Translations under genes and position numbers: made by a program
In this document: one piece after another, positions 1 to 39,770 of the stretch
How the letters are laid out: each line of letters begins with the position of its first letter
How positions within the stretch are numbered: the stretch's first letter is position 1
Source of the DNA: a virus
Taxonomy: Duplodnaviria; Heunggongvirae; Uroviricota; Caudoviricetes
Direction: 5' to 3' (one strand)
Length of the DNA: 39,770 bases
Virus record (IMG/VR): IMGVR_UViG_2778261456_000009
Span: 1 to 39,770 of that record
Notes under the pieces: generated by a model
The model's input: the letters and a program-made list of their open reading frames with translations, nothing else
What the model was told of the DNA's origin: nothing
Database searches by the model: none

Positions 1-192
1 TTGGTTTCAGAAGTCAATACCTACATCAATACCCATCAGTGGCCTGGCAAAGCTGCTATTGGTCGTCTGAAAGGTGACGAGCTGGAACAATATAATTTAT
101 GGCTGGATTATCTGGACGCACTGGAACTGGTTGATACTTCCGGTGCGCCAGATATTGAATGGCCTACGCCTCCGGCAGTTCAGGCCAGATGA
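1..192 (+). CDS. Tail fibre assembly protein, C-terminal fragment (5' end outside window)
   Basis: C-terminus LWLDYLDALELVDTSGAPDIEWPTPP parallels the C-terminus of the convergent minus-strand Tfa (VLDYIDAVTATDTSTAPDVIWPELPEA); track start at nt 1 is an edge artefact. Confidence 0.55.
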   Translation: MVSEVNTYINTHQWPGKAAIGRLKGDELEQYNLWLDYLDALELVDTSGAPDIEWPTPPAVQAR

Positions 193-766
193 CGTCCGGC
201 GCGGTGCTGGTATCTGTTGCCGTCACCGCGTCAATGTAATCCAGCACAGCGTTAAGTCGGGTGTTTTCTGTCTGCGTCAGCTTCCGCCCGGCCTGCAATT
301 TCAGTTGAATCAGACTAATGGAAGCCATTGCAGTATCAATCAGTGACTGACGCTGTGCTTCTGCCGCGCCTACTGCGGCGCTATGCTGTGCTTCAGTATC
401 GGTCACCCATTTCTCACCATCCCATTCATCGTATGGCGTTAAAGGGGCGATAGTGGTTGTATTTTCAGGGTAATCACCCGGAGCTTTGATTTCTTTTGAT
501 TCTCCTGTTTCTGTGCTAAAGACGATTTCACCACGATGGTCTGGCACATATTCCCATGAGTTAAAATCTGCAGAACGGCAGATTGCATAACCAGTTTTGT
601 ATGCGCCTGGATCATCTAAACAGGAACATGCCGGAATGCCGACACCCACAGCAAGATATTCAGTTGATGTAAAAATATATTCCCGTGTTTCACCATCATA
701 GTTATAAACCGTAATATTTCCTGCTTGGGTAGCGATAAATTCGTTATTTAATACAGCGTAATCCAT
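164..766 (-). CDS. Tail fibre assembly protein (Tfa chaperone)
   Basis: 200 aa, Tfa-like conserved C-terminus; immediately downstream of the tail fibre gene; overlaps the convergent plus-strand tfa fragment by 29 nt. Confidence 0.75.
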   Translation of the reverse strand: MDYAVLNNEFIATQAGNITVYNYDGETREYIFTSTEYLAVGVGIPACSCLDDPGAYKTGYAICRSADFNSWEYVPDHRGEIVFSTETGESKEIKAPGDYPENTTTIAPLTPYDEWDGEKWVTDTEAQHSAAVGAAEAQRQSLIDTAMASISLIQLKLQAGRKLTQTENTRLNAVLDYIDAVTATDTSTAPDVIWPELPEA

Positions 767-1581
767 TATGCAGCCCTCACGATATAATTAAAGGCAATGT
801 TTCGAGGACGGTTTTCGTTTGCAGTTGGAACAACTCTGGAAGCATCAAATGTTACTCGCCTTGCATAACCACCTTTAATTGAATCAGATGAAGCATCTCC
901 GATGACGCTGGTTGTAAAAGCACCAGAATCAGAAGGATAGGAATTAAACCTGACATCCACTAATGCACCAATTATATTTCGAATGGCATCGCCCTGTGAT
1001 GAAAGCAAGCTACGGTTAGTATCAATTCCTCTTCCGTCATCCCAGCCGCGAATAAACTCACCACGTAAATCAGGCAATTTATTTGTCGGGTAAACTTTTG
1101 CCAGTTCCGGGTATTCTTCAGCAGAAAAAGCCGCACCATTGCATTTCAGCCAGCCTGTTGGCGGAGTGGCTGAAGGCCACGGAACAGGGACACCAACAGG
1201 TAATGCAGAGCCTTCTCCCAAACCAAGGTTTTCGAGAGCCGTTTTCACCGTGCCATCCGATTTGATATCACCAAACGGATTCTTGCGGCTCAGGTATTCA
1301 ACAGCAAACCCCGATCCCAGCAATTCAACAAAACCGGGCAGATCACCATTATCAAGCACATCCCGTTGCGTTTTATCACTTACAAACTGGGCCAGAGCTG
1401 CAGCAATAAAGCTGGCCTGCCGAATAACCTTATTGACTTGCGCACTGGAGGCTTTCCCTGCTGTAAATCCGGATAAAAGCGCGGGCAACGCTTCCCATTC
1501 CTCCTGCGATATAACATTGGCATTTCGATCCGTTGCAAACGCTTTAAAGTCATTTTTCGCCATCAGAGTAATACTCCCCAT
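766..1581 (-). CDS. Tail fibre protein (receptor-binding portion)
   Basis: 271 aa; N-terminal region ([15 protein letters not shown]...) typical of phage tail fibre proteins, Gly/Ser-rich distal part; position between gpI-like gene and tfa. Confidence 0.65.
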
Positions 1582-2243
1582 GCTCCTACATCAAAACCAC
1601 TGATGAATTCGTTATCCATATCAAAACCAAAAAATTTTGAGCCTTCCGATGGGGTTTCCACCGAAGGTGTTTCAATGCCACCCGCCCATACCCCGGCGGC
1701 TTTTACTGTGAGATACCCCTGTTTAATTGCCGCAATTAACTCACGCGATACATCTGAAATATCAGTATCAGGAAAGACCCAGACCGATATCGTCATGTCC
1801 TGGTTATCGACTATCTGCATTCGCAGCCCGGATCCTGCTGTTGCAGCGTCAAGAATTGCCGGAAGCGAATCATTCCGTCCGTCCCAGTTATTAATCGCAA
1901 TCTTCGCTTTAAGAATGACACGATAAGTTTCATCGCTGAGATACATGTATCCTGAATCAGGATCGTATGGTCCCTGCCATACCCCCTGATCATATCCAAG
2001 CCCGTCGGTATCCCAGCTGAAATAGACACCTGAGATAGGCTGGCTGACAACACGGCTACGTCCGATCCACAATCCAAGAATGTCAAGTTGCACACCAACC
2101 GCAGAGTCAATATCAAATGCAGTAATCAGCCCTCTGGTGGCAGCCGCAACATCAATAAGTGGCCGGGTCATCAGATCAACATGCGCAAGAAATTTAGGTT
2201 TGGTGGCGTGGTAGTTCGTGATTAGTTCGGTGTATTTGCTCAT
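1563..2243 (-). CDS. Tail protein, YmfQ/gpI-like
   Basis: 226 aa; recalled similarity to e14 YmfQ / P2 gpI-family tail proteins; follows baseplate J-like gene. Confidence 0.55.
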
Positions 2244-3439
2244 GACTCCACCGTTATAACGATATTTTCCGGGGTACAGGACGCAGATTCGTTGTATCTG
2301 ATATCAATGTTTGATGACGACAAAGCCCCCGGGGATTTCCCAATCGTCAGTTCCTGAATATCGTAATAGCGTGCATTCCCGCCACTCACCACGCCAAGAT
2401 TCGCCGGTGAGTAAATGCGACTTAAAAGGACCGAATCACCAATCGTCAGACTATTGATATAGTCGGAAATAGCCTGCTGGATCTGCTGCCCTATCTGTGA
2501 GGTATAACCCGTAAAAACTTTTAATTTAATCCGGGCATAAACAGGCACATCACTGGAACGCGAGAATTTGATTACATGGGGATTGCCGTATTTATCCGGA
2601 ACCGTAACGGATGTTGTACCGTGAGTGGCTGTCCCCTGGCCTTTATTCCCTCTGATAGCCTGAGCAATATCCGTCACATCACCGCCATCCACAATTACAG
2701 CAACAGAGTGTGGCGGTAACCCGTTACCGTCCTCCGAACCAGTATCGTTTTCATAGAGTTTGTGGCGGGTTACACCGGTAACATTAGAAACAGCACCATC
2801 CAGTGCTTCAAATGGGGTTATTGATGGCAACGCAACACTTTGCGACTGGCGGATACGTAACTCCGCGTCAGTTTCTGCCGGAGTGCCCACAGTAGCCGCA
2901 GCAGGATTAGTTACCGAAACCCAGCCACGGGTTGGCGTATTAATTTCAGTGATAGTTCCAGCCAGCGCCGCCACTGCACCACTGACGGAACATGTTGCGG
3001 TCACCATCACTGTACCATCCACGCCTACCACCACTGAAGCAGGCAAACGCCATATCACATTATTACTGTCTTTCACGCTGCCATTAATGATGGTTGTTCC
3101 GGCAGTTCCTGTAAGAAGCAAATCAACCGTAGAGTTCGTCGCGCCTTTACGTGAAATACCATTTATTTTCACGTTACTGGTCAGTGCAGCCCCATAGCCG
3201 GTTGCCGGTGAAAAACAGTTGTAGACAGTTATCGCCGTATTATTGGCATCATGAATCGCCAGCGCCATCAGAGCCACCATCTGGCCGTCTTTGCTGTCCG
3301 GTTCGAGGTAGGCATCACTGCCATAAATCTGCTGAAAATAGCTAATCAGGGTGCTGAGTATCGTCTGATAATCAGGCGCACTGATCCCCTCCGCGGTTAC
3401 CTTTGCAGATAAACCGAGAGAATCAAGGTTCAGAGCCAT
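2240..3439 (-). CDS. Baseplate J-like protein
   Basis: 399 aa; size, position and composition consistent with Mu gp47 / P2 gpJ family; 4-nt overlap with downstream gene. Confidence 0.75.
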   Translation of the reverse strand: MALNLDSLGLSAKVTAEGISAPDYQTILSTLISYFQQIYGSDAYLEPDSKDGQMVALMALAIHDANNTAITVYNCFSPATGYGAALTSNVKINGISRKGATNSTVDLLLTGTAGTTIINGSVKDSNNVIWRLPASVVVGVDGTVMVTATCSVSGAVAALAGTITEINTPTRGWVSVTNPAAATVGTPAETDAELRIRQSQSVALPSITPFEALDGAVSNVTGVTRHKLYENDTGSEDGNGLPPHSVAVIVDGGDVTDIAQAIRGNKGQGTATHGTTSVTVPDKYGNPHVIKFSRSSDVPVYARIKLKVFTGYTSQIGQQIQQAISDYINSLTIGDSVLLSRIYSPANLGVVSGGNARYYDIQELTIGKSPGALSSSNIDIRYNESASCTPENIVITVES

Positions 3440-3792
3440 TACGCCTCCGATGTAACAGTCGTTATTCCATAAAGAGTGTCGATTTCAGCGGAAAACATGA
3501 CACGTCGGGTCGTGGTATCCACCGTCGTATTGAAAGAGAGGATTGATTTAACGCCCCGCGTTTCGAGGATGCGCTTACGGATCGCCAGGTTGTAGGTTTC
3601 CGGCTTCTGCTTACCGAGTACGGACTGGATCCACGGAGTCCCCTCGGTGGTGTCGAGAAACCATTGCCCATACCACAATTCGAATCTCGTTTTTACCGCC
3701 TGCGCCACGGCCTCCGGTGAGTTAATCAGCCAGGTGTCATCACCGCTGCCAAAGGTATAATCGCCATCGGCGTCTTCACGTCTGTATCGCAT
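3439..3792 (-). CDS. Baseplate protein, GP46-like
   Basis: 117 aa between spike and J-like genes; start overlaps upstream stop. Confidence 0.6.
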   Translation of the reverse strand: MRYRREDADGDYTFGSGDDTWLINSPEAVAQAVKTRFELWYGQWFLDTTEGTPWIQSVLGKQKPETYNLAIRKRILETRGVKSILSFNTTVDTTTRRVMFSAEIDTLYGITTVTSEA

Positions 3793-4544
3793 CAGTTTAC
3801 CCCATCGGTATTGCTTCCACCGCGCTGAACACCGCCATGAGTGTGCGTATCATCGATTGGCTTGCCGTTAGCCTTCACGCTACCCAAAAACTCAACAGCA
3901 CCAGTGATTTTTGAAGCCACACCAGAAACAACAGACCCCACCATGCCCCCCATCCAGGTTAACAGGCCATGAATGGTTACTTTCTCAGAAAAATCAGCCA
4001 GAGGGGCAACCACATCAAGACCACCCGGAGCGACAATTTTAATTTTCCTGGTGTCAGGATTAAGCTCAAAATAGGTGCTGCCGTCGTCACTACGCAACTG
4101 TGTGGCACTGGTATTAATACCGCTAATCTTCCTCGCCTGCGACTGGGGACCGACAATACAAAACGCATCCGATAAATCATGCATTCTGTCATCGACCGGC
4201 TCCTGTATCCCGCCACTCTGCCACCAGAAATCAATACAACGATCGGCAAAAACGACAAGACACTCATCCCCGGCTTTTACCGGAAAAGTCAACGTACAGC
4301 CTCCGCCGCGCGGGAATACCACTGGTACATCCACCAGCAATGGGTAATTTTTGGTAATGCGCTTGCCGTCATTATCCTTTTCAACCGAACGGATAGCAGG
4401 CTGCACAACTGCCGTCACCGGATCAGGATCGAATGACTGAATAATGCCAGGCAAGGCGACACGGATCTGGTTCTTTGTTGTTTCCCGTTCAGATTTGAAT
4501 GTTTCGGCAAGGTCGCCGCTGCGGGTCTGGTCAGATACTGCCAT
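3792..4544 (-). CDS. Baseplate assembly protein V (central spike)
   Basis: 250 aa; position upstream of GP46/J genes; GGAG RBS upstream of ATG at 4544. Confidence 0.65.
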   Translation of the reverse strand: MAVSDQTRSGDLAETFKSERETTKNQIRVALPGIIQSFDPDPVTAVVQPAIRSVEKDNDGKRITKNYPLLVDVPVVFPRGGGCTLTFPVKAGDECLVVFADRCIDFWWQSGGIQEPVDDRMHDLSDAFCIVGPQSQARKISGINTSATQLRSDDGSTYFELNPDTRKIKIVAPGGLDVVAPLADFSEKVTIHGLLTWMGGMVGSVVSGVASKITGAVEFLGSVKANGKPIDDTHTHGGVQRGGSNTDGVN

Positions 4545-4562
4545 TTAGTAGGCTCCAGAAAG

Positions 4563-4590
4563 CAAAAAACCCGCCGGGTGGCGGGTTTTA
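4563..4590 (-). terminator. Intrinsic terminator downstream of lipoprotein moron
   Basis: Plus strand AAAAACCCGCCGGGTGGCGGGTTTTA; on minus strand a 6-bp GC stem (CCCGCC/GGCGGG, 4-nt loop) followed by TTTTTTGC; lies between lipoprotein stop (4610) and spike gene RBS. Confidence 0.6.
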
Positions 4591-4609
4591 TGTGACTAAT
4601 TTGATCTTT

Positions 4610-5335
4610 TCAGTTTATAAGCCCCATCTTACCGGCGCTTCGATAGTTAATTACATCGCCTGAAGAGCCGCAAGGCACAGCTACAGTCGACATTTTGACA
4701 AATCCTTTACCGCCCTGCTTTTGGCATAAAGTGGCATGCATTTTTGCTAAACGCGCAGCATGACCAAAATCAATTTTGGTTCCGTAAGTTGAATCTCGTA
4801 GAGCTGCTTTTTTTGCAATTCCGGTAATATTTTTGTCTTTAATTACAGATGCAAACAAACTCAAATCATTTCCAATTTGATTGAAGCAAGTACGATTAAT
4901 ATCAACATCGGCATACGCTGAAATGCGTTTGCAATCTGAGATCTGAGAAAGCACAGATGTGTTAACCAGTTGCAAATTTAATTTGTAGTCACCGACATAG
5001 GTATAAATTTTGTTAGGGTCCGTGGTTCCCGGATAACGAGTTACGAATGGAATGCTGTTGTACGCATCTCGCAAAGATTCTGCCCCCTTACTTGTAAGCT
5101 CGTTCCCAACACCAGCAACGATAACCTCTGGATGTGAAACTTCAAATTGAGACTTTTCTTCGCGCTGTATTTGAAGCCTGCTTTTCTGGCTCTCCTCAAC
5201 TTGCTTATCGTACGCTTGTTTTTCTTCATTTTTTTGGGATAGCCATTTTTCCTGCGCTTTAGCACCATTAGGATCCCAACTACATGAAGTTAAAAAAAGA
5301 GAAAATACGATTGTGGTTATCGCAAGCCTGCTCAC
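4610..5335 (-). CDS. Lipoprotein of unknown function (moron)
   Basis: 241 aa; N-terminal signal peptide with lipobox LTSC; charged coiled-coil-like segment then globular C-terminal domain; AT-rich relative to neighbours; GTG start 2 nt after upstream stop with GAGGTG RBS. Confidence 0.75.
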   Translation of the reverse strand: MSRLAITTIVFSLFLTSCSWDPNGAKAQEKWLSQKNEEKQAYDKQVEESQKSRLQIQREEKSQFEVSHPEVIVAGVGNELTSKGAESLRDAYNSIPFVTRYPGTTDPNKIYTYVGDYKLNLQLVNTSVLSQISDCKRISAYADVDINRTCFNQIGNDLSLFASVIKDKNITGIAKKAALRDSTYGTKIDFGHAARLAKMHATLCQKQGGKGFVKMSTVAVPCGSSGDVINYRSAGKMGLIN

Positions 5336-5337
5336 TA

Positions 5338-6402
5338 TTATGCACCTCGATTCATCGCTGACTGGCTAGGAATATCACTAGCACCTCGAGCAAAGCACAT
5401 CATATCCATGTACCACGCCTGGCCCCTTGTGTCGCCAGTGTACATAATCCCGCGCACAATATAAACGCCATCCGTTGCGATGCTGGCAGGCTGCGATGTG
5501 GTGCCGCTTAGCGTGATATTTCCATCCGAGTTCTGGTCGGTGATCTGACCACCAGCCATCGCAATATCGTTGTTCGACAACGCGGTGCGATATACGGAAG
5601 CCTGATCCAGTTGAATGAGCCCATTAACCCGGATGTTCGGATTAATAAGCGCGCGGACGTTTACGCCGTTGCCGATAGTCTGCTGCGGCATGCCGATAAG
5701 CCCGGTGGCGCTGTTGAGCACAATCGCTTCATGAACATATTCGTTATTCGCCACCATCTGGCGTTGACCGTCCACGAATTGCCATGTTGCGCCACATTGC
5801 CCGGCTACGTTATCCATAAGATGCCGCGTCATGCCAAAGAGCACCCGCCCCCGGGGGAATACAGTAGCAGGCATTTCAGGCGTCAGGCCTTCGGTCGCGC
5901 CTTTGGCTTCGAAGTCTTTCATCAGCGCACGGTTCACATCAGCGACCGTGTAACCGGCAGCCAGCGTCTGTGAGGTTATACTGGTGGCAAATGCCAGATC
6001 CGTATCTGCTGCCTGAATCAGGACATAGGAATCAATAGGGCTGTCTTTTCCTGTGACCGAGTAGCGAATTTCTCCGCTGAAAATCAGCCCGTAGTTGCGG
6101 CCATCTGTCTGGCCCACGTCCGCCGCGTCAACTTCCCGCACGGTCCCTACGTCGCTTGCTGACACCTCCGGCGCGATACCGTCGTAACCGGCAATCAGAC
6201 GCACTTTCGAAAATTCCTGCCCGGTGATTCGGTTCACAGTATCTGCCGAGAGGTTATAAATTTTGATAGTCCCTACCCGGGACGCGCTGCTGATGTTGAA
6301 CCAGTCGATCGTAAAGGTGACTTTGAAATCACTTAGCTCAATTCCCTGACCGTTCCCGTTCACAAGCTGCAGCTCGAAATGTCTCATCCAGTTCTGTGAC
6401 AT
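5338..6402 (-). CDS. Baseplate hub / tail protein (Mu P or P2 gpD-like)
   Basis: 354 aa, located between tape-measure-distal small tail genes and the spike; assignment by position and size only. Confidence 0.5.
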   Translation of the reverse strand: MSQNWMRHFELQLVNGNGQGIELSDFKVTFTIDWFNISSASRVGTIKIYNLSADTVNRITGQEFSKVRLIAGYDGIAPEVSASDVGTVREVDAADVGQTDGRNYGLIFSGEIRYSVTGKDSPIDSYVLIQAADTDLAFATSITSQTLAAGYTVADVNRALMKDFEAKGATEGLTPEMPATVFPRGRVLFGMTRHLMDNVAGQCGATWQFVDGQRQMVANNEYVHEAIVLNSATGLIGMPQQTIGNGVNVRALINPNIRVNGLIQLDQASVYRTALSNNDIAMAGGQITDQNSDGNITLSGTTSQPASIATDGVYIVRGIMYTGDTRGQAWYMDMMCFARGASDIPSQSAMNRGA

Positions 6403-6404
6403 GC

Positions 6405-6707
6405 TTACTCCGTTGATACCAGTAAATGACTGCGGCCGCCCAGATCAGTTTTTGTGGGGTAATCCTGTGTGTTGTCATCGCAGACCACCACCAGCTTAAA
6501 ACCAAGTCCCATACAGGCGTACTGCGCCAGCAGATCAGCGCCAGTGACGAGAGGAATACCGGAAATTACCGGCTCCCCTCTGTCGTTCTGCAGGTCCATA
6601 ATCCAGTAAAGATCGCGCCATATGATGCTAATCTGCCAAGTGACACCACCCAGGACGATGCTGAACTGCTGGTTGTCCGCTGTCAGCGGAATTTCCTGAA
6701 TTATCAT
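6405..6707 (-). CDS. Tail protein, unknown function
   Basis: 100-aa ORF tightly packed in the tail operon. Confidence 0.45.
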   Translation of the reverse strand: MIIQEIPLTADNQQFSIVLGGVTWQISIIWRDLYWIMDLQNDRGEPVISGIPLVTGADLLAQYACMGLGFKLVVVCDDNTQDYPTKTDLGGRSHLLVSTE

Positions 6708-7294
6708 TAGCCGCCTCCCAGTAATGACGCCACGTTACCAGTGATGCTTTTCAGCAGTGAAGTATCTGGAGGCTTTGTGGTTTTGTTGCCGCTGTTCTGT
6801 ACCGCCGACGTGCTGGCCCCTTCCTTCATGTTGGTTTTATCCGCGACGGTAATCTGCTGTGTCCGGGAGATAATGACCTCCCTCAGGGTGAGGACGGCGG
6901 ACAGGACGTTTTCGGTTGTCTTGTCCGTCGTCACTTCCAGCGCCCGGATCAACATGTTGCTGTACAGCCGTTTACCGGTTACCACATCGAAGGGGATACG
7001 GCTTTCCTGCAGATCCAGTAGCTCCTGATACGTCTGCTGAGGACTCAGGCCGAGCAGGCTGGTAGCCGTCAGGTTACTGGCAAAATCCAGCAATGCGCCG
7101 CCACCGGCGAAACCAACCTCCATCACCACTTCTGACGGTTTTTTATAGGCATGATCAGCGACAGCGGCCCCGACCTCTACCGGATGCTCTGTTATTTCAA
7201 GCATATCTGTATGCTTCTCTGAAATAACAACACTGGGAACAATCATTCCTATTTTTCTGCTCTGCTGATGAAAAAGTGTAGAGAGAATATCCAC
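6707..7294 (-). CDS. Tail protein (possibly DNA-circulation-like)
   Basis: 195 aa directly downstream of tape measure gene with start/stop overlap. Confidence 0.45.
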   Translation of the reverse strand: MDILSTLFHQQSRKIGMIVPSVVISEKHTDMLEITEHPVEVGAAVADHAYKKPSEVVMEVGFAGGGALLDFASNLTATSLLGLSPQQTYQELLDLQESRIPFDVVTGKRLYSNMLIRALEVTTDKTTENVLSAVLTLREVIISRTQQITVADKTNMKEGASTSAVQNSGNKTTKPPDTSLLKSITGNVASLLGGG

Positions 7295-9279
7295 TAACCC
7301 ACCCTCACCTGATTACTTCGCATGACCTGAGCATTTGCAGACTGTTGCCGACGTGCAACCTCATTACCGACAGCGTGCGGATCTCCGCCACCGTAAATGT
7401 GGTAGGTATTTTGCTGGTTAACCTCTGTCACTTTGCCACTAATTCCCGCCACGGCAGCCTTATTAATCAGCTCTCGAGAATAGATATTTCTTCCATTCTC
7501 ATGCTGGATAATGCTGCTCATCAATGCTGACATGGTTTGCGGATCGCTCATATTCAGGGCAGCCCGGGGATCCACTCCCAGTCGTTGCGATACAGCCCTG
7601 ATATACGCGGTTGTGTTGTTATTATCAGACGCAGGTGCCCAGGTAGAGATAATTTTCTCCACACTGTTTATTCCCCGTCCGGCGTACAGCATTAACTGAC
7701 GAGCAAGAGCCCGTAATCCATCAAAAGCAGTTTCAAATCTGGCAAATCGCCCGCCCGGTCGTTCAAGAGAAGCCCCCGCCTGACCAGCAAAATTAAGGTT
7801 TCCCGGATTGTTATTCCGTTCTCCTCGCTTCGTAGCCTGTGCATGTTGTTCCGGCTCAGCACCTGGAATATCTGACTGAATATTTGCGCCTTTTACGGTA
7901 TGAGGATTACGACCAAAATCGGTATCAATGCCAAGCCAGCGCAATGAATCTCCAATATTTTGTTTCGTGTAATCCCAGGATGACTTCGCACTGGCACCAA
8001 TATTTTCGCGATCGGAGTACAAATAAGCAGCATAAGCCATCCAGCCTTTTAACCATGGCGGTACCGGCAAACCAGATATTTTCCCGAAAGCCCCCAGAAC
8101 CCTGGATACCCAGACACCCGCGATGAATGTACCGAGGATTTCCAGTGCATTTTGCCAGCCGCCAACACCATCTTTTAGTTCCAGAAGGTGATCACGAAGC
8201 CAGGTGATCGCATCCTTCGCTTTATCTATTGCCGGTTGCCATTTTTCCCAGTCGATAAGACTGTTACCGCCTTCTTTCCATGTTTTGTAGTCTTCCCACA
8301 AGAGACCGAGAGCCACGATCAGACCGGTAATCAGCCCTATAGGTGACATCCAGAAAGTAGAGTTAAGTATCCGCATGGCGACAACCAGACCGCCGATAAC
8401 CTCTATCAGGGTTTTCGTTTCGGCATCCAGTTTCCCCCACCACTCGATGATATCTCCGACACCATCGACTATCCGAAATGCTACCCGCCCGACTATCTCA
8501 CCCAGCCAGAGGATCCCCTTTATGACCTTTGTGATGGTGACTTCAATTTTGGGAAAATTTTCAATTATCTTTTTGCGCAGGTTATCAATCTGCCCCGCCA
8601 GTCCGTCCGCAAGATTCGATCCGATTTTGTCCCGCGCCATCCCGGCCATTTCACCGAGCGATTTCAGCGAGGTCATAAACCGGTTTGACGATAAGGCAGC
8701 CTGATCGGCATTAAATCCGATCGCTTTCACCATTTCTGAATACTGAGCGCTGAACTGCCCCACTCCGCGACGCATAGCCATCAGGGTATTTTCGTCAATG
8801 CCCAGCATCTGCGCATACTGGTTAGCCCGGTAATACGGCATGCTGCTGAGTTTCTGTCCAACGCCCGTAAAGATAGCAGCCATGTCACGCATGTTACCGC
8901 TGGCATCACGGGTCTGTACGCCCAGGCGATTCAGAAAGCCTTCTGCTCCGGGATTGTTACGAATAAACCTGGAGAGGCTTTCCAGAGAAGATCGCGCAGC
9001 GTCCACACTGCCGCCAACCTGCGAAACCGCATAGCCAATAGACTGAATTCCCTGGACCGTCGCGCCGGTGCGCTGTGACGCCCAGTAAAGATTATCCAGG
9101 CCGGAGGCGATCTTAGCCGTGAAGGCCACCACGGACAGCGCAGCTCCTTCAACAGCCAGCCCCATTTTGATGACATTTGCAGTTGTACCGGCGAGGACAG
9201 AACCGAACTTTTTCGCTCCTGCATCATCCACACTGAAGCCAAGCGAGACGAGGAAATCTTTAATAGTTTCAGCGTTCAT
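7294..9279 (-). CDS. Tail tape measure protein
   Basis: About 660 aa, Ala/Gly-rich helical N-terminus, central hydrophobic segments, C-terminal globular domain; first ATG at 9279 preceded by GGAGAGAGG (track start at 9300 is TTG). Confidence 0.7.
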   Translation of the reverse strand: MNAETIKDFLVSLGFSVDDAGAKKFGSVLAGTTANVIKMGLAVEGAALSVVAFTAKIASGLDNLYWASQRTGATVQGIQSIGYAVSQVGGSVDAARSSLESLSRFIRNNPGAEGFLNRLGVQTRDASGNMRDMAAIFTGVGQKLSSMPYYRANQYAQMLGIDENTLMAMRRGVGQFSAQYSEMVKAIGFNADQAALSSNRFMTSLKSLGEMAGMARDKIGSNLADGLAGQIDNLRKKIIENFPKIEVTITKVIKGILWLGEIVGRVAFRIVDGVGDIIEWWGKLDAETKTLIEVIGGLVVAMRILNSTFWMSPIGLITGLIVALGLLWEDYKTWKEGGNSLIDWEKWQPAIDKAKDAITWLRDHLLELKDGVGGWQNALEILGTFIAGVWVSRVLGAFGKISGLPVPPWLKGWMAYAAYLYSDRENIGASAKSSWDYTKQNIGDSLRWLGIDTDFGRNPHTVKGANIQSDIPGAEPEQHAQATKRGERNNNPGNLNFAGQAGASLERPGGRFARFETAFDGLRALARQLMLYAGRGINSVEKIISTWAPASDNNNTTAYIRAVSQRLGVDPRAALNMSDPQTMSALMSSIIQHENGRNIYSRELINKAAVAGISGKVTEVNQQNTYHIYGGGDPHAVGNEVARRQQSANAQVMRSNQVRVG

Positions 9280-9909
9280 TATCCTCTCTCCATTTCTCAA
9301 TGCGCCGCTGGTTATCCGCTTTTACCGCCAGATGGTCATTCAAGAGAGCAATGTCATACAAATCGACAGAGCCATCTTTAAGTGCTGTATAGGGAATTAA
9401 CCCGGCGTCAACCGGATTGAGAAGGTAGGACAGCCCGTCCGGCAGGCTGTTAAACGTCAGCCCTGTTGCAGGCTCTGCGTCGTGCTGGTAAGGGGTGTAG
9501 GCAAAAAATTTCCCAGCGAATCGGCGACCACCCGCGCCACCAGATGAAGCATGACCAGCAAGTCAATATCATCAAACATCAGTTCGCCATGGGTAAATAC
9601 CGGCACCCATCCGTCCATATGACGCCGCGATACCACCGCAAGACAGGGATGAATAATCGCATCGGTGTCATCTTCGGTCAGGGAAGACAGTTCCTCAGCG
9701 ATACGCGGGAGCATGGTTTCAAACACCGGTTTTAACTGCTCGAATTTCACGGTGTCGATCTTGCCATCAGCAGGCAAACGGGAGCGAATGCTCCCGAAAT
9801 CTGACATCATTCCCGCCAGTACCGGCAGAAGTTTGCGGGTCACTTTCAGCTGGTCAAAAACGCTGAGTTTTGCCACGCGATATTTCACGCCTTTGATTTC
9901 GAATTCCAT
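9269..9909 (-). CDS. Tail assembly chaperone, predicted -1 frameshift-extended isoform (lambda G-T analogue)
   Basis: From slippery A-AAT-TTT-TTG near 9503-9512 the -1 frame is open for 74 codons (FAYTPYQHDAEPATGLTFNSLPDGLSYLLNPVDAGLIPYTALKDGSVDLYDIALLNDHLAVKADNQRRIEKWREDNER) to TGA at 9269-9271; hand-translated. Confidence 0.45.
9457..9909 (-). CDS. Tail assembly chaperone (zero-frame product)
   Basis: 150 aa between tail tube and tape measure genes, acidic; canonical position of chaperone. Confidence 0.6.
   Translation of the reverse strand: MEFEIKGVKYRVAKLSVFDQLKVTRKLLPVLAGMMSDFGSIRSRLPADGKIDTVKFEQLKPVFETMLPRIAEELSSLTEDDTDAIIHPCLAVVSRRHMDGWVPVFTHGELMFDDIDLLVMLHLVARVVADSLGNFLPTPLTSTTQSLQQG
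9500..9513 (-). promoter_or_regulatory. Candidate -1 ribosomal slippery site
   Basis: Coding strand GGA-AAT-TTT-TTG (plus strand GGCAAAAAATTTCC); fits X-XXY-YYZ heptamer A-AAT-TTT, about 17 codons before the zero-frame stop. Confidence 0.45.
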
Positions 9910-9912
9910 GTA

Positions 9913-10353
9913 TTAAAACTCCCCGAGAACCTGGTCAATCTTGCCGCAGTCAAACACCCACGGCATCGTATTACCGGTTTTAGCGTTGGCGTTATCCGGT
10001 TGTTTCTGGAACGCAACACTGCGTGCCGTGATGATGTCGCCGCTGACCTTGTTGCGGATCACGATAACGTTATTCCCCCATGTGGCAGAAGACTGGCTCT
10101 GTGCGTTATACGCCAGCGACAATTTTTTATTTGTCGGTGATGTCTTCAGAAGGTTAACGGTAATCGTCCCGCTTTTATCTGCATGGAGACTGTGCATCAC
10201 TTCACCATCAGCACCGATGGTCATGGTGTTTTTAGGACCGCCCATCGCAACCACAATCCCCTCTTCAGAACTTGCCGAACCGTACCCAAGGTCAATCGAA
10301 CCGGTCGGCCCGGTCAGCGTCGCAGTGACATCCATAAAAGAATAGGTAGACAT
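9913..10353 (-). CDS. Tail tube protein
   Basis: 146 aa immediately downstream of sheath gene; typical sheath-tube-chaperone-tape measure order. Confidence 0.65.
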   Translation of the reverse strand: MSTYSFMDVTATLTGPTGSIDLGYGSASSEEGIVVAMGGPKNTMTIGADGEVMHSLHADKSGTITVNLLKTSPTNKKLSLAYNAQSQSSATWGNNVIVIRNKVSGDIITARSVAFQKQPDNANAKTGNTMPWVFDCGKIDQVLGEF

Positions 10354-10363
10354 TCACTTCCCC

Positions 10364-11509
10364 TTAGCGAACAACGTTAATCTGTACGTCAGCGTAATGA
10401 ACCGCGCCTGCAAGTTTTATTGCAGCCTGAATCACCGGAGCCTTACGGGCTTCACGCTCTGATTGTGCCTGTTCATCCAGCGGCTGGGCGTATACGTAAT
10501 AACCTTTGGGCAGCGTGTCACCTGATGACAACTGGCCAAGGTCGCCACCGTTCCATACGCCCGGAGCAATCAGTCCATTCTGAACGGCCTGATCCAGTGA
10601 TTTTTCAACATTTGATAACAGTCGGGTAATACCGGCTTCAGTCTGGGGAACCTTCGTGGTGCTGGTATAAAGCAGGTTATAGAGGTTGGTCTGCACATAA
10701 TTCTGTAACCAGTCCAGGCCGTGGCGTTCATCAAAGAAATCGCCGTTAGCCATCACTCCCTGCTGGAGGATAGCTGTATCATTCTGGTAGTACACGAACA
10801 CATTGCAGTTTTTTGCATCAAGTGCCGATGCCTGACTGACTGTCAGTGTTTCATACCCGACACCCGGCTCCTGCTTAAACTTGAGCGTAATCGCGGTATT
10901 ACTGCCATTGAAATTAACCGTGAATGCCCGGCCAAATGCAGATAACGCAGCGTATTTATTACCCGATGAATACTGAATAAAACTGCGTGAATATCCGGCG
11001 GTTTTCAGTTTTGATGCCAAATCATCTCTGGATGCAGTCTGCAGGCATTTCTCATCGCTTGTCGTAATCGCCAGAATACGGCTTACAGAAGAGGATTCGA
11101 TCGCCGCAGCCACTTTCAGCCAGTCTGCATCCGGAATATCTGCATCGTCTGCAATCCCCAGCCCATACCATGAAGTATAATCAAGCATGGCATTCACAGC
11201 CTGCTCCAGCGTCTCAGGCGTGGCCTGTTCGCTGTCTCCCTTCGTTTTCACCCAACGACCAACAAAAACCTCCTGAGGTTTCGGTGATTGTGAGAAAAAC
11301 ACCTGCGCAGCTTTATATTCTGGTGATTCCACGCCAAAATCTTTTCCAATATCTTCCGCGGCAGAATAACGACGAATGCGCTCACTTACCGGAATGATTG
11401 TGGACGGGCCGAGAATGAGTAATGCACCAAAATTTCGCCCTGATGCTGCACGCGGCGACATGATCACATCAACATTAACAACGTTTGATACAGGCAAGCC
11501 CTGTGCCAT
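10364..11509 (-). CDS. Tail sheath protein
   Basis: 381 aa; position and size typical of contractile-tail sheath. Confidence 0.7.
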
Positions 11510-11512
11510 AGC

Positions 11513-12079
11513 TTAATCTCCGAAAAAGATGACTGGTGCTTCCACCAGCGATTTAATACCGTACTCGCGCACAACCTTCCGGCGCAGGCGCACCGTCATA
11601 TCGTAGCGGCGGACCCATTGCTGATTAATAAGTTCAGGGAAGGGAGTCAGACCTGTGTAATCGCCAAGAGACAGCCCCAGCGCATTCAGTGCTACATTGT
11701 TCTGCGGCACAGATATACCGTCACGAAACCGGGACGCATACACCATCCCCGCCGGTCCATAAAACGAAGCCATACACTCAATCGTTTCATGCCGCCAGAG
11801 CTGAGAGCCATCATCGGTCTGTCTGGTGAATGCCGGACTGTCATCACCTGACCATCCGATAACCCCAAACGCACACCAGTTCGTTTCAACCGGTAGCAGT
11901 GGCGGCTGCTCTTTCTGCCAGCGCGGGCGAACCATCCCGGCAGACAGACCGGAAACGTTACGCATCCACTGGCTTAACAGCCTGTCGAGCGCTTCGTCAT
12001 AATCCGGATCGCCACTGGTTGGTATTAACCATCCGCGCTCTGTACTGGTGTTATTGCTCAACCGGAGTTCCCCCATCAA
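11513..12079 (-). CDS. Virion protein (tail completion/neck candidate)
   Basis: 188 aa between head-tail joining genes and sheath; positional. Confidence 0.45.
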   Translation of the reverse strand: MMGELRLSNNTSTERGWLIPTSGDPDYDEALDRLLSQWMRNVSGLSAGMVRPRWQKEQPPLLPVETNWCAFGVIGWSGDDSPAFTRQTDDGSQLWRHETIECMASFYGPAGMVYASRFRDGISVPQNNVALNALGLSLGDYTGLTPFPELINQQWVRRYDMTVRLRRKVVREYGIKSLVEAPVIFFGD

Positions 12080-12440
12080 ACGGCATCAACTCACAATGCG
12101 CCTGAACGAATCCGGCCCCATAAGCTGTATACGGGTCGACGAAGGTCACACGATAATCACGGCCCTGATACGTCACGATATCGGCATCACGGCCAGTCTG
12201 TCCCTGCGTCAGTCGCTCAGTCGTCACAATCAGAATTGCACCGCTGATTACCTGCCCTGCCTGCATACGGCGGTTTTCCAGAGAGCGATCAACAGTTACG
12301 ACTCCGGCAAACTGCTTTTTAACTTCACTGTCGCTGCCGATCCCGTCCTCATCCACCGTTTGCACTCGGCGTGTTACCCACAAATTGAAGTCGCAAAAAT
12401 CGGGGTCAAAAAGCACATCTGTTACATCAAGAGTCGGCAT
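12051..12440 (-). CDS. Head-tail connector candidate
   Basis: 129 aa, overlapping neighbours in operon; positional. Confidence 0.4.
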   Translation of the reverse strand: MPTLDVTDVLFDPDFCDFNLWVTRRVQTVDEDGIGSDSEVKKQFAGVVTVDRSLENRRMQAGQVISGAILIVTTERLTQGQTGRDADIVTYQGRDYRVTFVDPYTAYGAGFVQAHCELMPFDGGTPVEQ

Positions 12441-12981
12441 CTTTATCCCTCACAACATGGGTAATCGCTCTGCGATATTGCCCGGTGTCAATTAATGGTT
12501 TCGCCAGTTCGGTTCCCGGGGATTCGCCAGCAGCACGCCGGGCAAGTTCCAGTGTTGCCCCCTTGCGCCCCCGACGAGCCCGGGCTTCAACAGTACTGTC
12601 AGCAAGCGGCGTAAAGCCGGTAATAGTCATGTAACGCCTGACGCCATTAGCGGCCAGCGTTCCGGCACGGTTGAGTGCGCGTTCTGCTCCCGCAGCATTA
12701 CCATCAAGAGCAGCCTGCGCCGCGGCTTTGAGCTGCGGCACCGTCTGCTCTTCTGCCGATTTAACGCCGGGGACCAGGTGAGGTCGTGGCGGGATGTTCT
12801 GCTCTGGTGAGCCGTATTCGTTGAGGTAACCGATGCCCGCATTACCAAACGGAACATCATCCCGCTCGCTGTCTTCCGAAGGGATGCCGACCAGCACATC
12901 TTTTTTGGTTAACGACCTGAGCGCATCCAGAATGGCCTTAGCGTTATCCACCCTCGTTGTTACACCGCTTTTGAAACTCAT
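12427..12981 (-). CDS. Head-tail joining protein candidate
   Basis: 184 aa; positional. Confidence 0.45.
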
Positions 12982-13385
12982 AGCTGGCGACCGCCTGCAC
13001 CGAACATCGTGATCAACTGATAAAATTCAGCGCCATATCGGGTGTTATTCCAGAAACCTGCATCAGGATTCAGCGTCGCACTGGTGTCATAGCTGACGCT
13101 TACCTTATCCACGGACTTTGAGGACTGAACGCCATTGGTTGAACCGCCAGAACCACCAGCCAGCATCGCCCGGCTGTCTGCCGCCCAGAGCGACATGTAG
13201 TGCGCAACGAACAACCCGGCAAAGTACGGAAACAACTTTTTGCCGGTGACGTTTTCGCTCAGCAGTTCATCGGCCAGATTCAGACGAAACTGGATTTGCG
13301 CTTCGGGATATTTGGCAGGGTCAGCAAACTGCGGGAAGTCGCGGCGAAAATCACTTACCGCTGGCAGACTTTGATTCTTTGGCAT
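12978..13385 (-). CDS. Head completion protein candidate
   Basis: 135 aa; ATGA overlap with downstream gene. Confidence 0.4.
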
Positions 13386-13572
13386 TTTTTACCTCGTTAC
13401 ACGCGTCTGTGGCTTTGCCAACGGATACTTCCGCGTGCGCACGAGTGAACCAGTGCGTGGCAACGTCTTCCTCCACAGCATGACGGCCTTTAACAAACTC
13501 GCGCCGAGAACCGTCGGGAAGCGTGAGCACAAACGGGGTATGTACGTGTATTACTGCATCATTTTTTGCCAT
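13351..13572 (-). CDS. Small phage structural-module protein
   Basis: 73 aa; ATG with AAGGA RBS. Confidence 0.4.
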
Positions 13573-13585
13573 CGGGTCATCCTTA

Positions 13586-13607
13586 ATGGCCCCGCCAGGG
13601 GGGCCAT
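13586..13607 (-). other. GC-rich stem-loop in 3' UTR of major capsid gene
   Basis: ATGGCCCC-GCCAGG-GGGGCCAT, 8-bp stem; 8 nt downstream of capsid stop; no U-run. Confidence 0.4.
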
Positions 13608-13614
13608 GTGGCTG

Positions 13615-14556
13615 TTAAATGCCATCAACGTACGAAATGGTTTCTTTGTACACTGGCTCGACTGCACCCAGCTTGCCGTAGTAAGTGACGATCTGATACA
13701 GACCGCGATACTGCACCGGCACGCTCTGAAGCGGAACCAGCGGGTAGCGGACGTATTTTTTATCGTTGGTGTACGCAACCATGCGATCCTTTTTCCCCAC
13801 ACCACGGCCTTTCAGCCATTTAACCGCGCGGATATTCAGCGGAACACCGTTCTGGTGATAGCTGATGGTGTTGGTCTGAAGATACGTCAACAGGGACTGG
13901 TTACCCGCAGATGAAACGATGATGCTGGACAACAGAGCAAACTGCTCAGGCGGGATCAGCAAATCACGCGGAACCACAGAGTAACCGGAAGCGGCCCACG
14001 CATCAGACAGTACCTGGTTAATGCTTGCGCGGATTTCGTCCGGTGTTGAGGTTGCCCACGTTTTGGCAGCGTTGTTGACAGGCACGCCGTCCAGGGTAAC
14101 AAGGCCTTTCAGGTTTAATGCGGAATCGCCAACATATACCTGTTCATCGTTATCCATCTGCCATTTCAGTTGCATACCGTCATACTTCTGCGTATCAATC
14201 GGGCGGCCGACCTGCTGAGCAGCCTGCAATTCTATGACCGTCCAGCCAAGTTCCATCCCCCACAGGTTCAGCGGGTTACCAGATTTGCCGATATCCACGT
14301 TCACGCCAGCAATAGCGGTTGAGTCTTTGCCTACCCAGTTTTTGCCATTCGGATTTGCACCAGTACCCGCAGCGGCGAAGCTGGTATTCGTCCAGCTGGA
14401 AATGTCATCTGCGATGGAGACATCTTCACGCAGTTGGATATCGCGGGTCCAGGTGTACCCCACCAGTGGCAGGTTCAGCGTCTGGTCGAGTCGCTCCAGC
14501 TCCCCGATGAGAAAGGCACCAGAGCTGTCAACGGTTGCCTGATCAAAAGTAATCAT
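13615..14556 (-). CDS. Major capsid protein
   Basis: 313 aa; position after decoration/scaffold genes; followed by stem-loop. Confidence 0.7.
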   Translation of the reverse strand: MITFDQATVDSSGAFLIGELERLDQTLNLPLVGYTWTRDIQLREDVSIADDISSWTNTSFAAAGTGANPNGKNWVGKDSTAIAGVNVDIGKSGNPLNLWGMELGWTVIELQAAQQVGRPIDTQKYDGMQLKWQMDNDEQVYVGDSALNLKGLVTLDGVPVNNAAKTWATSTPDEIRASINQVLSDAWAASGYSVVPRDLLIPPEQFALLSSIIVSSAGNQSLLTYLQTNTISYHQNGVPLNIRAVKWLKGRGVGKKDRMVAYTNDKKYVRYPLVPLQSVPVQYRGLYQIVTYYGKLGAVEPVYKETISYVDGI

Positions 14557-14567
14557 TCGTCTGTTCC

Positions 14568-15074
14568 TTAAATCTTCCAGGAAATTTCTGCATTGCCGTT
14601 AGCATCACCGGCACCTGTGAATTCAGCGTTGGTCAGCACCACGTTTTTGCCACTGACTGACGTGGCCATGAATCCACCCAGCGGCACTTTGATGGATTCA
14701 TCAGTGGAGACGACAACGTATACCGGGTCGCCTTTTTTGATGGTGCTGGCATCAAAATCAGAACCGAGATTAACGGTCACGTAGCCACGCTTCATTGCGT
14801 CGCCCGGGAAGTTCTTGCCTGTTCCCACCTGGCGAACCATGTCCGGCTGCGACGTGGTCGGATAAGGGCGCACGTAGATCCCCTTCACCTTGTCTGCGGT
14901 ATCACCATCTGCCAGCGGCACGAAAAAACCGTCATCATCGTATTTACCAGCCAGGCCATAGGCAGCGAAGGCGTTATCGGATTTAAGGACCACCGGTTCG
15001 ACGGTTAAGTCCTGCGGGCGAGAGACAGCCCCGGCAATGCCAACAGGCATCCGGTACAGAAATACATTATTCAT
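14568..15074 (-). CDS. Head decoration / structural protein
   Basis: 168 aa immediately upstream of capsid gene. Confidence 0.45.
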   Translation of the reverse strand: MNNVFLYRMPVGIAGAVSRPQDLTVEPVVLKSDNAFAAYGLAGKYDDDGFFVPLADGDTADKVKGIYVRPYPTTSQPDMVRQVGTGKNFPGDAMKRGYVTVNLGSDFDASTIKKGDPVYVVVSTDESIKVPLGGFMATSVSGKNVVLTNAEFTGAGDANGNAEISWKI

Positions 15075-15077
15075 TTT

Positions 15078-16298
15078 TTACCCTTTACGGTTTGCCCAGA
15101 ATTCAGCGTTTTGTTTGTTCAGGGAAGCGATACTGGTCATGCCCATGTTTAGGCGCTGTGCATCGCCGGTGGTGGCGCGGGTGTTTCGCCCTTTGGCAAT
15201 CTCAGACACGGCATTAAACGCCATGTCGACCGATTGTTTCGGCAATTTGCGGATATCCGCATCACCGACTATCTGGCGAACCAGCGTTTTGTCAGCAGAA
15301 GCCAGAACCTCACGTTTGAACGCGGTCGGTTTCATCTTACGGCTCAGATCAATACCCGGAACGATAACTTCGGCACGCCAGGCTGAGTCACCAGTAATCG
15401 TGGTTTCCTCTTCATCGTCCTCGCCGTCACCGGTCGGATTATCGTCAGGCTTATTGTCGTTATCGCCCGTCGCATTTCCTTCCAGCTTAGCCAGCAGGGC
15501 TTTCAGTAATGTTTTGAGGTCATCATCACTGTCGCCCGTTGGACCTCCGCCCATCTCTGGTGCTTTGTCCGGTAGCGGTTGCTGCGGGGACAGGTTGATG
15601 TTGAGATTAACGCCCTGCGGCAAATCCCCCTCATCTCCTGTAACCGATGCGGGAGCCGACTCCACCAGTTCGTTCATGGTGTCAGCGTCACCCGTTTTGA
15701 TGGCCGTGCGCATGCGGGTCCACCAGCTTTTCTTTTGATTTGCCATTGTGTCTCTGTCTCCAATTGCACAACGATTTCCGGCTCTGCCTTTAGGGACAAG
15801 AGCCACATGGTTACCTGTAATTTCTACCTGTTCGGCTTTACCTGGCTCGGTCTGTTCGTACTCCGCGTCGTAACCACACGACACCTGTCGGAGGCCGTCT
15901 TCGACCATCTGAATGGCGTATTCGTCTTTGATAATGATGTCGGCAATCATCAGATCGGACTGATCACCAGTCCCGCGACGAACATTCTGCAGGTGGCCCA
16001 CCGCAAGCTCTTTCCAGTTAGCAGGGTTGACCAGCTGCACATTGCCGTTTTCGTCCTCCGGGTGGAGAACGGTGATACTCATGCCCTCGAAAGACGCCAG
16101 CGTTGCCGGGTCGAAGACATGCTCTGGCGAGCGACTGACAACAATCTCGCCAAAGGCATCAGGAATAAGGTTGGGTAGGTCGGCTGCGCCGTAGAGTTGC
16201 TTTCCGGTTCGCGCTACGGGCACGTCTTTGCAAAGCAATGAGCCATCCGCCAGGCGGTATCGGGTTTCCCCGAGCCTGGTCTCAAAAAAGTATTTCAT
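15078..16298 (-). CDS. Prohead protease / scaffold-like protein
   Basis: 406 aa; globular N-terminal half, highly acidic low-complexity C-terminal half typical of scaffold domains. Confidence 0.5.
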   Translation of the reverse strand: MKYFFETRLGETRYRLADGSLLCKDVPVARTGKQLYGAADLPNLIPDAFGEIVVSRSPEHVFDPATLASFEGMSITVLHPEDENGNVQLVNPANWKELAVGHLQNVRRGTGDQSDLMIADIIIKDEYAIQMVEDGLRQVSCGYDAEYEQTEPGKAEQVEITGNHVALVPKGRAGNRCAIGDRDTMANQKKSWWTRMRTAIKTGDADTMNELVESAPASVTGDEGDLPQGVNLNINLSPQQPLPDKAPEMGGGPTGDSDDDLKTLLKALLAKLEGNATGDNDNKPDDNPTGDGEDDEEETTITGDSAWRAEVIVPGIDLSRKMKPTAFKREVLASADKTLVRQIVGDADIRKLPKQSVDMAFNAVSEIAKGRNTRATTGDAQRLNMGMTSIASLNKQNAEFWANRKG

Positions 16299-16301
16299 GG
16301 G

Positions 16302-17045
16302 TTATGCTGCCCTTTTCATTGCGAATGGAACGCGAGCAAACACGATCTCTTTATAGCAGCGGCAGTTTGGCAGCTCGCCCGCGTGGCCGGTCATGCCGTC
16401 CAAAGTTGGAGGTGAATCCCAGCGGACGAATTTACCTTTCATGTGATCGTGGGAATCTCGGACATCGCCATCATCGGCTGTACGCCAAATATAACCATCC
16501 GAGCCAATAGCTATCGCTCGGGTCATATCCAGCGCGCCCGTTGCTCTTCCCAGTTCCGTTCGGGCAATCAGATCGGCCCTGGACTTAGCAACATCGCCGG
16601 TAGATGCAATCTCTTTAGCAAAGTGCTCCGCCCGACCACCGGTGACAACAGCCTCTATCGCTTTGTTCTGGATGTCGTACACCCTGTCTGCGGCCTCGAG
16701 AGGCAGAGATTTGATGTATTTCACCTGCTCCGCGATGATGGACTGCATCACCTGACCAACCGGGGCGCTTTCCACCAGATTGCGGAGCTCGCGACTGATG
16801 CTCTTGCTATGTTGCCGCCACACTTTGTCGTTCTGCCGGGTTAGATCCGCAGTAAAGTTTTCCGCGACCTTTGTCGCCCAGGGGGTTATGATTTCACTGT
16901 AGCGCTCCAGCGCCGCAATAATTTCCGTGATACTGTCATTTGAACCATCGTAGCGACCATTTACGATGTCCCCGACCGCCCGCGCTATCCTGCGTAGACT
17001 GGTTCGATACCGGATTTCCGCCTGACGGTTCCTGCGGTTCGTCAT
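16302..17045 (-). CDS. Head morphogenesis protein (SPP1 gp7 / Mu F-like)
   Basis: C-terminal region (DVRDSHDHMKGKFVRWDSPP...NCRCY) resembles gp7-family motif; start set at first internal ATG; still overlaps portal 3' end. Confidence 0.6.
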   Translation of the reverse strand: MTNRRNRQAEIRYRTSLRRIARAVGDIVNGRYDGSNDSITEIIAALERYSEIITPWATKVAENFTADLTRQNDKVWRQHSKSISRELRNLVESAPVGQVMQSIIAEQVKYIKSLPLEAADRVYDIQNKAIEAVVTGGRAEHFAKEIASTGDVAKSRADLIARTELGRATGALDMTRAIAIGSDGYIWRTADDGDVRDSHDHMKGKFVRWDSPPTLDGMTGHAGELPNCRCYKEIVFARVPFAMKRAA

Positions 17046-18402
17046 CAGGTTCGCCGATGCCGGGCGGCGCTTCGTCTTCGGCATTCTCTATGTCCTCGTC
17101 GGTAATGGATGCCCCGATGCCGGTTACGTCAGAATTTTCGCGCAAATCAGTCATAGCGGCTTTCAGTGTCATCAGACCATCACCCAGCGCTGTACTGATT
17201 GCGTTGGTGGTATTTAACGCCACCGTTGAACGATCGACATCAGACATTTGCCAGAGCGGGTTAAACTCAAACGTGAAATCATCCGGGAGCGGCTTGCCAA
17301 GTTCCGAACGATGCATGATGTCCAGTATCCGCCGCACCGGAAGACGTAAACGCCTCTCCTGCAACGAGCTTACCCGGTCGTAATAGTTGGCAAGGTCTGC
17401 ATCGCCGGTAGAAAATCCCTTCGGGGACTGTCCGAACAACCGCACCAGTGGGATACCAACAGCGCCACTAATCTGTTCTGCAAACTGTGAAAGGATGTCA
17501 TCCAGACCACTGAAGCTGTACTGATGGGTTTCAAACTTATCCCGCGAGTCCATGAGCGTCATGCCTTCATTGCTCTGGAACTGTCGAATCAGGTCAATAT
17601 TCTTCAGCAACGCTTCATACGCAGGACCACCAAGTGCGATAAGCTCGCGTAGCTTCTCCACGCTGTAGGTGCGCAGATGCGCTTTGTAGACCAGCTGCGC
17701 CGCGCCGACAGTAGCGCTGTCGAACGCGGTAAGACGATCCCAGATACGCTCCACAACCGACATTCCCCATTCGTTCTCGGTCATCTTCTGCTGAAATGGC
17801 AGCGTGACGCCATCAAAGCGAATCAGTCGACTGTGATGAATGCGCCAGGCAGGAATTCCCGTTGCGGTGGTCACCACATCGTAAAACTCAGGTTTACCCA
17901 GGTCCGGCCCCATATCTTTAATGCGGCGGGTCAGTACCGGGTCAATCATCCAGCGGTCGAGCGGGAGAATCCCCTTAAACTTGCCCTTACCGATGGTTTC
18001 GGGTCGCAGCGGGGTCATTGGTGCCTGCCCCTCAATCATGATGAAACCCACCGCGCCGCCGTAGAGGCGCGACCATTTCAGCACGTCATTCAGCGCATCC
18101 CAGATTTGCAACTCATCCAGTTGTGATTCGAGAATGCCACGATCTTTTGCATCAATTTCCGAAGTGATGCGAATGCCTTTGCGGGTCATATCATCCGGGA
18201 TAGCATCGACCGCTTCGCCGATGATCCAAGATGAACGATAGGACCATTCCACCAGCATGCGGTTACGACTGGTGAAATTAGCCCGGTAGGTGGATGCTGA
18301 GTGCTGGTTAGGTGCCTGCATCCCTACGCGGGCAATAAAATTCTCATAACCATCAGCTGTGGCCTGCGCAGTTCGCCGCAGGGCTTGTTTGTTTCGTGCC
18401 AT
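16936..18402 (-). CDS. Portal protein
   Basis: 488 aa, immediately downstream of terminase large subunit with TGATG overlap; acidic C-terminus. Confidence 0.75.
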   Translation of the reverse strand: MARNKQALRRTAQATADGYENFIARVGMQAPNQHSASTYRANFTSRNRMLVEWSYRSSWIIGEAVDAIPDDMTRKGIRITSEIDAKDRGILESQLDELQIWDALNDVLKWSRLYGGAVGFIMIEGQAPMTPLRPETIGKGKFKGILPLDRWMIDPVLTRRIKDMGPDLGKPEFYDVVTTATGIPAWRIHHSRLIRFDGVTLPFQQKMTENEWGMSVVERIWDRLTAFDSATVGAAQLVYKAHLRTYSVEKLRELIALGGPAYEALLKNIDLIRQFQSNEGMTLMDSRDKFETHQYSFSGLDDILSQFAEQISGAVGIPLVRLFGQSPKGFSTGDADLANYYDRVSSLQERRLRLPVRRILDIMHRSELGKPLPDDFTFEFNPLWQMSDVDRSTVALNTTNAISTALGDGLMTLKAAMTDLRENSDVTGIGASITDEDIENAEDEAPPGIGEPDDEPQEPSGGNPVSNQSTQDSAGGRGHRKWSLRWFK

Positions 18403-19805
18403 CAGGCCTGTCTCCCCAGCTGTTCCCAGATATCCAGCGATGTATCAATTGGCGCGAAGGCCATAATGAATGCGTCAGCAACGTTTGGTGACGGTATCTC
18501 GCGTTTTGCGAGGTCTTTTTTACTTTCGACCATCACACGTCCGTTACGGTCAAAATCGCGATGAGGTGTTGTCAGTTCCAGTTTCAGCTTTTCAAGCAAC
18601 GGACAACGAGAATCTATGCTGATCAGCTCATCCACAGGATACTGTTCTCCGTTGTTAATGGCGTTAAACGTATTTCTGAAACGGTCAGCCACCAGCCACC
18701 ATGCCTGAGCCTTAAGATTTGCGAAAAAGTCTTTGTTGGGGATGCCGTTGTATTCGTCATCTGGTTCATGCACACCAGCACCAGCGTTAAACCTCTGGTA
18801 ATTCACACGTCGCGCGTATGCATTCTCGCTCTTCCGGTCAGCGTTAATTTCAGAGAATTTAGCACCGGCAGACGCACCAACACCGATAGAGTCGTAAACA
18901 ATATCTGCTTCACGCTCCAGCGCCGCCTGATAAGTACGCTGGCAGCTCTTCAGTAATTCATCTTCTTTGGCCTTCCATTCGTCGGCCCAGAAAACAACGG
19001 ATCCGTGACGGTAAACGTTAGCGCACTTATCTGTACCACTGTCAGCCACGTCAAAGCCAATACGCTTTCTTCCACTGGGTTCGAAATTTAACGTTTTGTG
19101 CGCATCCACTGCGGCTTCTATCCAGGACAGTTTGATGATTGCCGCATCATCATCAGACTCCGGAACGCCCTCATACACATGTTTAAAACCATCCGGATCA
19201 CGGCGTCGCGCCGCGTCGATAACCTTAAGCATGGTGTCAGACAGAAACGGATTTTCGTCATAGTTAATTTTGCGGATGAGAGTGCCTTCGGGCGGATCAA
19301 CAACGAAGTTGCGCCAGACGAAATCAGTAACAAGTCCGGGGTTGAATATGAACCAGCATTCCGAACCCTCTTTACGGATCGTTGGCTCCAGAATTTTCCA
19401 CTGGTATTCCGTCAGTGCGTGGGCTTCTTCCAGCCACAACACATCGATCCCCTCCAGTGATTTAATTTCTTCGATGTTGCGCCATAATCCATAAAAAACA
19501 AATTCCGAGCCAGTAACCCGGTTAATGATTTTGTTGTTCAGAATCCGGAAACGGTGCCGCAGGCCAAACCTGTCTATCTGAATTTTGAGCAGGGTATAAA
19601 CCGACTCTTCGATTTTATTCTGGATCTGACGGGCACAACAAAAACGCAGGGTGTATTTATTCGACAGAAATATGGCAATGCCAGCGGCATCCCATGATTT
19701 TGACGATGACCGGCCACCATAAAGCACTTTGTTACGTGCCCGCGTAGTCCAGAAACTACGTAAAGCCGGATTAAGCGTCGCTTTGGATGTCAGAGTAGAA
19801 GTCAT
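18402..19805 (-). CDS. Terminase large subunit
   Basis: ATPase and nuclease regions recognisable by eye; track start (19913) is TTG and overlaps terS by 143 nt, so start moved to internal ATG (19805 or 19823). Confidence 0.85.
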   Translation of the reverse strand: MTSTLTSKATLNPALRSFWTTRARNKVLYGGRSSSKSWDAAGIAIFLSNKYTLRFCCARQIQNKIEESVYTLLKIQIDRFGLRHRFRILNNKIINRVTGSEFVFYGLWRNIEEIKSLEGIDVLWLEEAHALTEYQWKILEPTIRKEGSECWFIFNPGLVTDFVWRNFVVDPPEGTLIRKINYDENPFLSDTMLKVIDAARRRDPDGFKHVYEGVPESDDDAAIIKLSWIEAAVDAHKTLNFEPSGRKRIGFDVADSGTDKCANVYRHGSVVFWADEWKAKEDELLKSCQRTYQAALEREADIVYDSIGVGASAGAKFSEINADRKSENAYARRVNYQRFNAGAGVHEPDDEYNGIPNKDFFANLKAQAWWLVADRFRNTFNAINNGEQYPVDELISIDSRCPLLEKLKLELTTPHRDFDRNGRVMVESKKDLAKREIPSPNVADAFIMAFAPIDTSLDIWEQLGRQA

Positions 19806-20520
19806 TGAGGTCACGCTCTCCATTGCCATCATCAATACCTGCATCACGGCGAAGACGATCAGCCTCCAGAGACACCTTATCAGTGGCGGCCTTGCGGTAG
19901 GCTGTATCAGCAAATATTTTTCCTACCGTCGCAAGCGTGCCAACGATGGACTCAATACGAACTGTATTGCGCATCATTGCTTTCTCGGCGGCGCTGATAT
20001 TTTCCATCAGCATCTTCCTTTCCTGGTCCCCATTAGCATCTTCCAGCGACACCAGCCACCGACCAATATTCTCTGCAGCGACAAGGTTGTTAGCACGAAG
20101 GCGAAATAATTCGTCCTCGAGCGTCAACGCTTTAGCGTCCTCTATCACCTCATCTTTGAGCAGAAGGCGACGGGCATAACCACCGTGTTTTAATGCCTGC
20201 TGGTTACCGGGTTGGAATGGGTTAGTCGGGGGATCGGTACGCATTCCGCGTATCGGTTTCGTATCCAGTGTAGGTTCTGTTTTTGGTTGCGTACCTTTTT
20301 GTGTAAGGCCAGTAATGGCAGGCTTTCTGCTGGTACGCACTTTTCTTTTTTGCGTACCATTTTTGCAAACCTGCGTACCGCCACTGCGTACCCAACCAAG
20401 CTTTTTGGCCCTCTTCCTGATAGCCCCTTCTGTAACGCCGTATTTCTCGCCTATATCACGGAGGCTAAGGACTCCGGCCCGGTATGCCGATTCGATGGCC
20501 TCCCAGTCCGGTTTTGCCAT
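19771..20520 (-). CDS. Terminase small subunit
   Basis: 249 aa, N-terminal HTH-like segment (LSLRDIGEKYGVTEGAIRKRAKK); AAGAGGA RBS before ATG at 20520. Confidence 0.7.
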   Translation of the reverse strand: MAKPDWEAIESAYRAGVLSLRDIGEKYGVTEGAIRKRAKKLGWVRSGGTQVCKNGTQKRKVRTSRKPAITGLTQKGTQPKTEPTLDTKPIRGMRTDPPTNPFQPGNQQALKHGGYARRLLLKDEVIEDAKALTLEDELFRLRANNLVAAENIGRWLVSLEDANGDQERKMLMENISAAEKAMMRNTVRIESIVGTLATVGKIFADTAYRKAATDKVSLEADRLRRDAGIDDGNGERDLNDFYSDIQSDA

Positions 20521-20577
20521 GAATTTTTCCTCTTAGTGACATTATCGAAGCCCCTTATCAAAGGAGCTTCTGTAATG

Positions 20578-20763
20578 TCAGTCCCGAACAAACGTAACCT
20601 TCGTGTTTGTCACTCGCCTTACAAGGCGCGCCGCTTCGCGTTGCATTTCATCGATAACTTTTGGCGTCATCGGCTGATGCGCATATTTACGTTCAATCTC
20701 TGCAAAAATCTCGTTCATCGTTTCGCTGTCTGGTGGGATAACTTCAACGTTTAATCGTGCCAT
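20578..20763 (-). CDS. Hypothetical small protein
   Basis: 61 aa from first ATG; weak RBS; overlaps Rz1 3' end. Confidence 0.3.
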   Translation of the reverse strand: MARLNVEVIPPDSETMNEIFAEIERKYAHQPMTPKVIDEMQREAARLVRRVTNTKVTFVRD

Positions 20764-21022
20764 TGGTTTGTGCTGCCCTGTTTTTCTCAAAAGTCCTGAT
20801 ATCAGCCTTATCCCTGTTGCACTGTGCTAACGCTGACAACAACGCAACATTCAGGTTAAGGCTGGCTCCCCACGTAAACGGGTCGGGTAAATCTGGCTGG
20901 GGTGTTTCAGCCGTCAGACTTGCTGGTAACGGAATGACCGGCACCGACACGTATACCGTTCGCGTATTCGTGCAACCGCTTAACTGCACCAGAAGGAACA
21001 ACACGAACAGCGCAATCATCAT
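20744..21022 (-). CDS. Rz1: o-spanin (Rz1-like lipoprotein)
   Basis: Starts MMIALFVLFLLVQLSGC (lipobox LSGC), Pro-rich; overlaps 3' part of Rz in another frame. Confidence 0.55.
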   Translation of the reverse strand: MMIALFVLFLLVQLSGCTNTRTVYVSVPVIPLPASLTAETPQPDLPDPFTWGASLNLNVALLSALAQCNRDKADIRTFEKNRAAQTNGTIKR

Positions 21023-21299
21023 CCGCAACAGCCACTTTGATATCTTCCTGGGTTCTCTGTGACTCCAGTGCGCTCTGCTGTTTTGCATGCTGGTTAGCCT
21101 CTATAACTGTATTGATGATTTGCAGTGATTGCAGGACGTTACTGGTAATGGCTGTTGCAGATTCAGCATTTCGTACAGCCTCATCAGCGCGCTCCTTTTC
21201 GTGCTGATATTTGCTGTAGTAATGCCCGGCAGACCAGATAAAAGAACCGATGACGGTAACAAAGAAGGCAACAATAACCAGCTTATATCTCAGCTTCAT
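20907..21299 (-). CDS. Rz: i-spanin (Rz-like)
   Basis: 130 aa; N-terminal TM helix, coiled-coil-like periplasmic domain; directly after endolysin. Confidence 0.65.
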   Translation of the reverse strand: MKLRYKLVIVAFFVTVIGSFIWSAGHYYSKYQHEKERADEAVRNAESATAITSNVLQSLQIINTVIEANQHAKQQSALESQRTQEDIKVAVADDDCAVRVVPSGAVKRLHEYANGIRVGAGHSVTSKSDG

Positions 21300-21759
21300 T
21301 TACCCCCCCACCAGCTTCTTTAAATCGGGCAATCAGGTCACCGATTCTATGTTCATACTGACCGTAACCAGCGCCCGGCAACGAAGCCCAGATATTGCTG
21401 CAACGGTCGATTGCCTGACGAATATCGCCGCGGTCAATCATCGGTAAAGCGCCACGCTCTTTAATCTGCTGCAGCGCTACAGCATCCTGGCTTTCTGGAG
21501 AAAAATCTTTCAGACCAAGTTGCTTGCGGTAGGCATCCCACCAGCGTGAAAGAAGCTGGTAACGTCCGGCGGCTGTTGATTTGAGTTTCGGATTTAGCGT
21601 GACAAGTTTGCGGGGGTGATCGGAGTAATCAGTGAACAGTTCGCCACCGACAATAACATCATAACCGTGATTTCTGGTTTTCTGCCGTCCGTTATCTGTT
21701 CCTTCTGACCATGCCACCATATCAAGGAAAGCTTTACGCTGGGAATTAAGTGCCTGCAT
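21283..21759 (-). CDS. R: Endolysin, lambda R-type lytic transglycosylase
   Basis: Near-identical over most of its length to recalled lambda R (NSQRKAFLDMVAWSEGTDNGRQKTRNHGYDVIVGG...); AGGAG RBS. Confidence 0.9.
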   Translation of the reverse strand: MQALNSQRKAFLDMVAWSEGTDNGRQKTRNHGYDVIVGGELFTDYSDHPRKLVTLNPKLKSTAAGRYQLLSRWWDAYRKQLGLKDFSPESQDAVALQQIKERGALPMIDRGDIRQAIDRCSNIWASLPGAGYGQYEHRIGDLIARFKEAGGGVNEAEI

Positions 21760-21762
21760 TAA

Positions 21763-22098
21763 TTACTCCTTATGGGCACCGAACTTGTTACCGATGACCC
21801 TCATTGCCGCACCACGAATAGCATCAACACCAATCAGCCCCACCCCACCACCAATGGCAACAGAAAGTGATTTAGGCCATCCGACATACTCAAGCGCGGA
21901 TGCAAAGGTCAGCGTCAGGGCACCACAGAGCAAAATCTCAAGCGTTTTTCGTTTCCAGCCCCCACCACCGCCAAAATAGGCGATGCGCAAACCAGCCATA
22001 ACGATCGACATAATCACTGCGCCCAGCGGAGTGTCTCCACGCCACCAGCTCTGAAACAACTCCAGCCAGTCCGGCCAGGTATTTGGGTTATGAGGCAT
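21763..22098 (-). CDS. Holin
   Basis: Small protein with two hydrophobic helices and charged C-terminus directly upstream of endolysin; ATG at 22098 has GAGGTGA RBS, upstream in-frame ATG at 22122 has none. Confidence 0.65.
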   Translation of the reverse strand: MPHNPNTWPDWLELFQSWWRGDTPLGAVIMSIVMAGLRIAYFGGGGGWKRKTLEILLCGALTLTFASALEYVGWPKSLSVAIGGGVGLIGVDAIRGAAMRVIGNKFGAHKE

Positions 22099-22221
22099 TT
22101 CATCATCTCTCACCTCGCACATATCGCGGGTGCAAATTGAGGGAATAAAAAATCCCCGAATATTCCAGGAGCGGAAACGGGGAAAGGCGTTGCACTAAAT
22201 GGGTCTGTCTGCGGCCTTAAA

Positions 22222-22248
22222 TAAAAAACCCCGGCAAATGCCGAGGTC
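22222..22248 (-). terminator. Intrinsic terminator in late leader (proximal to holin)
   Basis: Minus strand CCTCGGC-ATTT-GCCGGGG followed by TTTTTTATTT. Confidence 0.5.
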
Positions 22249-22470
22249 AGTTAATCGTTGCCGCTGTGAGTGCCGCAGCGCACTATCTCTTTATCAGGCC
22301 ACTTACGCGTTAAACCAGGTGCCAACCGTAACTCAGTGATGCTTTACGCTTCCTCTCCCTCACTACGTCGCCATGGGAGCCCGACCAGATTAACGCTGTC
22401 GTCACGTTGCCAATATATGGCATCCAATGCATTCTTTTTATTTAGCTATTTCATTTTTTCTATCCGTCAG

Positions 22471-22498
22471 AAACAACAAAACCCGCTCAATGGCGGGT
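22471..22498 (-). terminator. Intrinsic terminator in late leader (tR'-like, proximal to Q-like gene)
   Basis: Minus strand ACCCGC-CATTGA-GCGGGT followed by TTTTGTTGTTT. Confidence 0.5.
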
Positions 22499-22582
22499 TC
22501 TGGTAAAGTTCATGCGCTTGGTTCGCCTCGCGATACAGCTTTGCGAAGCATACCGAAATTGAAGCAGTTTATGCGTAAAAAA

Positions 22583-23125
22583 TCAAGCTATTTTTTGAGC
22601 AAATGATTCTCGCATGGGAATATATAGGACATACTCAGCAACTGCCAACCAATTAGCAATTCGCTTTTCGCATGTGCTAAAACACCACTCAGGATGTGCA
22701 TCATTCAGCAATTCAGCCATTTTGCGCTTAGTCATCCCCCGCCCTTCATACCGTTGCCGGAGGACACTAATCAATCCAGGATGCTCTGCCAGCACCTCAC
22801 TTATGACTCGATCAATACATAACGCCTCTGCATCAGTACAATGCGCCAGCCAGGTCTTTTGCTTGCCATTGATCATCTCTCGCAAAAACGCTTCCAGCTC
22901 AATTTTATCCATTCCCGCTTTTTTCATTCTGCGCAGGGCTTCATTGATGGCTGTTTTCGTCAATTTTTTGGATGCCAGCAACTGGTTAAACATATTCCCC
23001 GTCTTACCGCCGCCAATATACGACCAGCGCCCCCACATGCGCAGTTTTCCCTGAATCCAGACACTTTCCAGCGTGGTGAGACGAAGGTGTTCCCCGCTTT
23101 TGCCTGTATTTGTTGGGTAAATCAT
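22583..23125 (-). CDS. Putative late-gene antiterminator (Q-like) by position
   Basis: 180 aa from ATG at 23125 (ATGA overlap with upstream gene); occupies Q position between nin-like genes and late leader; family not confirmed. Confidence 0.45.
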   Translation of the reverse strand: MIYPTNTGKSGEHLRLTTLESVWIQGKLRMWGRWSYIGGGKTGNMFNQLLASKKLTKTAINEALRRMKKAGMDKIELEAFLREMINGKQKTWLAHCTDAEALCIDRVISEVLAEHPGLISVLRQRYEGRGMTKRKMAELLNDAHPEWCFSTCEKRIANWLAVAEYVLYIPMRESFAQKIA

Positions 23126-23412
23126 AAATAACCTTCCTTTCTCCAGATTTCTTGCGTACGAAAAACACCTTCTGCGTGCATCAGGCGTAATTCTTCTTTG
23201 GTGTAATCGCTGGTTTTTACCCGCCCGTCGATTAAATCGTGGCACGAGCTACAGGCAATCGCTGCCTGCATATCGTGTGGCTTTATCGCTGTTCCGCACG
23301 TTCCCGCCAGTCGGTAATGCGCCAGCACAGACGTTTCGGGATTGTGATTGCAGTAGCCAGGGATTCTGACCTGGCACATCTGGCCCCGCGCTGCTTTACG
23401 TAAATCCACCAT
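23122..23412 (-). CDS. ybcO: YbcO-like Cys-rich DUF1364 protein
   Basis: 96 aa, matches recalled DLP12 YbcO pattern (DLRKAARG..CQVRIPG.CN.NPETSVLAH...IACSSCHD). Confidence 0.7.
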   Translation of the reverse strand: MVDLRKAARGQMCQVRIPGYCNHNPETSVLAHYRLAGTCGTAIKPHDMQAAIACSSCHDLIDGRVKTSDYTKEELRLMHAEGVFRTQEIWRKEGYL

Positions 23413-24011
23413 TACGCAAACTCCAGCAGCTGCGCGGCCACATTTTCGACTTCCTCCAGAGAGGAGAATTTACGGAACAGGATCCAGTTCCACAGCACAT
23501 TCAGTACAGATTTATAAACCTGCTGAAACACGGTTTCGTCCATATTCGCAAACGCGATAGATTTCGCCCGACGCCCACGACTACCATCAGGATAAAGATG
23601 CTCGGTGTAAAATCCGGCCTGAATGGTTACCCACTCGCGGAAAGCCTCAAACGACTTTAGCAATGCCGTATCTCGGGTTCTGCGTGTCGCAACTGTATTC
23701 AGATATTGCTCTGCGGCTTCGCTCAGAGCTGGCGTATGTTCCCGGCCTACTGATTCGCACAGATAATCAACGAAACCGGACACCAGTTTTCGTTCGCGAG
23801 GAGTGATCGCCCCACCGACCGGAGTCCAGTAATCGAATCCGAGTTGCAGAAGTTTGAAAAAACGCTTATGGAATGCGTAGTTACGAACGCGCTTAAAATC
23901 AGCGTGTATCCACTCGCCTATTTTGATTTGATGCAGAAAATCACAACTCTCCGGCGTCGCCGGGAGAAGTAATCCGGAAGAGGTTTGTTTGACCAGTTGT
24001 ATATGCGCCAT
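23412..24011 (-). CDS. DUF1367-type (YbcN-like) nin-region protein
   Basis: 199 aa upstream of ybcO-like gene; assignment from memory of DLP12 ybcN-ybcO arrangement. Confidence 0.55.
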   Translation of the reverse strand: MAHIQLVKQTSSGLLLPATPESCDFLHQIKIGEWIHADFKRVRNYAFHKRFFKLLQLGFDYWTPVGGAITPRERKLVSGFVDYLCESVGREHTPALSEAAEQYLNTVATRRTRDTALLKSFEAFREWVTIQAGFYTEHLYPDGSRGRRAKSIAFANMDETVFQQVYKSVLNVLWNWILFRKFSSLEEVENVAAQLLEFA

Positions 24012-24082
24012 CGTAGTTCTCCGCTGGCGCAGTAGAATGGGTGTTCAGCCCGTTATGTAGTATACCAGAATTAATGCCAATA

Positions 24083-24334
24083 CTAACAGGATGCTCTGAC
24101 TCGCAATTCATCCAGCAGTTTATCATTTCCCATAATGTCACTTACCCTCATCGGTAAAAAGATTGCCTTTCGACCATTACGGTACATCATTGATTTTGGG
24201 GTTTCAGGGAAGTAATCCATTTCGACTATAACTGACAGGTCATCACGACGTATGACTGCGTATTTGCTACTAAATAGTTTCTTTATTTTTTCCACGATGC
24301 CTCCAGGTTTATAAGGACAAACGGTTATATCCAC
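24083..24334 (-). CDS. Hypothetical protein (weak call)
   Basis: 83-aa ORF with GTG start and no RBS; adjacent to AT-rich island. Confidence 0.25.
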   Translation of the reverse strand: MDITVCPYKPGGIVEKIKKLFSSKYAVIRRDDLSVIVEMDYFPETPKSMMYRNGRKAIFLPMRVSDIMGNDKLLDELRVRASC

Positions 24335-24470
24335 ATAGAGACAAAAATATTAATCTGAAAAATATTTATTTCACGTCGTATATTTGATTATTTAATGTGC
24401 AGGTACAATGACTTTTATTTTTTGTTGTGTATATAATCAAATATATGGTTATTTTTCACCCTGCGCATTC
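24335..24470. other. AT-rich island (about 135 bp)
   Basis: Markedly AT-rich stretch with several TATAAT-like hexamers between hok terminator and the 83-aa ORF. Confidence 0.4.
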
Positions 24471-24479
24471 AGCACGCAA

Positions 24480-24501
24480 CAAAAAACCCGCCGAAGCGGG
24501 T
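24480..24501 (-). terminator. Intrinsic terminator downstream of hok
   Basis: Minus strand CCCGC-TTCG-GCGGG followed by TTTTTTG. Confidence 0.55.
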
Positions 24502-24570
24502 TTAGTGCGGGTGCGTTGAGGATGCCTGACACATGAGAGGTGGCGAGGGATTTCTCCCCCGCCGGGTCTC

Positions 24571-24726
24571 TTACTCCTCAGATTCGTAAGCTGTGAAGAC
24601 AGCGACCTCCGTCTGGCCGGTTCGGATTCGTACCTCGCAGAGGTCTTTCCTCGTTACCAGTGCCGTCACTATGACGGTTAAACAGATGACGATCAGGGCG
24701 ATTAACATCGCCTTTTGCTGCTTCAT
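24571..24726 (-). CDS. hok: Hok/Gef-family type I toxin
   Basis: 51 aa MKQQKAMLIALIVICLTVIVTALVTRKDLCEVRIRTGQTEVAVFTAYESEE, near-identical to recalled HokD/RelF and Gef; AAGGAG RBS. Confidence 0.85.
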   Translation of the reverse strand: MKQQKAMLIALIVICLTVIVTALVTRKDLCEVRIRTGQTEVAVFTAYESEE

Positions 24727-24783
24727 AGCCTGCTTCTCCTTGCCTTTCGGCGCGTAAGAGGCTAACCTACATGTGCAAGTCAT
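24571..24783 (-). CDS. mok: Mok-like in-frame leader ORF of hok
   Basis: In-frame 19-codon extension from ATG at 24783 (MTCTCRLASYAPKGKEKQA-), analogous to mokC/hokC in-frame arrangement. Confidence 0.4.
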   Translation of the reverse strand: MTCTCRLASYAPKGKEKQAMKQQKAMLIALIVICLTVIVTALVTRKDLCEVRIRTGQTEVAVFTAYESEE

Positions 24784-24972
24784 AGATATGGCCTCAGATT
24801 AATGTTAAGCGTCTTGCCGGACGCGTAATGTTAACTGGGGCTTTTCTCTATCTGCCTTTTGGTGTTCATGCCTGAGACAGATAGCCTCAAGCACCCGCAG
24901 CAATTCTACTTAACTCTCGCTTTACCGCAAACCGTTTTTACCCGATATGGGAATTCCCATATCGTAATGAAT

Positions 24973-25077
24973 TCAGTTCCCTAGTCGATCCATCAAAAAC
25001 ACAACCAGGCAGTAAACGCCCACAACAGCAATAACAGCCAGCGCACCTTCCATTGCCAGTGAAATATCATCCGACAT
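24973..25077 (-). CDS. Unlisted 34-aa hydrophobic peptide (putative small membrane protein)
   Basis: MSDDISLAMEGALAVIAVVGVYCLVVFLMDRLGN; ATG preceded by AAGGAGG at ideal spacing; one predicted TM helix; below track size cut-off. Confidence 0.35.
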   Translation of the reverse strand: MSDDISLAMEGALAVIAVVGVYCLVVFLMDRLGN

Positions 25078-25192
25078 ATTCCCTCCTTTGGTGTGAATCC
25101 CGGCGAACGTTTTTACCCCCACCGACAAATAACATATACTAAAAAATCAATAGCTATAGCAACGCCTGTAATTGCAAAGGCTTCAGGCCAGA

Positions 25193-26023
25193 TCATTGGC
25201 GCACCTCCTGCGGCGGTTCTGGTAGCGGCATCCAGTGGGTTACTCCGTCAATTGGTTCATCGTCGTCGTACTCCAATGCGGCTATATAGAACCCGTCACG
25301 ACGAGAATAAGAAATCCCGGACATTACAATGCCATCCGAAACAACAATAATGTCACCCGTTTCTTCCGGCATTCGCTCACTACAGCTTATCCAACCATCC
25401 GGAGTTACCGGAAGCGAGAACGGCAGCACATCTCTGTGAACAAGTTTTTGCTGTGACAGGTTATCCAGAACTTTCTGTACTGCTGCATCACCGAATACAC
25501 CAAGCGCATCTGCCATAACTCCTACAACCTGATAAGCCTCAGCGCATACCGTGGATAAACCATCCGGAATTACCGGAGAGTTGGTTGACGTTTCCGAGGT
25601 TTCCCGAAAATTATTGGTTGACGAATCCTTATTTTCCCGAAAGTTTCCAGCCTGAAGCATTGCGGCGCGGCAGGCGTTCCAGCCTCTCACCTCTGCAATA
25701 GCGGCAACAGCATCAACCGCGTACATGCTAAGAGGATTAGGCATTGGTTTTTCTTCCGGTACTACTGGAACGGGTGGAGCGGCGTAGACTTCAATAATCC
25801 CATTATCAATAGGCCATTCTCCATCCTTGAGGTAGTCACTTGTGCCGTCAACTTTCTGTTCTGCAATGTGGAATGCACCTATTGGTTTTGCTTCCAGCGA
25901 TACCAGTGCAATTCGTGCCAGTTCCTCCGCTTCTTCTGCTGGCAGTACAACGTTGCTACCCGGTCCGTATGTTTCGCGCCACTGCTTGATTGTCAGCAGT
26001 CGCTCTTTGGTTATAGTGGTCAT
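25193..26023 (-). CDS. DUF551-type C-terminal domain protein
   Basis: 276 aa; C-terminus (GFYIA...THWMPLPEPP) matches recalled DUF551 signature; internal NFRE..STN tandem repeat; AAGGA RBS. Confidence 0.6.
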   Translation of the reverse strand: MTTITKERLLTIKQWRETYGPGSNVVLPAEEAEELARIALVSLEAKPIGAFHIAEQKVDGTSDYLKDGEWPIDNGIIEVYAAPPVPVVPEEKPMPNPLSMYAVDAVAAIAEVRGWNACRAAMLQAGNFRENKDSSTNNFRETSETSTNSPVIPDGLSTVCAEAYQVVGVMADALGVFGDAAVQKVLDNLSQQKLVHRDVLPFSLPVTPDGWISCSERMPEETGDIIVVSDGIVMSGISYSRRDGFYIAALEYDDDEPIDGVTHWMPLPEPPQEVRQ

Positions 26024-26033
26024 TTGTTAGTCC

Positions 26034-26789
26034 TTAAACTGCCAGTTGCAATTGCATTTCAAAGCGGTCGCGTTGTTCACAATACGCAAGAGAACCAGGG
26101 CTATTGTGTGCCTCAATCCGTTCTACCATTAATGCTGCGCGTGTCTCTTTACTTGCAGGTGCATAAGCCCCAGACCAGGCTTTATCAATACCGATGTTTC
26201 GAGCGACGTTCGTACTATCTGCGCTGGCTAAGGGTAATTTTGTGAATATCAGCGGATTTAACATGCGCAATCCATGTAGTTTCGTAACCGGCTGACCATG
26301 CTCATCAACAATGTGACGAATCAGGTCTTTCATTCTGGCTACCGCAAGAGTTGGGCGCTTTACGTCATAGTCTCCACAACTACCGATAGCCACTCGCGGA
26401 AACTCATTGCACAAATGAATAAACCGCTCGTCACTTTCATTCATGTGCCACACTGGAACGCCAGATAGTTTTCCGTGAGGCCACTCATTCAGAAGCGCAT
26501 CATTTTCCTCCTCTCCGCCATCAATAACATCCGGGATAATGGCAAAATCGAATCCTGGGTGATTCTTCCAGCGAGCGACAAACTCGTAGTAATCGCTCCA
26601 GTCGATTTTGTTTTTGCCAGCTGCTTTCCAGGCGGTGAATGCACCGTTGTCCAGCGCGAACGACTGACAGTATTCAGCCGCGAGATTGATCTGTCCTGAA
26701 TGCGCAAAACTGATAAACGCATGCCGCCCTTTCCATGCTCTCATTGCGCACGTATCAGGAGTAATAGGCCCACCGTGATAGTGAATCAT
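26034..26789 (-). CDS. Conserved phage protein of unknown function
   Basis: 251 aa from ATG at 26789 with AGGAG RBS (track start 26822 is TTG); globular enzyme-like composition. Confidence 0.55.
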   Translation of the reverse strand: MIHYHGGPITPDTCAMRAWKGRHAFISFAHSGQINLAAEYCQSFALDNGAFTAWKAAGKNKIDWSDYYEFVARWKNHPGFDFAIIPDVIDGGEEENDALLNEWPHGKLSGVPVWHMNESDERFIHLCNEFPRVAIGSCGDYDVKRPTLAVARMKDLIRHIVDEHGQPVTKLHGLRMLNPLIFTKLPLASADSTNVARNIGIDKAWSGAYAPASKETRAALMVERIEAHNSPGSLAYCEQRDRFEMQLQLAV

Positions 26790-26790
26790 C

Positions 26791-27339
26791 TCACTCTCCT
26801 TTGATGCGAATGCCTGTTGCAATGCTGTTTATGATGCTGTCAGTGCATGGGGTAGAAAGCTGGGCATCTCCAGCAATTTTCATGACCTCAACATCTGCAT
26901 ATCGAATACCGAGGTGTATCAGACCGGCTATACCTGACTTAAGCCGAGCATTTTCCATAAACAGATCCTTTGCCCGCTGTTTTTCTGCCTCAAGCTCAAC
27001 GCGCAGCTTCCCTACCGTTAGCGCAATATCCTCGTTCTCCTGGTCGCGTGATTTGATGTATTGCTGGTTTCTTTCCCGTTCATCCAGTAGTGCCAGCACG
27101 GTAGCTGGGTTAACCTCTGCTATGAATTCAGCGTTTGCATAAGCCTGAGCATCTGTTTCAACCAGGCAGTTAACGTGACATTCTGCAATTACGCCACCGG
27201 GTTCTCCTTTCCATTTTTGACAAACAAAAACTCCTGTTATATTCCCATGCTGATTGACCGATGTATGCCCTACGATGTAGCTCCCTTTCGTTGCCTTTTC
27301 TGCCGCTTCACGCAGTGCCTGATAGTTAATTTTGCTCAC
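26791..27339 (-). CDS. Ead/Ea22-like protein
   Basis: 182 aa, GTG start with AGGAGG RBS; N-terminus [16 protein letters not shown] shared with neighbour paralog; coiled-coil middle. Confidence 0.55.
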   Translation of the reverse strand: MSKINYQALREAAEKATKGSYIVGHTSVNQHGNITGVFVCQKWKGEPGGVIAECHVNCLVETDAQAYANAEFIAEVNPATVLALLDERERNQQYIKSRDQENEDIALTVGKLRVELEAEKQRAKDLFMENARLKSGIAGLIHLGIRYADVEVMKIAGDAQLSTPCTDSIINSIATGIRIKGE

Positions 27340-27923
27340 TGGTTGCCTCCTTTGCGAAGCTGTTCAGCAATACTTACGCATATCTCTGCGCCTCTAATCA
27401 GCCCCGGAACGTTCTTGTTTGGCCCAACTTCACCATCAACAAAATCAATCATCGCGTTACGAGCCATATCCACCCCCTGCGCACGTACTTCAGCCAGGAG
27501 AGCGTCGGTAGCTGGGGTTTCCGTGAAGTTGTCCTCCCAACCGTAGTACTCCTGACGACAGAAGTTATTAAATTCCTTCTCCGACTGTTTAAGCGCCGCA
27601 TTCTCCACTGCCAGCGCCGCGCACTTGGCCTCAAGAGCTGCAACCACTTCCTGATGGTCTTTGTACTTAACGTATGAGCCGGAGATGTCATCACCTTCGG
27701 TGTTTAGCCATGCGTCATTGCAATTCACTGCGTAGGTTCTGATGCTGATGCTCTCCCGCCCCTGACAGACGCCAGGCCAGTCAATAAAGTATCCGCAATG
27801 CCTACCCTCAGACGTGCGCGCAGGATAAATGCCGTTATGACCCGGCAAAATATATGCTACCCATTCATCTTGCGTTGCCTGTTCCGCCGCCTCGCGCAGT
27901 TCTTGATAGTCAATCTTGCTCAC
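27336..27923 (-). CDS. Ead/Ea22-like protein (tandem paralog)
   Basis: N-terminus [17 protein letters not shown]; start set at GTG 27923 preceded by AGGAGGCAACCA, identical to neighbour. Confidence 0.55.
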
Positions 27924-28662
27924 TGGTTGCCTCCTGGCAAAGCTGGGCGACAATATCGCGATATTTATTCAGCTCCCGCAGCGCGACACAGACTCGCTCC
28001 CATTTCCGGATATCACTTTTCGCCCGACGCAGTTCGCGGTTTGCCTGTCGCAGCGATGGCAGAACCAGATTATCCACTCGCTTCTCAAGCGGCTGCACAA
28101 TGTCTGCCACAGTTTCTGTTTTAATATCTTCCTGTGTTGCAGCTTCCTGTCCCGGTAACGCAACACCTGCTGGTTGAGGAAAGGCCTTACCATCACTTTC
28201 CGTTACCAGCGCGGCTTTCGGCTCTGCTGGTAAATTATCGCCCGGCATGCAGTAACGAAATTTACCGTTCTGATTAACGCGTGCCAGCCGCCCCGTTGCG
28301 GTTACCACCGCCAGCGTGGAAGCAACCTTGCGAGTACTGACACCGAACTTACCCGCCAGTTCCTCACACGTTTTAGCCCCATCCTGACCGATAAACTCAA
28401 TCATCATGTCTGCGGTAACTTTTTGTTCGACCTCCCCGGTCAGCATATCCTGTGCTTCAGATTTTACTGGCCGCTCTTCGGTTACCCGGGATTCACCTTC
28501 GCCAGCCAGAGACCAGGTGTGACCAGTTTTATCAACAACGCCATTTCTTTTGAGTTCCCACAGCTCGTTGACAGCCTCTTCACGACTGATATCAAGTCGC
28601 GCAGCCAGTTCTACCGACGTGGCTTTTCCCATTGCTTTCAGTGCGTCAAATACAGTTTCCAT
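27910..28662 (-). CDS. Replication-module protein with N-terminal winged-helix-like domain (DUF1627-like)
   Basis: Start set at ATG 28662 with GGGAGG RBS; sits between DnaC-like gene and ead-like genes. Confidence 0.5.
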
Positions 28663-28684
28663 TAAAATTTCCTCCCGGTAAAAA

Positions 28685-29431
28685 TCACTTCGCAATTCCT
28701 GGCTGGACGACATTCGGACGCCAGCTCTCCCAGTTAAAATTCACCCATCGCCCGCCGTTCATGGTCATGCGATCCATAATCCGCTCGCCGAGCAATGTTT
28801 TCATGGCCTCATAGTTCAGGTTTGTCAGCATCCCCACGCTGCGCATCGACGCTGTCCGGCGATCAACAATCTGGTGCAGCACCACCTGCTCGTTTTTTGT
28901 CTCGCGCTGAATGCCAATTTCATCAAGAACCAGCAGATCCACTTGGCACAGTTCCCGCAAAAATTTTTCGCCTGATTGCCCGTCGTCATAGCTGGCGTGT
29001 AGAGCACTCATGACATCAGCCACGGTAACCACAATCACTGTCTGGCCATCTTTCAGCAGGCGATTCCCGATAGCCGCCGCCAGATGGTTTTTTCCGGTAC
29101 CAGGTTTTCCGCTGAACGCAAAATTTGTACACCCGGTCATCAGTTCATCAGCGATAGATTTCGCCTGGTTCAACGCGTATCGCTGACCGTCGTTCTGCAC
29201 CTGGTAATTCGCAAACGAGCATTTGCGGTGCAATGGCTGGATGCCAGAGCGATTCAGAATTTTTTCCACCCGCAACTGACGATTCTGACGGTTGATCTCC
29301 TCACAACGTTTCTGGCCTTCGGAAAGTTGCCACTCGCGCCACTCCGCTACCGTTTTGAATGGGGCGGTTACATGTGGCGGGGCCAGTCTGCGGATACGTT
29401 CAAGAATGCCTCCTGCCGCAATATTTTTCAT
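28685..29431 (-). CDS. DnaC-like helicase loader
   Basis: Walker [16 protein letters not shown] and Walker [10 protein letters not shown]; directly downstream of initiator gene. Confidence 0.85.
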
Positions 29432-29437
29432 GGTCAG

Positions 29438-30568
29438 TTACCCCCTGAAGCCTGGCGGGATCGCACTATCCGGTAACGAGACGGTGTTAACCTGTCGGAG
29501 TAACGTCTCAGGTCGAACACCTTTTGGCGCGAACAAGCCCTGGTATTCATTGGCGATGCTGTGTCGAATCACCTGCTCAGGTGAAAAACCCTGCTGGCGG
29601 AATTTTTCCAGCTCCCGTATCGCCCCGTTAGCGCCCTGCTCCGTTCGAATTGGTTTTCGCAATGCCTGCCTGAACTGGACCCACTCATGCCAGAGTGTTT
29701 CCGGCAACCAATCGGGCAGAGCAACTGACAACGGGTCGAATTTTTTCTGGCGAACCGCCCCACCGATAACCAGAATTCCCTGCTCGGTGTGCCTTGCGAT
29801 ATCACTGCGCCGCAAGACACATATCCCGGTTTCAACAGCACCGATTTTGAGCAATGATTTTTGTCGTGGAGAATTTCGGTCAAGTTCGATCCCACACCGG
29901 ACACCGTTCCTGTCAGTCACGACGATATCAATCCGCCCTCCGCAGCCGTCTCCACGCTCTGGTACCGGATACTCACGACAGACATCCAGGCCAGCAGCCT
30001 GCAACGCCGCCACCGCAGAATTACAAAATTCTGCTGCAGTACCGCCAGACAATCTCCCCTCAAGCACTCCAGCCACAAAATCCCGAAACTCCCTTCCGGA
30101 AGGGAAGGGTTTGGGATGGGTTAGATCAGTATTTATATCTTCCTCTTCCTCTTCCTCTGGTAACGCTTTTTGATCCGTTTGTGTAACGCTGCCAGCGTTA
30201 CCTTTTCGTTTCAGTTCGCGTATTTTTGTTACTCGCTCGTTTGTAACCGCCCGTTTTTTAGAGCTTTTCCCGTTATGACGTTCAAAGTTAGGTAGAGAAA
30301 GCCCACCGTCATTTTCGACCAGCCATCCAACCTGAATTAACGCATCAGCAAAACCAGCCATAAAAGTGATGCGATCTATTGCACTTTTTGTAACGCCGCG
30401 AGCGTTACAATCTGCATTACCGTCTATCATTTGTTGATCCGCCCATGCCCAGAAGCGAATAACCTTCCCTAATGCGGCATCTGGATCAATATTCAGAATC
30501 TCAGCAAGCCTGAATATTTCCGGCTTATCCGGCGTAATAACCTCGAGCTTTATCCAGTTTGAAGCCAT
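29438..30568 (-). CDS. Replication initiation protein (replisome organizer N-terminus, DnaT-like C-terminus)
   Basis: 376 aa; acidic linker (EEEEEED); C-terminal region resembles DnaT-like domain of lambdoid O-type proteins; followed by DnaC-like gene. Confidence 0.7.
   Translation of the reverse strand: MASNWIKLEVITPDKPEIFRLAEILNIDPDAALGKVIRFWAWADQQMIDGNADCNARGVTKSAIDRITFMAGFADALIQVGWLVENDGGLSLPNFERHNGKSSKKRAVTNERVTKIRELKRKGNAGSVTQTDQKALPEEEEEEDINTDLTHPKPFPSGREFRDFVAGVLEGRLSGGTAAEFCNSAVAALQAAGLDVCREYPVPERGDGCGGRIDIVVTDRNGVRCGIELDRNSPRQKSLLKIGAVETGICVLRRSDIARHTEQGILVIGGAVRQKKFDPLSVALPDWLPETLWHEWVQFRQALRKPIRTEQGANGAIRELEKFRQQGFSPEQVIRHSIANEYQGLFAPKGVRPETLLRQVNTVSLPDSAIPPGFRG
30183..30201. repeat. 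19-bp perfect palindrome GTAACGCTG-C-CAGCGTTAC (copy 1 of 3)
   Basis: Read directly; inside initiator gene about 125 codons from its start; a related GTTAC-N10-GTAAC element lies at 30228-30247. Confidence 0.5.
30389..30409. repeat. Palindrome TGTAACGC-CGCGA-GCGTTACA (copy 2 of 3)
   Basis: Read directly; inside initiator gene about 55 codons from its start. Confidence 0.5.
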
Positions 30569-30580
30569 TTGTTTTCACCT

Positions 30581-30601
30581 TGTAACGCTCGCAGCGTTAC
30601 A
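30581..30601. repeat. Palindrome TGTAACGC-TCGCA-GCGTTACA (copy 3 of 3)
   Basis: Read directly; 13-33 nt upstream of initiator ATG (30568). Confidence 0.5.
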
Positions 30602-30645
30602 TTTAACTGATACCGAACAAAACAATCCGGCACGATTAATTTCAA

Positions 30646-31068
30646 TCAATGCACTACGACAGAATCGCCGGGCGACCCACCACCGCTGAAATGTGCTTTC
30701 CGGTAAACGGCCTGTACTGCATCATCATGCGCATCAATTGCCGTACTCAACGCTTCCTGCGCCGCCAGTAATGCACGGCGTTCCAGGGTATCGAAGATGC
30801 AGAGTCGGTGACGCAGCTCGCGCGGAAGAATTGCCAGAACCGCAGGGATGAGTTTCTGAATTTTTTCCCTTTGCGCTTTCGTTTCACCTTTCAACCAACG
30901 GTGATAGATATTCTGCTGATTGTTCCAGTCCTTGCCTGGTACAAGGGGCAATTCGCCGCCCCCCTGGCGCAGATATTCTTCAGTAATTGCGTTAGCGACC
31001 CACGCCTGCCCTTTTTCGGCTGCCAGGGCTAACAACACTGATTCGATGTGCTCATGCCTGATTTTCAT
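30646..31068 (-). CDS. ydaT: YdaT-like (CII-position) protein
   Basis: 140 aa, near-identical to recalled Rac YdaT (MKI.HEHIESVL.ALAAEKGQAWVANAITEEYLRQGGGELPLVPGKDW...); ATGA overlap with upstream cro-like gene. Confidence 0.65.
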   Translation of the reverse strand: MKIRHEHIESVLLALAAEKGQAWVANAITEEYLRQGGGELPLVPGKDWNNQQNIYHRWLKGETKAQREKIQKLIPAVLAILPRELRHRLCIFDTLERRALLAAQEALSTAIDAHDDAVQAVYRKAHFSGGGSPGDSVVVH

Positions 31069-31310
31069 GAATCAACCGCTCCTATGCTGTTTTCGCTATG
31101 CTTACCGTCTGGGGGGAATACATCGTCAAGTCCACAATGAGCACCAAGCCGATTAAGGGTAGAAACAATTTTTCTGCACTCCTCTAGCCCAGGGGTACGA
31201 AAATTTGCTTCGTAATTTGCCAGTCGGCTTTGTATCCACCCTAACTGAACAGCAAGTTGTCTTTGAGACAGCCCAAGCTGTTTTCGATATGTTGAAATTT
31301 TGTTCATCAT
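31065..31310 (-). CDS. Cro-like HTH regulator
   Basis: 81 aa with HTH (LGLSQRQLAVQLGWIQSRLANYE); AGGAGG RBS; divergent from repressor gene. Confidence 0.65.
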   Translation of the reverse strand: MMNKISTYRKQLGLSQRQLAVQLGWIQSRLANYEANFRTPGLEECRKIVSTLNRLGAHCGLDDVFPPDGKHSENSIGAVDS

Positions 31311-31329
31311 TACCTCCTGTTTCTATTAT

Positions 31330-31391
31330 TCACATTTCGTGAGTGAGATCAACTACAGATACGTGAGTACCGCCAATTTCACACATCGTGA
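31330..31391. promoter_or_regulatory. OR-like operator cluster with divergent promoters
   Basis: TCACATTTCGTGA (31330-31342), TACAGATACGTGA (31354-31366), TCACACATCGTGA (31379-31391), centres 24-25 bp apart; minus-strand -35 TTGATC / -10 ATAATA flank site 1; TAAAAT (31392-31397) 7 nt before repressor ATG implies leaderless mRNA. Confidence 0.5.
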
Positions 31392-31404
31392 TAAAATCGG
31401 AACT

Positions 31405-31794
31405 ATGAAAACGATTGCAGAACAAATAGGCGAGCGCCTAAAAGCCACTCGCCTAAATCGAGGATTAAGTATGGGAAACCTGGCAAAACTATGTGGTTGG
31501 TCAGGTTCTTCTCGTATTGCTAACTACGAAGCTGGCACCAGGAGTGTGGGGGCTGAGGATGCGATCATCCTCGGCCAAGTACTAGGCATTTCCCCCGCAG
31601 AATTAATGTTCGGTGAACAGGAAAACACGTACTCATGGTTAAATGATAACCAGAAAAAAATGCTAGAGCTGTTTAATCAGCTCCCGGGATCAGAACAAGC
31701 ACGCATGATTGATCTGTTCGAAATCCGTCTTCAAGAGCTTGATGAGTATGTGGAAAAATATCTAAGAAGCAGGCAACAGAAAAAATCCTCCTAA
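31405..31794 (+). CDS. CI-like prophage repressor
   Basis: 130 aa from first ATG; N-terminal HTH (RGLSMGNLAKLCGWSGSSRIANYEAG); divergent to cro-like gene; followed by strong terminator. Confidence 0.7.
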   Translation: MKTIAEQIGERLKATRLNRGLSMGNLAKLCGWSGSSRIANYEAGTRSVGAEDAIILGQVLGISPAELMFGEQENTYSWLNDNQKKMLELFNQLPGSEQARMIDLFEIRLQELDEYVEKYLRSRQQKKSS

Positions 31795-31825
31795 ACCTTT
31801 AATCTCCCTCGATTCCAATCAAAAA

Positions 31826-31853
31826 GCTCTCGCTATTAGCGAGGGCTTTTTTT
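31826..31853 (+). terminator. Intrinsic terminator of repressor gene
   Basis: GCTCTCGCT-ATT-AGCGAGGGC followed by TTTTTTTG. Confidence 0.65.
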
Positions 31854-31882
31854 GTCCATCAAAAATCCAAAAACAACATTGC

Positions 31883-31919
31883 TCACATATTGAGTTGACA
31901 AATCACTCACGATATGTGA
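31883..31919. promoter_or_regulatory. OL-like operator pair with -35 hexamer (candidate early-left promoter)
   Basis: TCACATATTGAGT (31883-31895) and TCACGATATGTGA (31907-31919) flank TTGACA (31895-31900); outer 10-bp arms GCTCACATAT / ATATGTGAGC are exact reverse complements; -10 not convincing. Confidence 0.4.
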
Positions 31920-32098
31920 GCATTTGTCATATCCAAACAACGCCCCACCAGAGAACGGCAGGACAATACCTCGAGTTATCCAGCCACTGAACAGGGCTAA
32001 GTAGCCAGCCTGAGGCATACGAACATGACGGCAGTTGTTGATTGATACAAAGCGCAGTAGATAAAACGTTCCGCCACCCGGCGTTAAGGGGAAAAAAG

Positions 32099-32317
32099 AT
32101 GGTTGGTGAAGATCTGGTTGTTATTAACGGTCAATTGTGCAGCAAAGATGTGGCAGCCATGCTTATTAGCAAGGTTCTTCCAACTGTGCTGGAGGTCATT
32201 GCAGAAAAAGTAAAGGCTGGTCGTCCAGACAAGGAAGTTGAAGAGGCGGCAAAAACAGTTGTTCATGCCGCTACAGAAGCAATTATTTTGAAGAGCCTAG
32301 TTTCGCCCAAGCCTTAA
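32099..32317 (+). CDS. Hypothetical early-left protein
   Basis: 72 aa from ATG at 32099 preceded by AAGGGG; first ORF after OL-like region. Confidence 0.4.
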   Translation: MVGEDLVVINGQLCSKDVAAMLISKVLPTVLEVIAEKVKAGRPDKEVEEAAKTVVHAATEAIILKSLVSPKP

Positions 32318-32477
32318 GTGAATCGGCGCTTTTTTTAGCATCACGTTCATTGAGTAGTGACAAAAACTCATTCTCAGCATTCTCGATTTCCGAGAAAAAT
32401 TCTTGATGAGTTGTTTCTCGCTGCGATCTGATGCTGAAAGCTAAAGCAAGTAGCCAGGCTTTGTCTTTATTATCCAT
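32283..32477 (-). CDS. Hypothetical protein (weak call)
   Basis: 64-aa antisense-oriented ORF in early-left region; no strong RBS checked. Confidence 0.2.
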   Translation of the reverse strand: MDNKDKAWLLALAFSIRSQRETTHQEFFSEIENAENEFLSLLNERDAKKSADSLKAWAKLGSSK

Positions 32478-32872
32478 AGGAATACCTTATTACTGGTTGT
32501 GTGAGAACTCCAGTATACCACCGAGCCTGAAGTGGTAAAAAGACAGGCGCACAACACGAAGGCGCATTTCCGGTATTCATAAAGAGTCGGTCTTGTCTGT
32601 TAAATTTAAATGGTGGGAGTGCGCCTCCGGTTGTAAATAACGACATTGCTATGTGTAGTCTTTGGCGGCATCAGTTCTACTCCGTGGCTGCCCTGCCGCC
32701 CCTTTTTAAAGTGAATTTTGTGATTCGGTGAATGCGGCTAAGCGCACGCGGCACAGTTAAAAGCATCAGTGTTATGGGTGGATTATCCGGCGTTAATTGT
32801 TAACTGGTTAACGTCACCTGGAGGCACCAGGCACCGCATCGACAAAATTCATTTGTAAAAATGGAGATAATT

Positions 32873-33094
32873 ATGATTGCTCATCACTTCGGAACTGATG
32901 AAATACCACGTCAGTGTGTGACCCCTGGCGATTATGTTCTTCATGAAGGTCGGACATATATCGCCTCGGCAAACAATATTAAAAAGCGAAAACTTTATAT
33001 TCGTAGCCTGACTACAAAAACATGCATTTCTGACTGCATGATTAGAGTCTTCCTCGGTCGTGATGGTTTACCTGTAAAGGCGGAGTCATGGTAA
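32873..33094 (+). CDS. kilR: KilR, FtsZ-inhibiting killing protein
   Basis: [73 protein letters not shown] matches recalled Rac KilR; GGAG RBS. Confidence 0.9.
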
Positions 33095-33264
33095 TGACTA
33101 AGAAAATAAAATGTGCTTATCACCTTTGCAATAAAGAAATTGAAGAAAGCAAAATCATTACAAGACCACTTCATTTCATGCGTGGAGTTATACCAACGAC
33201 GGAAATGAAAAAATATTGTAGTGAAATCTGTGCCGAAAAAGACCAGATGGCACACGAACTTTAA
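33094..33264 (+). CDS. ydaE: YdaE-like zinc-binding protein
   Basis: 56 aa [12 protein letters not shown]...KYCSEICAEKDQMAHEL; found by hand (below track cut-off); ATG overlaps kilR stop. Confidence 0.8.
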   Translation: MTKKIKCAYHLCNKEIEESKIITRPLHFMRGVIPTTEMKKYCSEICAEKDQMAHEL

Positions 33265-33338
33265 TTAACTGACTATCCGAAACTGAATTTATGCCAGCAA
33301 TGGCAGGGATTCGCTCAACCTTAATTAAGGAGAAAAAC

Positions 33339-33608
33339 ATGATTACCAGTTATGAAGCCACTGTTGTTACTACTGATGACATTGTTCACGAAGTTACCCT
33401 GGAAGGAAAGCGTATTGGCTACGTGATTAAGACAGAAAATAAAGAAACCCCATTCACTGTGGTTGATATCGACGGTCCATCAGGCAACGTTAAAACACTT
33501 AACGATGGTGTTAAAAAAATGTGTCTGGTGCACATAGGAAAGAATCTGCCCGCAGAAAAAAAAAGCCGAATTTCTGGCAACTCTGATTGCAATGAAATTA
33601 AAAGGTGA
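33339..33608 (+). CDS. racC: RacC, with C-terminus altered by poly-A length
   Basis: MITSYEATVVTTDDIVHEVTLEGKRIGYVIKTENKETPFTVVDIDGPSGNVKT... matches recalled RacC to AEKK; A9 run (33556-33564) gives SRISGNSDCNEIKR instead of AEFLATLIAMKLKGEI; AAGGAG RBS. Confidence 0.7.
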   Translation: MITSYEATVVTTDDIVHEVTLEGKRIGYVIKTENKETPFTVVDIDGPSGNVKTLNDGVKKMCLVHIGKNLPAEKKSRISGNSDCNEIKR

Positions 33609-33613
33609 AATCT

Positions 33614-33644
33614 GAAAAAAAGAAAGCCTGCACACTGTGCAGGC
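33614..33644 (-). terminator. Antisense-oriented intrinsic terminator upstream of recE
   Basis: Stem GCCTGCAC/GTGCAGGC (8 bp, 3-nt loop) followed on the minus strand by TTTCTTTTTTTC; no U-run on plus strand. Confidence 0.4.
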
Positions 33645-33714
33645 CTGAGTGAAGAACCTGGGACATTTATTCATCACTCGCATTAATTTTAATCTGAGTT
33701 GAGGTTAAAAAACA

Positions 33715-36372
33715 ATGAGCACCGATAAACAAGTTTACCCACTGTATTACGAAGCAAAAAATGACAAAGTAAGAAAACGTCTCGGTATTAAAGGCGGTTT
33801 CTACTGGGCTGAAGCGAAAAAATTATCCATTGCCATCTCCCGTGGTGCTGTTGCGATTGACGATGCTGGCTACGATGAAGATGACTTTAAAAAACCTGTT
33901 CGCGTCAATTTGCCCGTTGTTGATGACCTTCCACCAGAAGGCGTATTTGATACGGAATTCTGCAACCGTTACGAAAAAGGCGGGGAAGATGGCATCACAA
34001 TGGTATTTATCGCGCCCTCATCCTCTGCGCAGGACAAACCAGCCAGCACTGACAATACCAATGTTAATGGCGAAGACATGACGGAGATTGAGGAGAATAT
34101 GCTACTCCCGATTTCCGGTCAGGAGCTGCCCATTCGCTGGCTTGCTCAACACGGCAGCGAAAAACCGGTAACGCACGTTTCACGCGACGAACTACAGGCA
34201 TTACACATTGCACGAGCTGAAGAACTACCAGCTGTTACTGCCCTGGCTGTTTCCCACAAAACCAGCCTGCTCGACCCGCTGGAAATTCGCGATCTCCACA
34301 AACTGGTGCGTGATACTGACAGAGTTTTCCCTAATCCAGGCAATTCAAGCCTGGGGCTGATGACTGCTTTTTTCGAAGCATACCTGGACGCAGACTACAC
34401 CGATCGCGGTCTGCTGACAAAAGAGTGGATGAAAGGAAATCGTGTTTCACGCATCACGCGCACGGCTTCCGGCGCTAATGCTGGCGGCGGGAACCTCACC
34501 GATCGCGGCGAAGGTTTCGTTCACGATCTGACGTCACTGGCGCGCGACGTAGCCACTGGCGTACTGGCTCGTTCAATGGACGTGGACATTTATAACCTTC
34601 ATCCGGCACACGCTAAACGTGTCGAGGAAATTATCGCTGAAAATAAACCGCCCTTTTCTGTTTTCCGCGACAAATTCATCACCATGCCTGGCGGGCTGGA
34701 TTATTCCCGCGCCATCGTGGTTGCGTCCGTAAAAGAAGCACCAATTGGGATCGAGGTTATCCCCGCACACGTCACTGAATATCTTAACAAAGTACTGACT
34801 GAAACTGATCATGCCAACCCTGATCCAGAAATCGTGGATATTGCCTGCGGTCGTTCCTCTGCCCCGATGCCGCAGCGTGTAACAGAAGAAGAAAAACAGG
34901 ATGATGAAGAAAAACTGCAACCATCTTGCGCAATGGCAGATGAACAGGCAACGGCTGAAACAGTGGAACCGGATGCAACTGAACATCATCAGGACACGCA
35001 GCCGCTGGATGCTCAGTCACAGGTAAATTCTGTTGATGCGAAATATCAGAAACTGCGGGCAGAACTCTATGAAGCCCGGAAAAACATTCCGCCCCAAAAT
35101 CCTGTCGATGCAGACAAATTACTGGCTGCCTCTCGCGGAGAATTTGTTGAAGGGATTAGCGACCCGAATGATCCGAAATGGGTTAAGGGGATCCAGACCC
35201 GCGATTCTGTGTACCAGAATCAGCCAGAAACGGAACAGAACGACCCAAATACGCAACAAAACGAGCCAGAAACGAAACAGCCTGAGCCAGTAGTGCAACA
35301 ACAGGAAACGGAGAAAGTTTGCACCGCCTGCGGTAAGGCTGGCGGCGGCAACTGTCCTGACTGTGGCGCGGTGATGGGCGACGCAACGTATCAGAAAACC
35401 TTTAATGAAGAAAATCAGAATGAATATCAGGAAAAAGGTCTGGAGGAAATGGAAGGTGCTGAACATCCGCACAATGAGAATGCTGGCAGCGATCCGCATC
35501 GCGATTGCAGTGATGAAACTGGCGAAGTCGCAGATACCGTAATCGTAGAAGACATAGAGCCAGGTATTTATTACGGAATTTCGAATGAGAATTACCACGC
35601 GGGTCCCGGTGTCAGTAAGTCTCAGCTCGATGACATTGCTGATACTCCGGCACTGTATTTGTGGCGTAAAAATGCCCCCGTGGACACTACAAAGACAAAA
35701 ACGCTCGATTTAGGAACCGCTTTCCACTGTCGGGTACTTGAACCGGAAGAATTCAGTAACCGCTTTATCGTAGCACCTGAATTTAACCGCCGTACAAACG
35801 CCGGAAAAGAAGAAGAGAAAGCGTTTCTGATGGAATGCGCAAGCACAGGAAAAACGGTTATCACTGCGGAAGAAGGCCGGAAAATTGAACTCATGTATCA
35901 AAGCGTTATGGCTTTGCCGCTGGGGCAATGGCTTGTTGAAAGCGCCGGACACGCTGAATCATCAATTTACTGGGAAGATCCGGAAACAGGAATTTTGTGT
36001 CGGTGCCGTCCGGACAAAATTATTCCTGAATTTCACTGGATCATGGACGTGAAAACCACAGCGGATATTCAACGATTCAAAACGGCTTATTACGACTACC
36101 GCTATCACGTTCAGGATGCATTCTACAGTGACGGTTATGAAGCACAGTTTGGCGTGCTGCCAACTTTCGTTTTTCTGGTTGCCAGCACAACTGTTGAATG
36201 CGGACGTTACCCGGTTGAGATTTTCATGATGGGCGAAGAAGCAAAACTGGCAGGCCAGCAGGAATATCACCGCAATCTGAGGACCCTGGCTGACTGCCTG
36301 AATACCGATGAATGGCCAGCTATTAAAACGTTATCACTGCCCCGCTGGGCTAAGGAGTATGCAAATGACTAA
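33715..36372 (+). CDS. recE: RecE, exonuclease VIII
   Basis: 885 aa; from about residue 110 near-identical to recalled K-12 RecE, including C-terminal nuclease domain; first about 100 aa diverge from recalled sequence. Confidence 0.95.
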
Positions 36373-37174
36373 GCAACCACCTATCGCAAAAGCCGATCTG
36401 CAAAAAACCCAGGGAAACCGTGCACCAGCAGCAGTAAAAAATAACGACGTGATCAGCTTTATTAATCAGCCATCAATGAAAGAGCAACTGGCAGCAGCTC
36501 TCCCACGCCATATGACGGCTGAACGAATGATACGTATCGCCACCACAGAAATTCGTAAGGTTCCGGCGCTAGGAAACTGTGACACCATGAGTTTTGTCAG
36601 TGCGATCGTTCAGTGTTCACAGCTCGGCCTTGAGCCAGGTAGCGCCCTCGGCCACGCATATTTACTGCCTTTTGGTAATAAAAACGAAAAGAGCGGTAAA
36701 AAGAACGTTCAGCTAATCATTGGTTATCGCGGCATGATTGATCTGGCTCGCCGTTCTGGTCAAATCGCCAGCCTGTCAGCCCGTGTTGTCCGTGAAGGTG
36801 ACGAGTTTAGTTTTGAATTTGGCCTTGATGAAAAGTTAATACACCGCCCGGGAGAAAACGAAGATGCACCAGTGACCCACGTCTATGCTGTCGCAAGACT
36901 GAAAGACGGAGGGACTCAGTTTGAAGTTATGACGCGCAAACAGATTGAACTGGTGCGCAGCCAGAGTAAGGCTGGTAATAACGGGCCATGGGTAACTCAC
37001 TGGGAAGAAATGGCAAAAAAAACGGCTATTCGTCGCCTGTTTAAATACCTGCCCGTATCAATTGAGATCCAGCGCGCGGTATCAATGGATGAAAAGGAAC
37101 CACTGACAATCGATCCGGCAGATTCCTCTGTATTAACCGGGGAATACAGTGTAATCGATAATTCAGAGGAATAA
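36365..37174 (+). CDS. recT: RecT, single-strand annealing protein
   Basis: 269 aa starting [24 protein letters not shown]..., matching recalled RecT; ATG overlaps recE stop; track start is over-extended. Confidence 0.95.
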
Positions 37175-37230
37175 TTCAGCTAGGCGGTGTAATGCACCGC
37201 CAACGTGAAATATTTTTTATGAGAACAATT

Positions 37231-37425
37231 ATGAGATATGACGATGTTAAACCATGTCCGTTTTGTGGTTGTCCATCAGTAACGGTGAAAGCCATTTCAG
37301 GATATTACCGCGCGAAGTGTAACGGATGCGAATCCCGAACCGGCTATGGTGGAAGTGAAAAAGAAGCACTCGAACGATGGAATAAACGAACCACTGGAAA
37401 TAATAATGGAGGTGTTCATGTATAA
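37231..37425 (+). CDS. ralR: RalR (Lar), restriction alleviation protein
   Basis: 64 aa MRYDDVKPCPFCGCPSVTVKAISGYYRAKCNGCESRTGYGGSEKEALERWNKRTTGNNNGGVHV matching recalled RalR. Confidence 0.9.
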   Translation: MRYDDVKPCPFCGCPSVTVKAISGYYRAKCNGCESRTGYGGSEKEALERWNKRTTGNNNGGVHV

Positions 37426-37606
37426 AATTACCGCCACTATTGAAAAAGAAGGTGGCACTCCTACTAACTGGATAAGATATTCAAAATCTAAATTAACGAA
37501 ATCAGAATGCGAAAAAATGCTCTCAGGGAAAAAAGAAGCAGGCGTTTCCAGAGAGCAGAAAGTAAAACTGATAAATTTTAATTGCGAGAAACTTCTGTCC
37601 TCGTGA
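37418..37606 (+). CDS. ydaC: YdaC-like protein
   Basis: 62 aa MYKITATIEKEGGTPTNW...; overlaps ralR stop by 8 nt; gene order as recalled for Rac. Confidence 0.7.
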   Translation: MYKITATIEKEGGTPTNWIRYSKSKLTKSECEKMLSGKKEAGVSREQKVKLINFNCEKLLSS

Positions 37607-37661
37607 GTTGCATTGTATTCAAATTAAAACTTCATAGCTGATTATTAAAAATCAACCACAC

Positions 37662-37690
37662 CCGCCAGTATTCTGTATATTTACTGGCGG
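37662..37690 (+). other. Stem-loop upstream of xis
   Basis: CCGCCAGTA-TTCTGTATATT-TACTGGCGG, 9-bp stem, no U-run; 17 nt before xis RBS. Confidence 0.35.
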
Positions 37691-37706
37691 TCATATCGTA
37701 AGAGGT

Positions 37707-37994
37707 ATGGCAATGAATCTTGTGACACTCAAAACGTGGGGGAAACTCAGATATCCGGATAACCCACCATCAATATCAACGCTGAGACGATGGGCAAGGA
37801 ATGGAAACATTTATCCTGCACCTGAACTACACGGGAGGAGTTACAGGGTGGTTCCGGAAGCTTTCTATATCAACCCAAATAAGGTTGATACCGATATAAC
37901 ACACCATCAACCTAATGGGCGACAAGGGAGAGACGGTCCGTTACTGGAGAAGTTAAAACATGCAGCGGAAAAAATACGATCCCAATTTGCCTAA
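37707..37994 (+). CDS. xis: Excisionase (Xis-like)
   Basis: N-terminus (TLKTWGKLRYPDNPPSISTLRRWARNGNIYPAPELHGRSYRVV) parallels lambda Xis; AAGAGG RBS; 3' end overlaps int start as in lambda. Confidence 0.6.
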   Translation: MAMNLVTLKTWGKLRYPDNPPSISTLRRWARNGNIYPAPELHGRSYRVVPEAFYINPNKVDTDITHHQPNGRQGRDGPLLEKLKHAAEKIRSQFA

Positions 37995-39036
37995 AAACTT
38001 AACATATCGAAGGAGGGACAAAGCATATTACTGGCGCAACCCTCTGACGAAAGAAGAATTTACACTAGGTAAAATTTCAAGAAGAGATGCAGTAGCGCAG
38101 GCAATTGAAGCAAATCATTATATATACAAAAACTACTCTCCTGCTGCCTTAATTGAAAAACTTAAAGGGTTCGACTCATTTACTATGGCAGACTGGATTG
38201 AACGTTACAAAACGATTCTTATAAGGAGAAAAGTGTCCAGAAATACTTATAAAATTCGGGTAAATCAACTGGAGACAATAAAAGAAAAATTAGGAGGGAT
38301 TTTACTGACAGAAATAACCACTCGCCATATTGCCGAGTTTCTTGATTTGTGGATTGAAGGAGGGAAAAACACGATGGCAGGATCAATGCGTTCTGTGTTA
38401 TCTGATATGTTCCGCGAGGCCATTGTTGAAGGACGTATATCTCAAAATCCAGTAACGCCAACAAGAGCACCGAAAATAGTAGTTACAAGAGAACGGCTGA
38501 AACTAAAGACATACAACTGCATCAGGGAGGCAGCAGATCAACTTCCGGCATGGTTCCCATTAGCTATGGATTTAGCCCTTGTAACAGGACAACGTCGCGA
38601 AGACATAACGAATATGCGGTTCAGTGATATTTATGATGACCGTCTCCACATCAGGCAAATTAAGACAGGAATGATGATTGCTATCCCTCTGTCACTCAGC
38701 CTTCCTGTCGCTGGTCTACGGCTTGGTACAGTAGTTGAACGATGCCGCCTGGTAAGCCGGGGAGATTATCTAATCAGTGCCGGGATTAGAAAAAACAGCC
38801 CTGACGGCAGCATTCACCCGGATGGCCTGACAAAAAAATTTGTCGCAGCCAGAAAATTAACAGGTATCCAGTTCAGTGAAAACCCACCAACTTTTCACGA
38901 GATCAGAAGTCTGGCTGGACGATTGTACAAAGAAACATGTGGAGAAGAATTTGCCCAGCGCCTACTTGGTCACACATCGGAGAAGACAACAAAAATGTAT
39001 CTTGATGAGCGAGAAAAAACGTACTTACTGCTCTGA
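37960..39036 (+). CDS. int: Tyrosine integrase, lambda Int family
   Basis: 358 aa; alignable by eye to lambda Int (PPNL, FGLG, catalytic region with [11 protein letters not shown] and [13 protein letters not shown]). Confidence 0.9.
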
Positions 39037-39113
39037 TTTTAACGTAAATGGATTGTTAAATGTATATTGGTTGTGATATAACCAAAAAAGACCGGAATAC
39101 AGAAATTCGAGTA

Positions 39114-39133
39114 AATTTCGGGGAATTTCGGGG
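39114..39133. repeat. Perfect tandem 10-bp repeat AATTTCGGGG x2 in int-proximal att arm
   Basis: Read directly, about 80 bp downstream of int stop. Confidence 0.5.
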
Positions 39134-39174
39134 AGACGCTTGCAACTAATTGATTTTAAATACAATTAAAAAGA

Positions 39175-39201
39175 GACCGAATACGATTCCTGTATTCGGT
39201 C
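39175..39201. repeat. Hairpin GACCGAATAC-GATTCCT-GTATTCGGTC, with a direct copy of the arm at 39090-39100
   Basis: 10-bp perfect stem; AAAAAGACCGGAATAC at 39085-39100 repeats the left arm context. Confidence 0.4.
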
Positions 39202-39360
39202 CAGGGAAATGGCTCTTGGGAGAGAGCCGTGCGCTAAAAGTTGGCATTAATGCAGGCTTAGTTGCCTTGCCTTTTAAGAATAGATGACGACGCCAGGTTT
39301 TCCAGTTTGCGTGCAAAATGGTCAATAAAAAGCGTGGTGGTCATCAGCTGAAATGTTAAA

Positions 39361-39399
39361 AACCGCCCGTTCTGGTGAAAGAACTGAGGCGGTTTTTTT
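39361..39399. terminator. Bidirectional intrinsic terminator between prophage end and host gene
   Basis: AACCGCC...GGCGGTT stem with inner GTTCT/AGAAC pairing, then TTTTTTT on plus strand; on minus strand it follows the host gene stop (39429). Confidence 0.6.
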
Positions 39400-39428
39400 A
39401 TTGGAAATCAAAAGGCTATTTTAGGTAA

Positions 39429-39770
39429 TTAACAGAGTTTTTCAGCTCGTTCTATAAACGGTGCCAGACTCATTTTTTCGCCGGGATTGTTAGGATCATC
39501 AATCTGAATCACCGAAATGGGTTGGGCTTTAGTCTTCCCACTGGCAACTTCCTTTTGTGCGATATCGTTTAAAGGATACTGCACGAGGGTACTTGGGTTA
39601 ATGACATACAAAGCATTACCCGGTCTGCAAGTCAGCATCACCTCTTCGCGATTAAACGCCCATTTGTCTTTACCCACTTCAAAACGACTGACGGTAATCA
39701 CCTGCGGTGCAGCCAGCGCCGCTGCAGAACTGGTGAGTAACAGAAACGTCAGAATACTTTTTTTCATCAT
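39429..39770 (-). CDS. Small exported protein (host-like, signal peptide)
   Basis: 113 aa, cleavable signal peptide [20 protein letters not shown]; ATG at window edge; tentatively resembles enterobacterial YebY-type protein (from memory, unconfirmed). Confidence 0.65.

Follow-up and report, generated by a model that had tools for sequence, protein, structure and literature searches.

The window, by which I mean the whole stretch of 39,770 nt analysed here, is an almost complete E. coli prophage situated between pphA and ryeA/ryeB-yebY. Its right end encodes RecE/RecT, RalR/RalA, an excisionase and a lambda-type integrase, and then runs into the host SraC/RyeA-SdsR/RyeB sRNA locus and yebY. 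The occurrence of int, xis and recT together with host ryeA/ryeB and yebY at this end therefore places the prophage in the pphA|yebY interval, an insertion site that it has in common with all three of the relatives described below in which the host flank could be seen. The prophage combines a lambdoid early region with a contractile tail and a Pam3-like simple baseplate, and the cassette considered here is the last part of a late operon that appears complete, with genes for portal, capsid, sheath, baseplate and spike. According to the ORF listing and Pfam for the first 2.3 kb, the left end of the window holds the end of one tail-fibre assembly gene, a complete second one, a tail-fibre gene and a DUF2612 gene (Table 1), beyond which the next gene is baseplate J.

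Table 1. Genes and recombination features at the left end of the window, in window coordinates.
Feature	Positions	Strand	Family or basis
tfa', silent-arm tail-fibre assembly gene, 3' end (last 63 codons and TGA stop)	1-192	+	Caudo_TAP
tfa, complete tail-fibre assembly (chaperone) gene, 200 aa	164-766	-	Caudo_TAP PF02413, E=3.7e-32
Tail-fibre gene, 271-aa ORF from ATG at 1581	766-1581	-	Phage Tail Collar PF07484, E=8e-15
Fibre variable C-terminal part (Sv), aa 118-265, Collar domain; now in the expressed position	766-1212	-	
Fibre constant N-terminal part (Sc), aa 1-117; annotated ATG 1563, ORF reaches ATG 1581	1239-1563	-	
Pin/Gin-type crossover site, 26 bp; two imperfect 12-bp half-sites and a 2-bp core	1213-1238		Identity with e14
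Invertible segment as far as it lies in the window (~1.2 kb; whole segment expected to be ~1.9 kb)	1-1224		Alignment with L001
DUF2612 (baseplate wedge 1) gene, upstream of the fibre gene; context, outside the cassette	1563-2243	-	PF11041, E=3.8e-47

The two assembly genes converge and overlap tail to tail, just as the original prediction had described them; the overlap amounts to 29 nt (164-192) and both products belong to Caudo_TAP. The complete tfa encodes the chaperone cognate to the expressed fibre tip, and its ATG overlaps the stop codon of the fibre gene (TAATG). Its product is assigned to phrog_105 (tail fiber assembly) and is identical to TfaE of the K-12 element e14 at 176 of 200 residues (88%). 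The 63 residues of tfa' that fall within the window align to positions 77-130 of the 131-position Caudo_TAP profile (Pfam, E=1.4e-13), that is, to its C-terminal end only, and are 78% identical to K-12 TfaP.

The ORF of the fibre gene is longer than the gene as annotated: gene callers and PGAP place the start six codons later, at the ATG at 1563 (265 aa), which is preceded by GGGGAG and shares 1 nt with the stop codon of the DUF2612 gene upstream. The shortness of this gene had been explained by supposing that a constant N-terminal part is encoded upstream of a crossover site. This proved mistaken, since the constant part (aa 1-117) is encoded in the ORF itself, with DUF2612 as the next gene upstream. 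Assignment to PHROG families splits the protein at this boundary too, with phrog_11303 and phrog_1396 matching aa 1-122 only and the C-terminal families matching aa 103-265. The variable part shares 59% amino acid identity with the product of the K-12 stfE pseudogene.

Within the fibre gene lies a 26-bp sequence composed of TTCTCCCAAACC (1213-1224), the core AA (1225-1226) and GGTTTTCGAGAG (1227-1238). It is identical at 26 of 26 positions to the stfP-side site of the e14 P segment in K-12, and it contains CCTTCTCCCAAACCAA, the 16-nt e14 inverted repeat that is the published end of the 1797-bp P segment (PMC12529663). The site is in frame within fibre codons 109-117, where it codes for (A)LENLGLGE, and its 2-bp core falls in codon L113. 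In annotation, this fibre should accordingly be divided into Sc (aa 1-117) and Sv, and 1213-1238 marked as a recombination site. A search at up to 3 mismatches found the 26-mer in a single copy in the window, against 0 copies expected. Thus, of the 26-bp gix/hix-like repeat pair that the original prediction had suggested looking for, one member is present and the other, for which TTTTCATAAACGTTGGTTTGGGAGAA would be expected on the pin side, is absent from the window at the same tolerance. A hexamer pair, TCAAAA-N8-TTTTGA at 1621-1640, had earlier been put forward as a possible crossover site. The pair exists and is not the crossover site: it lies inside the DUF2612 coding sequence, the end-points of inversion in relatives map elsewhere, and the window contains 22 perfect 6-N8-6 inverted repeats, so that this one is unremarkable.

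Sequence similarity to other phages changes abruptly at the 26-bp site. Many P2-like phages of Escherichia, Klebsiella, Salmonella and Citrobacter match the window from position 37/40 to 1226-1237, and none of these matches any further. Phage vB_EcoM-606R2 is 99.3% identical from 1211 onward and carries a different tip.

The window is 100% identical over 2400 nt to the end of the 184-kb contig NNVU01000008.1 (assembly GCA_002485865.1), which encodes a tfa protein identical to the one in the window. The other arm of the cassette is outside our view because only 2 nt of this contig remain to the left of window position 1; another, independent assembly reaches no more than 27 nt further before it breaks as well. 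Homology to other alleles begins at about position 25-40 of the window. Of 5426 complete E. coli genomes, 2847 contain a match to the tfa/tfa' region (median 2 places each), and the contig probably stops at this place because the region is a dispersed repeat. Where parts are repeated among prophages in this way, draft assemblies tend to break inside the cassettes, and it is then easy to overlook the invertase and the silent arm. None of the complete E. coli genomes matches the window itself; the best are 94-96% identical and have another fibre tip at 817-1020. An exact-match scan of IMG/VR returned five related contigs, and a scan of the GTDB representative genomes gave no match for the window. 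I also considered a circularly permuted phage genome, in which the left end would continue at the right. This was rejected, as there is no second site or invertase elsewhere in the window and the right end consists of integrase and host DNA.

What lies to the left can be judged from seven relatives with the same tail module (L001, L002, L003, L013, L014, L015 and L016). All seven carry, to the left, a second site and a silent alternative fibre tip with its chaperone. In each, the partner site TTCTCCCAAACC-AA-CGTTTATGAAAA stands in inverted orientation approximately 1.8-1.95 kb away, and the pin-side site of the relatives is identical to the e14 pinE-side site at all 26 positions. The silent tips found in the relatives are gp53-like. 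An intact PinE-type invertase of 183-185 aa, L001 and L003 included, is present in 5/7, and the invertases of the relatives contain Resolvase (E=1.7e-52) and HTH_7 (E=5e-12) domains. In the remaining two the pin gene is disrupted and both crossover sites are kept. The invertase of phage vB_EcoM-606R2 is a 315-nt fragment, and in strain WAT pin is cut down to its first ~38 aa, which are joined to a Mom-like ORF. Going by these relatives, an intact invertase has probably been kept in this genome as well, and I infer that the second site and a working invertase lie to the left of the window. The PGAP annotation of the relatives already names pinE and tfaE.

L001 (E. coli Z1323CEC0005) contains a prophage of this type, likewise at the pphA locus. 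The order of its genes is pphA, pinE (184 aa), 26-bp site, a gp53-like tip that lacks an N-terminus of its own, a 147-aa tfa', tfa, fibre and DUF2612. Its invertase is identical to K-12 PinE at 173 of 184 residues (94%), and the C-terminus of its tfa' product agrees with the visible part of ours at 60 of 63 (95%). Its pin-side site reads TTTTCATAAACG-TT-GGTTTGGGAGAA, and this site and its partner share the core, are inverted repeats of each other and enclose, from core to core, a segment of 1886 bp.

When the L001 segment is turned round in silico from core to core, the result is an in-frame fibre of 263 aa, made up of the constant part, LENLGLGE and the gp53-like tip. The inverted junction predicted in this way (a 940-nt query) is matched along its full length, at 97-99% identity, in seven complete E. 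coli genomes. One of these, strain CD45 (L003), contains a prophage at the same pphA locus in which the whole segment is flipped: the collar tip and the 200-aa tfa are silent beside pinE, and the constant part continues into the gp53-like tip, a fusion that is annotated as a gene. In the alignment of L001 with L003, the end-points of the inversion fall within 20-bp repeats at the two sites, and the collinear flanks are 94% and 99% identical. The constant part of the fibre in the window is 99% identical to that of relatives whichever tip is attached to it (99.1% between L001 and L003 from the site onward). Both orientations are thus found among near-identical prophages, in relatives rather than within this strain, and NNVU01000008.1 runs unbroken across the crossover site, so that this assembly gives no sign of mixed orientations. 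Window positions 1-1231 also occur, at 99.8% identity, in the silent position of a different prophage (L010), beside an apparently decayed and uncalled remnant of pin.

These observations agree with what is known from experiment. Inversion of the e14 P segment in cultures has been seen by sequencing and by PCR (PMC4272514; PMC12529663), and PinE, PinQ and PinR all invert this segment in trans (PMC12529663). In addition, a systematic survey found that DUF2612 genes are enriched next to the targets of programmed inversion, with an odds ratio of 25.7 (PMC9881135). The original prediction of an invertible host-range cassette with its other arm and invertase to the left is therefore strongly supported in its core: the site is that of e14, the silent arm lies to the left in all seven relatives, and both orientations exist. 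For this genome in particular, the contig stops short of the arm in question. I consider it highly probable that positions 1-1238 represent an e14-type P segment, namely its expressed and promoter-proximal arm, in a complete E. coli prophage with a myovirus tail and a lambdoid early region.

Among known systems, the e14 P segment of K-12 (stfP-tfaP / tfaE-stfE-pinE) is like the present one in its crossover sites, which are identical, in a collar-type tip homologous to stfE and in the 29-nt tail-to-tail overlap of the tfa genes. The two differ in that e14 is a decayed remnant with what is left of a P2-like baseplate (DUF2313 and a jayE pseudogene), whereas here the late operon is apparently intact and the baseplate is of the DUF2612/Pam3-like kind. 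The constant parts of the fibres are unrelated except for ~80 nt next to the site, the last ~65 aa of the tip differ from stfE, and the collar-type arm that is silent in the MG1655 reference is expressed here. Escherichia phage 500465-1, a P2-like member of the Peduoviridae (Wadgaonvirus), shares the layout of invertase, silent tip, tfa', tfa and fibre, and is 92% identical in DNA to window positions 40-1229, a stretch comprising the end of tfa', tfa and the entire variable tip; the tip protein is almost identical. The DNA of the fibre tip (766-1212) is 92% identical to the 3' end of its gene H, and the homology stops at the crossover site. However, the constant part in 500465-1 is the ~350-aa N-terminal part of P2 gpH (in a fibre of 502 aa) as opposed to 117 aa here, and its invertase has the fibre cassette on one side and the tail sheath gene on the other, instead of standing at the prophage end.

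The G segment of Mu and the C segment of P1 are longer, at ~3-4.2 kb. It is established that these systems, with Gin and Cin respectively, also have a serine invertase and two inverted 26-bp sites, one of them in the fibre gene S (PMC9881135, PMC4272514). Like the cassette described here, they fuse a constant Sc to alternative Sv and Sv' parts and have convergent chaperone genes, U and U', although the sequence of the site and the fibre proteins differ. Salmonella Hin/hix is similar in recombinase subfamily, in the architecture of the 26-bp site and in having a Fis enhancer near one site (PMC3798978), but Hin inverts a promoter and not a cassette of coding sequence. The system is thus of the known e14 P-segment type, placed on a different and intact tail module, and nothing in it departs from the known kind.

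If the cassette works as its relatives suggest, a PinE-type serine invertase, encoded past the far end of the segment at a distance of ~30 nt, would act on it. Dimers of this invertase would bind the two inverted 26-bp sites, one of which would be the site within the fibre gene. By analogy with Hin, Gin, Cin and Pin, whose mechanism involves a Fis enhancer near one site (PMC3798978), the dimers at both sites may synapse on a Fis-bound enhancer. When a degenerate Fis motif was run against pin from L001, e14 and L004, weak hits were numerous and no pair recurred consistently at a spacing of 48 bp. Staggered cuts of 2 bp would then be made at the central AA/TT, one pair of half-sites would be rotated by 180 degrees, and the ends would be religated. 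Because the site is in frame in codons 109-117, the N-terminal 117 aa, which would attach to the baseplate, should be kept on inversion along with the late promoter, and the receptor-binding C-terminal ~148 aa would be exchanged together with the matching chaperone gene. The prophage probably makes virions with two alternative receptor-binding tips. These tips are likely to confer different host ranges, in which case a population of lysogens would release virions of both kinds.

Could the arrangement have arisen without any inversion system? The convergent tfa genes would then be a by-product of mosaic exchange or duplication of modules, and the 26-bp motif merely a conserved coding sequence (LENLGLGE). 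The motif is indeed coding and conserved in many fibre genes, and the cassette is common to unrelated P2-like phages. But the same motif is identical to a recombination site used in experiments, and in most relatives the segment has a serine invertase beside it. What separates the near-identical prophages L001 and L003, which share a locus, is a precise inversion between the two sites, and this effectively refutes the explanation. A more serious contender is a frozen relic with the anatomy of e14, whose adjacent invertase has been truncated or lost here, so that the fibre would be fixed in the collar type unless the Pin of another prophage acts in trans. The two relatives with disrupted pin that nevertheless keep both sites point in this direction, as do the apparently decayed pin of L010 and the unbroken contig at the crossover site. 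I regard this as unlikely all the same, in view of the intact PinE in most of the relatives, including L001 and L003, both of which show this arrangement at the same locus. Moreover, PinQ, PinR and PinE show that invertases of the Pin family act in trans on e14-type sites (PMC12529663), and most E. coli contain this tfa/fibre-tip sequence several times over (median of two places per genome), which suggests that other Pin-carrying prophages are likely to be present in the cell.

It might also be supposed that the switch mainly serves the lysogen, in that one orientation would give a protein derived from the fibre, which would cover receptors in the outer membrane and keep other phages, T2 among them, from adsorbing. 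This has been reported for the chimeric StfE2 of e14, which has a gp53-like C-terminal domain (PMC12529663), and the silent tips of the relatives resemble it in being gp53-like. Here, however, the cassette ends the apparently complete late operon of an intact prophage, for which a role in the virion is the simplest reading, and I consider service to the lysogen very improbable as the main function. A switch between two virion tips, worked by a PinE-type invertase, is thus the explanation that I prefer.

Tail-fibre mosaicism at crossover sites is an old idea. The 26-bp sites shared by e14, P2-like phages and prophages with a DUF2612 baseplate might, given a Pin that acts in trans, also serve as junctions for the site-specific swapping of cassettes between unrelated prophages in one cell. 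I put this forward tentatively and hold it to be rather doubtful; homologous recombination in the conserved ~80 nt around the site would give the same pattern. A swap at the sites themselves fits the sharp boundaries of homology at 1211-1237, the 99.8% identical segment in a different type of prophage and the unrelated constant parts that flank it.

The variable segment of the tail-fibre cassette also occurs in another type of prophage (int - DinI - DUF4145), in the locus L010 (GCA_006350115.1), where it lies in the silent position and is 99.8% identical to window 1-1231. The adjoining pin-like sequence, 81% identical in nucleotides to the invertase gene of L001, a prophage with the same tail module as the window, was called as a gene by no gene caller and is probably decayed. 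A replaced invertase gene was found in E. coli WAT (L013), which keeps both crossover sites but has, in that place, a fusion ORF with a Resolvase match over its first ~38 amino acids and a Mom-family match over the remainder.

The L010 contig ends within tfa', the second tail-fibre assembly gene, 27 nt past the end point of the window's contig. An imperfect hairpin lies inside tfa', and its right arm is the start of both the window and its source contig (window 1-22). In L001 (6969-7022) the arms, 6969-6991 and 7000-7022, are 78% complementary. The position of the arm at the contig start is probably coincidental with the edge of a dispersed repeat responsible for the assembly break.

At the right end, the integrase is followed by a host sRNA locus and then yebY (37960-39770). 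Because relatives carry pphA on the opposite flank, I place the insertion point in the pphA / ryeA-ryeB interval. This interval has been reported as a hot spot of horizontally acquired DNA.

In the tail region, a 241-aa ORF matched nothing in Pfam or PHROG. Since relatives hold different small genes in its place (DUF4282, hypotheticals), this looks like a variable moron slot, and one possibility is that the product is a surface-exclusion lipoprotein. A 262-aa ORF of the early region, for which a Pfam search at 1e-3 matched no family, may encode a DpdA-like DNA-modification enzyme. Finally, three small RNAs in the window matched Rfam above the gathering score.

Coordinates of the features discussed (window positions unless a locus or contig is named)
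Feature	Position	Strand	Remarks
Tail-spike gene	3792-4544		Neighbour of 241-aa ORF
241-aa ORF	4610-5335	-	Lipoprotein-type signal MSRLAITTIVFSLFLTSC
Baseplate-hub-like gene	5338-6402		Other neighbour of 241-aa ORF
sok/hok-type antitoxin RNA	24721-24896	-	Rfam
262-aa ORF	26034-26822	-	phrog_887 'queuine tRNA-ribosyltransferase', E=8e-104
DicF sRNA	32650-32701	+	Rfam
RalA antitoxin RNA	37424-37602	-	Rfam; adjoins ralR
Lambda-type integrase	37960-39036	+	Prophage right end
SraC/RyeA-SdsR/RyeB	39164-39308		Host bidirectional sRNA locus, beyond integrase
yebY	39429-39770	-	Host gene, beyond sRNA locus
Fusion ORF	L013 1144-1848		NZ_CP012380.1; annotated 'XF1762 family protein'; in place of invertase gene
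L010 variable segment and adjoining pin-like sequence	4946-5555 and 5504-6795		VESS01000117.1

Follow-up and report, generated by a model that had tools for sequence, protein, structure and literature searches.

A lambdoid-regulated prophage with a contractile tail module of the SEN34/Brunovirus-like myovirus type carries, between its baseplate hub and spike genes, a gene for a predicted outer-membrane lipoprotein from an undescribed protein family with a confident predicted fold and no known relatives. Comparison of related loci indicates that the gene is a replaceable cassette in a slot that is never empty among 74 close relatives and that ends, in nearly all of them, in an intrinsic terminator. 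We favour, with somewhat better than even confidence, the reading that the product is an envelope-acting accessory protein, not a part of the virion, that would block incoming phages or re-adsorption (broad superinfection exclusion), with the genes beyond the terminator reached by Q-dependent read-through.

The window is the whole 39,770-nt stretch of viral DNA that was analysed (IMG/VR record IMGVR_UViG_2778261456_000009), and in its gene list all genes from approximately 22 kb down to position 164 lie on the minus strand. In the order of transcription, the tail genes encode the sheath (10364-11509), tube (9913-10353), chaperone (9457-9909), tape measure (7294-9300), a Dit-like protein (6707-7294), the plug (6405-6707), a 354-aa baseplate hub (5338-6402; phrog_196 ‘baseplate hub’, E 3e-87; Pfam E217_GP41), the 241-aa lipoprotein (4610-5335 including the stop, GTG start), a 250-aa spike (3792-4544; N-terminal spike domain PF18352, E 5e-44, and an Apex motif, both from Pfam), the sheath initiator (3439-3792), baseplate J (2240-3439), a wedge protein (1563-2243), the fibre (766-1581) and a fibre assembly protein (164-766). 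Two of these genes vary in ways of their own. The C-terminal half of the spike (3792-4196, minus strand) is swapped independently of the N-terminal domain: among loci with near-identical neighbours, the C-domain is 40% to 100% identical and the N-domain 92-98%. The tape measure contains a C-terminal ...ERNNNPGNLNF... region and no Pfam hydrolase domain, and an SLT lytic transglycosylase domain is present in the tape-measure proteins of two relatives (L016 and L017).

The lipoprotein gene is tightly joined to the hub gene. As an earlier sequence-only reading had stated, its GTG start (5335-5333) follows the hub stop codon TAA (5340-5338) at a spacing of 2 nt. A GAGGTG Shine-Dalgarno-like motif (5343-5348, minus strand), read from the sequence, lies within the end of the hub gene, 7 nt 5' of the GTG. 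In diverse homologues the start overlaps or abuts the hub stop. Purifying selection (dN/dS 0.11-0.13 against homologues 79-86% identical) argues that the open reading frame is a genuine gene. The same reading was also right that the gene is more AT-rich than its surroundings, with a GC content of 0.41 compared with 0.494 for the window and 0.50-0.57 for the hub gene. This difference (0.41 versus 0.49-0.56) favours a classical moron, that is, a horizontally acquired gene with its own promoter and terminator that the repressed prophage expresses for lysogenic conversion or exclusion, an explanation that we regard as possible, if doubtful. Against it stands the promoter search, since the gap between the genes cannot accommodate a promoter, and upstream of the gene the sigma-70 consensus scan, which a weak or alternative-sigma promoter could escape, gave nothing at 9/12 or better and 8/12 as its best match. 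Given the 2-nt spacing, the homologues that overlap or abut the hub stop and the best match of 8/12, the idea of a promoter of its own did not hold up. A promoter embedded in the hub 3' end was also considered. The -10-like hexamer TACACT (5442-5437, minus strand) contains a Thr codon, ACT (5439-5437), that is the top synonymous outlier of the hub alignment (16/17 sequences, where ACT is a minor codon at 18%), and this counts in favour of a moron. Regional synonymous conservation at the hub 3' end is, however, not significant (window-level permutation P = 0.32), which leaves the embedded promoter unsupported despite one striking site.

The encoded protein has the features of an exported lipoprotein. 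Its N-terminus (MSRLAITTIVFSLFLTSC) combines a positive n-region (Arg3) with a 12-residue hydrophobic core (mean Kyte-Doolittle 2.48) and a lipobox, L-T-S-C, that fits the pattern [LVI][ASTVI][GAS]C and has Cys18 as the lipidation residue (signal peptide and lipobox 5282-5335, minus strand, from hydropathy and Cys conservation). The Cys is kept in at least 90% of 29 family members, and the earlier proposal of a lipoprotein with lipobox LTSC is supported. In Enterobacteria, the +2 rule links a Ser at +2 (no Asp) to Lol sorting to the outer membrane; with Ser at this position, the product is predicted to be an outer-membrane lipoprotein of 224 aa in its mature form. AlphaFold2, run with 14 family sequences, models the full protein at a pLDDT of 85.5 as a helix followed by an alpha/beta domain. 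The helix (residues 22-67; 5135-5272, minus strand; pLDDT 87-94) is rich in E, K and Q and about 45 residues long. It had been described as a charged coiled-coil-like segment, and of this the charge stands, in a confident single long helix, whereas the coiled coil is rejected: no heptad pattern was found, with hydrophobic residues at no more than 31% of a/d positions in any register. The helix is probably a spacer and not a heptad coiled coil.

The alpha/beta domain (residues 68-241; 4613-5134, minus strand) is modelled with higher confidence when taken alone (residues 62-241; pLDDT 90.4, pTM 0.84). It contains four cysteines that are conserved in addition to the lipid Cys, namely Cys135, Cys150, Cys204 and Cys222, of which Cys135 and Cys150 are invariant in the 29 members, down to 18% identity, and from which we infer two disulfides. 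The wider family does not conserve the residues of a candidate metal site (His68/Glu70/His192/His200), and an enzymatic role based on it was rejected for this reason; the lack of conserved ligands points to a binding domain rather than an enzyme. The domain has no Pfam, PDB-sequence or fold match, in agreement with the earlier statement that the C-terminal domain belongs to no family that could be named: sequence, profile and structure comparison gave neither a family nor a fold. For the lipoprotein family, Pfam, NCBIfam, PADLOC and PDB sequences gave zero matches; in Pfam, the window protein matched no family at E up to 0.1, and the 29 members had none in common at E up to 10. The best PHROG match, phrog_3727 (E 0.0053), is weak, not significant and confined to the N-terminal 60 residues. 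A literature search by accession numbers and phage group returned no paper on the lipoprotein. One homologue, WP_029399670.1 (L051, 611-1336, NZ_CM136170.1), is named ‘HMG-box domain-containing protein’ by RefSeq/PGAP in some genomes. We rejected an HMG-box protein in view of the missing profile match (E up to 0.1 for the window protein, up to 10 for the 29 members), and the name is probably an artefact of the K/E/Q-rich helix.

The same comparisons bear on the idea that the lipoprotein is a periplasmic inhibitor of a tail-borne peptidoglycan hydrolase, similar to Spackle or to lysozyme inhibitors, that protects the lysogen or the infected cell. The model for such a function is T4 Spackle, an exported periplasmic inhibitor of the spike lysozyme that acts on the incoming penetration apparatus. 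Unlike the lipoprotein described here, Spackle is not lipid-anchored and is encoded outside the baseplate cluster. Among the 29 family members there was one chance-level Pfam match to Spackle (E 0.031) and no fold match, and neither profile nor fold comparison gave a match to DUF1311/LprI-type lysozyme inhibitors. We consider an inhibitor of this kind quite improbable.

To define the slot we used viral contigs with a hub at least 95% identical (n = 80), 74 of which span both the hub and the spike. The first gene behind the hub is ‘a’, which encodes a secreted protein of approximately 113 aa (phrog_3443, function not known), at 62/74 loci, the lipoprotein at 7/74 and ‘c’, which encodes a secreted protein of 153-158 aa, at 5/74. 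The minimum hub-to-spike gap across the 74 loci is 393 nt, which is room for ‘a’ alone, and as this shortest gap does hold ‘a’, the slot is never empty in the 74 relatives. In every relative examined the first slot gene encodes a protein with an export signal; those of ‘a’ and ‘c’ are, by eye, Sec-type signal peptides with Ala-X-Ala-like cleavage sites. The ‘c’ protein is a remote relative of the lipoprotein's core domain and aligns to it over residues 112-202 (hhalign probability 96.7%, E 4.5e-10). The ‘a’ protein, which has two conserved Cys, was rejected as a homologue (hhalign probability 0.9%). Examples of ‘c’ are L058 5446-5907, L076 approximately 5556-6032 and L050 3402-3812, all on the plus strand, and the 19 relatives of ‘c’ that were found are all hypothetical proteins from Enterobacterales. 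Examples of ‘a’ are L008 2520-2873, L001 3815-4150, L012 2102-2443 and L013 2104-2442, all on the minus strand, and ‘a’ occupies the post-hub position in most relatives, including Klebsiella, Yersinia and Salmonella phages.

Homology between alleles ends about 18 codons before the hub stop and restarts exactly at the hairpin in front of the spike gene. The last approximately 18 hub codons vary among slot alleles (C-termini of the window compared with L008), which places the upstream exchange boundary inside the hub 3' end. The alleles are exchanged by recombination between these last hub codons and the hairpin. In Hafnia phage yong1 (L050, approximately 3815-3875), a remnant of the 3' end of ‘a’ (...SMDAPKLIGSFPCKKV) lies just past the ‘c’-type gene, the scar of an earlier allele replacement in the slot. 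Additional variable cargo, ‘b’, is sometimes found behind the first gene and includes DUF4282 and two membrane proteins. The latter, of 176 and 204 aa (L008 1983-2513, minus strand; L007 6782-7396, plus strand), have transmembrane helices, and both weakly match PycTM, a Pycsar membrane effector (PADLOC, E 5e-5 to 3e-4); to judge from these matches, the slot may also carry defence-type effectors.

More than 40 loci of this tail type, with homologues 35-99% identical, show the order hub, lipoprotein, spike; the exceptions are one lineage with the gene between plug and hub and one long form outside a phage context. The lipoprotein is somewhat more diverged (38-46% identity) than its neighbours (46-77%), and its history can be decoupled from theirs: at one locus the hub is 90% identical and the lipoprotein 47%, and at two others the lipoprotein has a dS of 0.013-0.019 compared with 0.13-0.17 for the hub. 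One lipoprotein allele was found beside differing tape-measure, spike-tip and fibre alleles; linkage to any of the three was looked for and not found. Complete E. coli genomes with the flanking genes carry the lipoprotein gene in 12/326 cases. Absence from close relatives is the usual mark of a moron in the Juhala/Hendrix sense; the gene is missing from most of these genomes and from all but 7/74 contigs, but other genes stand in its place and the slot is never empty. Its replaceability (12/326) speaks for a moron. The earlier reading would have been contradicted by a conserved structural component in all related tails, which a gene present at 7/74 loci is not. Homologues as low as about 35% identity still occupy this position, and the gene diverges roughly in step with its neighbours, both of which argue against a moron.

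The family is small: a search of 5.8 billion (5.8e9) proteins gave 15 clusters, and one of 1.8 billion (1.8e9) proteins gave 36 representatives when grouped at 50% identity. Named hosts are Enterobacterales in every case, and the lipobox is present in nearly all members. In long forms (330-378 aa) an extra N-terminal domain of approximately 150 aa replaces the helix region. One of these, of 378 aa (L015 5001-6137, plus strand), adjoins GntR regulators and sugar-metabolism genes with no tail module, and is perhaps an orphan copy or a domesticated one. Searched by tblastn against 50,697 genomes of isolated phages, the window protein and the long form P0028 gave no match, and P0043 gave a single weak match, to the ‘c’-type relative in Hafnia phage yong1.

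Constant adjacency raises the question of a cytoplasmic baseplate assembly factor or minor structural protein for which the signal peptide is incidental. The gene invariably adjoins the hub gene and is coupled with it, the synteny is deep and the slot is never empty, all of which would suit such a factor. We nevertheless consider it extremely improbable, because the export signals are conserved (the lipobox in the family and the Sec signals seen by eye in ‘a’ and ‘c’), the conserved Cys pairs suit an oxidising periplasm, non-homologous alleles interchange on near-identical tails, and the isolated phage genomes hold only the one weak ‘c’-type match.

The slot is closed by an intrinsic terminator (4560-4589, minus strand; AAAACCCGCC-ACCC-GGCGGGTTTT, then TTGCTTT). 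In the terminator scan its hairpin (4589..4566) has 10 pairs, 6 of them G-C, and a 4-nt loop followed by TTGCTTTCTG, with UUUUUUGCUUU as the U-run, and it is the strongest minus-strand terminator-like site in 1-12000. It is present in the minimum-free-energy RNA fold (z = -2.7 compared with shuffles), and Rfam gave only sub-threshold matches, reflecting the hairpin. The Shine-Dalgarno sequence (GGAG, 4556-4553) and ATG (4544) of the spike gene are 4 and 16 nt past the terminator, directly after the hairpin, and so leave no room for a promoter. The GC hairpin and U-run that had been noticed just before the spike ribosome-binding site are thus a predicted terminator, and the view that no promoter fits behind it stands. 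A hairpin and T-run before the spike ribosome-binding site occur at the equal position in 72/74 close relatives. Across the 74 loci the loops vary (ACCC, GGAT, ACTT, ATTC, TTCG and others) and the stems are kept, and 5/10 stem pairs show compensatory changes among relatives. Hafnia phage yong1 has a compensatory CCCGTC/GACGGG variant, and the distant loci L003, L006, L007 and L013 have another sequence with an equal hairpin structure. A hairpin that is common to all alleles, with its stems kept, indicates that the terminator is a selected element of the backbone and not a part of the cargo.

For the moron explanation this result cuts both ways: a terminator 3' of the gene is what it calls for, but one common to all alleles was not brought in by the lipoprotein gene. 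Of the earlier designation as a moron, what remains is that the gene is replaceable (12/326), AT-rich (0.41) and followed by a terminator; that the slot is always filled (74/74), the terminator belongs to the backbone and a promoter was not found does not fit.

A way past the terminator is suggested by the late regulatory region of the window. A Q-like late antiterminator gene (22583-23245, minus strand) matches phrog_753 ‘anti-termination protein Q-like’ at E 8e-79, as well as Pfam DUF1133 and, weakly, Phage_antitermQ. Consensus scans place a pR'/tR'-like region at 22227-22648 (minus strand), with a promoter-like site at 22648..22619 (TTGGCA-18-TATATT) and terminator-like hairpins at 22502..22477 and 22248..22227, 5' of the holin gene (21763-22122, minus strand; Pfam), all of them consensus matches only. 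The Q-like gene lies upstream of the genes for holin, endolysin, Rz-like spanin, terminase and tail, which all share its minus-strand orientation. An o-spanin identity for the lipoprotein was rejected, since the phage already encodes a cassette of holin, endolysin and Rz-like genes. Upstream of the Q-like gene, the early/nin-like region contains an open reading frame (24571-24783, minus strand) for a toxin of the Hok/Gef family (Pfam E 3e-23). In lambda, Q-modified polymerase ignores intrinsic terminators, and by the same behaviour the spike and later genes would be expressed here. By this analogy read-through by the Q-like antiterminator is plausible, as the earlier reading had suggested, given the Q-like gene, the promoter-like site, the two terminators and the co-oriented late genes. 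The terminator is kept in 72/74 relatives although only unmodified polymerase should heed it; this is a hint that the lysogen transcribes the slot, and a further point for a moron.

The mechanism that we favour would run as follows. The lipoprotein would be made at least late in infection, with both its transcription and its translation coupled to those of the hub. It would then receive its lipid and be sent to the outer membrane, in whose inner leaflet it would be anchored, and the helix of about 45 residues (approximately 7 nm) would keep the globular domain close to the peptidoglycan. There it would act as a non-enzymatic binder on the envelope that blocks incoming phages or wasteful re-adsorption and penetration. 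Q-modified RNA polymerase would ignore the hairpin, so that the spike and later baseplate genes are expressed, and unmodified polymerase, for example in a lysogen, would stop at it. The position, the coupling to the hub, the filled slot and the interchangeable unrelated alleles fit an envelope role under diversifying pressure, and by comparison with known phage proteins we take superinfection exclusion, or else the protection of progeny, to be its likeliest role. Exclusion and lysogenic conversion, the candidate functions of the earlier reading, stay plausible.

A different, rather unlikely reading is that the post-hub gene encodes a standing but fast-swapping periplasmic partner of this tail type, which would engage in trans the penetration machinery (spike, tape measure) or the envelope target of that machinery, and that the terminator is a Q-dependent gate that lets the prophage express the slot genes and not the spike. 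Slot proteins could then form a new class of tail-module-linked exported proteins with at least two unrelated folds (‘a’, and the lipoprotein together with ‘c’).

The lipoprotein could also serve the phage's own lytic cycle, as a late exported protein that masks the envelope or receptor on dying cells and cell debris and so saves progeny, with the hairpin tuning or stabilising the late mRNA as an attenuator or 3'-end stabiliser. The precedent is T5 Llp, a lipoprotein encoded near the receptor-binding gene that inactivates FhuA, excludes phages and protects progeny, and the tail-module location parallels that of llp beside the T5 receptor-binding gene. Coupling to the hub with no promoter detected agrees with a lytic role, and a slot filled in 74/74 relatives suits a needed over an optional function. 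Three alleles, two of them unrelated in sequence, nevertheless occur on tails 95-99% identical, linkage to fibre alleles was not found, and attenuation is unlikely because Q-modified polymerase is expected, from lambda, to ignore the hairpin. We regard this lytic reading as distinctly unlikely.

The favoured reading, an envelope-acting exclusion factor, has several precedents. Like Cor and Llp, the protein is a phage lipoprotein encoded near tail or receptor-binding genes; those two are approximately 60-80 aa, whereas the lipoprotein here has 224 aa in its mature form, with a spacer helix. No homology to either was found: tblastn against 50,697 phage records (assumed to include T5, phi80 and N15) gave no match, and no PHROG or Pfam match was significant. 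Cor of phi80, N15 and HK022 is an outer-membrane lipoprotein that inactivates the FhuA receptor, excludes phages and protects progeny (PMC3594210), and Cor and HK97 gp15 are both precedents for envelope-acting proteins from tail operons (PMC3594210). HK97 gp15 is a superinfection exclusion moron in the tail operon with deviating base composition and a terminator 3' of it (PMC3594210). It is a non-structural accessory protein of the envelope, its gene lies among the tail genes of a lambdoid prophage, and it acts on the tails of incoming phages (PMC3594210), a role that is proposed for the protein here. HK97 gp15, however, is small, resides in the inner membrane and belongs to the YebO family; it has a promoter of its own, and related phages lack it. 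Here we find an outer-membrane-type lipoprotein of 241 aa from an unrelated family, with no promoter detected and in a slot that is always occupied. TP-J34 Ltp is a prophage surface lipoprotein that blocks tape-measure-mediated DNA entry of other phages (PMC3952083). It resembles the present protein in being a prophage lipoprotein, but it comes from a Gram-positive host and adjoins the lysogeny module, and the lipoprotein here has zero Pfam matches. As for the operon, the Q-like gene, promoter-like site, terminators and co-oriented genes with a terminator-flanked accessory gene resemble the lambda late operon (pR'-tR'-Q; lom, bor). Unlike lambda, the tail is contractile and SEN34-like, and the slot for accessory genes has a fixed place, is always filled and begins with a gene for an exported protein.

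Accessory genes in phage structural operons are a known source of host-protective or host-modifying functions. In contrast to the usual optional add-on, this locus is a fixed, filled position in a widespread enterobacterial prophage tail module, reserved for exported proteins and provided with a conserved terminator. If the slot proteins are exclusion factors, the slot would be a predictable site in which to seek new envelope-level anti-phage functions in E. coli, Salmonella and Klebsiella, with a bearing on host-range failures in phage therapy. If they instead serve the phage's own cycle, they would point to an unrecognised periplasmic step tied to the baseplate type.

At the edge of the window, an open reading frame (1-192, plus strand) is convergent with the fibre assembly gene (164-766, minus strand) and ends in a motif resembling the C-terminus of the fibre assembly protein (...LDYLDALELVDTSGAPDIEWP). 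The relative L003 has a resolvase/invertase gene (12143-12694) 3' of its fibre genes. Together, the motif and this gene suggest an invertible fibre segment.

What the first reader, a model, noticed from the sequence alone, without database searches (positions are those of the whole stretch)
9269..9909. Programmed -1 frameshift in the tail assembly chaperone bridging the apparent gap to the tape-measure gene
The chaperone ORF ends at 9457, leaving about 155 bp before the tape-measure start. Near its 3' end the coding strand reads GGA-AAT-TTT-TTG, which fits the X-XXY-YYZ slippery pattern. Hand translation of the -1 frame from there gives 74 sense codons with no stop until TGA at 9269-9271, just inside the tape-measure start. 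This reproduces the conserved G/GT chaperone arrangement and explains the unannotated gap.
Basis: seen in the sequence. Interest (0 to 1): 0.7.

Follow-up and report, generated by a model that had tools for sequence, protein, structure and literature searches.

The report
Tail chaperone frameshift, unannotated but ordinary
The apparent gap between the tail chaperone gene and the tape-measure gene of this E. coli prophage is the out-of-frame second half of the chaperone gene, reached by a -1 ribosomal slip. This is the textbook phage G/GT arrangement; it is missed or mis-split in most public annotations of this phage group.

Summary
On the minus strand the 150-aa tail assembly chaperone (9909..9457) contains the in-phase run G_GGA_AAT_TTT_TTG (9514..9502). 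From that run the -1 frame stays open for 77 more codons, to TGA 9271..9269, which lies inside the tape-measure start (ATG 9279).

The extension is 77 codons, not 74. The fused product is 213 aa, not about 208.

The extension is a real coding sequence:
- It matches Pfam DUF6889 (E=1e-20).
- In 51 unique relatives its variation peaks at the third codon position of the -1 frame.
- It has no conserved start codon of its own.
- The slippery run is held by strongly biased synonymous codons in 78 diverse Enterobacterales loci.
- More distant relatives (Acinetobacter, Burkholderia, Ralstonia, Bordetella phages) keep a heptamer at the same alignment position.

No stimulatory RNA structure was found, as reported for P2 E/E+E'.

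GenBank already annotates the joined frameshift product for the homologous gene of Klebsiella phage Mulock, which has the identical run, and for Burkholderia phage Magia. SEN34-like phage records leave the gap empty, and RefSeq calls a stand-alone 54-aa "DUF6889" ORF there.

Verdict: a real but ordinary new member of a known kind. Its value is in correcting annotation.

The parts
9457..9909 (-). Tail assembly chaperone, 0-frame product (150 aa, the 'G-like' or TAC-N form), stop TGA 9459-9457
   Evidence: ORF list and translation. Pfam PF21822 Phage_TAC_15 E=1.2e-30. PHROG 1688 'tail assembly chaperone' E=8.4e-65.
9502..9514 (-). Slippery run G_GGA_AAT_TTT_TTG, holding three overlapping in-phase heptamers: G_GGA_AAT (9514-9508), A_AAT_TTT (9511-9505) and T_TTT_TTG (9508-9502)
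   Evidence: Phase verified. T_TTT_TTN is kept in 78 of 79 loci. Codon choice at the site against background in the same genes: GGA 71/78 (9%), AAT 72/72 Asn (42%), TTT 77/77 Phe (54%), TTG 73/74 Leu (12%). All 80 close IMG/VR relatives have T6.
9269..9502 (-). -1 frame extension (77 sense codons plus TGA 9271-9269), the 'T-like' C-terminal part of the 213-aa fusion. The stretch 9502..9457 overlaps the 0-frame tail of the chaperone.
   Evidence: Translation. Variation peaks at -1-frame position 3 downstream of the 0-frame stop: 1.37 against 0.69 and 0.58 bits. No canonical start codon lies before codon 49 of the extension.
9278..9394 (-). Conserved DUF6889 domain within the -1 extension (residues 41-79 of the 81-aa -1-frame piece that starts at 9514)
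   Evidence: Pfam PF21829 at 73.3 bits against a cut-off of 23.9, E=1.3e-20. PHROG 4364, function unknown, E=2e-23. AlphaFold pLDDT is 74-82 and helical for this part only.
7294..9279 (-). Tape-measure protein gene (661 aa from ATG 9279). Its start overlaps the -1 stop by 11 nt (ATGAACGCTGA).
   Evidence: ORF list. Weak PF10145 match. Named tail length tape measure protein in SEN34 RefSeq. The overlap of ATG and -1 stop is conserved: -11 nt in 50 loci, -8 in 9 and -4 in 8, of 79.
9913..10353 (-). Tail tube protein gene immediately upstream (context)
   Evidence: Pfam PF11681 KPP10_Orf10 / Phage_Tube_PhiTE, E=8.8e-61.
10364..11509 (-). Tail sheath gene (context)
   Evidence: Pfam PF11863 DUF3383, E=4e-101. 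Named 'tail sheath' in SEN34 RefSeq.

Best explanation
This is a programmed -1 ribosomal frameshift of the phage G/GT (TAC-N/TAC-NC) type, in the tail assembly chaperone gene of a SEN34-like (Brunovirus-related) myovirus prophage of E. coli.

Proposed mechanism:
1. Most ribosomes read codons 133-136 (GGA AAU UUU UUG) normally and stop at UGA 9459-9457. This gives the 150-aa chaperone.
2. A minority slip back one base on the run. The slipping pair is either tRNA-Asn/tRNA-Phe on A_AAU_UUU or tRNA-Phe/tRNA-Leu on U_UUU_UUG; G_GGA_AAU is a third possibility.
3. Those ribosomes read 77 further codons in the -1 frame. They stop at UGA 9271-9269, on top of the tape-measure start codon.
4. The result is a 213-aa protein: the same N-terminal 135-136 residues plus a C-terminal DUF6889 domain.

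The expected function is by analogy with lambda gpG/gpGT. The shared N-terminal part would coat the tape-measure protein and the frameshift-only domain would recruit the tail tube protein. A fixed low fusion-to-chaperone ratio would then be set by slip efficiency alone, because no RNA stimulator is present.

Shown here: the sequence anatomy, its conservation, the coding signature and the domain match. Inferred: that slipping occurs, that it is ribosomal, which heptamer is used, the ratio, and the binding roles.
For: - Anatomy and phase.
- Chaperone identity and gene order of tube, chaperone, tape measure.
- The -1 extension matches Pfam DUF6889 at 73 bits.
- In 79 evaluable loci 38-85% identical to the chaperone (window plus L006-L085, less two with a broken TAC ORF), 78 keep T_TTT_TTN and 76 keep a 75-82-codon -1 ORF that ends on the tape-measure ATG.
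- When the residue before Phe changes (Asn to Ser, Gly or Asp), its third base stays T.
- In L040, L070, L075 and L078 the -1 frame has a stop immediately before the T run. Entry into the -1 frame must therefore occur on the run itself.
- Synonymous codons at the site are fixed against the genes' own usage.
- The substitution pattern switches from 0-frame periodicity upstream of the site to -1-frame periodicity after the 0-frame stop.
- 58 of 76 unique loci have no ATG, GTG or TTG between the slip site and the conserved LPxG motif, and the position of the first possible start is scattered.
- Distant relatives keep a heptamer at the same alignment position: A_AAT_TTT in Acinetobacter, C_CCT_TTT in Burkholderia, G_GGT_TTT/T_TTT_TTC in Ralstonia, T_TTT_TTT in Providencia and G_GGA_AAT in Bordetella.
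- The joined frameshift CDS is already deposited for Klebsiella phage Mulock, which has the identical GGGAAATTTTTTG, and for Burkholderia phage Magia.
- One assembly with T7 instead of T6 encodes exactly the predicted fusion as a single ORF (P0001/L166).
- Literature: P2 E/E+E' slips on TTTTTTG without a hairpin (PMC3091744). The lambda G/GT mechanism and its 30:1 ratio are described in PMC5009743. UUN A-site codons and R_RR.U_UU.Y motifs are frameshift-prone in E. coli (PMC4066793).
Against: - There is no experimental evidence for the fusion protein in this phage group. The SEN34 paper does not mention frameshift, chaperone or tape measure.
- No downstream hairpin or pseudoknot and no conserved structure was found (z = -0.4; alifold -2.5 kcal/mol). 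Efficiency may therefore be low.
- U_UUU_UUG has a heterogeneous A-site codon, which PMC4066793 ranks as less shifty.
- The extension shows no detectable sequence similarity to the lambda T or P2 E' families; only DUF6889 is hit.
- The structure model was too poor to test fold similarity.
- A few loci break the pattern: L039 has a truncated -1 ORF, L075 is degraded, L167 has T5, and IAI1 has a 1-nt deletion inside the extension. All are compatible with decaying prophages.
Confidence: 0.88

Rival explanations
1. The DUF6889 region is an independent small gene, as RefSeq/PGAP annotates it: a 54-aa ORF from CTG 9433 to TGA 9269, translated from its own non-canonical start and not fused to the chaperone.
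For: PGAP calls WP_071819661.1 'DUF6889 family protein' at this position in E. coli genomes. Databases hold many stand-alone 46-78-aa versions. PHROG 4364 is a 54-position profile.
Against: - The called starts differ widely between records (46, 48, 50, 54, 58, 62, 63, 73 and 78 aa).
- The window has no ATG, GTG or TTG in this frame until codon 49 of the extension. 58 of 76 unique loci have none before the conserved LPxG motif, which lies upstream of the PGAP start.
- Conserved residues continue upstream of the PGAP start, and -1-frame coding periodicity is present after the 0-frame stop.
- No promoter-like or terminator-like site lies in the gap.
- This reading does not explain why the slippery run is fixed by rare synonymous codons.
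- It does not explain why the -1 frame is closed just upstream of the run in some loci yet open from it.
Confidence: 0.04
2. The fusion is made by transcriptional slippage. RNA polymerase adds one extra U on the T6 tract, and standard translation of the U7 mRNA gives the 213-aa protein.
For: The site is a homopolymer run. A DNA-level T7 variant encodes exactly the fusion. Poly-T-like signals in other chaperone genes have prompted proposals of non-ribosomal mechanisms (Vladimirov et al. 2022, as cited in PMC12846349).
Against: - Efficient bacterial transcriptional slippage is described for runs of about 9 A or T, comparable to the 9-10-bp RNA-DNA hybrid (PMC5009743). This run has 6 T.
- Distant relatives keep heptamers with only 4 T (A_AAT_TTT, C_CCT_TTT) or none (G_GGA_AAT in Bordetella IFTN9). 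These fit tandem tRNA re-pairing and not polymerase slippage.
- Selection on GGA and AAT upstream of the T run is explained by codon-anticodon re-pairing, not by homopolymer length.
Confidence: 0.05
3. There is no function. The open -1 frame and the heptamer are coincidental, and the gap is a non-coding spacer.
For: In-phase heptamers near ORF ends are not rare: 7 of 79 ORFs in this window have one.
Against: Pfam and PHROG domain matches. -1-frame codon periodicity. Conservation of the ORF and the run across genera and orders.
Confidence: 0.01

Closest known systems
Bacteriophage lambda gpG / gpGT (Levin, Hendrix and Casjens 1993; Xu, Hendrix and Duda 2004, 2013, 2014)
   Same: - Two overlapping ORFs lie between the major tail gene and the tape-measure gene.
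[quoted passage not shown]
- No stimulatory structure was detected here; lambda is recalled from memory to need none.
- The first heptamer here, G_GGA_AAT, differs from lambda's G_GGA_AAG (recalled from memory, not tool-verified) only in the last base.
- The lambda mechanism and ratio are described in PMC5009743.
   Different: - There is no detectable sequence similarity. The window proteins hit PF21822 and DUF6889, not the lambda G or T families.
- The host virion is a contractile-tail myovirus with sheath and tube.
- Three overlapping heptamers are present rather than one.
- The protein ratio and binding partners are untested.
Bacteriophage P2 E / E+E' (Christie et al. 2002)
   Same: A myovirus tail chaperone pair made by a -1 shift on the identical heptamer TTTTTTG, with no downstream hairpin (PMC3091744).
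   Different: The proteins are smaller (91 and 142 aa) and unrelated in sequence at the level tested; no Pfam P2 GpE hit was seen. P2 lacks the flanking GGGAAA extension of the slippery run.
Klebsiella phage Mulock CPT_Mulock_014/015 and Burkholderia phage Magia CPT_Magia_015/016 (GenBank MN098327, MT701587)
   Same: These are true homologues. The Mulock -1 extension is about 65% identical to the window's. Mulock has the identical GGGAAATTTTTTG run, and its deposited joined CDS ('tape measure chaperone frameshift product') ends where the -1 ORF ends. Magia has C_CCT_TTT at the same position and is also annotated as a join.
   Different: These annotations are predictions only. The E. coli prophage, SEN34, YP3 and vB_EcoM-606R2 records lack the join.
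Pakpunavirus / Vandenendeviridae TAC-N/TAC-NC locus (Pseudomonas phage Adele, PMC12846349)
   Same: - The tail module is related: the window's tube protein matches Pfam KPP10_Orf10, a family named after a Pseudomonas phage.
- The downstream ORF is routinely mis-annotated as a separate hypothetical protein.
- A conserved poly-T slip motif (GTTTTT) and an uninterrupted -1 frame are used as evidence.
   Different: The phage family is different (lytic Pseudomonas phages). Homology of its C-terminal domain to DUF6889 was not tested here.

Membership tests
Phage tail assembly chaperone G/GT-type programmed -1 frameshift (Xu, Hendrix and Duda 2004) | Gene pair located between the major tail/tube gene and the tape-measure gene, same strand | tested here: met
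   Tube 9913-10353, chaperone 9457-9909, extension 9269-9502 and tape measure 7294-9279, all on the minus strand.
Phage tail assembly chaperone G/GT-type programmed -1 frameshift (Xu, Hendrix and Duda 2004) | [quoted passage not shown] | tested here: met
   Three overlapping in-phase heptamers at 9514-9502, 14-17 codons before the stop.
Phage tail assembly chaperone G/GT-type programmed -1 frameshift (Xu, Hendrix and Duda 2004) | Downstream ORF in the -1 frame, without its own conserved start, extending to the tape-measure gene | tested here: met
   77 codons ending 11 nt inside the tape-measure ORF. No conserved start codon.
Phage tail assembly chaperone G/GT-type programmed -1 frameshift (Xu, Hendrix and Duda 2004) | Slip site and -1 ORF conserved among diverged relatives, with a protein-coding substitution pattern in the -1 frame | tested here: met
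   78 of 79 loci keep T_TTT_TTN and 76 of 79 keep the -1 ORF. Codon-position entropy. Codon bias at the site. Distant phages.
Phage tail assembly chaperone G/GT-type programmed -1 frameshift (Xu, Hendrix and Duda 2004) | Both the short and the frameshift-extended protein are made, at a fixed low ratio, and both are needed for tail assembly | not testable with these tools
   Needs mass spectrometry, western blot, reporter assays and genetics. No paper on this phage group reports it.
Pfam PF21822 Phage_TAC_15 / PHROG 1688 (tail assembly chaperone) | Score above the curated cut-off over the full domain | tested here: met
   107 bits against a cut-off of 22, profile positions 1-122 of 127. PHROG 1688 E=8.4e-65.
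Pfam PF21829 DUF6889 | Score above the curated cut-off | tested here: met
   73.3 bits against a cut-off of 23.9, profile positions 2-40 of 40, on the -1-frame translation.
Lambda gpG/gpT or P2 gpE/E' sequence families | Detectable sequence homology to these chaperone or T-domain families | tested here: not met
   The Pfam scan at E<=0.1 returned only PF21822 and PF21829. No PDB sequence relative was found. Fold comparison was not possible because the model had mean pLDDT 49.8.
Stimulated -1 frameshift signals (dnaX/IS911/IS3 type) | Downstream hairpin or pseudoknot 5-9 nt after the heptamer (these types may also carry an upstream SD-like element; not formally scanned here) | tested here: not met
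   Downstream folds are no better than shuffles (z = -0.42 and -0.45). The alignment fold of 29 loci gives -2.5 kcal/mol with one covarying pair. No Rfam match. The upstream SD-like element was not formally scanned.

The most novel reading that the evidence does not exclude
The 13-nt run is a redundant 'shift zone' rather than a single heptamer. Its three overlapping in-phase heptamers are each retained alone in some lineage: T_TTT_TTG only in some Erwinia/Kalamiella loci, X_XXT_TTT only in Acinetobacter and Burkholderia phages, and G_GGA_AAT only in Bordetella phage IFTN9 and one Salmonella locus. In the E. coli prophage more than one heptamer may be used. That would give two junction isoforms (…GNFF-A… and …GNFL-A…) and a summed, stimulator-free frameshift rate that sets the chaperone ratio.
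Probability: 0.3. Interest if true: 0.3.

Novelty: new member of a known kind. Interest (0 to 1): 0.15.

Why it matters
The main value is annotation quality.
- The element is present in 315 of 5426 complete E. coli genomes and in many Salmonella, Klebsiella, Enterobacter, Pantoea and Photorhabdus prophages.
- GenBank records of SEN34-like phages leave the region empty.
- RefSeq splits off an artificial 54-aa "DUF6889 family protein" with a CTG start.
- Older records name the fragment "NTP pyrophosphohydrolase".

Recognising DUF6889 as the frameshift-only C-terminal domain of the Phage_TAC_15 chaperones would have three effects. It would give this domain of unknown function a role. It would correct hundreds of records. 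It would expose real defects that the stand-alone call hides, such as the 1-nt deletion in the E. coli IAI1 copy.

Biologically it adds nothing new in kind to the G/GT paradigm.

Tried and rejected
- **Downstream stimulatory structure.** MFE folds of 9400-9508 and 9440-9501 are no better than shuffles. RNAalifold on 29 diverse loci found essentially nothing. Rfam had no relevant hit.
- **Regulatory intergenic region.** No promoter-like or terminator-like sites lie in 9150-10000.
- **Natural in-frame fusions as 'Rosetta stone' evidence.** Only P0001 was found, a T7 variant in one Logan assembly. It may be a homopolymer error, so it is treated as weak evidence. The search with the extension alone returned only short stand-alone ORFs.
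- **Structure.** The AlphaFold2 model of P0001, built with a 44-row alignment, had mean pLDDT 49.8 and pTM 0.29. Only the DUF6889 helices reached 74-82. No fold search was run because the matches would be meaningless. The PDB sequence search gave no relatives.
- **NCBIfam.** No model matched either part.
- **Within-window background control for open -1 frames.** It was confounded by spurious antisense ORFs and by neighbouring genes, so it was used only to show that heptamers alone are common.
- **Single functional heptamer.** T_TTT_TTG alone was initially favoured. This was abandoned when distant relatives turned out to keep only the first or second heptamer and the GGA codon proved to be under selection.
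- **Upstream nucleotide invariance.** The 45 nt upstream of the run are invariant in the four closest sequences. This dissolves in the broader alignment, where third positions vary, so no upstream RNA element is claimed.
Full report
**1. The observation**

All features below are on the minus strand.
- The ORF 9909..9457 encodes a 150-aa protein ending ...VVADSLGNFLPTPLTSTTQSLQQG*.
- Codons 133-136 are GGA AAT TTT TTG (9513..9502), preceded by G at 9514. The run GGGAAATTTTTTG therefore contains three overlapping in-phase X_XXY_YYZ heptamers: G_GGA_AAT, A_AAT_TTT and T_TTT_TTG.
- The -1 frame reads GKFFAYTPYQHDAEPATGLTFNSLPDGLSYLLNPVDAGLIPYTALKDGSVDLYDIALLNDHLAVKADNQRRIEKWREDNER and stops at TGA 9271..9269.
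- That stop lies inside the tape-measure ORF, whose ATG is at 9279 (ATGAACGCTGA).

The counts need small corrections: 77 sense codons follow the slip, not 74. The fusion is 213 aa, not about 208. The gap to the ATG is 177 nt.

**2. What the parts are**

- The 150-aa protein is a tail assembly chaperone: Pfam PF21822 E=1e-30 and PHROG 1688 E=8e-65.
- The upstream genes are the tube (PF11681) and the sheath (PF11863/DUF3383).
- The downstream 661-aa protein is the tape measure.
- The 81-aa -1-frame translation matches Pfam DUF6889 at 73.3 bits against a cut-off of 23.9, and PHROG 4364.

The window is an E. coli prophage.
- Near-identical DNA occurs in 315 of 5426 complete E. coli genomes, and in Escherichia phages vB_EcoM-606R2, 689R2, 611R5 and 683R1 at 98.5% identity.
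- Yersinia phage YP3 matches at 83% and Salmonella phage SEN34 (Brunovirus) at 74.5%.
- SEN34 is a myovirus with lambda-like early genes (PMC5261728).

**3. State of annotation**

- The SEN34, YP3 and 606R2 records leave 177 nt unannotated between chaperone and tape measure.
- RefSeq/PGAP places a stand-alone 54-aa "DUF6889 family protein" (WP_071819661.1) there. It corresponds to CTG 9433 through TGA 9269.
- The protein database holds this region only as short ORFs of 46-78 aa with inconsistent N-termini. They are named "DUF6889 family protein" or, wrongly, "NTP pyrophosphohydrolase".

**4. Comparative test**

Eighty loci from GTDB species representatives were fetched with a chaperone alignment. 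They come from Enterobacter, Citrobacter, Pantoea, Erwinia, Photorhabdus, Serratia, Yersinia, Arsenophonus, Sodalis and others, and are 38-85% identical to the chaperone.

*Conservation of the run and the -1 ORF (79 evaluable loci including the window)*
- 73 have T_TTT_TTG, 4 have T_TTT_TTT and 1 has T_TTT_TTA. One (L024) has a broken T run but an intact G_GGA_AAT.
- 76 have a -1 ORF of 75-82 codons.
- The -1 stop overlaps the tape-measure ATG by 11 nt in 50 loci, 8 nt in 9 and 4 nt in 8.

*Evidence that the run itself is the entry point*
- Where the residue before Phe changes (Asn to Ser, Gly or Asp), its third base remains T.
- In L040, L070, L075 and L078 the -1 frame carries a stop immediately before the T run, so entry into the -1 frame must occur on the run.

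*Codon choice at the site against the same genes' background*

| Codon | At the site | Background |
|---|---|---|
| GGA (Gly) | 71/78 | 9% |
| AAT (Asn) | 72/72 | 42% |
| TTT (Phe) | 77/77 | 54% |
| TTG (Leu) | 73/74 | 12% |

*Substitution pattern and start codons*
- Per-column entropy in 51 unique sequences peaks at 0-frame third positions upstream of the site (1.08 against 0.52 and 0.26 bits).
- After the 0-frame stop it peaks at -1-frame third positions (1.37 against 0.69 and 0.58 bits).
- 58 of 76 unique loci have no ATG, GTG or TTG in the -1 frame between the slip site and the conserved LPxG motif. The first possible start is scattered between codons 16 and 61.

All 80 close relatives in IMG/VR have T6.

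**5. Deeper relatives**

A tblastn search of the extension against phage genomes found 39 records. A heptamer sits at the same alignment position (the G-N-F motif) in each one examined:

| Phage | Heptamer(s) at the G-N-F position |
|---|---|
| Klebsiella phage Mulock, Hafnia phage yong1 | Full GGGAAATTTTTTG run |
| Acinetobacter A785.1 | G_GGA_AAT + A_AAT_TTT |
| Acinetobacter MD-2021a | A_AAT_TTT only |
| Burkholderia Magia, BgManors32 | C_CCT_TTT only |
| Ralstonia PY059YO380 | G_GGT_TTT + T_TTT_TTC |
| Providencia PSTCR3 | T_TTT_TTT |
| Bordetella IFTN9 | G_GGA_AAT only |

Each of the three heptamers is therefore sufficient in some lineage. I cannot say which is used in the window.

E. coli reporter data rank UUN and AAN A-site codons and R_RR.U_UU.Y motifs as frameshift-prone, and heterogeneous A-site codons such as UUG as weaker (PMC4066793). 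That mildly favours A_AAU_UUU. P2 E/E+E' uses TTTTTTG (PMC3091744).

**6. Already recognised in homologues**

GenBank MN098327 (Klebsiella phage Mulock) carries a joined CDS, "tape measure chaperone frameshift product". It starts at the chaperone ATG and ends at the -1 stop. MT701587 (Burkholderia phage Magia) does the same and cites Mulock.

A 2025 paper makes the same argument for the related Pakpunavirus tail module, with a GTTTTT motif (PMC12846349).

**7. Stimulators**

- Folds downstream of the run are no better than shuffles (z = -0.42 and -0.45).
- The consensus fold of 29 diverse loci is -2.5 kcal/mol with one covarying pair.
- Rfam gives nothing relevant.

This matches what is reported for P2 and its Burkholderia relatives. 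It predicts low, motif-only efficiency.

**8. Mechanism and rivals**

The best explanation is ribosomal -1 slippage giving a 150-aa major product and a 213-aa minor product. By analogy with lambda, the shared N-terminal part would bind the tape measure and the DUF6889 domain would recruit the tube protein (PMC5009743). These binding roles are inferred, not tested.

| Rival | Main evidence against |
|---|---|
| Independent initiation | No conserved start codon; conserved residues continue upstream of the PGAP start; rare synonymous codons fix the run |
| Transcriptional slippage | The run has 6 T against about 9 needed; relatives have only 4 T or none at the site |
| Chance | Domain match and -1-frame codon periodicity |

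**9. Exceptions and curiosities**

- P0001/L166 has T7 and encodes the predicted fusion as one ORF.
- L167 has T5 in a prophage with broken neighbouring genes.
- E. coli IAI1 has a 1-nt deletion (GGG to GG) inside the extension, just before the PGAP start. It would break the fusion and is hidden by the stand-alone call.
- L039 and L075 have truncated extensions.

**10. Verdict**

The finding is real and correctly interpreted. It is an unannotated instance of a textbook mechanism whose homologue is already annotated elsewhere. It is a new member of a known kind and of low scientific interest (0.15). It is useful for re-annotating DUF6889 as the frameshift-only C-terminal domain of Phage_TAC_15 chaperones.

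Noticed in passing
L004 (E. coli IAI1, NC_011741.1) about 2465, equivalent to window about 9436: IAI1 carries a 1-nt deletion (GGACGGGCTG to GGAC-GGCTG) inside the -1 extension, just upstream of the PGAP-called CTG start. It would put the DUF6889 domain out of frame with the frameshift product. The stand-alone 'DUF6889 family protein' annotation hides this probable defect.
   Followed up: partly
L166 (Logan SRR23924998 contig) 1597-1612; L167 (GCA_030370565.1) about 1606-1616: These are homopolymer-length variants of the slippery run. L166 has T7, giving a single 213-aa in-frame chaperone-DUF6889 ORF (P0001, a cluster of 16 sequences). L167 has T5, giving a 159-aa chaperone with a +1-frame tail, in a prophage whose sheath and tape-measure genes look truncated. 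I could not tell real mutations from sequencing errors.
   Followed up: partly
Database proteins P0122, P0124, P0125, P0127, P0129, P0132, P0133, P0135, P0145: Many NCBI records name the stand-alone fragment of the -1 extension 'NTP pyrophosphohydrolase'. Nothing found here supports this name, and it appears to be propagated mis-annotation.
   Followed up: no
window 9457-9502 (minus strand), overlap of the 0 and -1 frames: In the overlap zone, variation across relatives is highest at the -1-frame third position (1.23 against 0.97 and 0.73 bits). The region therefore evolves more like -1-frame coding. The chaperone's own C-terminal tail after the slip site varies in sequence and length, with total lengths of 132-151 aa.
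   Followed up: partly
window 9269-9300 (minus strand): The -1 stop codon overlaps the tape-measure start (ATGAACGCTGA). The tape-measure Shine-Dalgarno-like GGAGAGAGG lies inside the last codons of the extension. The overlap is conserved (-11 nt in 50 loci, -8 in 9 and -4 in 8, of 79), which suggests translational coupling of the tape measure to the upstream reading frames.
   Followed up: partly
window 22614-23054 (+ strand): Another in-phase TTTTTTG occurs near the 3' end of a 146-aa ORF. That ORF is antisense to a longer 220-aa minus-strand ORF (22583-23245) and looks spurious, so this is not a second frameshift candidate.
   Followed up: yes
L017 (CACSKA010000001.1, 'Chryseobacterium sp. 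18061') and L178 (Elizabethkingia phage EKP1, OM284015): Enterobacterial-type chaperone loci occur in records assigned to Flavobacteriia hosts. They carry the identical slippery run and are 65-69% identical to the window proteins. Possible explanations are mis-assigned or contaminated records, or an unusually broad distribution.
   Followed up: no
L168 (Klebsiella phage Mulock MN098327) 1139-2046: The Mulock record labels the tape-measure gene itself 'tape measure chaperone'. This is a labelling slip next to the correctly joined frameshift CDS.
   Followed up: no

Follow-up and report, generated by a model that had tools for sequence, protein, structure and literature searches.

The window, the whole stretch of 39,770 nt of viral DNA that was analysed, contains a complete hok/mok/sok type I toxin-antitoxin locus at 24480-24908. 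Directly upstream of it lie two short ORFs for hydrophobic peptides of 34 and 27 residues, together with a palindrome and a pair of direct repeats, and the region is framed by a DUF551-domain gene and a Rem-like gene (Table 1). The setting appears to be a Rac-like lambdoid prophage, within its early-right operon (replication to nin/Q). Both the hok locus and the 34-codon ORF, to which an initial annotation had drawn attention, are real and are already on record.

Table 1 Positions of the hok/mok/sok elements, the upstream peptide genes and their neighbours in the window.
Feature	Position	Strand	Basis
DUF551-domain gene	25193-26023	-	Pfam PF04448, E 1.2e-15; upstream gene of the operon
27-aa hydrophobic ORF MIWPEAFAITGVAIAIDFLVYVICRWG	25113-25196	-	Start codon shares an ATGA with the DUF551 stop codon
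Direct repeat, copy 1	25108-25118		The 27-aa ORF terminates within it
34-aa single-TM microprotein gene	24973-25077	-	WP_001278450.1 / ECs_5710 / XECs145; SD AAGGAGG at 25082-25088
Perfect 22-bp palindrome CGATATGGGAATTCCCATATCG	24943-24964		Between the 34-aa ORF and the hok promoter
Direct repeat, copy 2 (CGTTTTTACCC on +)	24933-24943		Exact 11-mer, present twice, 175 bp apart
hok promoter	24903-24930	-	-35 TTGCGG 24925-24930, -10 TAGAAT 24903-24908; aligned with 933W, Tritos and R1-type loci
hok mRNA, full-length, ~417 nt	24480-24896	-	+1 at 24896, where the Rfam RF01794 match begins with GGGUGCUUGAGG
tac (5′ translational-activator element)	24885-24896	-	Full-length MFE structure has nt 1-12 paired with 24509-24521
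Sok antisense RNA, ~70 nt (predicted)	24775-24848	+	Corresponds to the annotated sokW misc_RNA of AF125520
mok ORF, 70 codons, in frame with hok	24571-24783	-	ORF list; same arrangement annotated in 933W and present in an R1-type plasmid locus
Sok promoter (predicted)	24740-24768	+	-35 TTGCCT 24740-24745, 17-nt spacer, -10 TAACCT 24763-24768
hok CDS, 51 aa	24571-24726	-	Pfam PF01848; identity to HokW, K-12 HokD and R1 Hok
fbi (fold-back inhibition element, CCUCAACGCACCC)	24509-24521	-	MFE pairing with the mRNA 5′ end, one bulged C
hok intrinsic terminator	24484-24503	-	8-bp GC-rich stem followed by a T-run
Rem-like 83-aa gene	24083-24334	-	phrog_1813, E 2.5e-34; downstream neighbour, as in the K-12 Qin order hokD-rem

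The toxin gene bears out its earlier description as a near-canonical hok with an in-frame mok and a terminator of its own. Its product matches Pfam HOK_GEF (PF01848) with an E value of 1.2e-23 and 82.9 bits (cutoff 22) and phrog_251 with an E value of 6e-33, and is 94% identical to HokW (48/51), 98% identical to K-12 HokD (50/51) and 46% identical to R1 Hok. A full-length match to Rfam RF01794 at 24721-24896(-) scores 113.7 bits (gathering score 59); this covariance model spans the hok mRNA from +1 to the hok AUG, and the match lies on the hok strand. The homologous hok promoter of phage Tritos (TTGGCG-17-TAGAAT) was found by the promoter scan, and the copy in the window fell under the scan threshold. 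The hok -35 is a poor match to the consensus, its assignment resting on homology. Folding of 24478-24896 (419 nt) gives -173.8 kcal/mol (z = -7.4) and pairs the 5′ tac element with the 3′ fbi element, and in an in-silico fold of the mRNA deprived of its 3′ end the 5′ nucleotides rearrange into a local 5′ hairpin.

The antisense RNA, which had been expected on the plus strand at 24750-24850, was delimited at ~24775-24848, so the expectation was right within a few bases. A predicted promoter precedes it, at a position homologous to that of R1 TTGCGC-17-TATCCT (alignment A5), and the predicted RNA consists of a single-stranded 5′ tail, a long terminator hairpin and a U-tail, with a fold of -29.7 kcal/mol (z = -4.7). 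The stretch complementary to Sok contains the SD and AUG of mok. The Sok -10 hexamer is a poor consensus match that rests on homology, and the ends of Sok are predicted.

Together, these elements suggest the following model of regulation. The hok mRNA (24896 to ~24480, minus strand) would be made from its own weak promoter and kept inert through base pairing between tac at its 5′ end and fbi near its 3′ end. Sok, transcribed from a separate promoter within the mok/hok leader, would pair with the ribosome-binding site and start codon of mok, leaving mok and the coupled hok untranslated. Upon loss of Sok, Hok would be made and inserted into the inner membrane, which it would damage. [quoted passage not shown] 2021, PMC8621323). 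In Sp5, Sok is lost after RecA-dependent prophage induction and Hok roughly doubles phage release, and a mutated sokW promoter leaves the Sp5 homologue without antitoxin activity (PMC8621323). By homology with this validated pair, whose HokW is 94% identical, the Hok of the window would be toxic and its Sok would be a functional, neutralising antitoxin.

The 933W/Sp5 hokW-mokW-sokW locus (AF125520) shares with the window the gene order, the in-frame mok and the position and hairpin of Sok, and there too DUF551/ea-type genes lie upstream of the locus and the 27-aa ORF immediately precedes it. From promoter to fbi the two DNAs are ~93% identical (~93% mean column identity over 500 nt). The three differences in Hok are C-terminal residues, the terminators differ, and the locus occupies the replication-to-Q interval in the window but a place near the prophage end in 933W. 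Codons 2-5 of mok, and with them the Sok 5′ tail, also differ (MTCTC in the window, MLNTC in 933W), so that Sok specificity may differ between the two. The R1 hok/mok/sok (parB) locus has tac, an in-frame mok, a Sok promoter in the leader, Sok over the mok TIR, the hok SD GGAGAAG and the 5′-3′ fold-back pairing in common with the window, and the tac/fbi pairs show a compensatory difference (GGGUGC/GCACCC in the window, GGCGC/GCGCC in R1). Apart from the low identity of its Hok, R1 differs in being a plasmid rather than a prophage and in its role, which is post-segregational killing, whereas Sp5 suggests help with lysis and release on induction.

The close resemblance to K-12 HokD raises the question of whether the locus is an inactive remnant of the same kind. 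K-12 Qin hokD (relF) shares the 3′ UTR, fbi, terminator and downstream Rem-like gene with the window, and Pedersen and Gerdes (1999) reportedly found many chromosomal hok loci to be inactivated. However, the homology to K-12 starts 16 nt before the hok ATG: upstream of that point K-12 hokD has neither promoter, tac, mok start nor Sok and carries relBE instead, while the window retains every one of these elements, including the Sok promoter and terminator, as well as fbi and the hok terminator. The hok locus is also free of IS elements and frameshifts. A K-12-like remnant is therefore extremely improbable, and this part of the region adds a further intact example of an already characterised prophage toxin-antitoxin module, of a type common in Shiga-toxin-producing E. 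coli; it offers nothing new.

The 34-codon ORF had been read exactly, with its start behind AAGGAGG. It had been called unlisted, which holds for the ORF track then used but not for RefSeq, where it is annotated as a hypothetical protein, or for Sakai, where it has a locus tag. The identical 34-aa sequence is encoded by XECs145/ECs_5710 in prophage Sp6 of O157:H7 Sakai, where the gene likewise immediately precedes mok/hok within a lambdoid nin region (Huecker et al. 2017, PMC5597208). Literature searches of main text gave no match for the peptide sequence, accessions and locus tags of this gene, and XECs145 came up only among supplements. The ORF occurs in 674 of 5,426 complete E. coli genomes, so that about one in eight, mainly EHEC/STEC, carry one to five copies of an unstudied, translated membrane-protein gene. 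The peptide has a Kyte-Doolittle maximum (17-residue) of 2.95 over residues 13-29, in agreement with the published PredictProtein assignment of XECs145 to the inner membrane with one TM helix (PMC5597208).

Several observations show that this ORF is more than a chance reading frame. Across all 39.8 kb of the window, just two ATG ORFs of 25-60 codons have AGGAGG 4-14 nt upstream, namely the 34-aa ORF and its 27-aa neighbour, against a shuffle mean of 0.46. The frame is open in all 16 alleles collected (16/16), and translation has been shown in a published ribosome-profiling study of EHEC Sakai in LB, with an RNA RPKM of 79, a ribosome RPKM of 346, an RCV of 4.35 and a coverage of 0.99 (PMC5597208). 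That strain has several identical copies and may have included a spontaneously induced subpopulation, so the footprints need not reflect translation in healthy growing cells. The ORF called for XECs145 was longer, 53 codons from an upstream start (PMC5597208); the RefSeq annotation and the position of the SD favour the 34-codon form, and the longer start is probably wrong. Purifying selection acts on the ORF frame, with dN/dS (NG86) of 0.13-0.43; both alternative frames contain stops, and one has a dN/dS of 1.17. Within subfamilies, variable sites fall on codon positions 1, 2 and 3 in the ratio 3:4:16.

A diverged 29-aa subfamily is 44-50% identical to the 34-aa type and uses a GTG start. The two share a hydrophobic core, an SD at the right spacing and a C-terminal LM(D/E)(R/H)L motif. 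The 34-, 29- and 27-aa peptides have no meaningful match in Pfam, PHROGs, NCBIfam or PADLOC (none at E <= 0.01 for the 34-aa peptide), and an exhaustive phmmer search of the 34-aa peptide against 1.84 billion representative proteins returned only seven near-identical matches, leaving no distant relatives for profile building.

This narrow taxonomic range and the near identity of most copies could be read to mean that the ORF is non-functional, a young hitch-hiker on hok or simply promoter DNA upstream of it, with incidental ribosome footprints. The truncation of the ORF in some lineages in which hok stays, and the probably wrong start taken in the profiling study, point the same way. Such a reading is highly doubtful, given that two subfamilies so far diverged keep the frame, SD spacing, hydrophobic core and terminal motif, that dN/dS stays below 0.45 with a third-position bias in a frame whose alternatives are interrupted by stops, and that a strong SD is accompanied by an RCV of 4.35. 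We take the gene to encode a genuine, translated microprotein, predicted to be single-pass in the inner membrane and apparently confined to Escherichia/Shigella phages.

The initial annotation had suggested that the peptide could be a second small membrane toxin or a regulator. The toxin reading is not supported, and we consider it very unlikely that the peptide is a type I toxin silenced by its own antisense RNA over the RBS. It is indeed short and hydrophobic, with a single TM helix, its gene has a strong SD and neighbours another type I system, and on the opposite strand a TTGCCA-16-CATATT sequence (25053-25080) would start an RNA across the SD. However, this promoter-like sequence matches the consensus at 9 of 12 positions, which is at chance level (four found, against 1.4 +/- 1.3 in shuffles), and no terminator follows it in the sequence. 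Other promoter-like matches that might serve the ORF or an antisense RNA are equally at chance level, and Rfam gives no match there even at E <= 1. Type I toxin mRNAs typically have a long structured 5′ UTR, whereas only ~35 nt separate the stop of the preceding ORF from the ATG here. The peptide falls in no toxin family (Hok, Ldr, Ibs, TisB, ShoB, Zor, DinQ and others) in Pfam, NCBIfam, PADLOC or PHROG searches, and the published profiling shows it well translated in exponentially growing EHEC, which argues against repression. Homology to the Hok TM helix, with which it shares V-x-C-L-x-V, was considered and rejected, as the HOK_GEF profile does not detect the peptide.

A new observation is that this family of 29-34-aa peptides is almost confined to the position directly upstream of hok. 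In IMG/VR, 73 of the 74 loci that carry the 34-aa ORF have hok at a fixed distance of 245-255 nt, and in six of seven loci with the 29-aa subtype the hok leader lies 42 nt downstream. Among sampled hokD/W-type loci, ~28% have an intact family member and ~12% have remnants, while the family is almost absent elsewhere (five loci in 185,579 species genomes). The 29-aa subtype in addition has a conserved promoter-like TTGAA(T/G)-17-CATATT, from which transcripts would run into hok.

This linkage would be explained if the peptide were an unrecognised third part of the phage hok/sok system, one that tunes or antagonises the insertion or oligomerisation of Hok at the membrane, or whose transcription or translation, reading into the hok promoter, modulates hok/Sok expression; transcription running into that promoter and against the convergent Sok promoter might help switch-on at induction. 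The promoter-like sequence of the 29-aa subtype, the rarity of the family outside hok loci and the scarcity of phmmer matches agree with this proposal, which we nevertheless regard as rather unlikely. Many hok loci work without the peptide, among them the validated hokW of 933W/Sp5, which has no such ORF. Some hok loci hold only remnants, with breakpoints inside the ORF and hok intact, and in one Shigella locus a family ORF survives without hok. Sok-tail variants, moreover, reassort freely with the upstream ORF type and show no co-variation with peptide subtype. A distance of 40-80 bp to the hok promoter is enough for linkage by hitch-hiking, and the gene would travel with hok because of it. 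The near-exclusive linkage could also signal a functional tie, not hitch-hiking.

Taken together, the region quite probably consists of two separate things, an intact hokW/hokD-type toxin-antitoxin module and two small membrane-peptide genes upstream of it, with the 34-aa peptide outside the hok/sok control circuit rather than a silenced type I toxin. The most probable role of this peptide is that of a moron-like accessory in the membrane. In size, single hydrophobic helix, strong SD and location in an accessory region it resembles the MgtS, AcrZ, PmrR and KdpF class and phage membrane morons, a resemblance of kind only, as Pfam, PHROG, NCBIfam and PADLOC give no sequence relationship. The finding is overall an ordinary one, in which only the two peptides pose a modest, directly testable question; should either influence Hok-assisted lysis, superinfection or membrane physiology, this would matter for the induction and release of Stx phages.

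Also new is the 175-bp indel on which the 34-codon ORF is carried. The extra segment, comprising the ORF and the palindrome, separates the 27-aa ORF from the hok promoter in the window and is absent from 933W, and the two 11-bp direct repeats lie at its bounds. A transposon-like insertion was considered and rejected, as terminal inverted repeats, a transposase and a second copy in the window are all lacking; the indel is explained equally well by a deletion that joined the short repeats in the lineage of 933W. The palindrome is unique in the window, nearly invariant in ~95 loci and kept in loci that have lost the body of the ORF. As a candidate structured RNA it was set aside, since a near-invariant sequence with a single compensated pair in one locus makes no case for covariation.

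The third new observation is the 27-aa membrane ORF, conserved just upstream of the 34-codon ORF and mostly unannotated: it is missing from the annotation of the phage records checked and appears as a 'hypothetical protein' in a few GenBank entries. It is more widespread than the 34-aa gene and also occurs away from hok. We collected 21 DNA alleles, which translate into 17 different proteins with the motif M-x-W-P-[ED]-A-...-C-R-W-G. The ATGA overlap, through which the peptide gene would be translationally coupled to the DUF551 gene, is kept in all sampled copies, with a range of upstream genes.

The toxin gene encodes a 51-aa protein that matches the Pfam family HOK_GEF (E 1.2e-23) and shares 98% identity with K-12 HokD, 94% with HokW of phage 933W and 46% with R1 Hok. 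A 70-codon mok ORF lies in frame with hok, a canonical arrangement, since an R1-type plasmid locus shares it. The Hok toxin, in-frame Mok leader and dedicated terminator described in the initial annotation are all borne out.

Covariance-model searching and leader folding, both suggested by that annotation, each give a signal in the leader RNA. Rfam RF01794 ('sok') matches on the hok-sense strand with 113.7 bits (gathering score 59). As its consensus spans from the hok mRNA 5′ end (GGGUGCUUGAGG) to the hok AUG on that strand, the model represents the hok leader, with Sok corresponding to the reverse complement of the central portion; a match to this 'sok antitoxin' model marks the hok leader, not the strand of Sok. 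For the 419-nt stretch that contains the hok mRNA, the computed fold has an energy of −173.8 kcal/mol (z −7.4); in it, the first 12 nt, in the 5′ translational-activator element tac, pair with the 3′ fold-back inhibition element fbi. When the fbi-containing 3′ end is removed in silico, the 5′ end refolds as a local hairpin, matching the R1 scheme of 5′–3′ fold-back and refolding after 3′ removal. The hok 3′ UTR, comprising fbi and the terminator, also matches the Rfam model of the Salmonella Gifsy-1 sRNA IsrK over its full length, though below threshold (30.6 bits; gathering score 50; E 1.5e-4), which hints that IsrK may originate from a hok-type 3′ end.

Sok had been expected on the plus strand at about 24750–24850, and homology places it there. 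A ~500-nt alignment of the window with the 933W hokW/mokW/sokW locus has ~93% mean column identity, and the sokW annotation in 933W transfers through it to the window. The Sok promoter corresponds in R1 to columns reading TTGCGC-17-TATCCT. Folding of a 74-nt RNA starting at 24775 gives a long hairpin preceded by an unpaired 5′ tail and followed by a U-tail (−29.7 kcal/mol, z −4.7), and the predicted Sok covers the mok Shine–Dalgarno (SD) sequence and AUG. A hypervariable patch interrupts hok leaders that are otherwise >95% conserved; it comprises the mok ATG and codons 2–5, a stretch complementary to the Sok 5′ recognition tail. At least 19 variants of the patch occur among 146 loci, and could represent diversified Sok specificity among several hok/sok copies coexisting in one genome.

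Coordinates of the hok/sok locus, the neighbouring small ORFs and the prophage RNAs
Feature	Position	Strand	Basis or detail
hok terminator	24484–24503	−	GC-rich hairpin and T-run, end of unit
hok mRNA stretch folded	24478–24896	−	419 nt
hok 3′ UTR, IsrK match	24481–24562	−	Rfam, sub-threshold
tac–fbi pairing	24896–24885 with 24521–24509	−	Folding
Hok CDS	24571–24726	−	HOK_GEF
RF01794 match	24721–24896	−	Rfam
mok start	24783	−	In frame with hok
Sok promoter	TTGCCT 24740–24745, TAACCT 24763–24768	+	17-nt spacer; alignment with R1-type locus
Sok	24775–24845	+	sokW annotation transfer
Hypervariable patch	24769–24790		Complement of Sok tail
11-bp direct repeats	24933–24943 and 25108–25118	+	Exact copies
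22-bp palindrome	24943–24964		Perfect
34-aa ORF	24973–25077	−	AAGGAGG at 25082–25088
27-aa ORF	25113–25196	−	Hydrophobic; ATGA overlap with DUF551 stop, AGGAGG upstream
DicF sRNA	32650–32701	+	Rfam
RalA	37424–37602	−	Rfam; antitoxin RNA of RalR type I system
RyeA/SdsR	39164–39308		Rfam; chromosomal pair, right edge of window

The Sp5/933W homologue is a type I toxin–antitoxin (TA) system by experiment (PMC8621323). HokW causes growth arrest and is neutralised by sokW from its own promoter; after mitomycin C, sokW vanishes and HokW is produced in a RecA-dependent manner, and deletion halves phage release (PMC8621323). The scenario of an inactive remnant like K-12 hokD, raised initially, does not apply: homology of hokD to the window begins only 16 nt upstream of the hok ATG, and relE replaces everything before. 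Both this module and the small ORF beside it are on record, the former characterised, the latter annotated and reported as translated.

The sequence and SD of this 34-codon ORF are as first described, and a scan of the whole window for ATG ORFs of 25–60 codons with AGGAGG 4–14 nt upstream returns only it and the 27-aa ORF directly upstream (shuffle mean 0.46). Although absent from the ORF track first consulted, the ORF is not unlisted: it is WP_001278450.1 in RefSeq and ECs_5710 in O157:H7 Sakai prophage Sp6, directly before mok/hok. The exact protein is found on ~1,000 contigs of a public collection, where several 1–2-residue variants are equally common, and a 164-bp cassette core occurs in 674 of 5,426 complete E. 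coli genomes, at 1–5 copies each and mostly in STEC/EHEC serotypes. In ribosome profiling of Sakai the ORF is XECs145, in a longer form with its start called further upstream, and has an RNA RPKM of 79.1, ribosome RPKM of 346.1, RCV of 4.35 and coverage of 0.99 in LB (121, 150, 1.14 and 0.84 in BHI); it was classed 'real', with a predicted inner-membrane location and a single predicted TM helix (PMC5597208).

A diverged 29-aa subfamily (MLVLKCALAIAAVMAIYCLAVVLMDRLSD), 44–50% identical to the 34-aa type, starts at a GTG five nt after AGGAG(G) and is carried by phages Tritos, HannyBb, Evi and mEp460_ev081, E. ruysiae and Shigella. Both subfamilies have a hydrophobic core, a YCL motif and a C-terminal LM(D/E)(R/H)L. 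The frame is open in all 16 alleles of the family, Nei–Gojobori dN/dS is 0.13–0.43, and variable sites within subfamilies distribute 3:4:16 by codon position; the other two frames both contain stops, and one has a ratio of 1.17. Because of the published profiling, the diverged open subfamily, and the open alleles and their dN/dS, the 34-aa ORF is a gene, with both the conservation and the ribosome occupancy on which the initial annotation had made its reality depend.

Homology searches with this predicted single-TM peptide gave no family match in Pfam, PHROG, NCBIfam or PADLOC. Exhaustive phmmer against 1.84 billion representatives retrieved only seven near-identical sequences. Scanning 185,579 species, one genome each, yielded five loci of the family: two from Escherichia/Shigella and three on 2.6–3.3-kb MAG contigs, which are probably mis-binned phage DNA because they differ very little in sequence from the phage locus of Tritos type. 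The suggestion of a second small membrane toxin finds no support here. Only ~35 nt lie between the preceding stop codon and the ATG, leaving no long 5′ UTR; a search of the ORF's own strand found no promoter-like site, and the opposite strand gave only a chance-level promoter-like match and no Rfam hit at E ≤ 1. We therefore consider a silenced type I toxin unlikely; high ribosome occupancy in growing cultures also speaks against it.

Of 80 IMG/VR loci retrieved with the peptide, 74 have enough flank, and hok follows the 34-aa stop by 245–255 nt in 73; the other retains the hok leader with a disrupted CDS. The 27-aa ORF is upstream in 87/87 loci of the 34-aa type. The distance from the end of the 29-aa subtype to hok +1 is 42 nt in 6 of 7 independent loci, and one Shigella genome carries this subtype without hok. 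Such near-constant company would suit an obligate partner of hok, yet we consider this improbable when the sampling is reversed. Among 80 hok-anchored loci classified, 76 have the leader: 7 carry the 34-aa type, 14 the 29-aa type, 9 remnants (last codons only or palindrome only), 17 the 27-aa ORF abutting the promoter and ~12 an unrelated 65-aa two-TM ORF, the rest having unrelated sequence. These reciprocal counts show that the peptide gene is nearly always with hok, whereas hok is often without it, as in the validated hokW of 933W; Sok-tail variants and upstream ORF types also combine freely, with no fixed pairing. Our reading of the linkage is that a small, independent gene physically hitch-hikes with hok. 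This junction repeatedly harbours small hydrophobic ORFs; the 65-aa ORF (…MEKVDVLILIFGYINALFLGVFMAVMCIEYWR) lies ~90 nt upstream of hok +1 in L100, L102, L106 and other IMG/VR loci.

Relative to 933W, the window has an extra segment of 175 bp that is bounded by the direct repeats (CGTTTTTACCC on the plus strand) and contains the SD, the 34-aa ORF and the palindrome. In the 'empty' arrangement, the 27-aa ORF stops inside the 11-bp motif, immediately before the hok −35, and some other phages have the palindrome alone, or the last ORF codons alone, next to hok. Either an insertion or a deletion between short repeats could account for the difference. The 27-aa ORF (MIWPEAFAITGVAIAIDFLVYVICRWG) has 21 DNA alleles with many synonymous differences and 17 protein variants of the form M-x-W-P-[ED]-A-...-C-R-W-G. 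A tblastn search located it in 90 phage records, where it follows DUF551, ea22 or EaA genes; some copies are distant from hok, adjoining xis/int in Stx2a_WGPS2 and PhiR12_4 or lying in lytic phage Av-05. Neither three phage records checked in detail nor the RefSeq regions of the closest relatives of the window annotate it as a CDS, and a few GenBank entries list a 'hypothetical protein'; it appears to be a genuine microprotein that has mostly gone unnoticed.

The window is an E. coli lambdoid prophage resembling Rac, and RyeA/SdsR within it shows that the prophage end adjoins ryeA/sdsR. In the closest complete genome, the minus strand reads cro-like HTH, ydaT, replication genes (ydaV), DUF1627, two ea22-like genes, DUF551, a 105-nt hypothetical gene, Hok/Gef, a Rem-like gene, DUF1367, DUF1364, DUF1133, lysis genes and terminase. 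By this order, hok and the small ORFs belong to the early-right operon and lie between the replication genes and the late-gene activator. A lysogen would transcribe hok and Sok from their own promoters, with Sok blocking translation of mok and thereby of hok, and the full-length hok mRNA would also be folded shut. Upon induction, by homology with Sp5, Sok would be lost, and Hok would damage the inner membrane and aid lysis. Induced early-right transcription would traverse DUF551 and both small ORFs, enter hok and meet the Sok promoter head-on, and we infer that this read-through could contribute to Sok loss. Both peptides would be translated from this upstream transcript, the 27-aa ORF by coupling through the ATGA overlap and the 34-aa ORF from its own strong SD, and both are predicted to insert into the inner membrane. 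The initial finding is correct but ordinary.

The 29-aa subtype has a promoter-like TTGAA(T/G)-17-CATATT ~35 nt before its SD (2450–2480 in locus L004, ~2432–2465 in locus L005), kept in two otherwise diverged upstream contexts. As the upstream gene is divergent in phage Tritos, the 29-aa ORF needs its own promoter there, and transcripts from this putative site would read into hok. Separately, a repeat search (family D1) shows that the 34-aa ORF 5′ UTR (25087–25106) resembles nt 20–39 of the hok leader (24858–24877) at 15 of 20 positions, including ACACCAAA, possibly by chance.

Follow-up and report, generated by a model that had tools for sequence, protein, structure and literature searches.

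A probable compact DpdA-family transglycosylase encoded as a solo gene in an Escherichia coli lambdoid prophage

The dpdA-like gene at 26034..26789 on the minus strand of a 39,770-nucleotide stretch of phage DNA (the window) probably encodes a compact 251-aa member of the DpdA branch of the tRNA-guanine transglycosylase superfamily, with a TIM-barrel fold, belonging to the 'singleton DpdA' group of gamma-proteobacterial phages. By analogy with characterized enzymes, the product would exchange guanine in phage DNA for a 7-deazaguanine, most likely host-made preQ0, during the lytic cycle. A probability of about 0.6 was assigned to the family placement and the base-exchange reading jointly. Family membership as such is already known, having been published in 2019.

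An earlier note on this DNA had described the protein as unassigned and without a recognisable family, a description that does not stand, as orthologues are listed as DpdA by Hutinet et al. (2019). The resemblance to tRNA-guanine transglycosylases and DpdA that the same note had offered as speculation from motifs is supported by a PHROGs match, homology to the DpdA of phage CAjan, the catalytic residues and the gene neighbourhood.

Phage 'DpdA-only' genes were catalogued by Hutinet et al. (2019; Nat Commun 10:5442; PMC6884629), in whose survey they account for 76 of 182 phages, more than any other group of phage 7-deazaguanine genes. The group is also the least understood: of the two phages analysed, one gave a trace of dADG and the other nothing. 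Two things make the present copy a convenient system for the singleton question: its prophage is lambdoid, inducible and hosted by E. coli, in which queuosine-pathway genetics is most advanced, and the gene occurs in about 4% of complete E. coli genomes. That question is whether a temperate phage can modify its DNA from the host preQ0 pool alone, and whether it is thereby protected or laid open to defences that depend on modification, such as GrwAB or Dag1. Singleton DpdAs are not mentioned in recent papers on GrwAB, the Dag glycosylases and phage iggy.

The gene and its neighbourhood

The reading frame runs on the minus strand from an ATG at 26789-26787 to a TAA at 26036-26034. The 251-aa frame of the earlier note was thus recovered at its exact length, with the strand, absent from that note, added. 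The mechanical ORF list also contains a longer version with a TTG start at 26822 (262 aa); the ATG was taken as the real start because the homologues are 248-252 aa long and begin M-I-H-Y-H-G. Immediately 5' of the gene the minus strand reads AAAGGAGAG-TGA-G-ATG. A ribosome-binding site, GGAGAG (26794..26799, minus strand, from sequence reading), is located 4-9 nt upstream of the ATG within the final codons of an ead-like gene. The good ribosome-binding site and tight coupling to that gene described previously hold, because GGAG lies 6 nt ahead of the dpdA-like ATG and the upstream stop codon (TGA, 26791-26793) ends 1 nt before it.

The translationally coupled upstream gene (26791..27339, minus strand) matches phrog_368/250 and carries the RefSeq name ead/Ea22-like; the downstream gene (25193..26023, minus strand; phrog_60, RefSeq name DUF551) starts 10 nt past the dpdA stop codon, and both belong to the same early operon. 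The gene order is CII, replication initiator, DnaC-like loader, phrog_630, two ead-like genes, the dpdA-like gene, DUF551-like, hok/sok, NinB, HNH and Q, which confirms the placement between the replication and nin-like genes given in the note.

The identical protein was found on 77 public contigs, the gene is carried by 204 of 5,426 complete E. coli genomes, and the family comprises 1,548 cluster representatives (50% identity clustering, E <= 1e-3). It is clearly a genuine gene on which selection acts. Every copy is named 'hypothetical protein' in NCBI and UniProt, so the annotation could be improved.

An early-operon location is common to the relatives in HK106, SEN1, SPN3UB and ETEC1701, and no conserved partner gene was found across these loci and the window. 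Genes of the preQ0 pathway were present in none of 81 loci (the window and 80 close viral loci). The prophage contains no folE, queD, queE, queC or yhhQ, and no QueC-like sequence was detected anywhere in the window. Neither a DpdB ParB-like ATPase nor a dpdC-K cluster was found, the neighbours being the ead/Ea22-like, DUF551-like, replication and nin genes; a QueC-like Cap9 and a CD-NTase were likewise absent from among the neighbours. This solo status in the window and the close loci agrees with how the 'DpdA-only' group was defined in print.

In a distant branch of the family, QueD, QueE or YhhQ adjoins the gene on the same strand at a distance of 6-704 bp in 28 of 80 loci, which are not all independent of one another. 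Most of the representative neighbours tested are backed by Pfam (PTPS; Radical_SAM, with Fer4_12 in two of three; Vut_1), the PTPS match of the short QueD-like proteins being borderline or missing. Unlike QueD and QueE, QueC never adjoins the distant-branch members. On the basis of gene order, these adjacencies support a link to the 7-deazaguanine pathway.

Family assignment and predicted active site

The protein matched phrog_887, 'queuine tRNA-ribosyltransferase', in PHROGs with E = 3.5e-103. BLASTP against CAjan DpdA, of the DpdA1 family, gave E = 4e-8 with 24% identity over 152 aa, and hhalign of the single sequence against the same protein gave 93.1%. In a profile-profile comparison with hhalign, the family profile (A1) aligned with the DpdA1 profile (A2) at 96.1% (E = 2.9e-9, 147 columns). 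No match at E <= 1 was obtained with Pfam, NCBIfam or PADLOC models, and the validated DpdA1 family has no precomputed Pfam domain either. Searches of PDB sequences with the single protein or with profile A1 gave no real match, as did searches with CAjan DpdA and profile A2. An AF2 model was obtained with a pLDDT of 85.8 and a pTM of 0.85. In BFVD it had 25 matches at E <= 1e-3, all of the named ones being phage queuine tRNA-ribosyltransferases, and Foldseek against the PDB returned generic barrels only. The fold was classed as a (beta/alpha)8 barrel whose nearest structures are those of TGT and DpdA.

Within the published catalogue, the gamma-proteobacterial cluster is group 3, with 76 phages including SPN3UB, SEN1, BTP1 and 7-11 (Salmonella), HK106 and SfI (Enterobacteria) and Vibrio phage Athena1 (Hutinet et al., 2019). 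The Athena1 protein AUG84879 (P0090) is 68% identical to the dpdA-like protein and stands in the DpdA column of Supplementary Data 1 of that paper, among the DpdA-only phages. SPN3UB, also in the table, has a single homologue, gp54, which is 93% identical. The HK106, SEN1 and 7-11-like proteins are 36-38% identical and have every motif in common with it.

Residues were mapped through the sequence alignment with CAjan DpdA and its published residue list (PMC7544227), not by structural superposition; the roles of the bDpdA residues (S. Montevideo) were taken from PMC10164549. Conservation was counted by alignment column in 71 close and 78 distant homologues (149 in all), regular-expression patterns being too narrow for the divergent sequences.

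The predicted catalytic nucleophile is D191, in S-A-D-S-T on strand 8 (26217..26219, minus strand), the counterpart of CAjan Asp206 and bDpdA Asp256; S189-A-D191-S192 lines up with CAjan S204-C-D206-S207. The predicted general acid/base, D47, lies in D47-N48-G49-A50-F51 (26637..26651, minus strand), which aligns with CAjan D63-S-G-A-F67; D47 corresponds to CAjan Asp63 and S. Montevideo Asp95, and the putative base-stacking F51 to CAjan Phe67 and bDpdA Phe99. The check for conserved Asp residues suggested in the note thus found D47 and D191 each invariant (71/71 close, 78/78 distant). F51 is kept in 70/71 close and 75/78 distant homologues (145/149), the rest having Tyr. L174 is the second stacking hydrophobic residue (bDpdA Leu236, CAjan Phe189; 143/149, the rest Met).

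For base recognition, H115 at the end of strand 5 (V-W-H; 26445..26447, minus strand) is predicted to correspond to CAjan His132 and bDpdA His181 and is invariant (71/71 and 78/78). The candidate base-recognition Asp is D87 at the end of strand 4 (I-P-D-V; 26529..26531, minus strand; 70/71 and 78/78), taken as the counterpart of bDpdA Asp130 and CAjan Asp105, with a register uncertain by three residues, as hhalign pairs CAjan D105 with D90 (48/71 and 47/78) and not with D87. In the Gly-rich loop after strand 6 (bDpdA G206-G207, CAjan G153-G154), G136 is present in 149/149 sequences and the second Gly is replaced by Ser (S137; 71/71 and 73/78). A further motif on strand 1, H3-Y-H5-G6 (26773..26783, minus strand), is specific to the family by column counts: H3 is found in 71/71 close and 73/78 distant homologues, H5 in 71/71 and 78/78, and G6 in 71/71 and 76/78. 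No counterpart of this HxHG motif exists in CAjan or DpdA1.

All three motifs quoted in the note are present, FISFAHSG at residues 25-32, ALDNGAF at 45-51 and IGSCGDYD at 135-142; their description as acidic catalytic loops fits only ALDNGAF, which holds Asp47. FISFAHSG forms the non-catalytic strand 2, and IGSCGDYD is the loop after strand 6, in which only G136 and S137 are kept family-wide. The zinc site that was to be looked for was not found: there is no CxCxxC motif and no conserved Cys/His cluster after the nucleophile, the only Cys or His beyond D191 being H228 (13/71) and C237 (20/71). This absence excludes bDpdA and TGT proper, and not phage DpdA, because the validated DpdA1 enzymes are also without the motif.

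Proposed function and alternative readings

After prophage induction, transcription of the early-right operon would express the gene together with the replication genes. The enzyme would then bind double-stranded DNA and flip a target guanine into a barrel pocket formed by F51, L174, D87 and H115. Attack of Asp191 on C1' would release guanine and leave a covalent enzyme-DNA intermediate; Asp47 would deprotonate the incoming 7-deazaguanine, which would attack C1' in turn and become joined to the DNA. The base would have to be host-derived, since the prophage contains none of folE, queD, queE, queC and yhhQ; it would probably be drawn from the queuosine pathway of the host, with preQ0 the likeliest form, and the end product in DNA may be dPreQ0 or dADG. 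Expression of 9g DpdA alone or nt-1 DpdA2 alone in E. coli gave dPreQ0 in plasmid DNA, which was lost in a delta-queD strain, and by analogy the use of the host preQ0 pool by a lone DpdA would be feasible. In the next host, progeny DNA may be partly shielded against restriction enzymes or further defences that target DNA, and an anti-restriction role is inferred.

Any modification may be sparse, because phage 7-11, the closest relative examined, contained only 50 dADG per 10^6 nt (~0.02% of G), and the other DpdA-only phage analysed, Orion, contained none (PMC6884629). For phage 7-11, the SeKF_80 relative is ~36% identical. The Orion result is explained by its host, which is without a preQ0 pathway (PMC6884629).

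Also counted against the main explanation were the possible functional divergence of the singleton clusters stated by Hutinet et al. (2019), the lack of Pfam, NCBIfam, PADLOC and PDB sequence matches, the missing zinc site, the Ser in the Gly-rich loop, the strand-4 Asp apparently shifted by three residues relative to CAjan D105 and the extra HxHG.

It is conceivable, although rather unlikely, that the HxHG-type singletons are a separate, functionally distinct DpdA subfamily and not DpdA1 minus its pathway, with an altered pocket (N48, D87, the G-S loop, an additional invariant His pair and no zinc site) conferring another base or sequence specificity. Host preQ1 or CDG might then be inserted, or a sparse motif-specific mark might result. 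In place of bulk anti-restriction, such a mark might serve in self-marking, in escaping one particular defence or in controlling how DNA is replicated or packaged.

A somewhat more doubtful proposal keeps the chemistry and the DNA target and changes the base from preQ0 to preQ1, which predominates among the free intermediates of E. coli, to CDG or to another 7-deazaguanine. VH7D DpdA2 prefers preQ1 and also takes preQ0 and CDG (literature), the loop following strand 6, with which TGTs recognise the 7-substituent, is G-S-x-G/A here versus G-G, the distant relatives accompany QueD and QueE and never QueC, a set that alone would stop at CDG, and the modification found in 7-11 DNA was dADG and not dPreQ0. 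Against this, preQ0 was inserted by all DpdA1 and bDpdA enzymes tested, and the YhhQ link fits preQ0 salvage, YhhQ being described as a preQ0 transporter (PMC6884629).

Loss of base insertion is improbable. The protein would then either act as a DNA glycosylase without reinsertion, whose targets might for example be host DNA or rival phages with modified DNA, or have a weak catalytic or a regulatory role, and would give little or no modification. Such divergence is compatible with the trace or zero modification in both DpdA-only phages examined, the family's own invariant HxHG and the absent zinc site, and was raised as a possibility for the singleton clusters by Hutinet et al. (2019). However, the D191 nucleophile, the D47 base and the base-pocket residues are invariant across hundreds of divergent members, and retained base exchange is argued because the residues for both half-reactions are among them; the QueD, QueE and YhhQ adjacency in relatives is sensible only if a 7-deazaguanine is consumed, and the negative result for Orion is accounted for by its host.

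A substrate other than DNA is very improbable, whether tRNA, as for TGT and ArcTGT, or protein, as for Cap10, the type IV CBASS enzyme that couples a deazaguanine to a CD-NTase. The database name 'queuine tRNA-ribosyltransferase' points to tRNA, but it is an inherited annotation and not a test. Sequence homology is detectable to phage DpdA only, with no Pfam TGT, PADLOC or PDB sequence match; the tRNA-binding C-terminal domains and zinc subdomain are absent (251 aa versus 373-577 aa), no Cap9 or CD-NTase lies nearby, and in several phage types the genes around it serve DNA replication and recombination.

The least credible reading is an unrelated TIM-barrel enzyme with a superficial likeness to DpdA, such as a metal-dependent hydrolase or aldolase using HxH, H115, H172 and D191: an HxH on strand 1, His residues on later strands and an Asp on strand 8 bear a superficial likeness to amidohydrolase or TatD metal sites, and Foldseek found generic barrels only in the PDB, but it is largely refuted by the significant, motif-for-motif homology to DpdA1, the phage TGT-like BFVD neighbours and the tie to 7-deazaguanine genes.

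Comparison with known systems

TGT, archaeosine TGT and Cap10 act on tRNA or protein, are larger, have a zinc subdomain and extra domains and occur in other genomic contexts; the Pfam TGT model (PF01702) does not match the dpdA-like protein. bDpdA of S. Montevideo (PDB 7UI4; PMC10164549) has 413 aa, DNA-binding insertions and a Zn2+ site, needs the DpdB ATPase and belongs to an 11-gene dpd cluster, none of which applies here, and HMMER detected no sequence similarity between the two proteins.

The DpdA1 enzymes of the Queuovirinae (Escherichia phage CAjan, Enterobacteria phage 9g, Bas24 and iggy) are validated dPreQ0/dG+ DNA transglycosylases, and dPreQ0 was lost in a CAjan delta-dpdA phage (PMC6884629). 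A homologous core is common to both families (residues 45-197 here versus 61-212; hhalign 96%), with D-x-G-A-F, P-x-x-H, I-G, K-L-H and S-x-D-S in common, and both are without a CxCxxC zinc motif and a Pfam match. In contrast, identity is only ~24%, the dpdA-like protein has 55 aa fewer and its two terminal segments are unrelated, its strand-1 HxHG is missing from DpdA1, its conserved Asp is at 87 and apparently not at the CAjan D105 position, and it has S137 for Gly154, N48 for Ser64 and L174 for Phe189. DpdA1 genes lie within folE-queD-queC-queE clusters of virulent phages in which 0.1-30% of G is modified, whereas the present gene is solo in a temperate phage.

The singleton group of Hutinet et al. 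(2019) is the same family, with preQ0 genes absent and a host with a full queuosine pathway in both cases. The gene differs in no substantive way and represents one more allele, carried by a lambdoid prophage of E. coli. The signature of HxHG, D87, the G-S loop and no zinc site, and the environmental branch linked to QueD, QueE and YhhQ, go beyond the published description of the group.

Start site and operon context

The open reading frame of the dpdA-like gene was confirmed at 26034–26789 on the minus strand, with the extent and length (251 aa) given in the earlier note; the ATG (26789–26787) and TAA (26036–26034) were read from the sequence. The start region on this strand is AAAGGAGAG-TGA-G-ATG. 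GGAG lies 6 bases ahead of the ATG, and the stop codon of an ead/Ea22-like ORF ends 1 base before it, which bears out the good ribosome-binding site and the tight coupling described previously. An alternative TTG start at 26822, listed mechanically, is unsupported: homologues are 248–252 aa long and start with M-I-H-Y-H-G. Two tandem ead/Ea22-like paralogues (26791–27953, minus strand; 182 and 205 aa, both phrog_368) lie directly upstream, and the next gene starts 10 bases after the dpdA-like stop codon.

The proposed location between replication and nin genes agrees with the PHROGs annotation of the neighbours. The minus-strand order is CII, replication initiator, DnaC-like loader, phrog_630, the two ead-like genes, the dpdA-like gene, a DUF551-like gene, a hok/sok module, NinB, HNH and Q, with RecE, RecT, xis and int on the opposite arm of the prophage. 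The dpdA-like gene is a member of the early-right lytic operon, since no convincing minus-strand promoter or terminator was found between it and the replication genes; going downstream, a strong terminator-like hairpin is first met after hok/sok, at 24503–24484. The hok/sok-type toxin–antitoxin module (24571–24896, minus strand) lies within the nin region and contains sok (24721–24896; Rfam RF01794, 113.7 bits) and a MokW/hok-like ORF (24571–24783). Tail, head and lysis genes occupy 164–22122, a RecE-like exonuclease VIII (885 aa, phrog_607) followed by RecT occupies 33715–37174 (plus strand), and the excisionase and integrase lie at 37707–39036. The window thus holds a nearly complete lambdoid prophage, one equipped with a RecET recombination module.

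Assignment to the phage DpdA family

Pfam, NCBIfam, PADLOC and PDB sequence searches matched nothing in the window protein. In PHROGs the entire protein falls in phrog_887, 'queuine tRNA-ribosyltransferase' (E = 3.5e-103), a name also carried by 53–68% identical homologues in several phage records. The protein is not unassigned: its family already has entries in PHROGs and in published work, and for this reason the finding is not new. The DpdA link was tested directly with the DpdA of Escherichia phage CAjan, without whose gene dPreQ0 is gone from the phage DNA (PMC6884629). Pairwise BLASTP gave E = 4e-8 (24% identity over 152 residues). With hhalign, the alignment of the window protein's family (A1) gave 93% against the CAjan DpdA sequence and 96.1% (E = 2.9e-9, residues 45–197) against the profile of DpdA1, the Queuovirinae type. 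The validated DpdA1 family is itself without a precomputed Pfam domain, PDB sequence match or CxCxxC motif, so the negative searches are typical of phage DpdAs and are not counter-evidence.

The AlphaFold2 model calculated from A1 (pLDDT 85.8, pTM 0.85) is an eight-stranded β/α barrel. When it was compared with a structure library, TGT-like chains took the top four ranks: Cap10 (9ntn; 15.1), DNA preQ0 insertase DpdA (7ui4; 14.9), archaeosine TGT (1iq8; 14.1) and bacterial TGT (3unt; 13.9). The first generic barrel, PdxJ, ranked fifth (13.4). The score gap between TGT-like chains and generic barrels is small; even so, chance is very unlikely to have given all four top ranks to TGT-like chains, which are few in the library. 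Among viral predicted structures (BFVD), 25 matches were obtained at E <= 1e-3, all named ones being phage queuine/queuosine tRNA-ribosyltransferases.

All three motifs reported previously were found, at residues 25–32, 45–51 and 135–142. In CAjan DpdA the general base is Asp63, the nucleophile is Asp206 and the pocket comprises Ser64, Phe67, Asp105, His132, Gly153, Gly154 and Phe189 (Kot et al., 2020; PMC7544227). hhalign places the two catalytic residues opposite D47 and D191, and the pocket residues opposite N48, F51, D90, H115, G136, S137 and L174, respectively. Two homologue sets, 71 close and 78 divergent environmental sequences, were used to count conservation. D47, H115, G136 and D191 are each present in 71/71 and 78/78, F51 in 70/71 and 75/78, and L174 in 70/71 and 73/78. 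D87, at the end of strand 4 and three residues before D90, is the likelier candidate for the base-recognition Asp because it is essentially invariant (70/71 and 78/78), whereas D90 is poorly conserved (48/71 and 47/78). On this alignment, the predicted residues for both half-reactions are all present.

The zinc site that the earlier note proposed to look for was not found: the stretch after the nucleophile contains no Cys/His cluster (H228, 13/71; C237, 20/71), so the protein lacks the structural zinc site seen in TGT and in bDpdA, the bacterial Dpd-system type. The family has conserved features of its own, namely an invariant H3-x-H5-G6 in strand 1, N48, S137, H172 and R175; DpdA1 has the His at position 172 in common (CAjan H187) but not the others. 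The HxHG motif (26773–26783, minus strand; H3-Y-H5-G6, with H5 in 149/149 and H3 in 144/149) lies in the first barrel strand and is specific to the window protein's clade. It might bind a metal in place of the absent zinc site or belong to the core of the barrel; H23 and H77 were noted alongside it.

The tentative TGT/DpdA reading of the earlier note is thus supported by phrog_887, the homology to CAjan DpdA, the active-site residues, the barrel ranking and the neighbourhood of Que genes in related loci. We put the probability that the window protein belongs to the phage DpdA family at about 0.9.

Genomic neighbourhood and distribution

FolE, QueD, QueC, QueE and YhhQ of CAjan and QueD of Caulobacter phage DMCA were used as tblastn probes. 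No probe gene was detected in the 39.8 kb window, nor in 80 viral contigs closely related to it, searched to a distance of 10 kb from the gene; the clade really is 'solo', i.e. without preQ0-pathway genes alongside. A second set comprised 80 viral loci from a more divergent branch with the same motifs (L089–L168, IMG/VR contigs). A QueD-, QueE- or YhhQ-like gene lay on the same strand, 6–704 bp and mostly <= 30 bp from the DpdA-like gene, in 28/80, a count that includes near-duplicate loci and is not a tally of independent events. The neighbours were QueD-like in 16 loci, QueE-like in eight and YhhQ-like in ten. Pfam backs these calls for most representatives tested, with Radical_SAM on QueE-like proteins (Fer4_12 too in 2/3 tested), Vut_1 on YhhQ-like transporters and PTPS on QueD-like proteins (a strong match in L133, matches no better than the cut-off in two short forms of ~95 aa, none in L146). 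Many of this branch's QueD-like genes encode only ~95 aa, which is unusually short, and match PTPS marginally or not at all. In phage DMCA the DpdA-like gene begins at the end of the QueD gene. The contrast of 28/80 with 0/81, together with the tight operonic spacing, links the family with 7-deazaguanine metabolism without recourse to sequence or fold. Neither QueC nor FolE was detected in the divergent-branch loci (~950 kb searched); with QueD and QueE but without QueC, the pathway would end at CDG unless the host completes it.

The dpdA-like gene was present in 204 of 5,426 complete E. coli genomes, always annotated 'hypothetical protein', and the identical protein on 77 contigs. Relatives were found by tblastn in 108 phage records, chiefly of Vibrio, Salmonella, Escherichia and Klebsiella, and an exhaustive profile search gave 1,548 representatives (50% identity) at E <= 1e-3 and 209 at E <= 1e-30. 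The gene moves as a mosaic cassette. A 100% identical copy in E. coli ETEC1701 (NZ_CP122938.1, 6001–6756) lies in the other, early-left arm near xis/int, with RecT/ead on one side and DUF551/xis/int at the ybhC att site on the other. Fragments of ead and DUF551 pseudogenes flank this copy, an indication that the cassette shuffles between early operons. In HK106 the gene is also near xis/int, and in the P2-like SEN1 it is immediately upstream of the replication gene. No complete E. coli genome matched >= 80% of the 3 kb stretch 25000–28000, so this particular mosaic is rare.

Proposed function and published relatives

After induction, the enzyme would act on guanines of replicating phage DNA, and probably of host DNA, replacing them with a 7-deazaguanine supplied by the host, preQ0 being the likeliest. 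In this exchange D191 would be the nucleophile and D47 the general acid/base, and the modification would shield progeny DNA from restriction. We regard this full mechanism as somewhat better than an even bet. The window phage carries no base-synthesis genes. The host base pool would in principle be sufficient, because 9g DpdA or nt-1 DpdA2 alone gave dPreQ0 in plasmid DNA in E. coli, which was gone in a ΔqueD strain.

Hutinet et al. (2019) listed 76 phages with DpdA but without synthesis genes; among those given in their Supplementary Data 1 are Salmonella phages SPN3UB, SEN1, BTP1 and 7-11, Enterobacteria phages HK106 and SfI, and Vibrio phage Athena1. In the similarity network of that study, the singleton DpdAs of gamma-proteobacterial phages grouped as a separate cluster. 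Later papers defined bDpdA and DpdA1–4 and contain no data on singleton DpdAs. Of the two DpdA-only phages analysed, mycobacteriophage Orion, whose host is without the preQ0 pathway, had no modification, and 7-11 had dADG at 50 per 10^6 nt, ~0.02% of G (Hutinet et al., 2019). Least certain are which base is inserted, how much of the DNA is modified, given the 7-11 precedent, and whether the clade has diverged in function. The E. coli prophage described here would be a convenient system for testing DpdA-only activity and its role in temperate phages.

In Salmonella phage SeKF_80 (OR863363.1, 3998–4750) the deposited CDS 'queuine tRNA-ribosyltransferase' (193 aa, 4169–4750) is truncated at the N-terminus; the frame extends upstream to ...LTVHFHGGP, with the LDNGAF catalytic motif inside. 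This full frame gives a 7-11-type protein with every motif of the window protein's family, HFHGGP included. Athena1 AUG84879 is 68% identical to the window protein over its full length, and the sole homologue in SPN3UB, gp54, is 93% identical and, as in the window, placed between the replication genes and NinG.

Follow-up and report, generated by a model that had tools for sequence, protein, structure and literature searches.

The window studied here, the whole stretch of DNA that was analysed (39,770 nt), is an Escherichia coli prophage in which two adjacent Ead/Ea22-like genes start with almost the same DNA, ribosome-binding site included. Does such a shared segment record the duplication of one gene, or a point at which gene cassettes are exchanged by recombination? 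Both possibilities had been raised by a sequence-only reading of this DNA. We consider it probable that the two copies are instances of one portable Ead/Ea22 gene-boundary module, which would act both as a crossover point and as a translational-coupling junction.

Two Ead/Ea22-like genes and the segment they share

The genes of this region lie on the same strand in the order O-like, DnaC-like, DUF1627, gene B and gene A, followed by DUF551, DUF1367 and Q-like. No tRNA genes were found. The features around the shared segment are the following:

27910-28713, minus strand: upstream DUF1627 gene (PF07789, 4.8e-85)
27869-27954, minus strand: junction island, copy B (MAFFT and direct-repeat search)
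27336-27923, minus strand: gene B, Ead/Ea22-like, 195 aa, GTG start (PF13935, 1.2e-17; phrog_368, 9.9e-41)
27285-27370, minus strand: junction island, copy A (MAFFT and direct-repeat search)
26791-27339, minus strand: gene A, Ead/Ea22-like, 182 aa, GTG start (PF13935, 3.2e-39)

The assignment of both genes to the Ead/Ea22 family holds, as each exceeds the 27-bit gathering score of the Pfam family PF13935 (Ead_Ea22): gene A with 135.1 bits over profile positions 1-139 of 139, gene B with 65.2 bits over positions 1-108 of 139. The best PHROG is phrog_368 in either case. The BLASTP alignment of the two proteins is confined to residues 1-53, at 40% identity. The claim that the bodies "diverge completely" goes too far: their DNA cannot be aligned, but both proteins retain the Ead_Ea22 domain. 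A PDB sequence search with proteins A and B gave no meaningful match. The single-sequence AF2 model of gene A is weak (overall pLDDT 60.7), with a helix at residues 6-15, strands at 20-55 and a long helix at 78-156; the long helix, with a block-mean pLDDT of 79-97 over residues 81-130, is its one confident part, and the N-terminal domain is unreliable.

The open reading frame track had extended gene B to a TTG at 27953, and the suspicion that this is an over-extension proved justified. The GTG at 27923 has a consensus Shine–Dalgarno sequence 6 nt on its 5′ side, whereas the TTG has none; the RefSeq protein WP_023156631.1, which is 100% identical to gene B, is annotated with 195 aa from this GTG; and the block conserved in a plasmid relative stops at 27944, short of the TTG. 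Longest-ORF gene callers mis-start such genes, in which the GTG behind AGGAGG-N6 is the start.

A repeat search revealed a direct repeat of 67 nt (27285-27351 and 27869-27935, spacing 584 bp) with 87% identity (58/67 bases). The described near-identical 5′ segment with ribosome-binding site and GTG is therefore real and lies well above the 70% that the sequence-only reading had set as its lower limit. Its core is an exact 20-mer, AGGAGGCAACCAGTGAGCAA, which occurs exactly twice, on the minus strand at 27332-27351 and 27916-27935; no third site exists in the window even when as many as 3 mismatches are allowed, and none turned up in 100 dinucleotide shuffles (chance expectation 0). In the MAFFT alignment, the likeness reaches about 20 nt further 5′ of the Shine–Dalgarno sequence with one 1-nt indel (CAGCTTCGCAAAGGAGG versus CAGCTTTGC-CAGGAGG), giving a total of about 86 nt, and it is lost past about codon 18. 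Within these 18 codons, the copies show 5 synonymous and 4 nonsynonymous codon differences; given the 5 synonymous ones, the island is not actively homogenised within this genome.

Two adjacent genes in the same orientation, of the same Pfam family and with a common repeat, are what one would see if an ea22-like gene had recently been duplicated in tandem on the spot, or if the neighbours had undergone gene conversion, and the bodies had then diverged fast. This origin is nevertheless highly unlikely. Among 80 unique islands elsewhere, 14 are closer to copy A than copy B is, and 8 are closer to copy B than copy A is, exceeding the 87% identity within the window; identical copies exist elsewhere. 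A local duplication is therefore not the source of the shared stretch: for each island, other phages have many copies that resemble it more than its partner in the window does. The codon differences counted above also speak against this origin, as does the occurrence of gene B, 100% identical, beside different upstream and downstream partners. Moreover, the two bodies are unalignable with each other as DNA, yet 97-99% identical to the same bodies in other genomes. Under the portable-module reading, the pair would instead represent two family members assembled side by side, neither of them recently copied from the other.

Spread, reassortment and breakpoints of the island

The 86-nt island is matched in 472 phage records. 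In 111 IMG/VR instances, 28 upstream and 32 downstream sequence clusters are joined in 67 combinations; up0/up2 and dn1/dn2 occur in all four possible combinations, as do other cluster pairs, which amounts to a four-gamete violation. A survey of 96 unique contexts puts the major-allele frequency at 0.65-1.0 between about -30 and +50 of the GTG and at about 0.4 on both sides; the pairwise identity of the islands varies continuously (median 78%, 5th-95th percentile 45-93%). Unrelated bodies (MSNYLYW.., MSNRFYMM..) share the Shine–Dalgarno sequence and GTGAGCAA. The upstream part is translated in two frames, with the terminal peptide ..RKGGNQ in 80 instances and ..EATSEQD in 40; in the window, the DUF1627 gene reads this part of the island in one frame and gene B, at copy A, reads it in another. 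In a regex test for Ead-like upstream genes, just 4 of the 93 unique upstream ORFs carry N-terminal or LLDE motifs, and the island is therefore more than a spacer within uniform Ead arrays.

The first set of loci was fetched with the exact 20-mer, so that conservation inside those 20 nt is circular; the unbiased parts are the flanks and a peptide-based set. The peptide search required M at position 1, whereby 48 of the 50 unique sequences obtained are ATG-start variants, and these served as a codon-blind control. In this IMG/VR set, ATG starts lie in unrelated upstream contexts and are followed by near-fixed codons (AGC 50/50, ATT 50/50, CTG 47/50, CGT 47/50), a uniformity that may partly reflect recent common ancestry, the fetched loci being mostly E. 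coli prophages and phylogenetically dependent. A peptide scan of species-representative genomes produced 24 pattern matches, 0 of which were confirmed by tblastn.

The Ead/Ea22 family has more conserved islands 3′ of the first, and gene A can be divided accordingly:

27109-27284, minus strand: variable cassette V1, codons ~19-77, a predicted beta-strand insert, replaced or absent in relatives
26985-27108, minus strand: second conserved island I2, codons ~78-118 (NPATVLALLDERERNQQYIKSRDQENEDIALTVGKLRVELE), from locus coverage and breakpoints
26787-26984, minus strand: C-terminal cassette and tail junction, from sequence and a conserved patch

Coverage by the 199 fetched loci is comb-shaped. Copy A is matched by 128-176 of them versus 12-25 in the flanking bodies, copy B by 72-74, compared with 4 loci that match the DUF1627 body and about 14 that match the body of gene B, and I2 by 110-128 versus about 23-25 on either side. 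The HSP ends pile up at 27285-27300 and 27345-27370, the edges of copy A, and cluster again around I2, at 26970-27000 and 27090-27135; two single loci break precisely at the I2 limits (L121 at 26985, L200 at 27108). For a relative on an E. coli chromosome, the identity is 99.3% between 28999 and 26985, where the match ends and unrelated sequence begins. A relative on a P1-like plasmid is 97.5% identical over 27296-27944 but has another gene upstream; V1 is missing there, and the match starts again over 26790-27108 with 97.2% identity. The 148-aa homolog on plasmid pMB9698_1 is without V1, both flanks still being 97% identical. On P1-like phage-plasmids, the same cassettes occur at 97-98% identity, and the same N-terminus precedes many unrelated V1 types. 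Of 5426 complete E. coli genomes, none has over 80% of 26700-28100 at a single locus (best match 80%, rounded), and pieces of this stretch are present in 2976 genomes.

Across hundreds of phages, then, the nucleotide sequence of the module is conserved, its flanks are interchangeable and similarity breaks at its edges. The proposed recombination-driven cassette exchange is borne out by the 67 cluster combinations and by the loss of identity to relatives at these edges, and the prediction that bodies vary behind the conserved 5′ segment by the unrelated V1 types and bodies. From the breakpoints we infer historical exchanges, and I2 would be an internal crossover zone.

Conservation could also arise without any role in recombination, through purifying selection on the N-terminal helix and a strong Shine–Dalgarno sequence, with the mosaics produced by illegitimate joining elsewhere. 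The peptide MSKIDYQALREAAEKAT is indeed conserved and lies inside the Pfam domain, the two window copies differ at synonymous sites, and flanking homology traces accompany just ~30% of lambdoid mosaics (PMC3945230). Selection of this kind does contribute to the conservation of the island; as the entire explanation, we regard it as unlikely. It does not lead one to expect synonymous codons that are nearly fixed across contexts, an upstream half that is conserved though read in two frames by unrelated proteins, or an I2 (26985-27108) that is equally conserved as DNA while lying far from any start codon. Nor would identity breakpoints be expected to coincide with the island edges, as they do.

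Gene ends and starts at the junction

The conserved translation-initiation region had been described correctly, as it comprises AGGAGG, a 6-nt spacer and the GTG, with the upstream stop overlapping or adjacent. At copy B, the stop of the DUF1627 gene (27912-27910) follows AGGAGG (27935-27930), the spacer CAACCA and the GTG (27923-27921), and codons 1-18 of gene B complete the island, so that the DUF1627 gene and gene B overlap by 14 nt. At copy A, AGGAGG (27351-27346) is followed by the GTG of gene A (27339-27337), the stop of gene B (27338-27336) and codons 1-18 of gene A; stop and start overlap here as GTGA. In both copies, and also at the end of gene A (TGA-G-ATG), the Shine–Dalgarno sequence lies inside the last codons of the upstream gene.

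Translationally coupled stop/start overlaps (ATGA or GTGA) are known from phage and bacterial operons. The GTGA of copy A, the 14-nt overlap of copy B and the TGA-G-ATG at the end of gene A resemble them, and judged from geometry alone, the overlap would couple the translation of each cassette to the preceding gene. What is unusual here is that the junction itself is conserved and mobile, and that it gives upstream proteins which are otherwise unrelated the same C-terminal tail.

The junction at the end of gene A leads into one further gene:

26034-26789, minus strand: downstream DpdA-like (queuine tRNA-ribosyltransferase-like) gene (phrog_887, 7.6e-104)

This gene probably starts at ATG 26789, and it forms a rare cassette between two short conserved junctions (body in 3-4 of 199 loci, borders in 18-49 of 199). 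At 26814-26787 the sequence reads ATC AAA GGA GAG TGA G ATG, encoding the terminal peptide ..IKGE, and AAGGAG doubles as the Shine–Dalgarno sequence for the ATG at 26789. The same 28 nt (26787-26814) form a conserved patch in the relative locus L121, and 74 of 150 unique family CDSs end in IRIKGE and a stop, followed by G-ATG. As a separate observation, the "+GE" C-terminal motif of Ea22, described as unexplained, coincides with the Shine–Dalgarno sequence of the downstream gene. The simplest reading of the peptides RKGGNQ (gene B ends in ..QLRKGGNQ) and "+GE" is that they are translated imprints of the Shine–Dalgarno sequence of the following gene, which cautions against over-interpreting such tails as functional protein motifs.

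Neither the Shine–Dalgarno sequence nor the spacer differs between the two copies, and nearly all loci fetched with the 20-mer (an ascertainment-biased set) have them unchanged, as would suit a cis-regulatory element before each gene, be it an mRNA structure, an sRNA target, an antisense promoter or a protein-binding site. We hold such an element to be very improbable, given that the codon-blind set has other Shine–Dalgarno and spacer contexts before the same coding segment, and that the coding part occurs behind several unrelated upstream contexts, that of lambda included. Folds of 120 nt around each copy have z = +0.27 and -0.02 versus shuffles, with minimum-free-energy structures that differ, and there is no excess of promoters or terminators (1 promoter-like site versus 2.3 expected). 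In Rfam, the whole window matches only RalA, DicF, sok and SraC/SdsR, none of them near the island, and 25000-31000 has no match. A preprint on the Pas sRNA is linked to this locus only by its mention of DUF1627 neighbours.

A boundary module among known phage systems

The portable module would comprise about 80 nt: the last 6-8 codons of the upstream gene, AGGAGG, a GTG that overlaps or abuts the stop, and the first ~17 codons, which encode the N-terminal helix. It may serve as a homology patch for crossovers by phage annealases, which would be RecET in this prophage and Red or Erf in others, so that upstream genes, N-terminal inserts and C-terminal domains would be swapped in frame with expression undisturbed; I2 (26985-27108) and the tail junction (26787-26814) could act likewise. 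Three further genes of the window bear on the catalyst:

33715-36372, plus strand: RecE (Pfam Exonuc_VIII, 1.3e-37; DUF3799, 2.5e-27)
36308-37174, plus strand: RecT (Pfam RecT, 1.5e-56)
37960-39036: tyrosine recombinase, a lambda-type integrase with arm-binding domain, at the prophage end adjoining the host flank

The prophage's own RecE (exonuclease) and RecT (annealase) are, as part of the genomic context, the putative catalyst of exchange at short, diverged homologies. In published assays, Rac RecET equals lambda Red in efficiency on substrates of 78% identity, and the minimum length is ~30 bp (PMC3945230). The tyrosine recombinase, together with repeated sites that flank variable cassettes, could recall a dedicated site-specific system (integron-, shufflon- or DGR-like) with the repeat as its site. 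We give this almost no credence, as that recombinase is an ordinary lambda-type integrase at the prophage end, 10 kb off, and the repeat is coding, is devoid of an inverted-repeat core and varies continuously in identity (median 78%) with no fixed core site. The ORFs scanned include neither a reverse transcriptase nor a template repeat.

A bolder extension of the portable module, which we put forward as speculative and rather doubtful, is that Ead/Ea22 arrays constitute a hypervariable display locus and not just passive debris of mosaicism. A fixed scaffold (N-terminal helix, coiled coil, tail/Shine–Dalgarno junction) would carry DNA "handles" kept alike by selection for RecET/Red-type swapping of target-binding inserts and C-terminal domains. 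These would come from a pool common to lambdoid prophages and P1-like phage-plasmids, and the setting would be an arms race against factors of the host or of rival phages. If this were true, the handles would be an evolved recombination device, analogous to cassette systems, operating via general homologous recombination.

Among characterised genes, lambda ea22 is a close relative of gene A. Its first 50 nt (J02459, 30347-30396) are 92% identical to the 5′ end of gene A, and it too starts with GTG. The start of the coiled coil (LLDERERNQQYIK.RDQENEDIALTVGKLRVELE; LLDERERNQQYIK..LRVELE) is nearly identical, and the tail GIRIKGE is common to both. The architecture of lambda ea22 and P22 ead (IPR025153) appears to match as well: a short helix at the N-terminus, followed in some members by a beta insert, leads into a coiled coil and a C-terminal domain that varies. 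This layout has been described for Ea22, as has Ea22 mosaicism with a common amino-terminal segment (PMC7093339; PMC10834534). Unlike lambda Ea22, gene A possesses the V1 insert and another C-terminal domain, whereas gene B differs in its coiled-coil or C-terminal set and does not end in +GE. Lambda ea22 lies between exo and xis, whereas genes A and B stand in tandem in a nin-like region downstream of the replication genes. As position plays no part in the Pfam definition, they are members of PF13935 but not orthologs of the lambda ea22 locus. The ea22 genes of lambda and Phi24B are pro-lysogenic, and genes A and B are likened to them by sequence alone.

Genome-wide, De Paepe et al. 2014 (PMC3945230) described homology-flanked mosaics ("HR traces") of lambdoid phages formed via Rad52-like recombinases, demonstrated at loci other than this island. 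As in those traces, blocks of a few hundred bp at 95-99% are bordered here by short patches of lower but above-background identity, the exchanged fragments are smaller than genes, and the prophage itself has a RecET pair. Specifically, blocks of 97-99% end at the island edges, the island median is 78% with flanks at background level, the flanks reassort across the joint (67 combinations, four-gamete violation), and the shared 67-86 nt at 87% in the window coexist with RecE/RecT at 33715-37174. While PMC3945230 reported no recent mosaics between the lambda-like and the P1/P2/Mu groups, cassettes are here 97-98% identical on P1-like phage-plasmids.

Because Ea22 mosaicism and relaxed lambdoid recombination have already been published, the novelty is low. 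The modular theory of lambdoid phages (Susskind & Botstein 1978) is said to involve conserved gene-boundary "linker" sequences, and the HK97/HK022 and HK620 genome papers reportedly treat such linkers too. Like them, the island is a short conserved sequence at the junctions of interchangeable genes, with mosaic joints at or near gene boundaries. Unlike them, the patch straddles the boundary and reaches 50 nt into the coding region, and more joints lie inside the gene at domain boundaries. The locus clearly exemplifies phage mosaicism of a known kind; it does not represent a new system, and it leaves the current understanding of that mosaicism unchanged. What it offers is a clean, quantified textbook case, in which an island of ~80 nt with gene tail, ribosome-binding site, stop/start overlap and structural helix lets lambdoid phages and P1-like phage-plasmids shuffle pieces of accessory genes in frame and with expression kept.

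Gene identity and the shared 5′ segment

The minus strand is the coding strand for all genes around the two neighbouring genes studied here, gene B being upstream of gene A:

26791-27339, minus: gene A, 182 aa, GTG start at 27339
27336-27923, minus: gene B, 195 aa, GTG start at 27923 (extended to TTG 27953 by the mechanical ORF list)

Both had been called Ead/Ea22-like in the sequence-only reading, and both match Pfam PF13935 (Ead_Ea22) far over threshold (gene A 135 bits, gene B 65 bits). The best PHROG for both proteins is phrog_368, and many further PHROGs are matched piecewise, a sign of mosaic proteins. Between proteins A and B, BLASTP aligns residues 1-53 only, at 40% identity. The proposed shared 5′ segment was confirmed by a repeat search as a direct repeat of 67 nt (27285-27351 versus 27869-27935; 58/67 identical, 87%; 584-bp spacing). 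The 20-mer AGGAGGCAACCAGTGAGCAA has exactly two copies in the window, with no third site at up to 3 mismatches and no matches in 100 shuffles. In the alignment, the copies stay alike for roughly 20 nt on the upstream side of the Shine-Dalgarno, interrupted by one 1-nt indel; in the other direction the likeness is lost past about codon 18.

For gene B, the better start is GTG 27923 rather than TTG 27953, as had been suggested, because the GTG has a consensus Shine-Dalgarno 6 nt before it, which the TTG lacks, and because gene A and the family have the same Shine-Dalgarno/GTG layout. Furthermore, RefSeq WP_023156631.1, 100% identical to the gene B protein, is annotated with a length of 195 aa in two distinct genomic contexts, and in a P1-like plasmid relative the conserved block stops at 27944, before the TTG.

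A widespread island with exchangeable flanks

The segment reaches far beyond this genome. At least 120 IMG/VR contigs carry the exact 20-mer, and the 86-nt island (27285-27370 at gene A, 27869-27954 at gene B) matched 472 phage records, its bearers including lambda, P22-like Salmonella phages, HK and mEp phages, Stx phages, and P1-like phages. Across 96 unique contexts among the matches listed, aligned in register, the major allele reaches frequencies of 0.65-1.0 between about -30 and +50 around the GTG, over a background of about 0.4 on either side. A local duplication of genes A and B had been considered from their shared start. Among the matches listed, 14 of 80 unique islands elsewhere are closer to copy A than copy B is, and 8 of 80 are closer to copy B than copy A is; identical island copies are present in other genomes, and copies A and B differ by 5 synonymous and 4 nonsynonymous codons in 18. 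On these grounds a recent tandem duplication or conversion event is rejected, and the shared segment is described as a conserved island of wide distribution rather than a local duplicate.

Conservation of the island extends to the DNA level; the sequences on its two sides have been reassorted, and identity to relatives drops off sharply at its borders. Clustering of 265 nt upstream and 333 nt downstream of 111 island instances, among the matches listed, sorted them into 28 upstream and 32 downstream types that pair up in 67 combinations, and several cluster pairs show all four combinations. The suggested cassette exchange point is thus supported, as is the variation of gene bodies behind the conserved 5′ segment in related genomes: the proteins share MSKIDYQALREAAEKAT, continue into many unrelated insert types, often converge again at ..NPATVLALLDERERNQQYIK.. 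and then part once more. A few wholly unrelated bodies (MSNYLYW.., MSNRFYMM..) keep just the Shine-Dalgarno and GTGAGCAA. In IMG/VR loci, such non-Ead bodies include a hydrophobic protein of 103 aa, probably located in a membrane (MSNYLYWSGLVANIALMLFV..), and one of 214 aa (MSNRFYMMCLRETVGNNASF..). There are also short derivatives, such as one of 68 aa, in which the Ead N-terminus is fused straight to a C-terminal module.

Individual relatives mark the same borders. An E. coli chromosome matches at 99.3% identity between 28999 and 26985 and is unrelated below 26985, the break falling at codon 118 of gene A, where a 256-aa Ead partner takes its place. The P1-like plasmid is 97.5% identical over 27296-27944 (gene B and both islands), has another upstream gene, lacks the gene A insert, and is again 97.2% identical over 26790-27108. 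HSP ends of 199 loci cluster at 26775-26790, 26970-27000, 27090-27135, 27285-27300, 27345-27370, and 27930-27945. Coverage by these loci is comb-like, with 128-176 over island A, 110-128 over an internal island (26985-27108), 72-74 over island B, 12-25 over the Ead bodies, and 3-5 over the DUF1627 and DpdA-like bodies. In none of 5426 complete E. coli genomes is more than 80% of 26700-28100 found at a single location (best 80%, rounded); pieces of it are present in 2976.

P1-like phage-plasmids (about 90-130 kb; seen in two E. coli plasmids and in phage records MH422554 and MH445380) carry gene B and parts of gene A at 97-98% identity, and the E. coli set has 641 plasmid places (window 26790-27944). 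De Paepe et al. (2014) found no recent mosaics between lambda-like and P1/P2/Mu groups (PMC3945230); the pool of Ead cassettes seems to connect the two.

The 20-mer set is ascertained on the island core, and the loci are phylogenetically non-independent. Searching for the peptide MSKI[DN]YQ irrespective of codons returned ATG-start variants with unrelated upstream contexts, in which synonymous codons are near-fixed (Ser AGC 50/50, Ile ATT 50/50, Leu CTG 47/50, Arg CGT 47/50). Among the listed matches, upstream genes translate the island's upstream half in two frames, as ..QLRKGGNQ* with a GTGA overlap (80 instances) and as ..EATSEQD* with a 14-nt overlap (40 instances), and the proteins of these genes are mostly unrelated among themselves; copies A and B show both frames via the 1-nt indel. 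Moreover, the internal island, remote from any start codon, is equally conserved as DNA. Together, these observations argue that protein constraint alone would be insufficient. Because the N-terminal helix is conserved at the protein level too, both selection and recombination play a part.

Exchange probably proceeds through homologous recombination between short, diverged stretches of homology, driven by phage annealase and exonuclease pairs; RecE/RecT are encoded in the window. In published assays, Rac RecET, Red, and Erf far outperformed RecA on substrates of 78% identity, Red-beta needed no more than about 30 bp, and mosaics of temperate E. coli phages most often consist of sub-genic fragments (PMC3945230). 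The expected conserved translation-initiation region is present as AGGAGG-N6-GTG in the island, with the upstream stop overlapping it or falling just downstream; because of this, a swapped cassette would bring its own ready initiation site, probably translationally coupled, to judge from the geometry. Testing gave no support for RNA structure, promoters, terminators, or Rfam families as alternatives.

The prophage and its other cassettes

The window is an E. coli prophage, whose right flank (yebY/ryeA/ryeB) is 99.9% identical to E. coli. It contains a lambda-type integrase, RecE, RecT, an HTH repressor-like gene, YdaT, O-like and DnaC-like replication genes, DUF1627, the two Ead genes, a DpdA-like gene, DUF551, hok/sok, DUF1367, a Q-like gene, and terminase and tail genes; no tRNA genes were found in the window. 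Rac-like and Qin-like small-RNA modules are combined, with integration beside ryeA/ryeB (Rfam matches):

24721-24896, minus: sok, hence a hok/sok module
32650-32701, plus: DicF
37424-37602, minus: RalA antitoxin sRNA (Rac-type RalR/RalA pair)
39164-39308: host SraC/RyeA-SdsR/RyeB pair at the prophage right end, adjoining yebY

The replication initiator (29438-30568, minus) is chimeric by PHROG matches, with an O-like or replication-initiation N-terminus (residues 1-152), a middle piece without known function, and a 'primosomal protein' C-terminus (residues 269-376); it has no Pfam match at E<=0.01. The Ead/DUF1627/replication stretch (window 27480-28700) is 92% identical to PP818812.1, 'Actinobacillus phage vB_Apl-pPE4', a match unexpected for a Pasteurellaceae phage that suggests a mis-assigned host, contamination, or recent transfer.

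The DpdA-like, queuine tRNA-ribosyltransferase-like gene (26034-26789, minus; phrog_887, 7.6e-104; no Pfam match) is a rare cassette flanked by two short conserved junctions, its body being matched in 3-4 of 199 related loci. Its start is more likely ATG 26789 than the ORF-track TTG 26822, which overlaps gene A, and the gene may hint at 7-deazaguanine DNA modification by this prophage. The DUF551 gene (25193-26023, minus) is a comb-like mosaic too, with islands at about 25210-25240, 25360-25420, and 25870-26020 in 40-113 of 199 loci and 3-25 between them; an imperfect 33-nt tandem repeat lies within it at 25581-25645, opposite its coding strand. A 39-nt junction (26000-26038) is kept in unrelated contexts.

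The '+GE' tail, lambda ea22 and published mosaicism

Gene A ends in ATC AAA GGA GAG TGA G ATG (window 26787-26814, minus), where the K-G-E codons AAA GGA GAG are the Shine-Dalgarno of the next gene, starting 1 nt past the stop (TGA-G-ATG). IRIKGE* followed by G-ATG ends 74 of 150 unique family CDSs; most of the other tails (RINGGE, RKGGNQ, IRIKGD, PPQEVK, RKGVIQ, KGEAS) likewise contain GGAG directly before an overlapping or adjacent start. Lambda ea22 retains AAAGGAGAGTGAGATCGG (positions 1436-1456 of the fetched lambda locus) with ATG changed to ATC and no gene adjoining, and this looks like a relic junction. The significance of the Ea22 C-terminal '+GE' motif was called unknown (PMC7093339); the next gene's Shine-Dalgarno would be a simple explanation.

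Gene A itself is a close relative of lambda ea22, whose CDS start is 92% identical to its first 50 nt and which shares its coiled-coil start LLDERERNQQYIK.RDQENEDIALTVGKLRVELE and tail GIRIKGE*. Lambda ea22 lies between exo and xis, whereas the window's Ead genes come after the replication genes, in the nin-like rightward region, as follows from the gene order (O-like, DnaC-like, DUF1627, Ead genes). Mosaicism of ea22 has been published: the N-terminal segment and the coiled coil are shared, Stx variants carry a 63-aa insert, and the C-terminal domains are unrelated (PMC10834534; PMC7093339). Relaxed homologous recombination in lambdoid phages, with traces of homology where mosaic segments meet, has been published too (PMC3945230). 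The island is therefore a well-resolved case of an already known phenomenon.

Follow-up and report, generated by a model that had tools for sequence, protein, structure and literature searches.

The stretch of DNA analyzed here (the window, 39,770 bp of a Caudoviricetes genome) carries on its minus strand a replication initiator gene flanked by ydaT and by a gene for a helicase loader (Table 1). Three copies of a palindrome lie in and just upstream of the initiator gene, the upstream copy in the ydaT–initiator intergenic region with the YdaT gene directly upstream of it.

The encoded initiator consists of an N-terminal domain (aa 1 to ~135), an inserted domain (aa ~158–270), and a DnaT-like C-terminus (aa 284–376). 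The profile phrog_2509 ('replication initiation protein') matches aa 1–152 (4.5e-85), while phrog_6451 and phrog_678 match the C-terminus, phrog_678 ('replication initiation O-like') covering aa 273–350 only. The C-terminal 90 residues match the DnaT C-terminal domain (2ru8, E = 1.4e-4; also 9zbt), and the annotations of relatives read 'primosomal protein I' or 'DnaT-like ssDNA-binding domain'; with the NCBIfam DnaT equivalog the protein scores 16 bits, far short of the 201-bit cut-off. The whole protein matches no Pfam family at E <= 0.01, and its N-terminus returned no Pfam match across 10 diverse members and none in NCBIfam or PDB sequences. RefSeq labels near-identical genes 'YdaU family' or 'DUF1376 domain-containing'. 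Neither the Pfam nor the NCBIfam models, however, match the initiator N-terminus, and 'YdaU-like' is therefore used here as an annotation label only.

The initiator family, whose profile recruits more than 5,000 clusters at 90% identity, includes members from Rac-like Escherichia coli prophages, Uetakevirus (epsilon15), and Xanthomonas and Ralstonia phages. The function of the Rac ydaUVW genes has been described as undetermined (PMC11014345), and searches of the accessible literature returned no account of an origin or of DNA sites for the family.

Table 1. Features of the initiator locus. Positions are those of the window; gene positions are relative to the initiator ATG.
Feature	Position	Strand	Description
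YdaV, DnaC/IstB-like helicase loader	28685..29431	-	PF01695 3.7e-20; annotated ydaV; immediately downstream of initiator
Replication initiator gene	29438..30568	-	376 aa; phrog_2509 'replication initiation protein'
A+T-rich patch GATCAGTATTTATA (+ strand)	30124..30137	.	~12 A+T-rich bases; adjoins homopurine tract
Homopurine tract AGAGGAAGAGGAAGAGGAAGA	30138..30158	- (gene strand)	21 nt; directly follows half-site cluster
Outer right half-site GCGTTACC	30160..30167	-	Gene strand +401 to +408; part of nested cluster
Palindrome 1	30182..30202	.	Gene position +366, codons 123–129 (GNAGSVT); proposed origin-core initiator site
Two half-sites	30228..30247	-	Gene strand GTTAC at +321, GTAAC at +336
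Palindrome 2	30389..30409	.	Gene position +159, codons 54–60 (CNARGVT); family-wide proximal intragenic site
Degenerate direct half-site GGTAATGC	30414..30421	-	12 bp upstream of palindrome 2, gene strand
Palindrome 3	30581..30601	.	Gene strand TGTAACGC-TGCGA-GCGTTACA; gene position -33; clade-specific
YdaT-box TTGATTCATGAAAATCAG (gene strand)	31058..31075	-	Spans ydaT start codon; matches Rac YdaT-box

Palindromes, half-sites and a homopurine tract at the initiator gene

When the whole window was searched for TGTAACGC-N5-GCGTTACA with up to three mismatches, exactly three matches were returned and no further copy, compared with 0.14 expected from shuffled sequence; none of 100 shuffles reached three. 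The three copies of the original prediction are thereby confirmed, and the motif does not occur at similar density throughout the window. Sites 2 and 3 match perfectly. Site 1 has one mismatch over its full 21 bp (30182–30202), and 30183–30201 is the perfect 19-bp palindrome initially described. Centre-to-centre distances of 207 and 192 bp agree with the ~190–210 bp first given, and two copies do lie inside the coding region, as had been proposed. A GTTAC-N10-GTAAC element noted earlier at 30228–30247 is also present, and the densest 500-bp stretch of the window for GTAAC/GTTAC starts at 30097 (9 copies compared with a mean of 1.24).

The upstream copy ends 13 nt ahead of the initiator ATG, directly next to the Shine-Dalgarno sequence AGGTG (30576–30580). 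It had been expected to overlap the promoter or ribosome-binding region; its place beside the ribosome-binding site holds, and its overlap with a promoter gained no support, as a promoter scan returned no sigma-70-like promoter between ydaT and the initiator gene and no promoter-like site at palindrome 3. The gene is probably transcribed from a cro-side promoter near 31325–31352. The peptide encoded by palindrome 2 falls in a loop predicted to connect helices of the N-terminal domain; in the AF2 model this loop comprises residues 52–60, of which 54–57 have pLDDT values below 50. Both intragenic palindromes of the window encode xNAxxVT in the same frame.

Within the part of the gene that encodes the linker, half-sites form a nested cluster whose inner pair is site 1. 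A GGTAACGC half-site at 30160–30167 flanks it on one side, and the GTAAC copy at +336 is the outer left half-site of the cluster. Equivalents of the outer half-site occur in three further loci (L083, L086, and L093) and in the eps15 class. The degenerate half-site beside palindrome 2 has a perfect homologue (GGTAACGC) in phage Rac MN652886, and the 12-bp direct half-site spacing recurs in Raharianne, CBW1004C, and Uetakevirus relatives.

The homopurine tract that follows the cluster is the longest homopurine/homopyrimidine run of the window, and 16 of 20 diverse relatives have a run of 21–29 nt at the corresponding position. Within these runs AGR accounts for all 36 Arg codons (36/36), compared with 24% in the remainder of those genes. 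In eps15, BUCT554, and Raharianne, too, the linker site is followed by the longest homopurine run of the genome. We propose that the tract may serve as an unwinding or loading element. GC content is 0.375–0.40 in 40-bp windows across 30100–30159, compared with 0.51 for the whole initiator gene, and strong strand asymmetry starts in the window 30120–30159. The A+T-rich patch is short and the GC dip modest. No DnaA boxes were found near the palindromes. Together the cluster around site 1 and the homopurine tract span codons ~107–144, where the N-terminal domain joins the remainder of the initiator. Neither the nested cluster nor the tract featured in the original prediction.

The palindromes are under DNA-level selection and co-vary with the initiator N-terminus

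The palindromes are under strong selection at the DNA level, are specific to the initiator gene family, and co-vary with its N-terminal module. Among 76 unique close relatives, the mean minor-allele frequency is 0.0055 at the 48 arm positions, 0.051 at third codon positions, and 0.079 at the 15 spacer positions. The arms are thus ~10-fold less variable than third codon positions, and the spacers vary freely, often through non-synonymous changes. No compensatory arm changes occur among these relatives, and in 80 close relatives the variation of palindrome 3 is almost wholly confined to its spacer.

The same sites are found at much greater distances. In phages of Enterobacter, Escherichia, Klebsiella, Xanthomonas, Ralstonia, and Pseudomonas whose initiators share 42–67% protein identity, (G)GTAACGC-N5-GCGTTAC(C) occurs at ~+148 and ~+357–368 of the initiator gene. 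Third codon positions within palindrome 2 stay T/C/T/T even in high-GC phages, where T-ending codons are rare. The linker homologue of site 1 lies at +337 to +441 across relatives and is read as GTA ACG in Uetakevirus and as GGT AAC in other relatives. Both intragenic sites are present with no more than two mismatches in 77 of 87 non-identical loci (chance 0.0015 per interval), spaced 189–259 bp apart with no conserved helical phasing. Palindrome 3 keeps its position (-32/-33 or -42/-44) in 21 of the 87, whose initiators share at least 69% identity with that of the window; in one of these (L351) the upstream gene is not ydaT.

Among exact motif matches in IMG/VR, 102 of the first 120 stretches listed carry a homologue of the window initiator, and their matched sites lie at the canonical gene positions except for two extra distant copies. 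A pattern scan of 596 Gb of genome contigs, uninformative on frequency because ~2,200 chance matches are expected, placed an initiator homologue at 8 of the first 120 matches listed and returned three pairs spaced 204–228 bp, all at canonical positions in initiator homologues. Class-motif sites are restricted to the initiator gene or its edge in the window and in the complete genomes of eps15, BUCT554, and Raharianne. In Xanthomonas phage Olaya, two further exact sites lie far from the initiator gene, which suggests that the initiator may also act elsewhere. Relatives whose immunity/regulatory region or YdaT is different or absent keep the palindromes, and no other neighbouring gene family is common to all 16 diverse loci compared.

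Other lineages carry, at both gene positions, a different palindrome of similar geometry (5-N9-5 or near) that begins with GTCAC, GTCCG, or GTAGAC. GTCAC-N9-GTGAC is found in Vibrio phage 1.211 and seven relatives, GTCCGC-N7-GCGGAC in the group of eps15, PAT1, BUCT711, RPZH6, and phiPSA1 (Carin1, of this class, has an exact copy at the linker position only), and GTAGACG-N6-CGTCTAC in Raharianne. A search for class-specific residues in the initiator separated the GTAAC and GTCCG classes at seven positions and returned no residue pattern separating GTAAC from GTCAC. Arm conservation together with compensatory class switches would also fit a hairpin in RNA or single-stranded DNA.

Two pairs of phages, QkW1 with RPZH6 and Klebsiella phi3.2 with BUCT711, record natural module swaps. 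Within each pair the flanking genes and the initiator C-terminus are 85–99% identical, but the N-terminal 125 aa are only 36–39% identical; both palindromes change class together with the N-terminal segment, and homology resumes at the homopurine tract. Because they lie inside the swapped segment, the palindromes would move with it physically whatever protein binds them. A binder encoded elsewhere, however, would lose its sites after such a swap, and the co-swap therefore argues for the initiator as binder. Different site classes also occur within a single genus or host genus (Uetakevirus; Gervaisevirus on Ralstonia; Klebsiella phages) and track the initiator N-terminus only, which argues against a host factor, or any protein of the unswapped backbone, as the binder.

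Identity of the binding protein and function of the sites

We consider it fairly probable, from these sequence comparisons, that the N-terminal domain of the initiator recognizes the palindromes, in double-stranded DNA, as its cognate sites, and that these form a dispersed intragenic origin combined with an autoregulatory module. We infer both the identity of the binder, from co-inheritance and co-variation, and the firing of the region as an origin. The domain proposed as the site reader (aa 1 to ~135) probably binds as a dimer, with one subunit on each GTAAC half-site (5-N9-5). The original prediction weighed origin sites against a separate dimeric regulator or a partition/exclusion factor and preferred the latter for the wide spacing of the copies. 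That spacing is a conserved feature of the family, and the sites belong to the initiator N-terminal module, so that the balance shifts towards origin sites and away from a separate factor.

The nearest alternative also has the initiator as binder and treats the palindromes as operators for autoregulation only, with the origin elsewhere in the prophage. In its favour are the position of site 3 directly beside the ribosome-binding site and of site 2 near the start of the coding region, the inverted-repeat operators of plasmid Rep proteins (as in iteron plasmids), the weakness of the A+T-rich patch, and the extra sites that Olaya has outside the gene. An origin elsewhere would, however, lack initiator sites in the window, eps15, BUCT554, and Raharianne, as none of these has another copy of its class motif; in the same four, the linker cluster is followed by the longest homopurine run, conserved at the DNA level, and no promoter-like site was detected at site 3. 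We therefore regard autoregulation alone as unlikely. It is quite improbable, in our judgment, that the palindromes act instead as RNA or single-stranded DNA hairpins, whether in translation or stability control of the initiator mRNA or as a primosome-assembly or priming hairpin for the DnaT-like domain. In RNA the upstream copy folds into a hairpin of 9 bp that directly precedes the Shine-Dalgarno sequence (z = -2.6), the linker region as single-stranded DNA folds better than shuffles (z = -2.95), arm complementarity survives class switches, and the initiator C-terminus resembles DnaT, a single-stranded-DNA-binding protein. Site 1, alone among the copies, resembles an intrinsic terminator, but on the antisense strand only; its terminator-like tail is not kept in Xanthomonas relatives, and on the gene strand no T-run lies 3' of any copy. 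An element selected for structure alone would accept any compensatory pair, but the same 7-nt arm is kept from E. coli to Xanthomonas phages, the 76 close relatives show no such changes, and all four half-sites of a genome switch together. Moreover, the extra half-sites are direct repeats at 12-bp spacing, which are unable to pair with each other.

Binding by another protein (YdaT or another CII-like protein, a Cro/CI-like protein, another phage regulator, a partition/exclusion factor, or a host factor) appears very improbable. The position of site 3 between ydaT and the initiator gene would suit such a protein, and palindromes are typical of dimeric regulators, the class of binder first proposed. 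The experimentally determined YdaT motif, however, is ATGATT/TTGATT-N6-AATCAA (PMC11879457, PMC9986795), and the footprinted Rac YdaT-box is ATGATTCATGAAAATCAA (PMC11879457). Matches to this motif occur in the window at 31058–31075 and, weakly, at 30632–30649, but the three palindromes do not match it. YdaT was rejected as binder on both motif and distribution, as relatives without YdaT or with different neighbours keep the sites, and a host factor was rejected on the grounds that phages of one host genus, or of one virus genus, can carry different site classes. The absence of any other shared gene family among the 16 loci counts against further phage-encoded candidates. We give almost no credence to the remaining explanation, in which the palindromes are recombination 'linker' sequences for module exchange or a by-product of the conserved peptide xNAxxVT. 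Homology between swapped phages does resume at the homopurine tract, and both intragenic copies of the window encode the peptide in one frame. The palindromes, however, lie inside the swapped segment rather than at its edges and differ by class, and are thus not shared linkers, so that the recombination idea is viable for the homopurine tract only and is contradicted for the palindromes. As for the peptide, the upstream copy is non-coding, the Uetakevirus linker site is read in another frame, and synonymous positions of the arms are frozen while spacer amino acids vary. Protein-level constraint was rejected as the cause on frame and synonymous sites.

A candidate split origin and its relation to known systems

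If the palindromes are sites of the initiator itself, the origin core would consist of site 1, its flanking half-sites (30160–30167 and 30228–30247), and the homopurine/A+T patch (30124–30158), all in the linker-coding region. Site 2 would be a family-wide second anchor ~200 bp away, within the loop-coding DNA of the DNA-binding domain, and site 3 an extra copy, confined to the Rac-like clade, directly beside the ribosome-binding site at the 5' end. Initiator dimers on these dispersed sites could associate and thereby loop or wrap ~400 bp of DNA, and the resulting strain may open the homopurine/AT tract, where the DnaT-like C-terminus and the DnaC-like loader would recruit the host DnaB helicase. 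Occupation of sites 3 and 2 could in turn hinder transcription or translation of the initiator, providing autoregulation. A strict looping model is weakened by site spacing that is not locked to the helical repeat (189–259 bp), and phase-locked looping was dropped, as the two intragenic sites keep no constant helical phase across the family.

We hypothesize, tentatively and at somewhat under even odds, that a large phage initiator family uses a split origin, with sites in the coding sequence of the DNA-binding domain and in the linker, followed by a homopurine element. Reader and sites would then form one inseparable, exchangeable specificity cassette, with at least four classes and swapped at the tract, and looping would both fire the origin and throttle the gene. 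As a part of this joint proposal, held with the same reserve, the loop peptide GNAxxVT would be dictated by the DNA site.

The recurrence of this layout across a very large uncharacterized family makes it a testable candidate origin for the family as a whole, which is widespread in temperate phages and prophages of Proteobacteria, including phages of plant pathogens (Xanthomonas and Ralstonia). The four natural specificity classes and the natural domain swaps provide a sequence-level prediction of both the origin and the recognition code of the initiator. If correct, this would be a clear case of a protein sequence constrained by a DNA site for that same protein, and would help to predict which replicons are compatible and how prophages exchange modules.

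Lambda already provides the precedent of an origin within the initiator gene, with iterons and an AT-rich tract in the middle of gene O (PMC7466680). As in ori-lambda and the lambdoid Stx phages, the candidate sites lie inside their own initiator gene, in the part encoding the linker between N- and C-terminus. As in ori-lambda, the sites have dyad symmetry, and site specificity appears to be inherited with the N-terminal domain as one module whose natural swaps break at the linker. The strand-asymmetric tract that follows the sites may correspond to the A+T-rich unwinding region of ori-lambda. The gene order (cI-like, cro-like, cII-like, initiator, and loader) is also that of lambda. Unlike in lambda, the initiator is unrelated to O by sequence (no Pfam O-protein match, and an N-terminus without a PDB match), the unwinding candidate is a conserved homopurine run instead of a long AT tract, and the C-terminus is DnaT-like with a DnaC-like partner instead of lambda P. 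Lambda has four to six tandem iterons ~20 bp apart, whereas the window has one full linker palindrome with half-sites and its other full sites 207 and 399 bp away. The spacing is therefore unlike that of lambda iterons, as the original prediction stated, and the four or more tandem ~19-bp iterons by which ori-lambda is recognized are absent from the window.

The C-terminal domain is also like that of E. coli DnaT (primosomal protein I), but DnaT is not known to have an N-terminal domain that binds origins sequence-specifically. Rac and CP-933P likewise have a palindromic operator, the YdaT-box, in the early-right operon, which differs from the palindromes described here in motif sequence and geometry. 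In iteron plasmids (F, R6K, P1, and pPS10), monomers bind the origin iterons, which are directly repeated, and inversion is confined to the operator. Unlike in these systems, all full sites of the window are inverted repeats, the sites lie within coding sequence, and the promoter scan was blank at site 3. The proposed arrangement is nevertheless reminiscent of iteron Rep systems, in that one protein would serve both initiation and autoregulation through an inverted repeat at the 5' end of its own gene, and distant extra sites could act by looping or handcuffing.

Palindromes in and before the initiator gene

Scanning the whole 39,770-bp window for TGTAACGC-N5-GCGTTACA, allowing at most three mismatches, recovered exactly three copies (Table), as originally predicted; 0.14 matches are expected in shuffled sequence, and none of 100 shuffles held three. 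The predicted GTTAC-N10-GTAAC element is likewise present. Among 500-bp stretches of the window, GTAAC/GTTAC density peaks in the one starting at 30097 (nine copies against a mean of 1.24). Read antisense, palindrome 1 and the CTTTTCGTTT after it give an intrinsic-terminator-like score; the T-rich tail is found in Uetakevirus relatives and absent from Xanthomonas phages.

Positions of features in the window and in related loci (offsets are counted from the initiator ATG)
Feature	Sequence	Position	Strand	Offset	Remark
Cro/YdaS-like gene	window	31065-31310	minus
YdaT box, TTGATTCATGAAAATCAG (gene strand)	window	31058-31075			across start codon of ydaT; likewise in K-12 Rac
YdaT/CII-like gene	window	30646-31068	minus
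Weaker YdaT-box match	window	30632-30649			two mismatches; just past ydaT stop codon, ahead of initiator gene
Palindrome 3	window	30581-30601		-33	abuts Shine-Dalgarno sequence; non-coding
Replication initiator gene	window	29438-30568	minus		376 aa
Degenerate half-site	window	30414-30421
Palindrome 2	window	30389-30409		+159	codons 54-60
GTTAC-N10-GTAAC	window	30228-30247
Palindrome 1 (linker site)	window	30182-30202		+366	codons 123-129; one mismatch; perfect 19-bp palindrome at 30183-30201
Terminator-like site	window	30183-30211	plus
Extra half-site	window	30160-30167
Homopurine run	window	30138-30158			21 nt, directly after nested half-sites
GATC (Dam) site	window	30124-30127
Inserted initiator domain	window	29741-30124			aa ~150-275
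DnaC/IstB-like loader gene	window	28685-29431	minus
DUF1627 protein gene	window		minus
C-rich palindrome	L085			+430
C-rich palindrome	L090			+433
C-rich palindrome	L093			+451
C-rich palindrome	L384			+424
C-rich palindrome	L246			+424
C-rich palindrome	L381				similar
C-5 cytosine methyltransferase gene	L092 (epsilon15)	342-1511
C-5 cytosine methyltransferase gene	L088 (Vibrio phage 1.211)	504-1508
Distant exact palindrome	L511 (Xanthomonas phage Olaya)	7397-7415
Distant exact palindrome	L511 (Xanthomonas phage Olaya)	23003-23021
Distant exact palindrome	L266 (CP2-like contig)	528-546

Several E. coli genomes contain a Rac-like lambdoid prophage that matches this region at 100% identity; the region includes a divergent, plus-strand cI-like repressor gene, with a RecE-like gene further along. 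Residues 1-152 of the YdaU-like initiator match a PHROG 'replication initiation protein' family (4.5e-85), and its last 90 residues match the DnaT C-terminal domain; the N-terminus had no match among Pfam families, NCBIfam models or PDB sequences, and a profile search with the N-terminal domain reached more than 5,000 protein clusters. YdaU of phage Rac (MN652886) and most close relatives have 262 aa; the 376-aa window protein has an additional domain, ~115 aa long, encoded immediately past the homopurine tract. This domain hits phrog_1347, a family of unknown function, and shows a very weak match to Pfam REase_MTES_1575 (restriction-endonuclease-like; E = 0.14), and its GRIDIVV...GIELDR segment looks like a PD-(D/E)xK nuclease motif. 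In epsilon15-type and Vibrio-type phages the initiator start codon is overlapped by the gene immediately before it, which encodes a C-5 cytosine DNA methyltransferase.

Across 80 IMG/VR relatives whose protein is at least 95% identical, the three palindromes keep their positions with only isolated single-base arm changes, and nearly all variation lies in the 5-nt spacer, non-synonymous changes included. Mean minor-allele frequency in the 76 unique sequences is 0.0055 over 48 arm positions, compared with 0.051 at third codon positions, 0.079 in spacers and 0.025 in upstream non-coding sequence. Despite N-terminal-domain identities of 42-67%, (G)GTAACGC-N5-GCGTTAC(C) is kept at about +148 and about +357-368 in Enterobacter BUCT554, Escherichia ZX5 and TL-2011b, Klebsiella phi3.2, Xanthomonas Olaya and CP2, Ralstonia QkW1, Pseudomonas PAN70 and VW-6S, and CBW1004C. 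Aligned codons read GGT AAC GCT ... GTT ACN, with third positions T/C/T/T even at an initiator-gene GC of 55-62%, and the Uetakevirus linker site uses a different reading frame (GTA ACG). A conserved peptide is ruled out as the cause of the motif because the arms are frozen, T-ending codons are kept, the frame is shifted in Uetakevirus and one copy is non-coding. These comparisons show strong selection on the sites as DNA.

Among the first 120 IMG/VR matches listed for exact GTAACGC-N5-GCGTTAC, 102 stretches carry an initiator homologue, and their matched sites fall at +139 to +165, at +337 to +441 or upstream at -32 to -44, except for two additional copies several kb from the gene. Both sites occur with up to two mismatches in 77 of 87 non-identical loci (chance 0.0015 per interval), where the two sites lie 189-259 bp apart (modes 207-209 and 216-219). 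Only loci whose protein shares 69% identity or more with that of the window, a clade of 21 among the 87, have the third, upstream site, which is kept even where the gene upstream is not YdaT. Chance matches to the pattern dominate a larger genome collection, in which all three site pairs 204-228 bp apart lie at canonical positions of initiator homologues. The complete genomes of epsilon15, BUCT554 and Raharianne have no class-motif sites beyond the two in the initiator gene, and in the window such sites likewise lie only in or at it.

Additional exact copies far from the initiator occur in two Xanthomonas-phage sequences (L511 and L266). Set against a chance expectation of ~1.6e-4 per genome, they suggest that the initiator there may have additional targets, or that these phages may have further origins. 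Two Planctomycetota-assigned contigs (L431, a Pirellulaceae MAG, and L457, a Phycisphaerales MAG) encode a homologue that shares 60-62% identity with the Xanthomonas/Ralstonia phage type and has both palindromes at canonical positions; either the host range is unexpectedly wide or the contigs were misbinned. Seven metagenome-assembled contigs (L415, L421, L426, L427, L436, L442 and L500; Vulcanimicrobiota, Synergistia and others) hold two pattern matches offset by 7 bp with no initiator homologue near them, and look like an unrelated repeat family with tandem GTAACGC-like units.

Site classes and the candidate reader

In other lineages both positions are occupied by another palindrome of comparable geometry (5-N9-5; Raharianne has one base more). 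GTCAC-N9-GTGAC is found in Vibrio phage 1.211 and seven relatives, with the encoded Asn changed to His; GTCCGC-N7-GCGGAC in epsilon15, PAT1, BUCT711, Ralstonia RPZH6, Pseudomonas phiPSA1 and, at the linker position only, Cobetia Carin1; and GTAGACG-N6-CGTCTAC in Ralstonia phage Raharianne. The GTCCGC form is exact at both positions in 73 of 80 IMG/VR relatives, the remainder having one mismatch. Phages of one host genus, or even of one virus genus, can differ in class.

The argument for a reader turns on two natural module swaps. QkW1 and RPZH6 share 85% identity in the upstream gene, 89% in the C-terminal part of the initiator and 99% in the loader, with only 36% in the N-terminal 125 residues; Klebsiella phi3.2 and BUCT711 share 97% at the C-terminus and 95% in the downstream gene, with 39% at the N-terminus. 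Each time, the palindrome class changes along with the N-terminal segment, and DNA homology restarts at the homopurine tract. Since a reader outside the swapped segment or in the host would lose its sites, this co-variation points to the initiator N-terminal domain as the candidate reader.

Other binders fare worse. The footprinted YdaT box in Rac is ATGATTCATGAAAATCAA, over ydaT's own ATG (PMC11879457), and that of CP-933P is TTGATT-N6-AATCAA (PMC9986795); YdaT is rejected as the palindrome binder because its own box differs in motif and sits elsewhere in the window. A separate regulator or host factor is contradicted by the swaps and by the lack of any gene family, other than the initiator, common to the neighbourhoods of 16 diverse loci, and the dimeric regulator or partition/exclusion factor of the original prediction falls to the same evidence.

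The proposed origin and its rivals

The linker site forms the inner pair of nested half-sites in the order right-right-left-left. In Uetakevirus and the epsilon15 class these are spaced ~12/14/12 bp; the outer half-sites of the Rac type stand off from the inner pair by 23 and 31 bp, about one to two helical turns further out. The homopurine run that follows measures 21-29 nt in 16 of the 20 diverse members compared, often as an identical AGAGAAGAGAAGAGAAGAGAAGA. It is the longest such run of the genome in epsilon15, BUCT554 and Raharianne, and the longest within the window. Arg codons inside the runs are AGR in 36 of 36 cases, versus 24% elsewhere in the same genes. A short A+T-rich patch (GC 0.375-0.40) adjoins the tract and contains a GATC site in the window. 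Shortly after the tract, several relatives, from both site classes, have a C-rich palindrome, CCCCCTAACCCCCCAAGGGGG or variants, encoding PPNPP-like linkers; it is absent from the window. The second conserved site, ~200 bp upstream of the linker site, falls within the codons for a predicted loop of the N-terminal domain (AF2 residues 52-60, low confidence).

Initiator dimers would sit on the palindromes, and complexes at the dispersed sites could associate and distort the DNA between them. The homopurine/AT tract would then open, and the DnaT-like C-terminus and DnaC-like loader would recruit the host helicase; occupied sites in and before the gene may also feed back on its expression. That the palindromes serve autoregulation only is unlikely, as it would leave the initiator without sites elsewhere in three complete genomes. 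A role as hairpins in RNA or single-stranded DNA would fit the arm complementarity and the leader fold, but is quite improbable given that the arm sequence itself is conserved, that all half-sites switch in concert and that half-sites are present as direct repeats. Recombination linkers are contradicted for the palindromes, since these lie in the swapped segment and their classes differ; the idea is viable for the homopurine tract only, where the swaps join.

An origin inside the initiator gene is a classical principle. A 2023 paper lists the function of ydaUVW as undetermined (PMC11014345), and in the searchable literature we found no paper describing this form of intragenic origin in this initiator family. 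What the papers found do not describe is the combination of a different, very large initiator family, dispersed palindromes at fixed codon positions, a proposed origin core of nested half-sites beside a conserved homopurine element, and what appear to be at least four co-varying specificity classes. In ori-lambda, initiator sites and an easily melted tract lie within the initiator gene (PMC7466680), and the proposed origin would resemble it: dyad-symmetric presumed initiator sites come first, then a strand-asymmetric tract that may melt easily, within the stretch of the gene that codes for the linker. Unlike ori-lambda, this system has its own protein family, site number and arrangement, and a second conserved site within the N-terminal-domain coding region.
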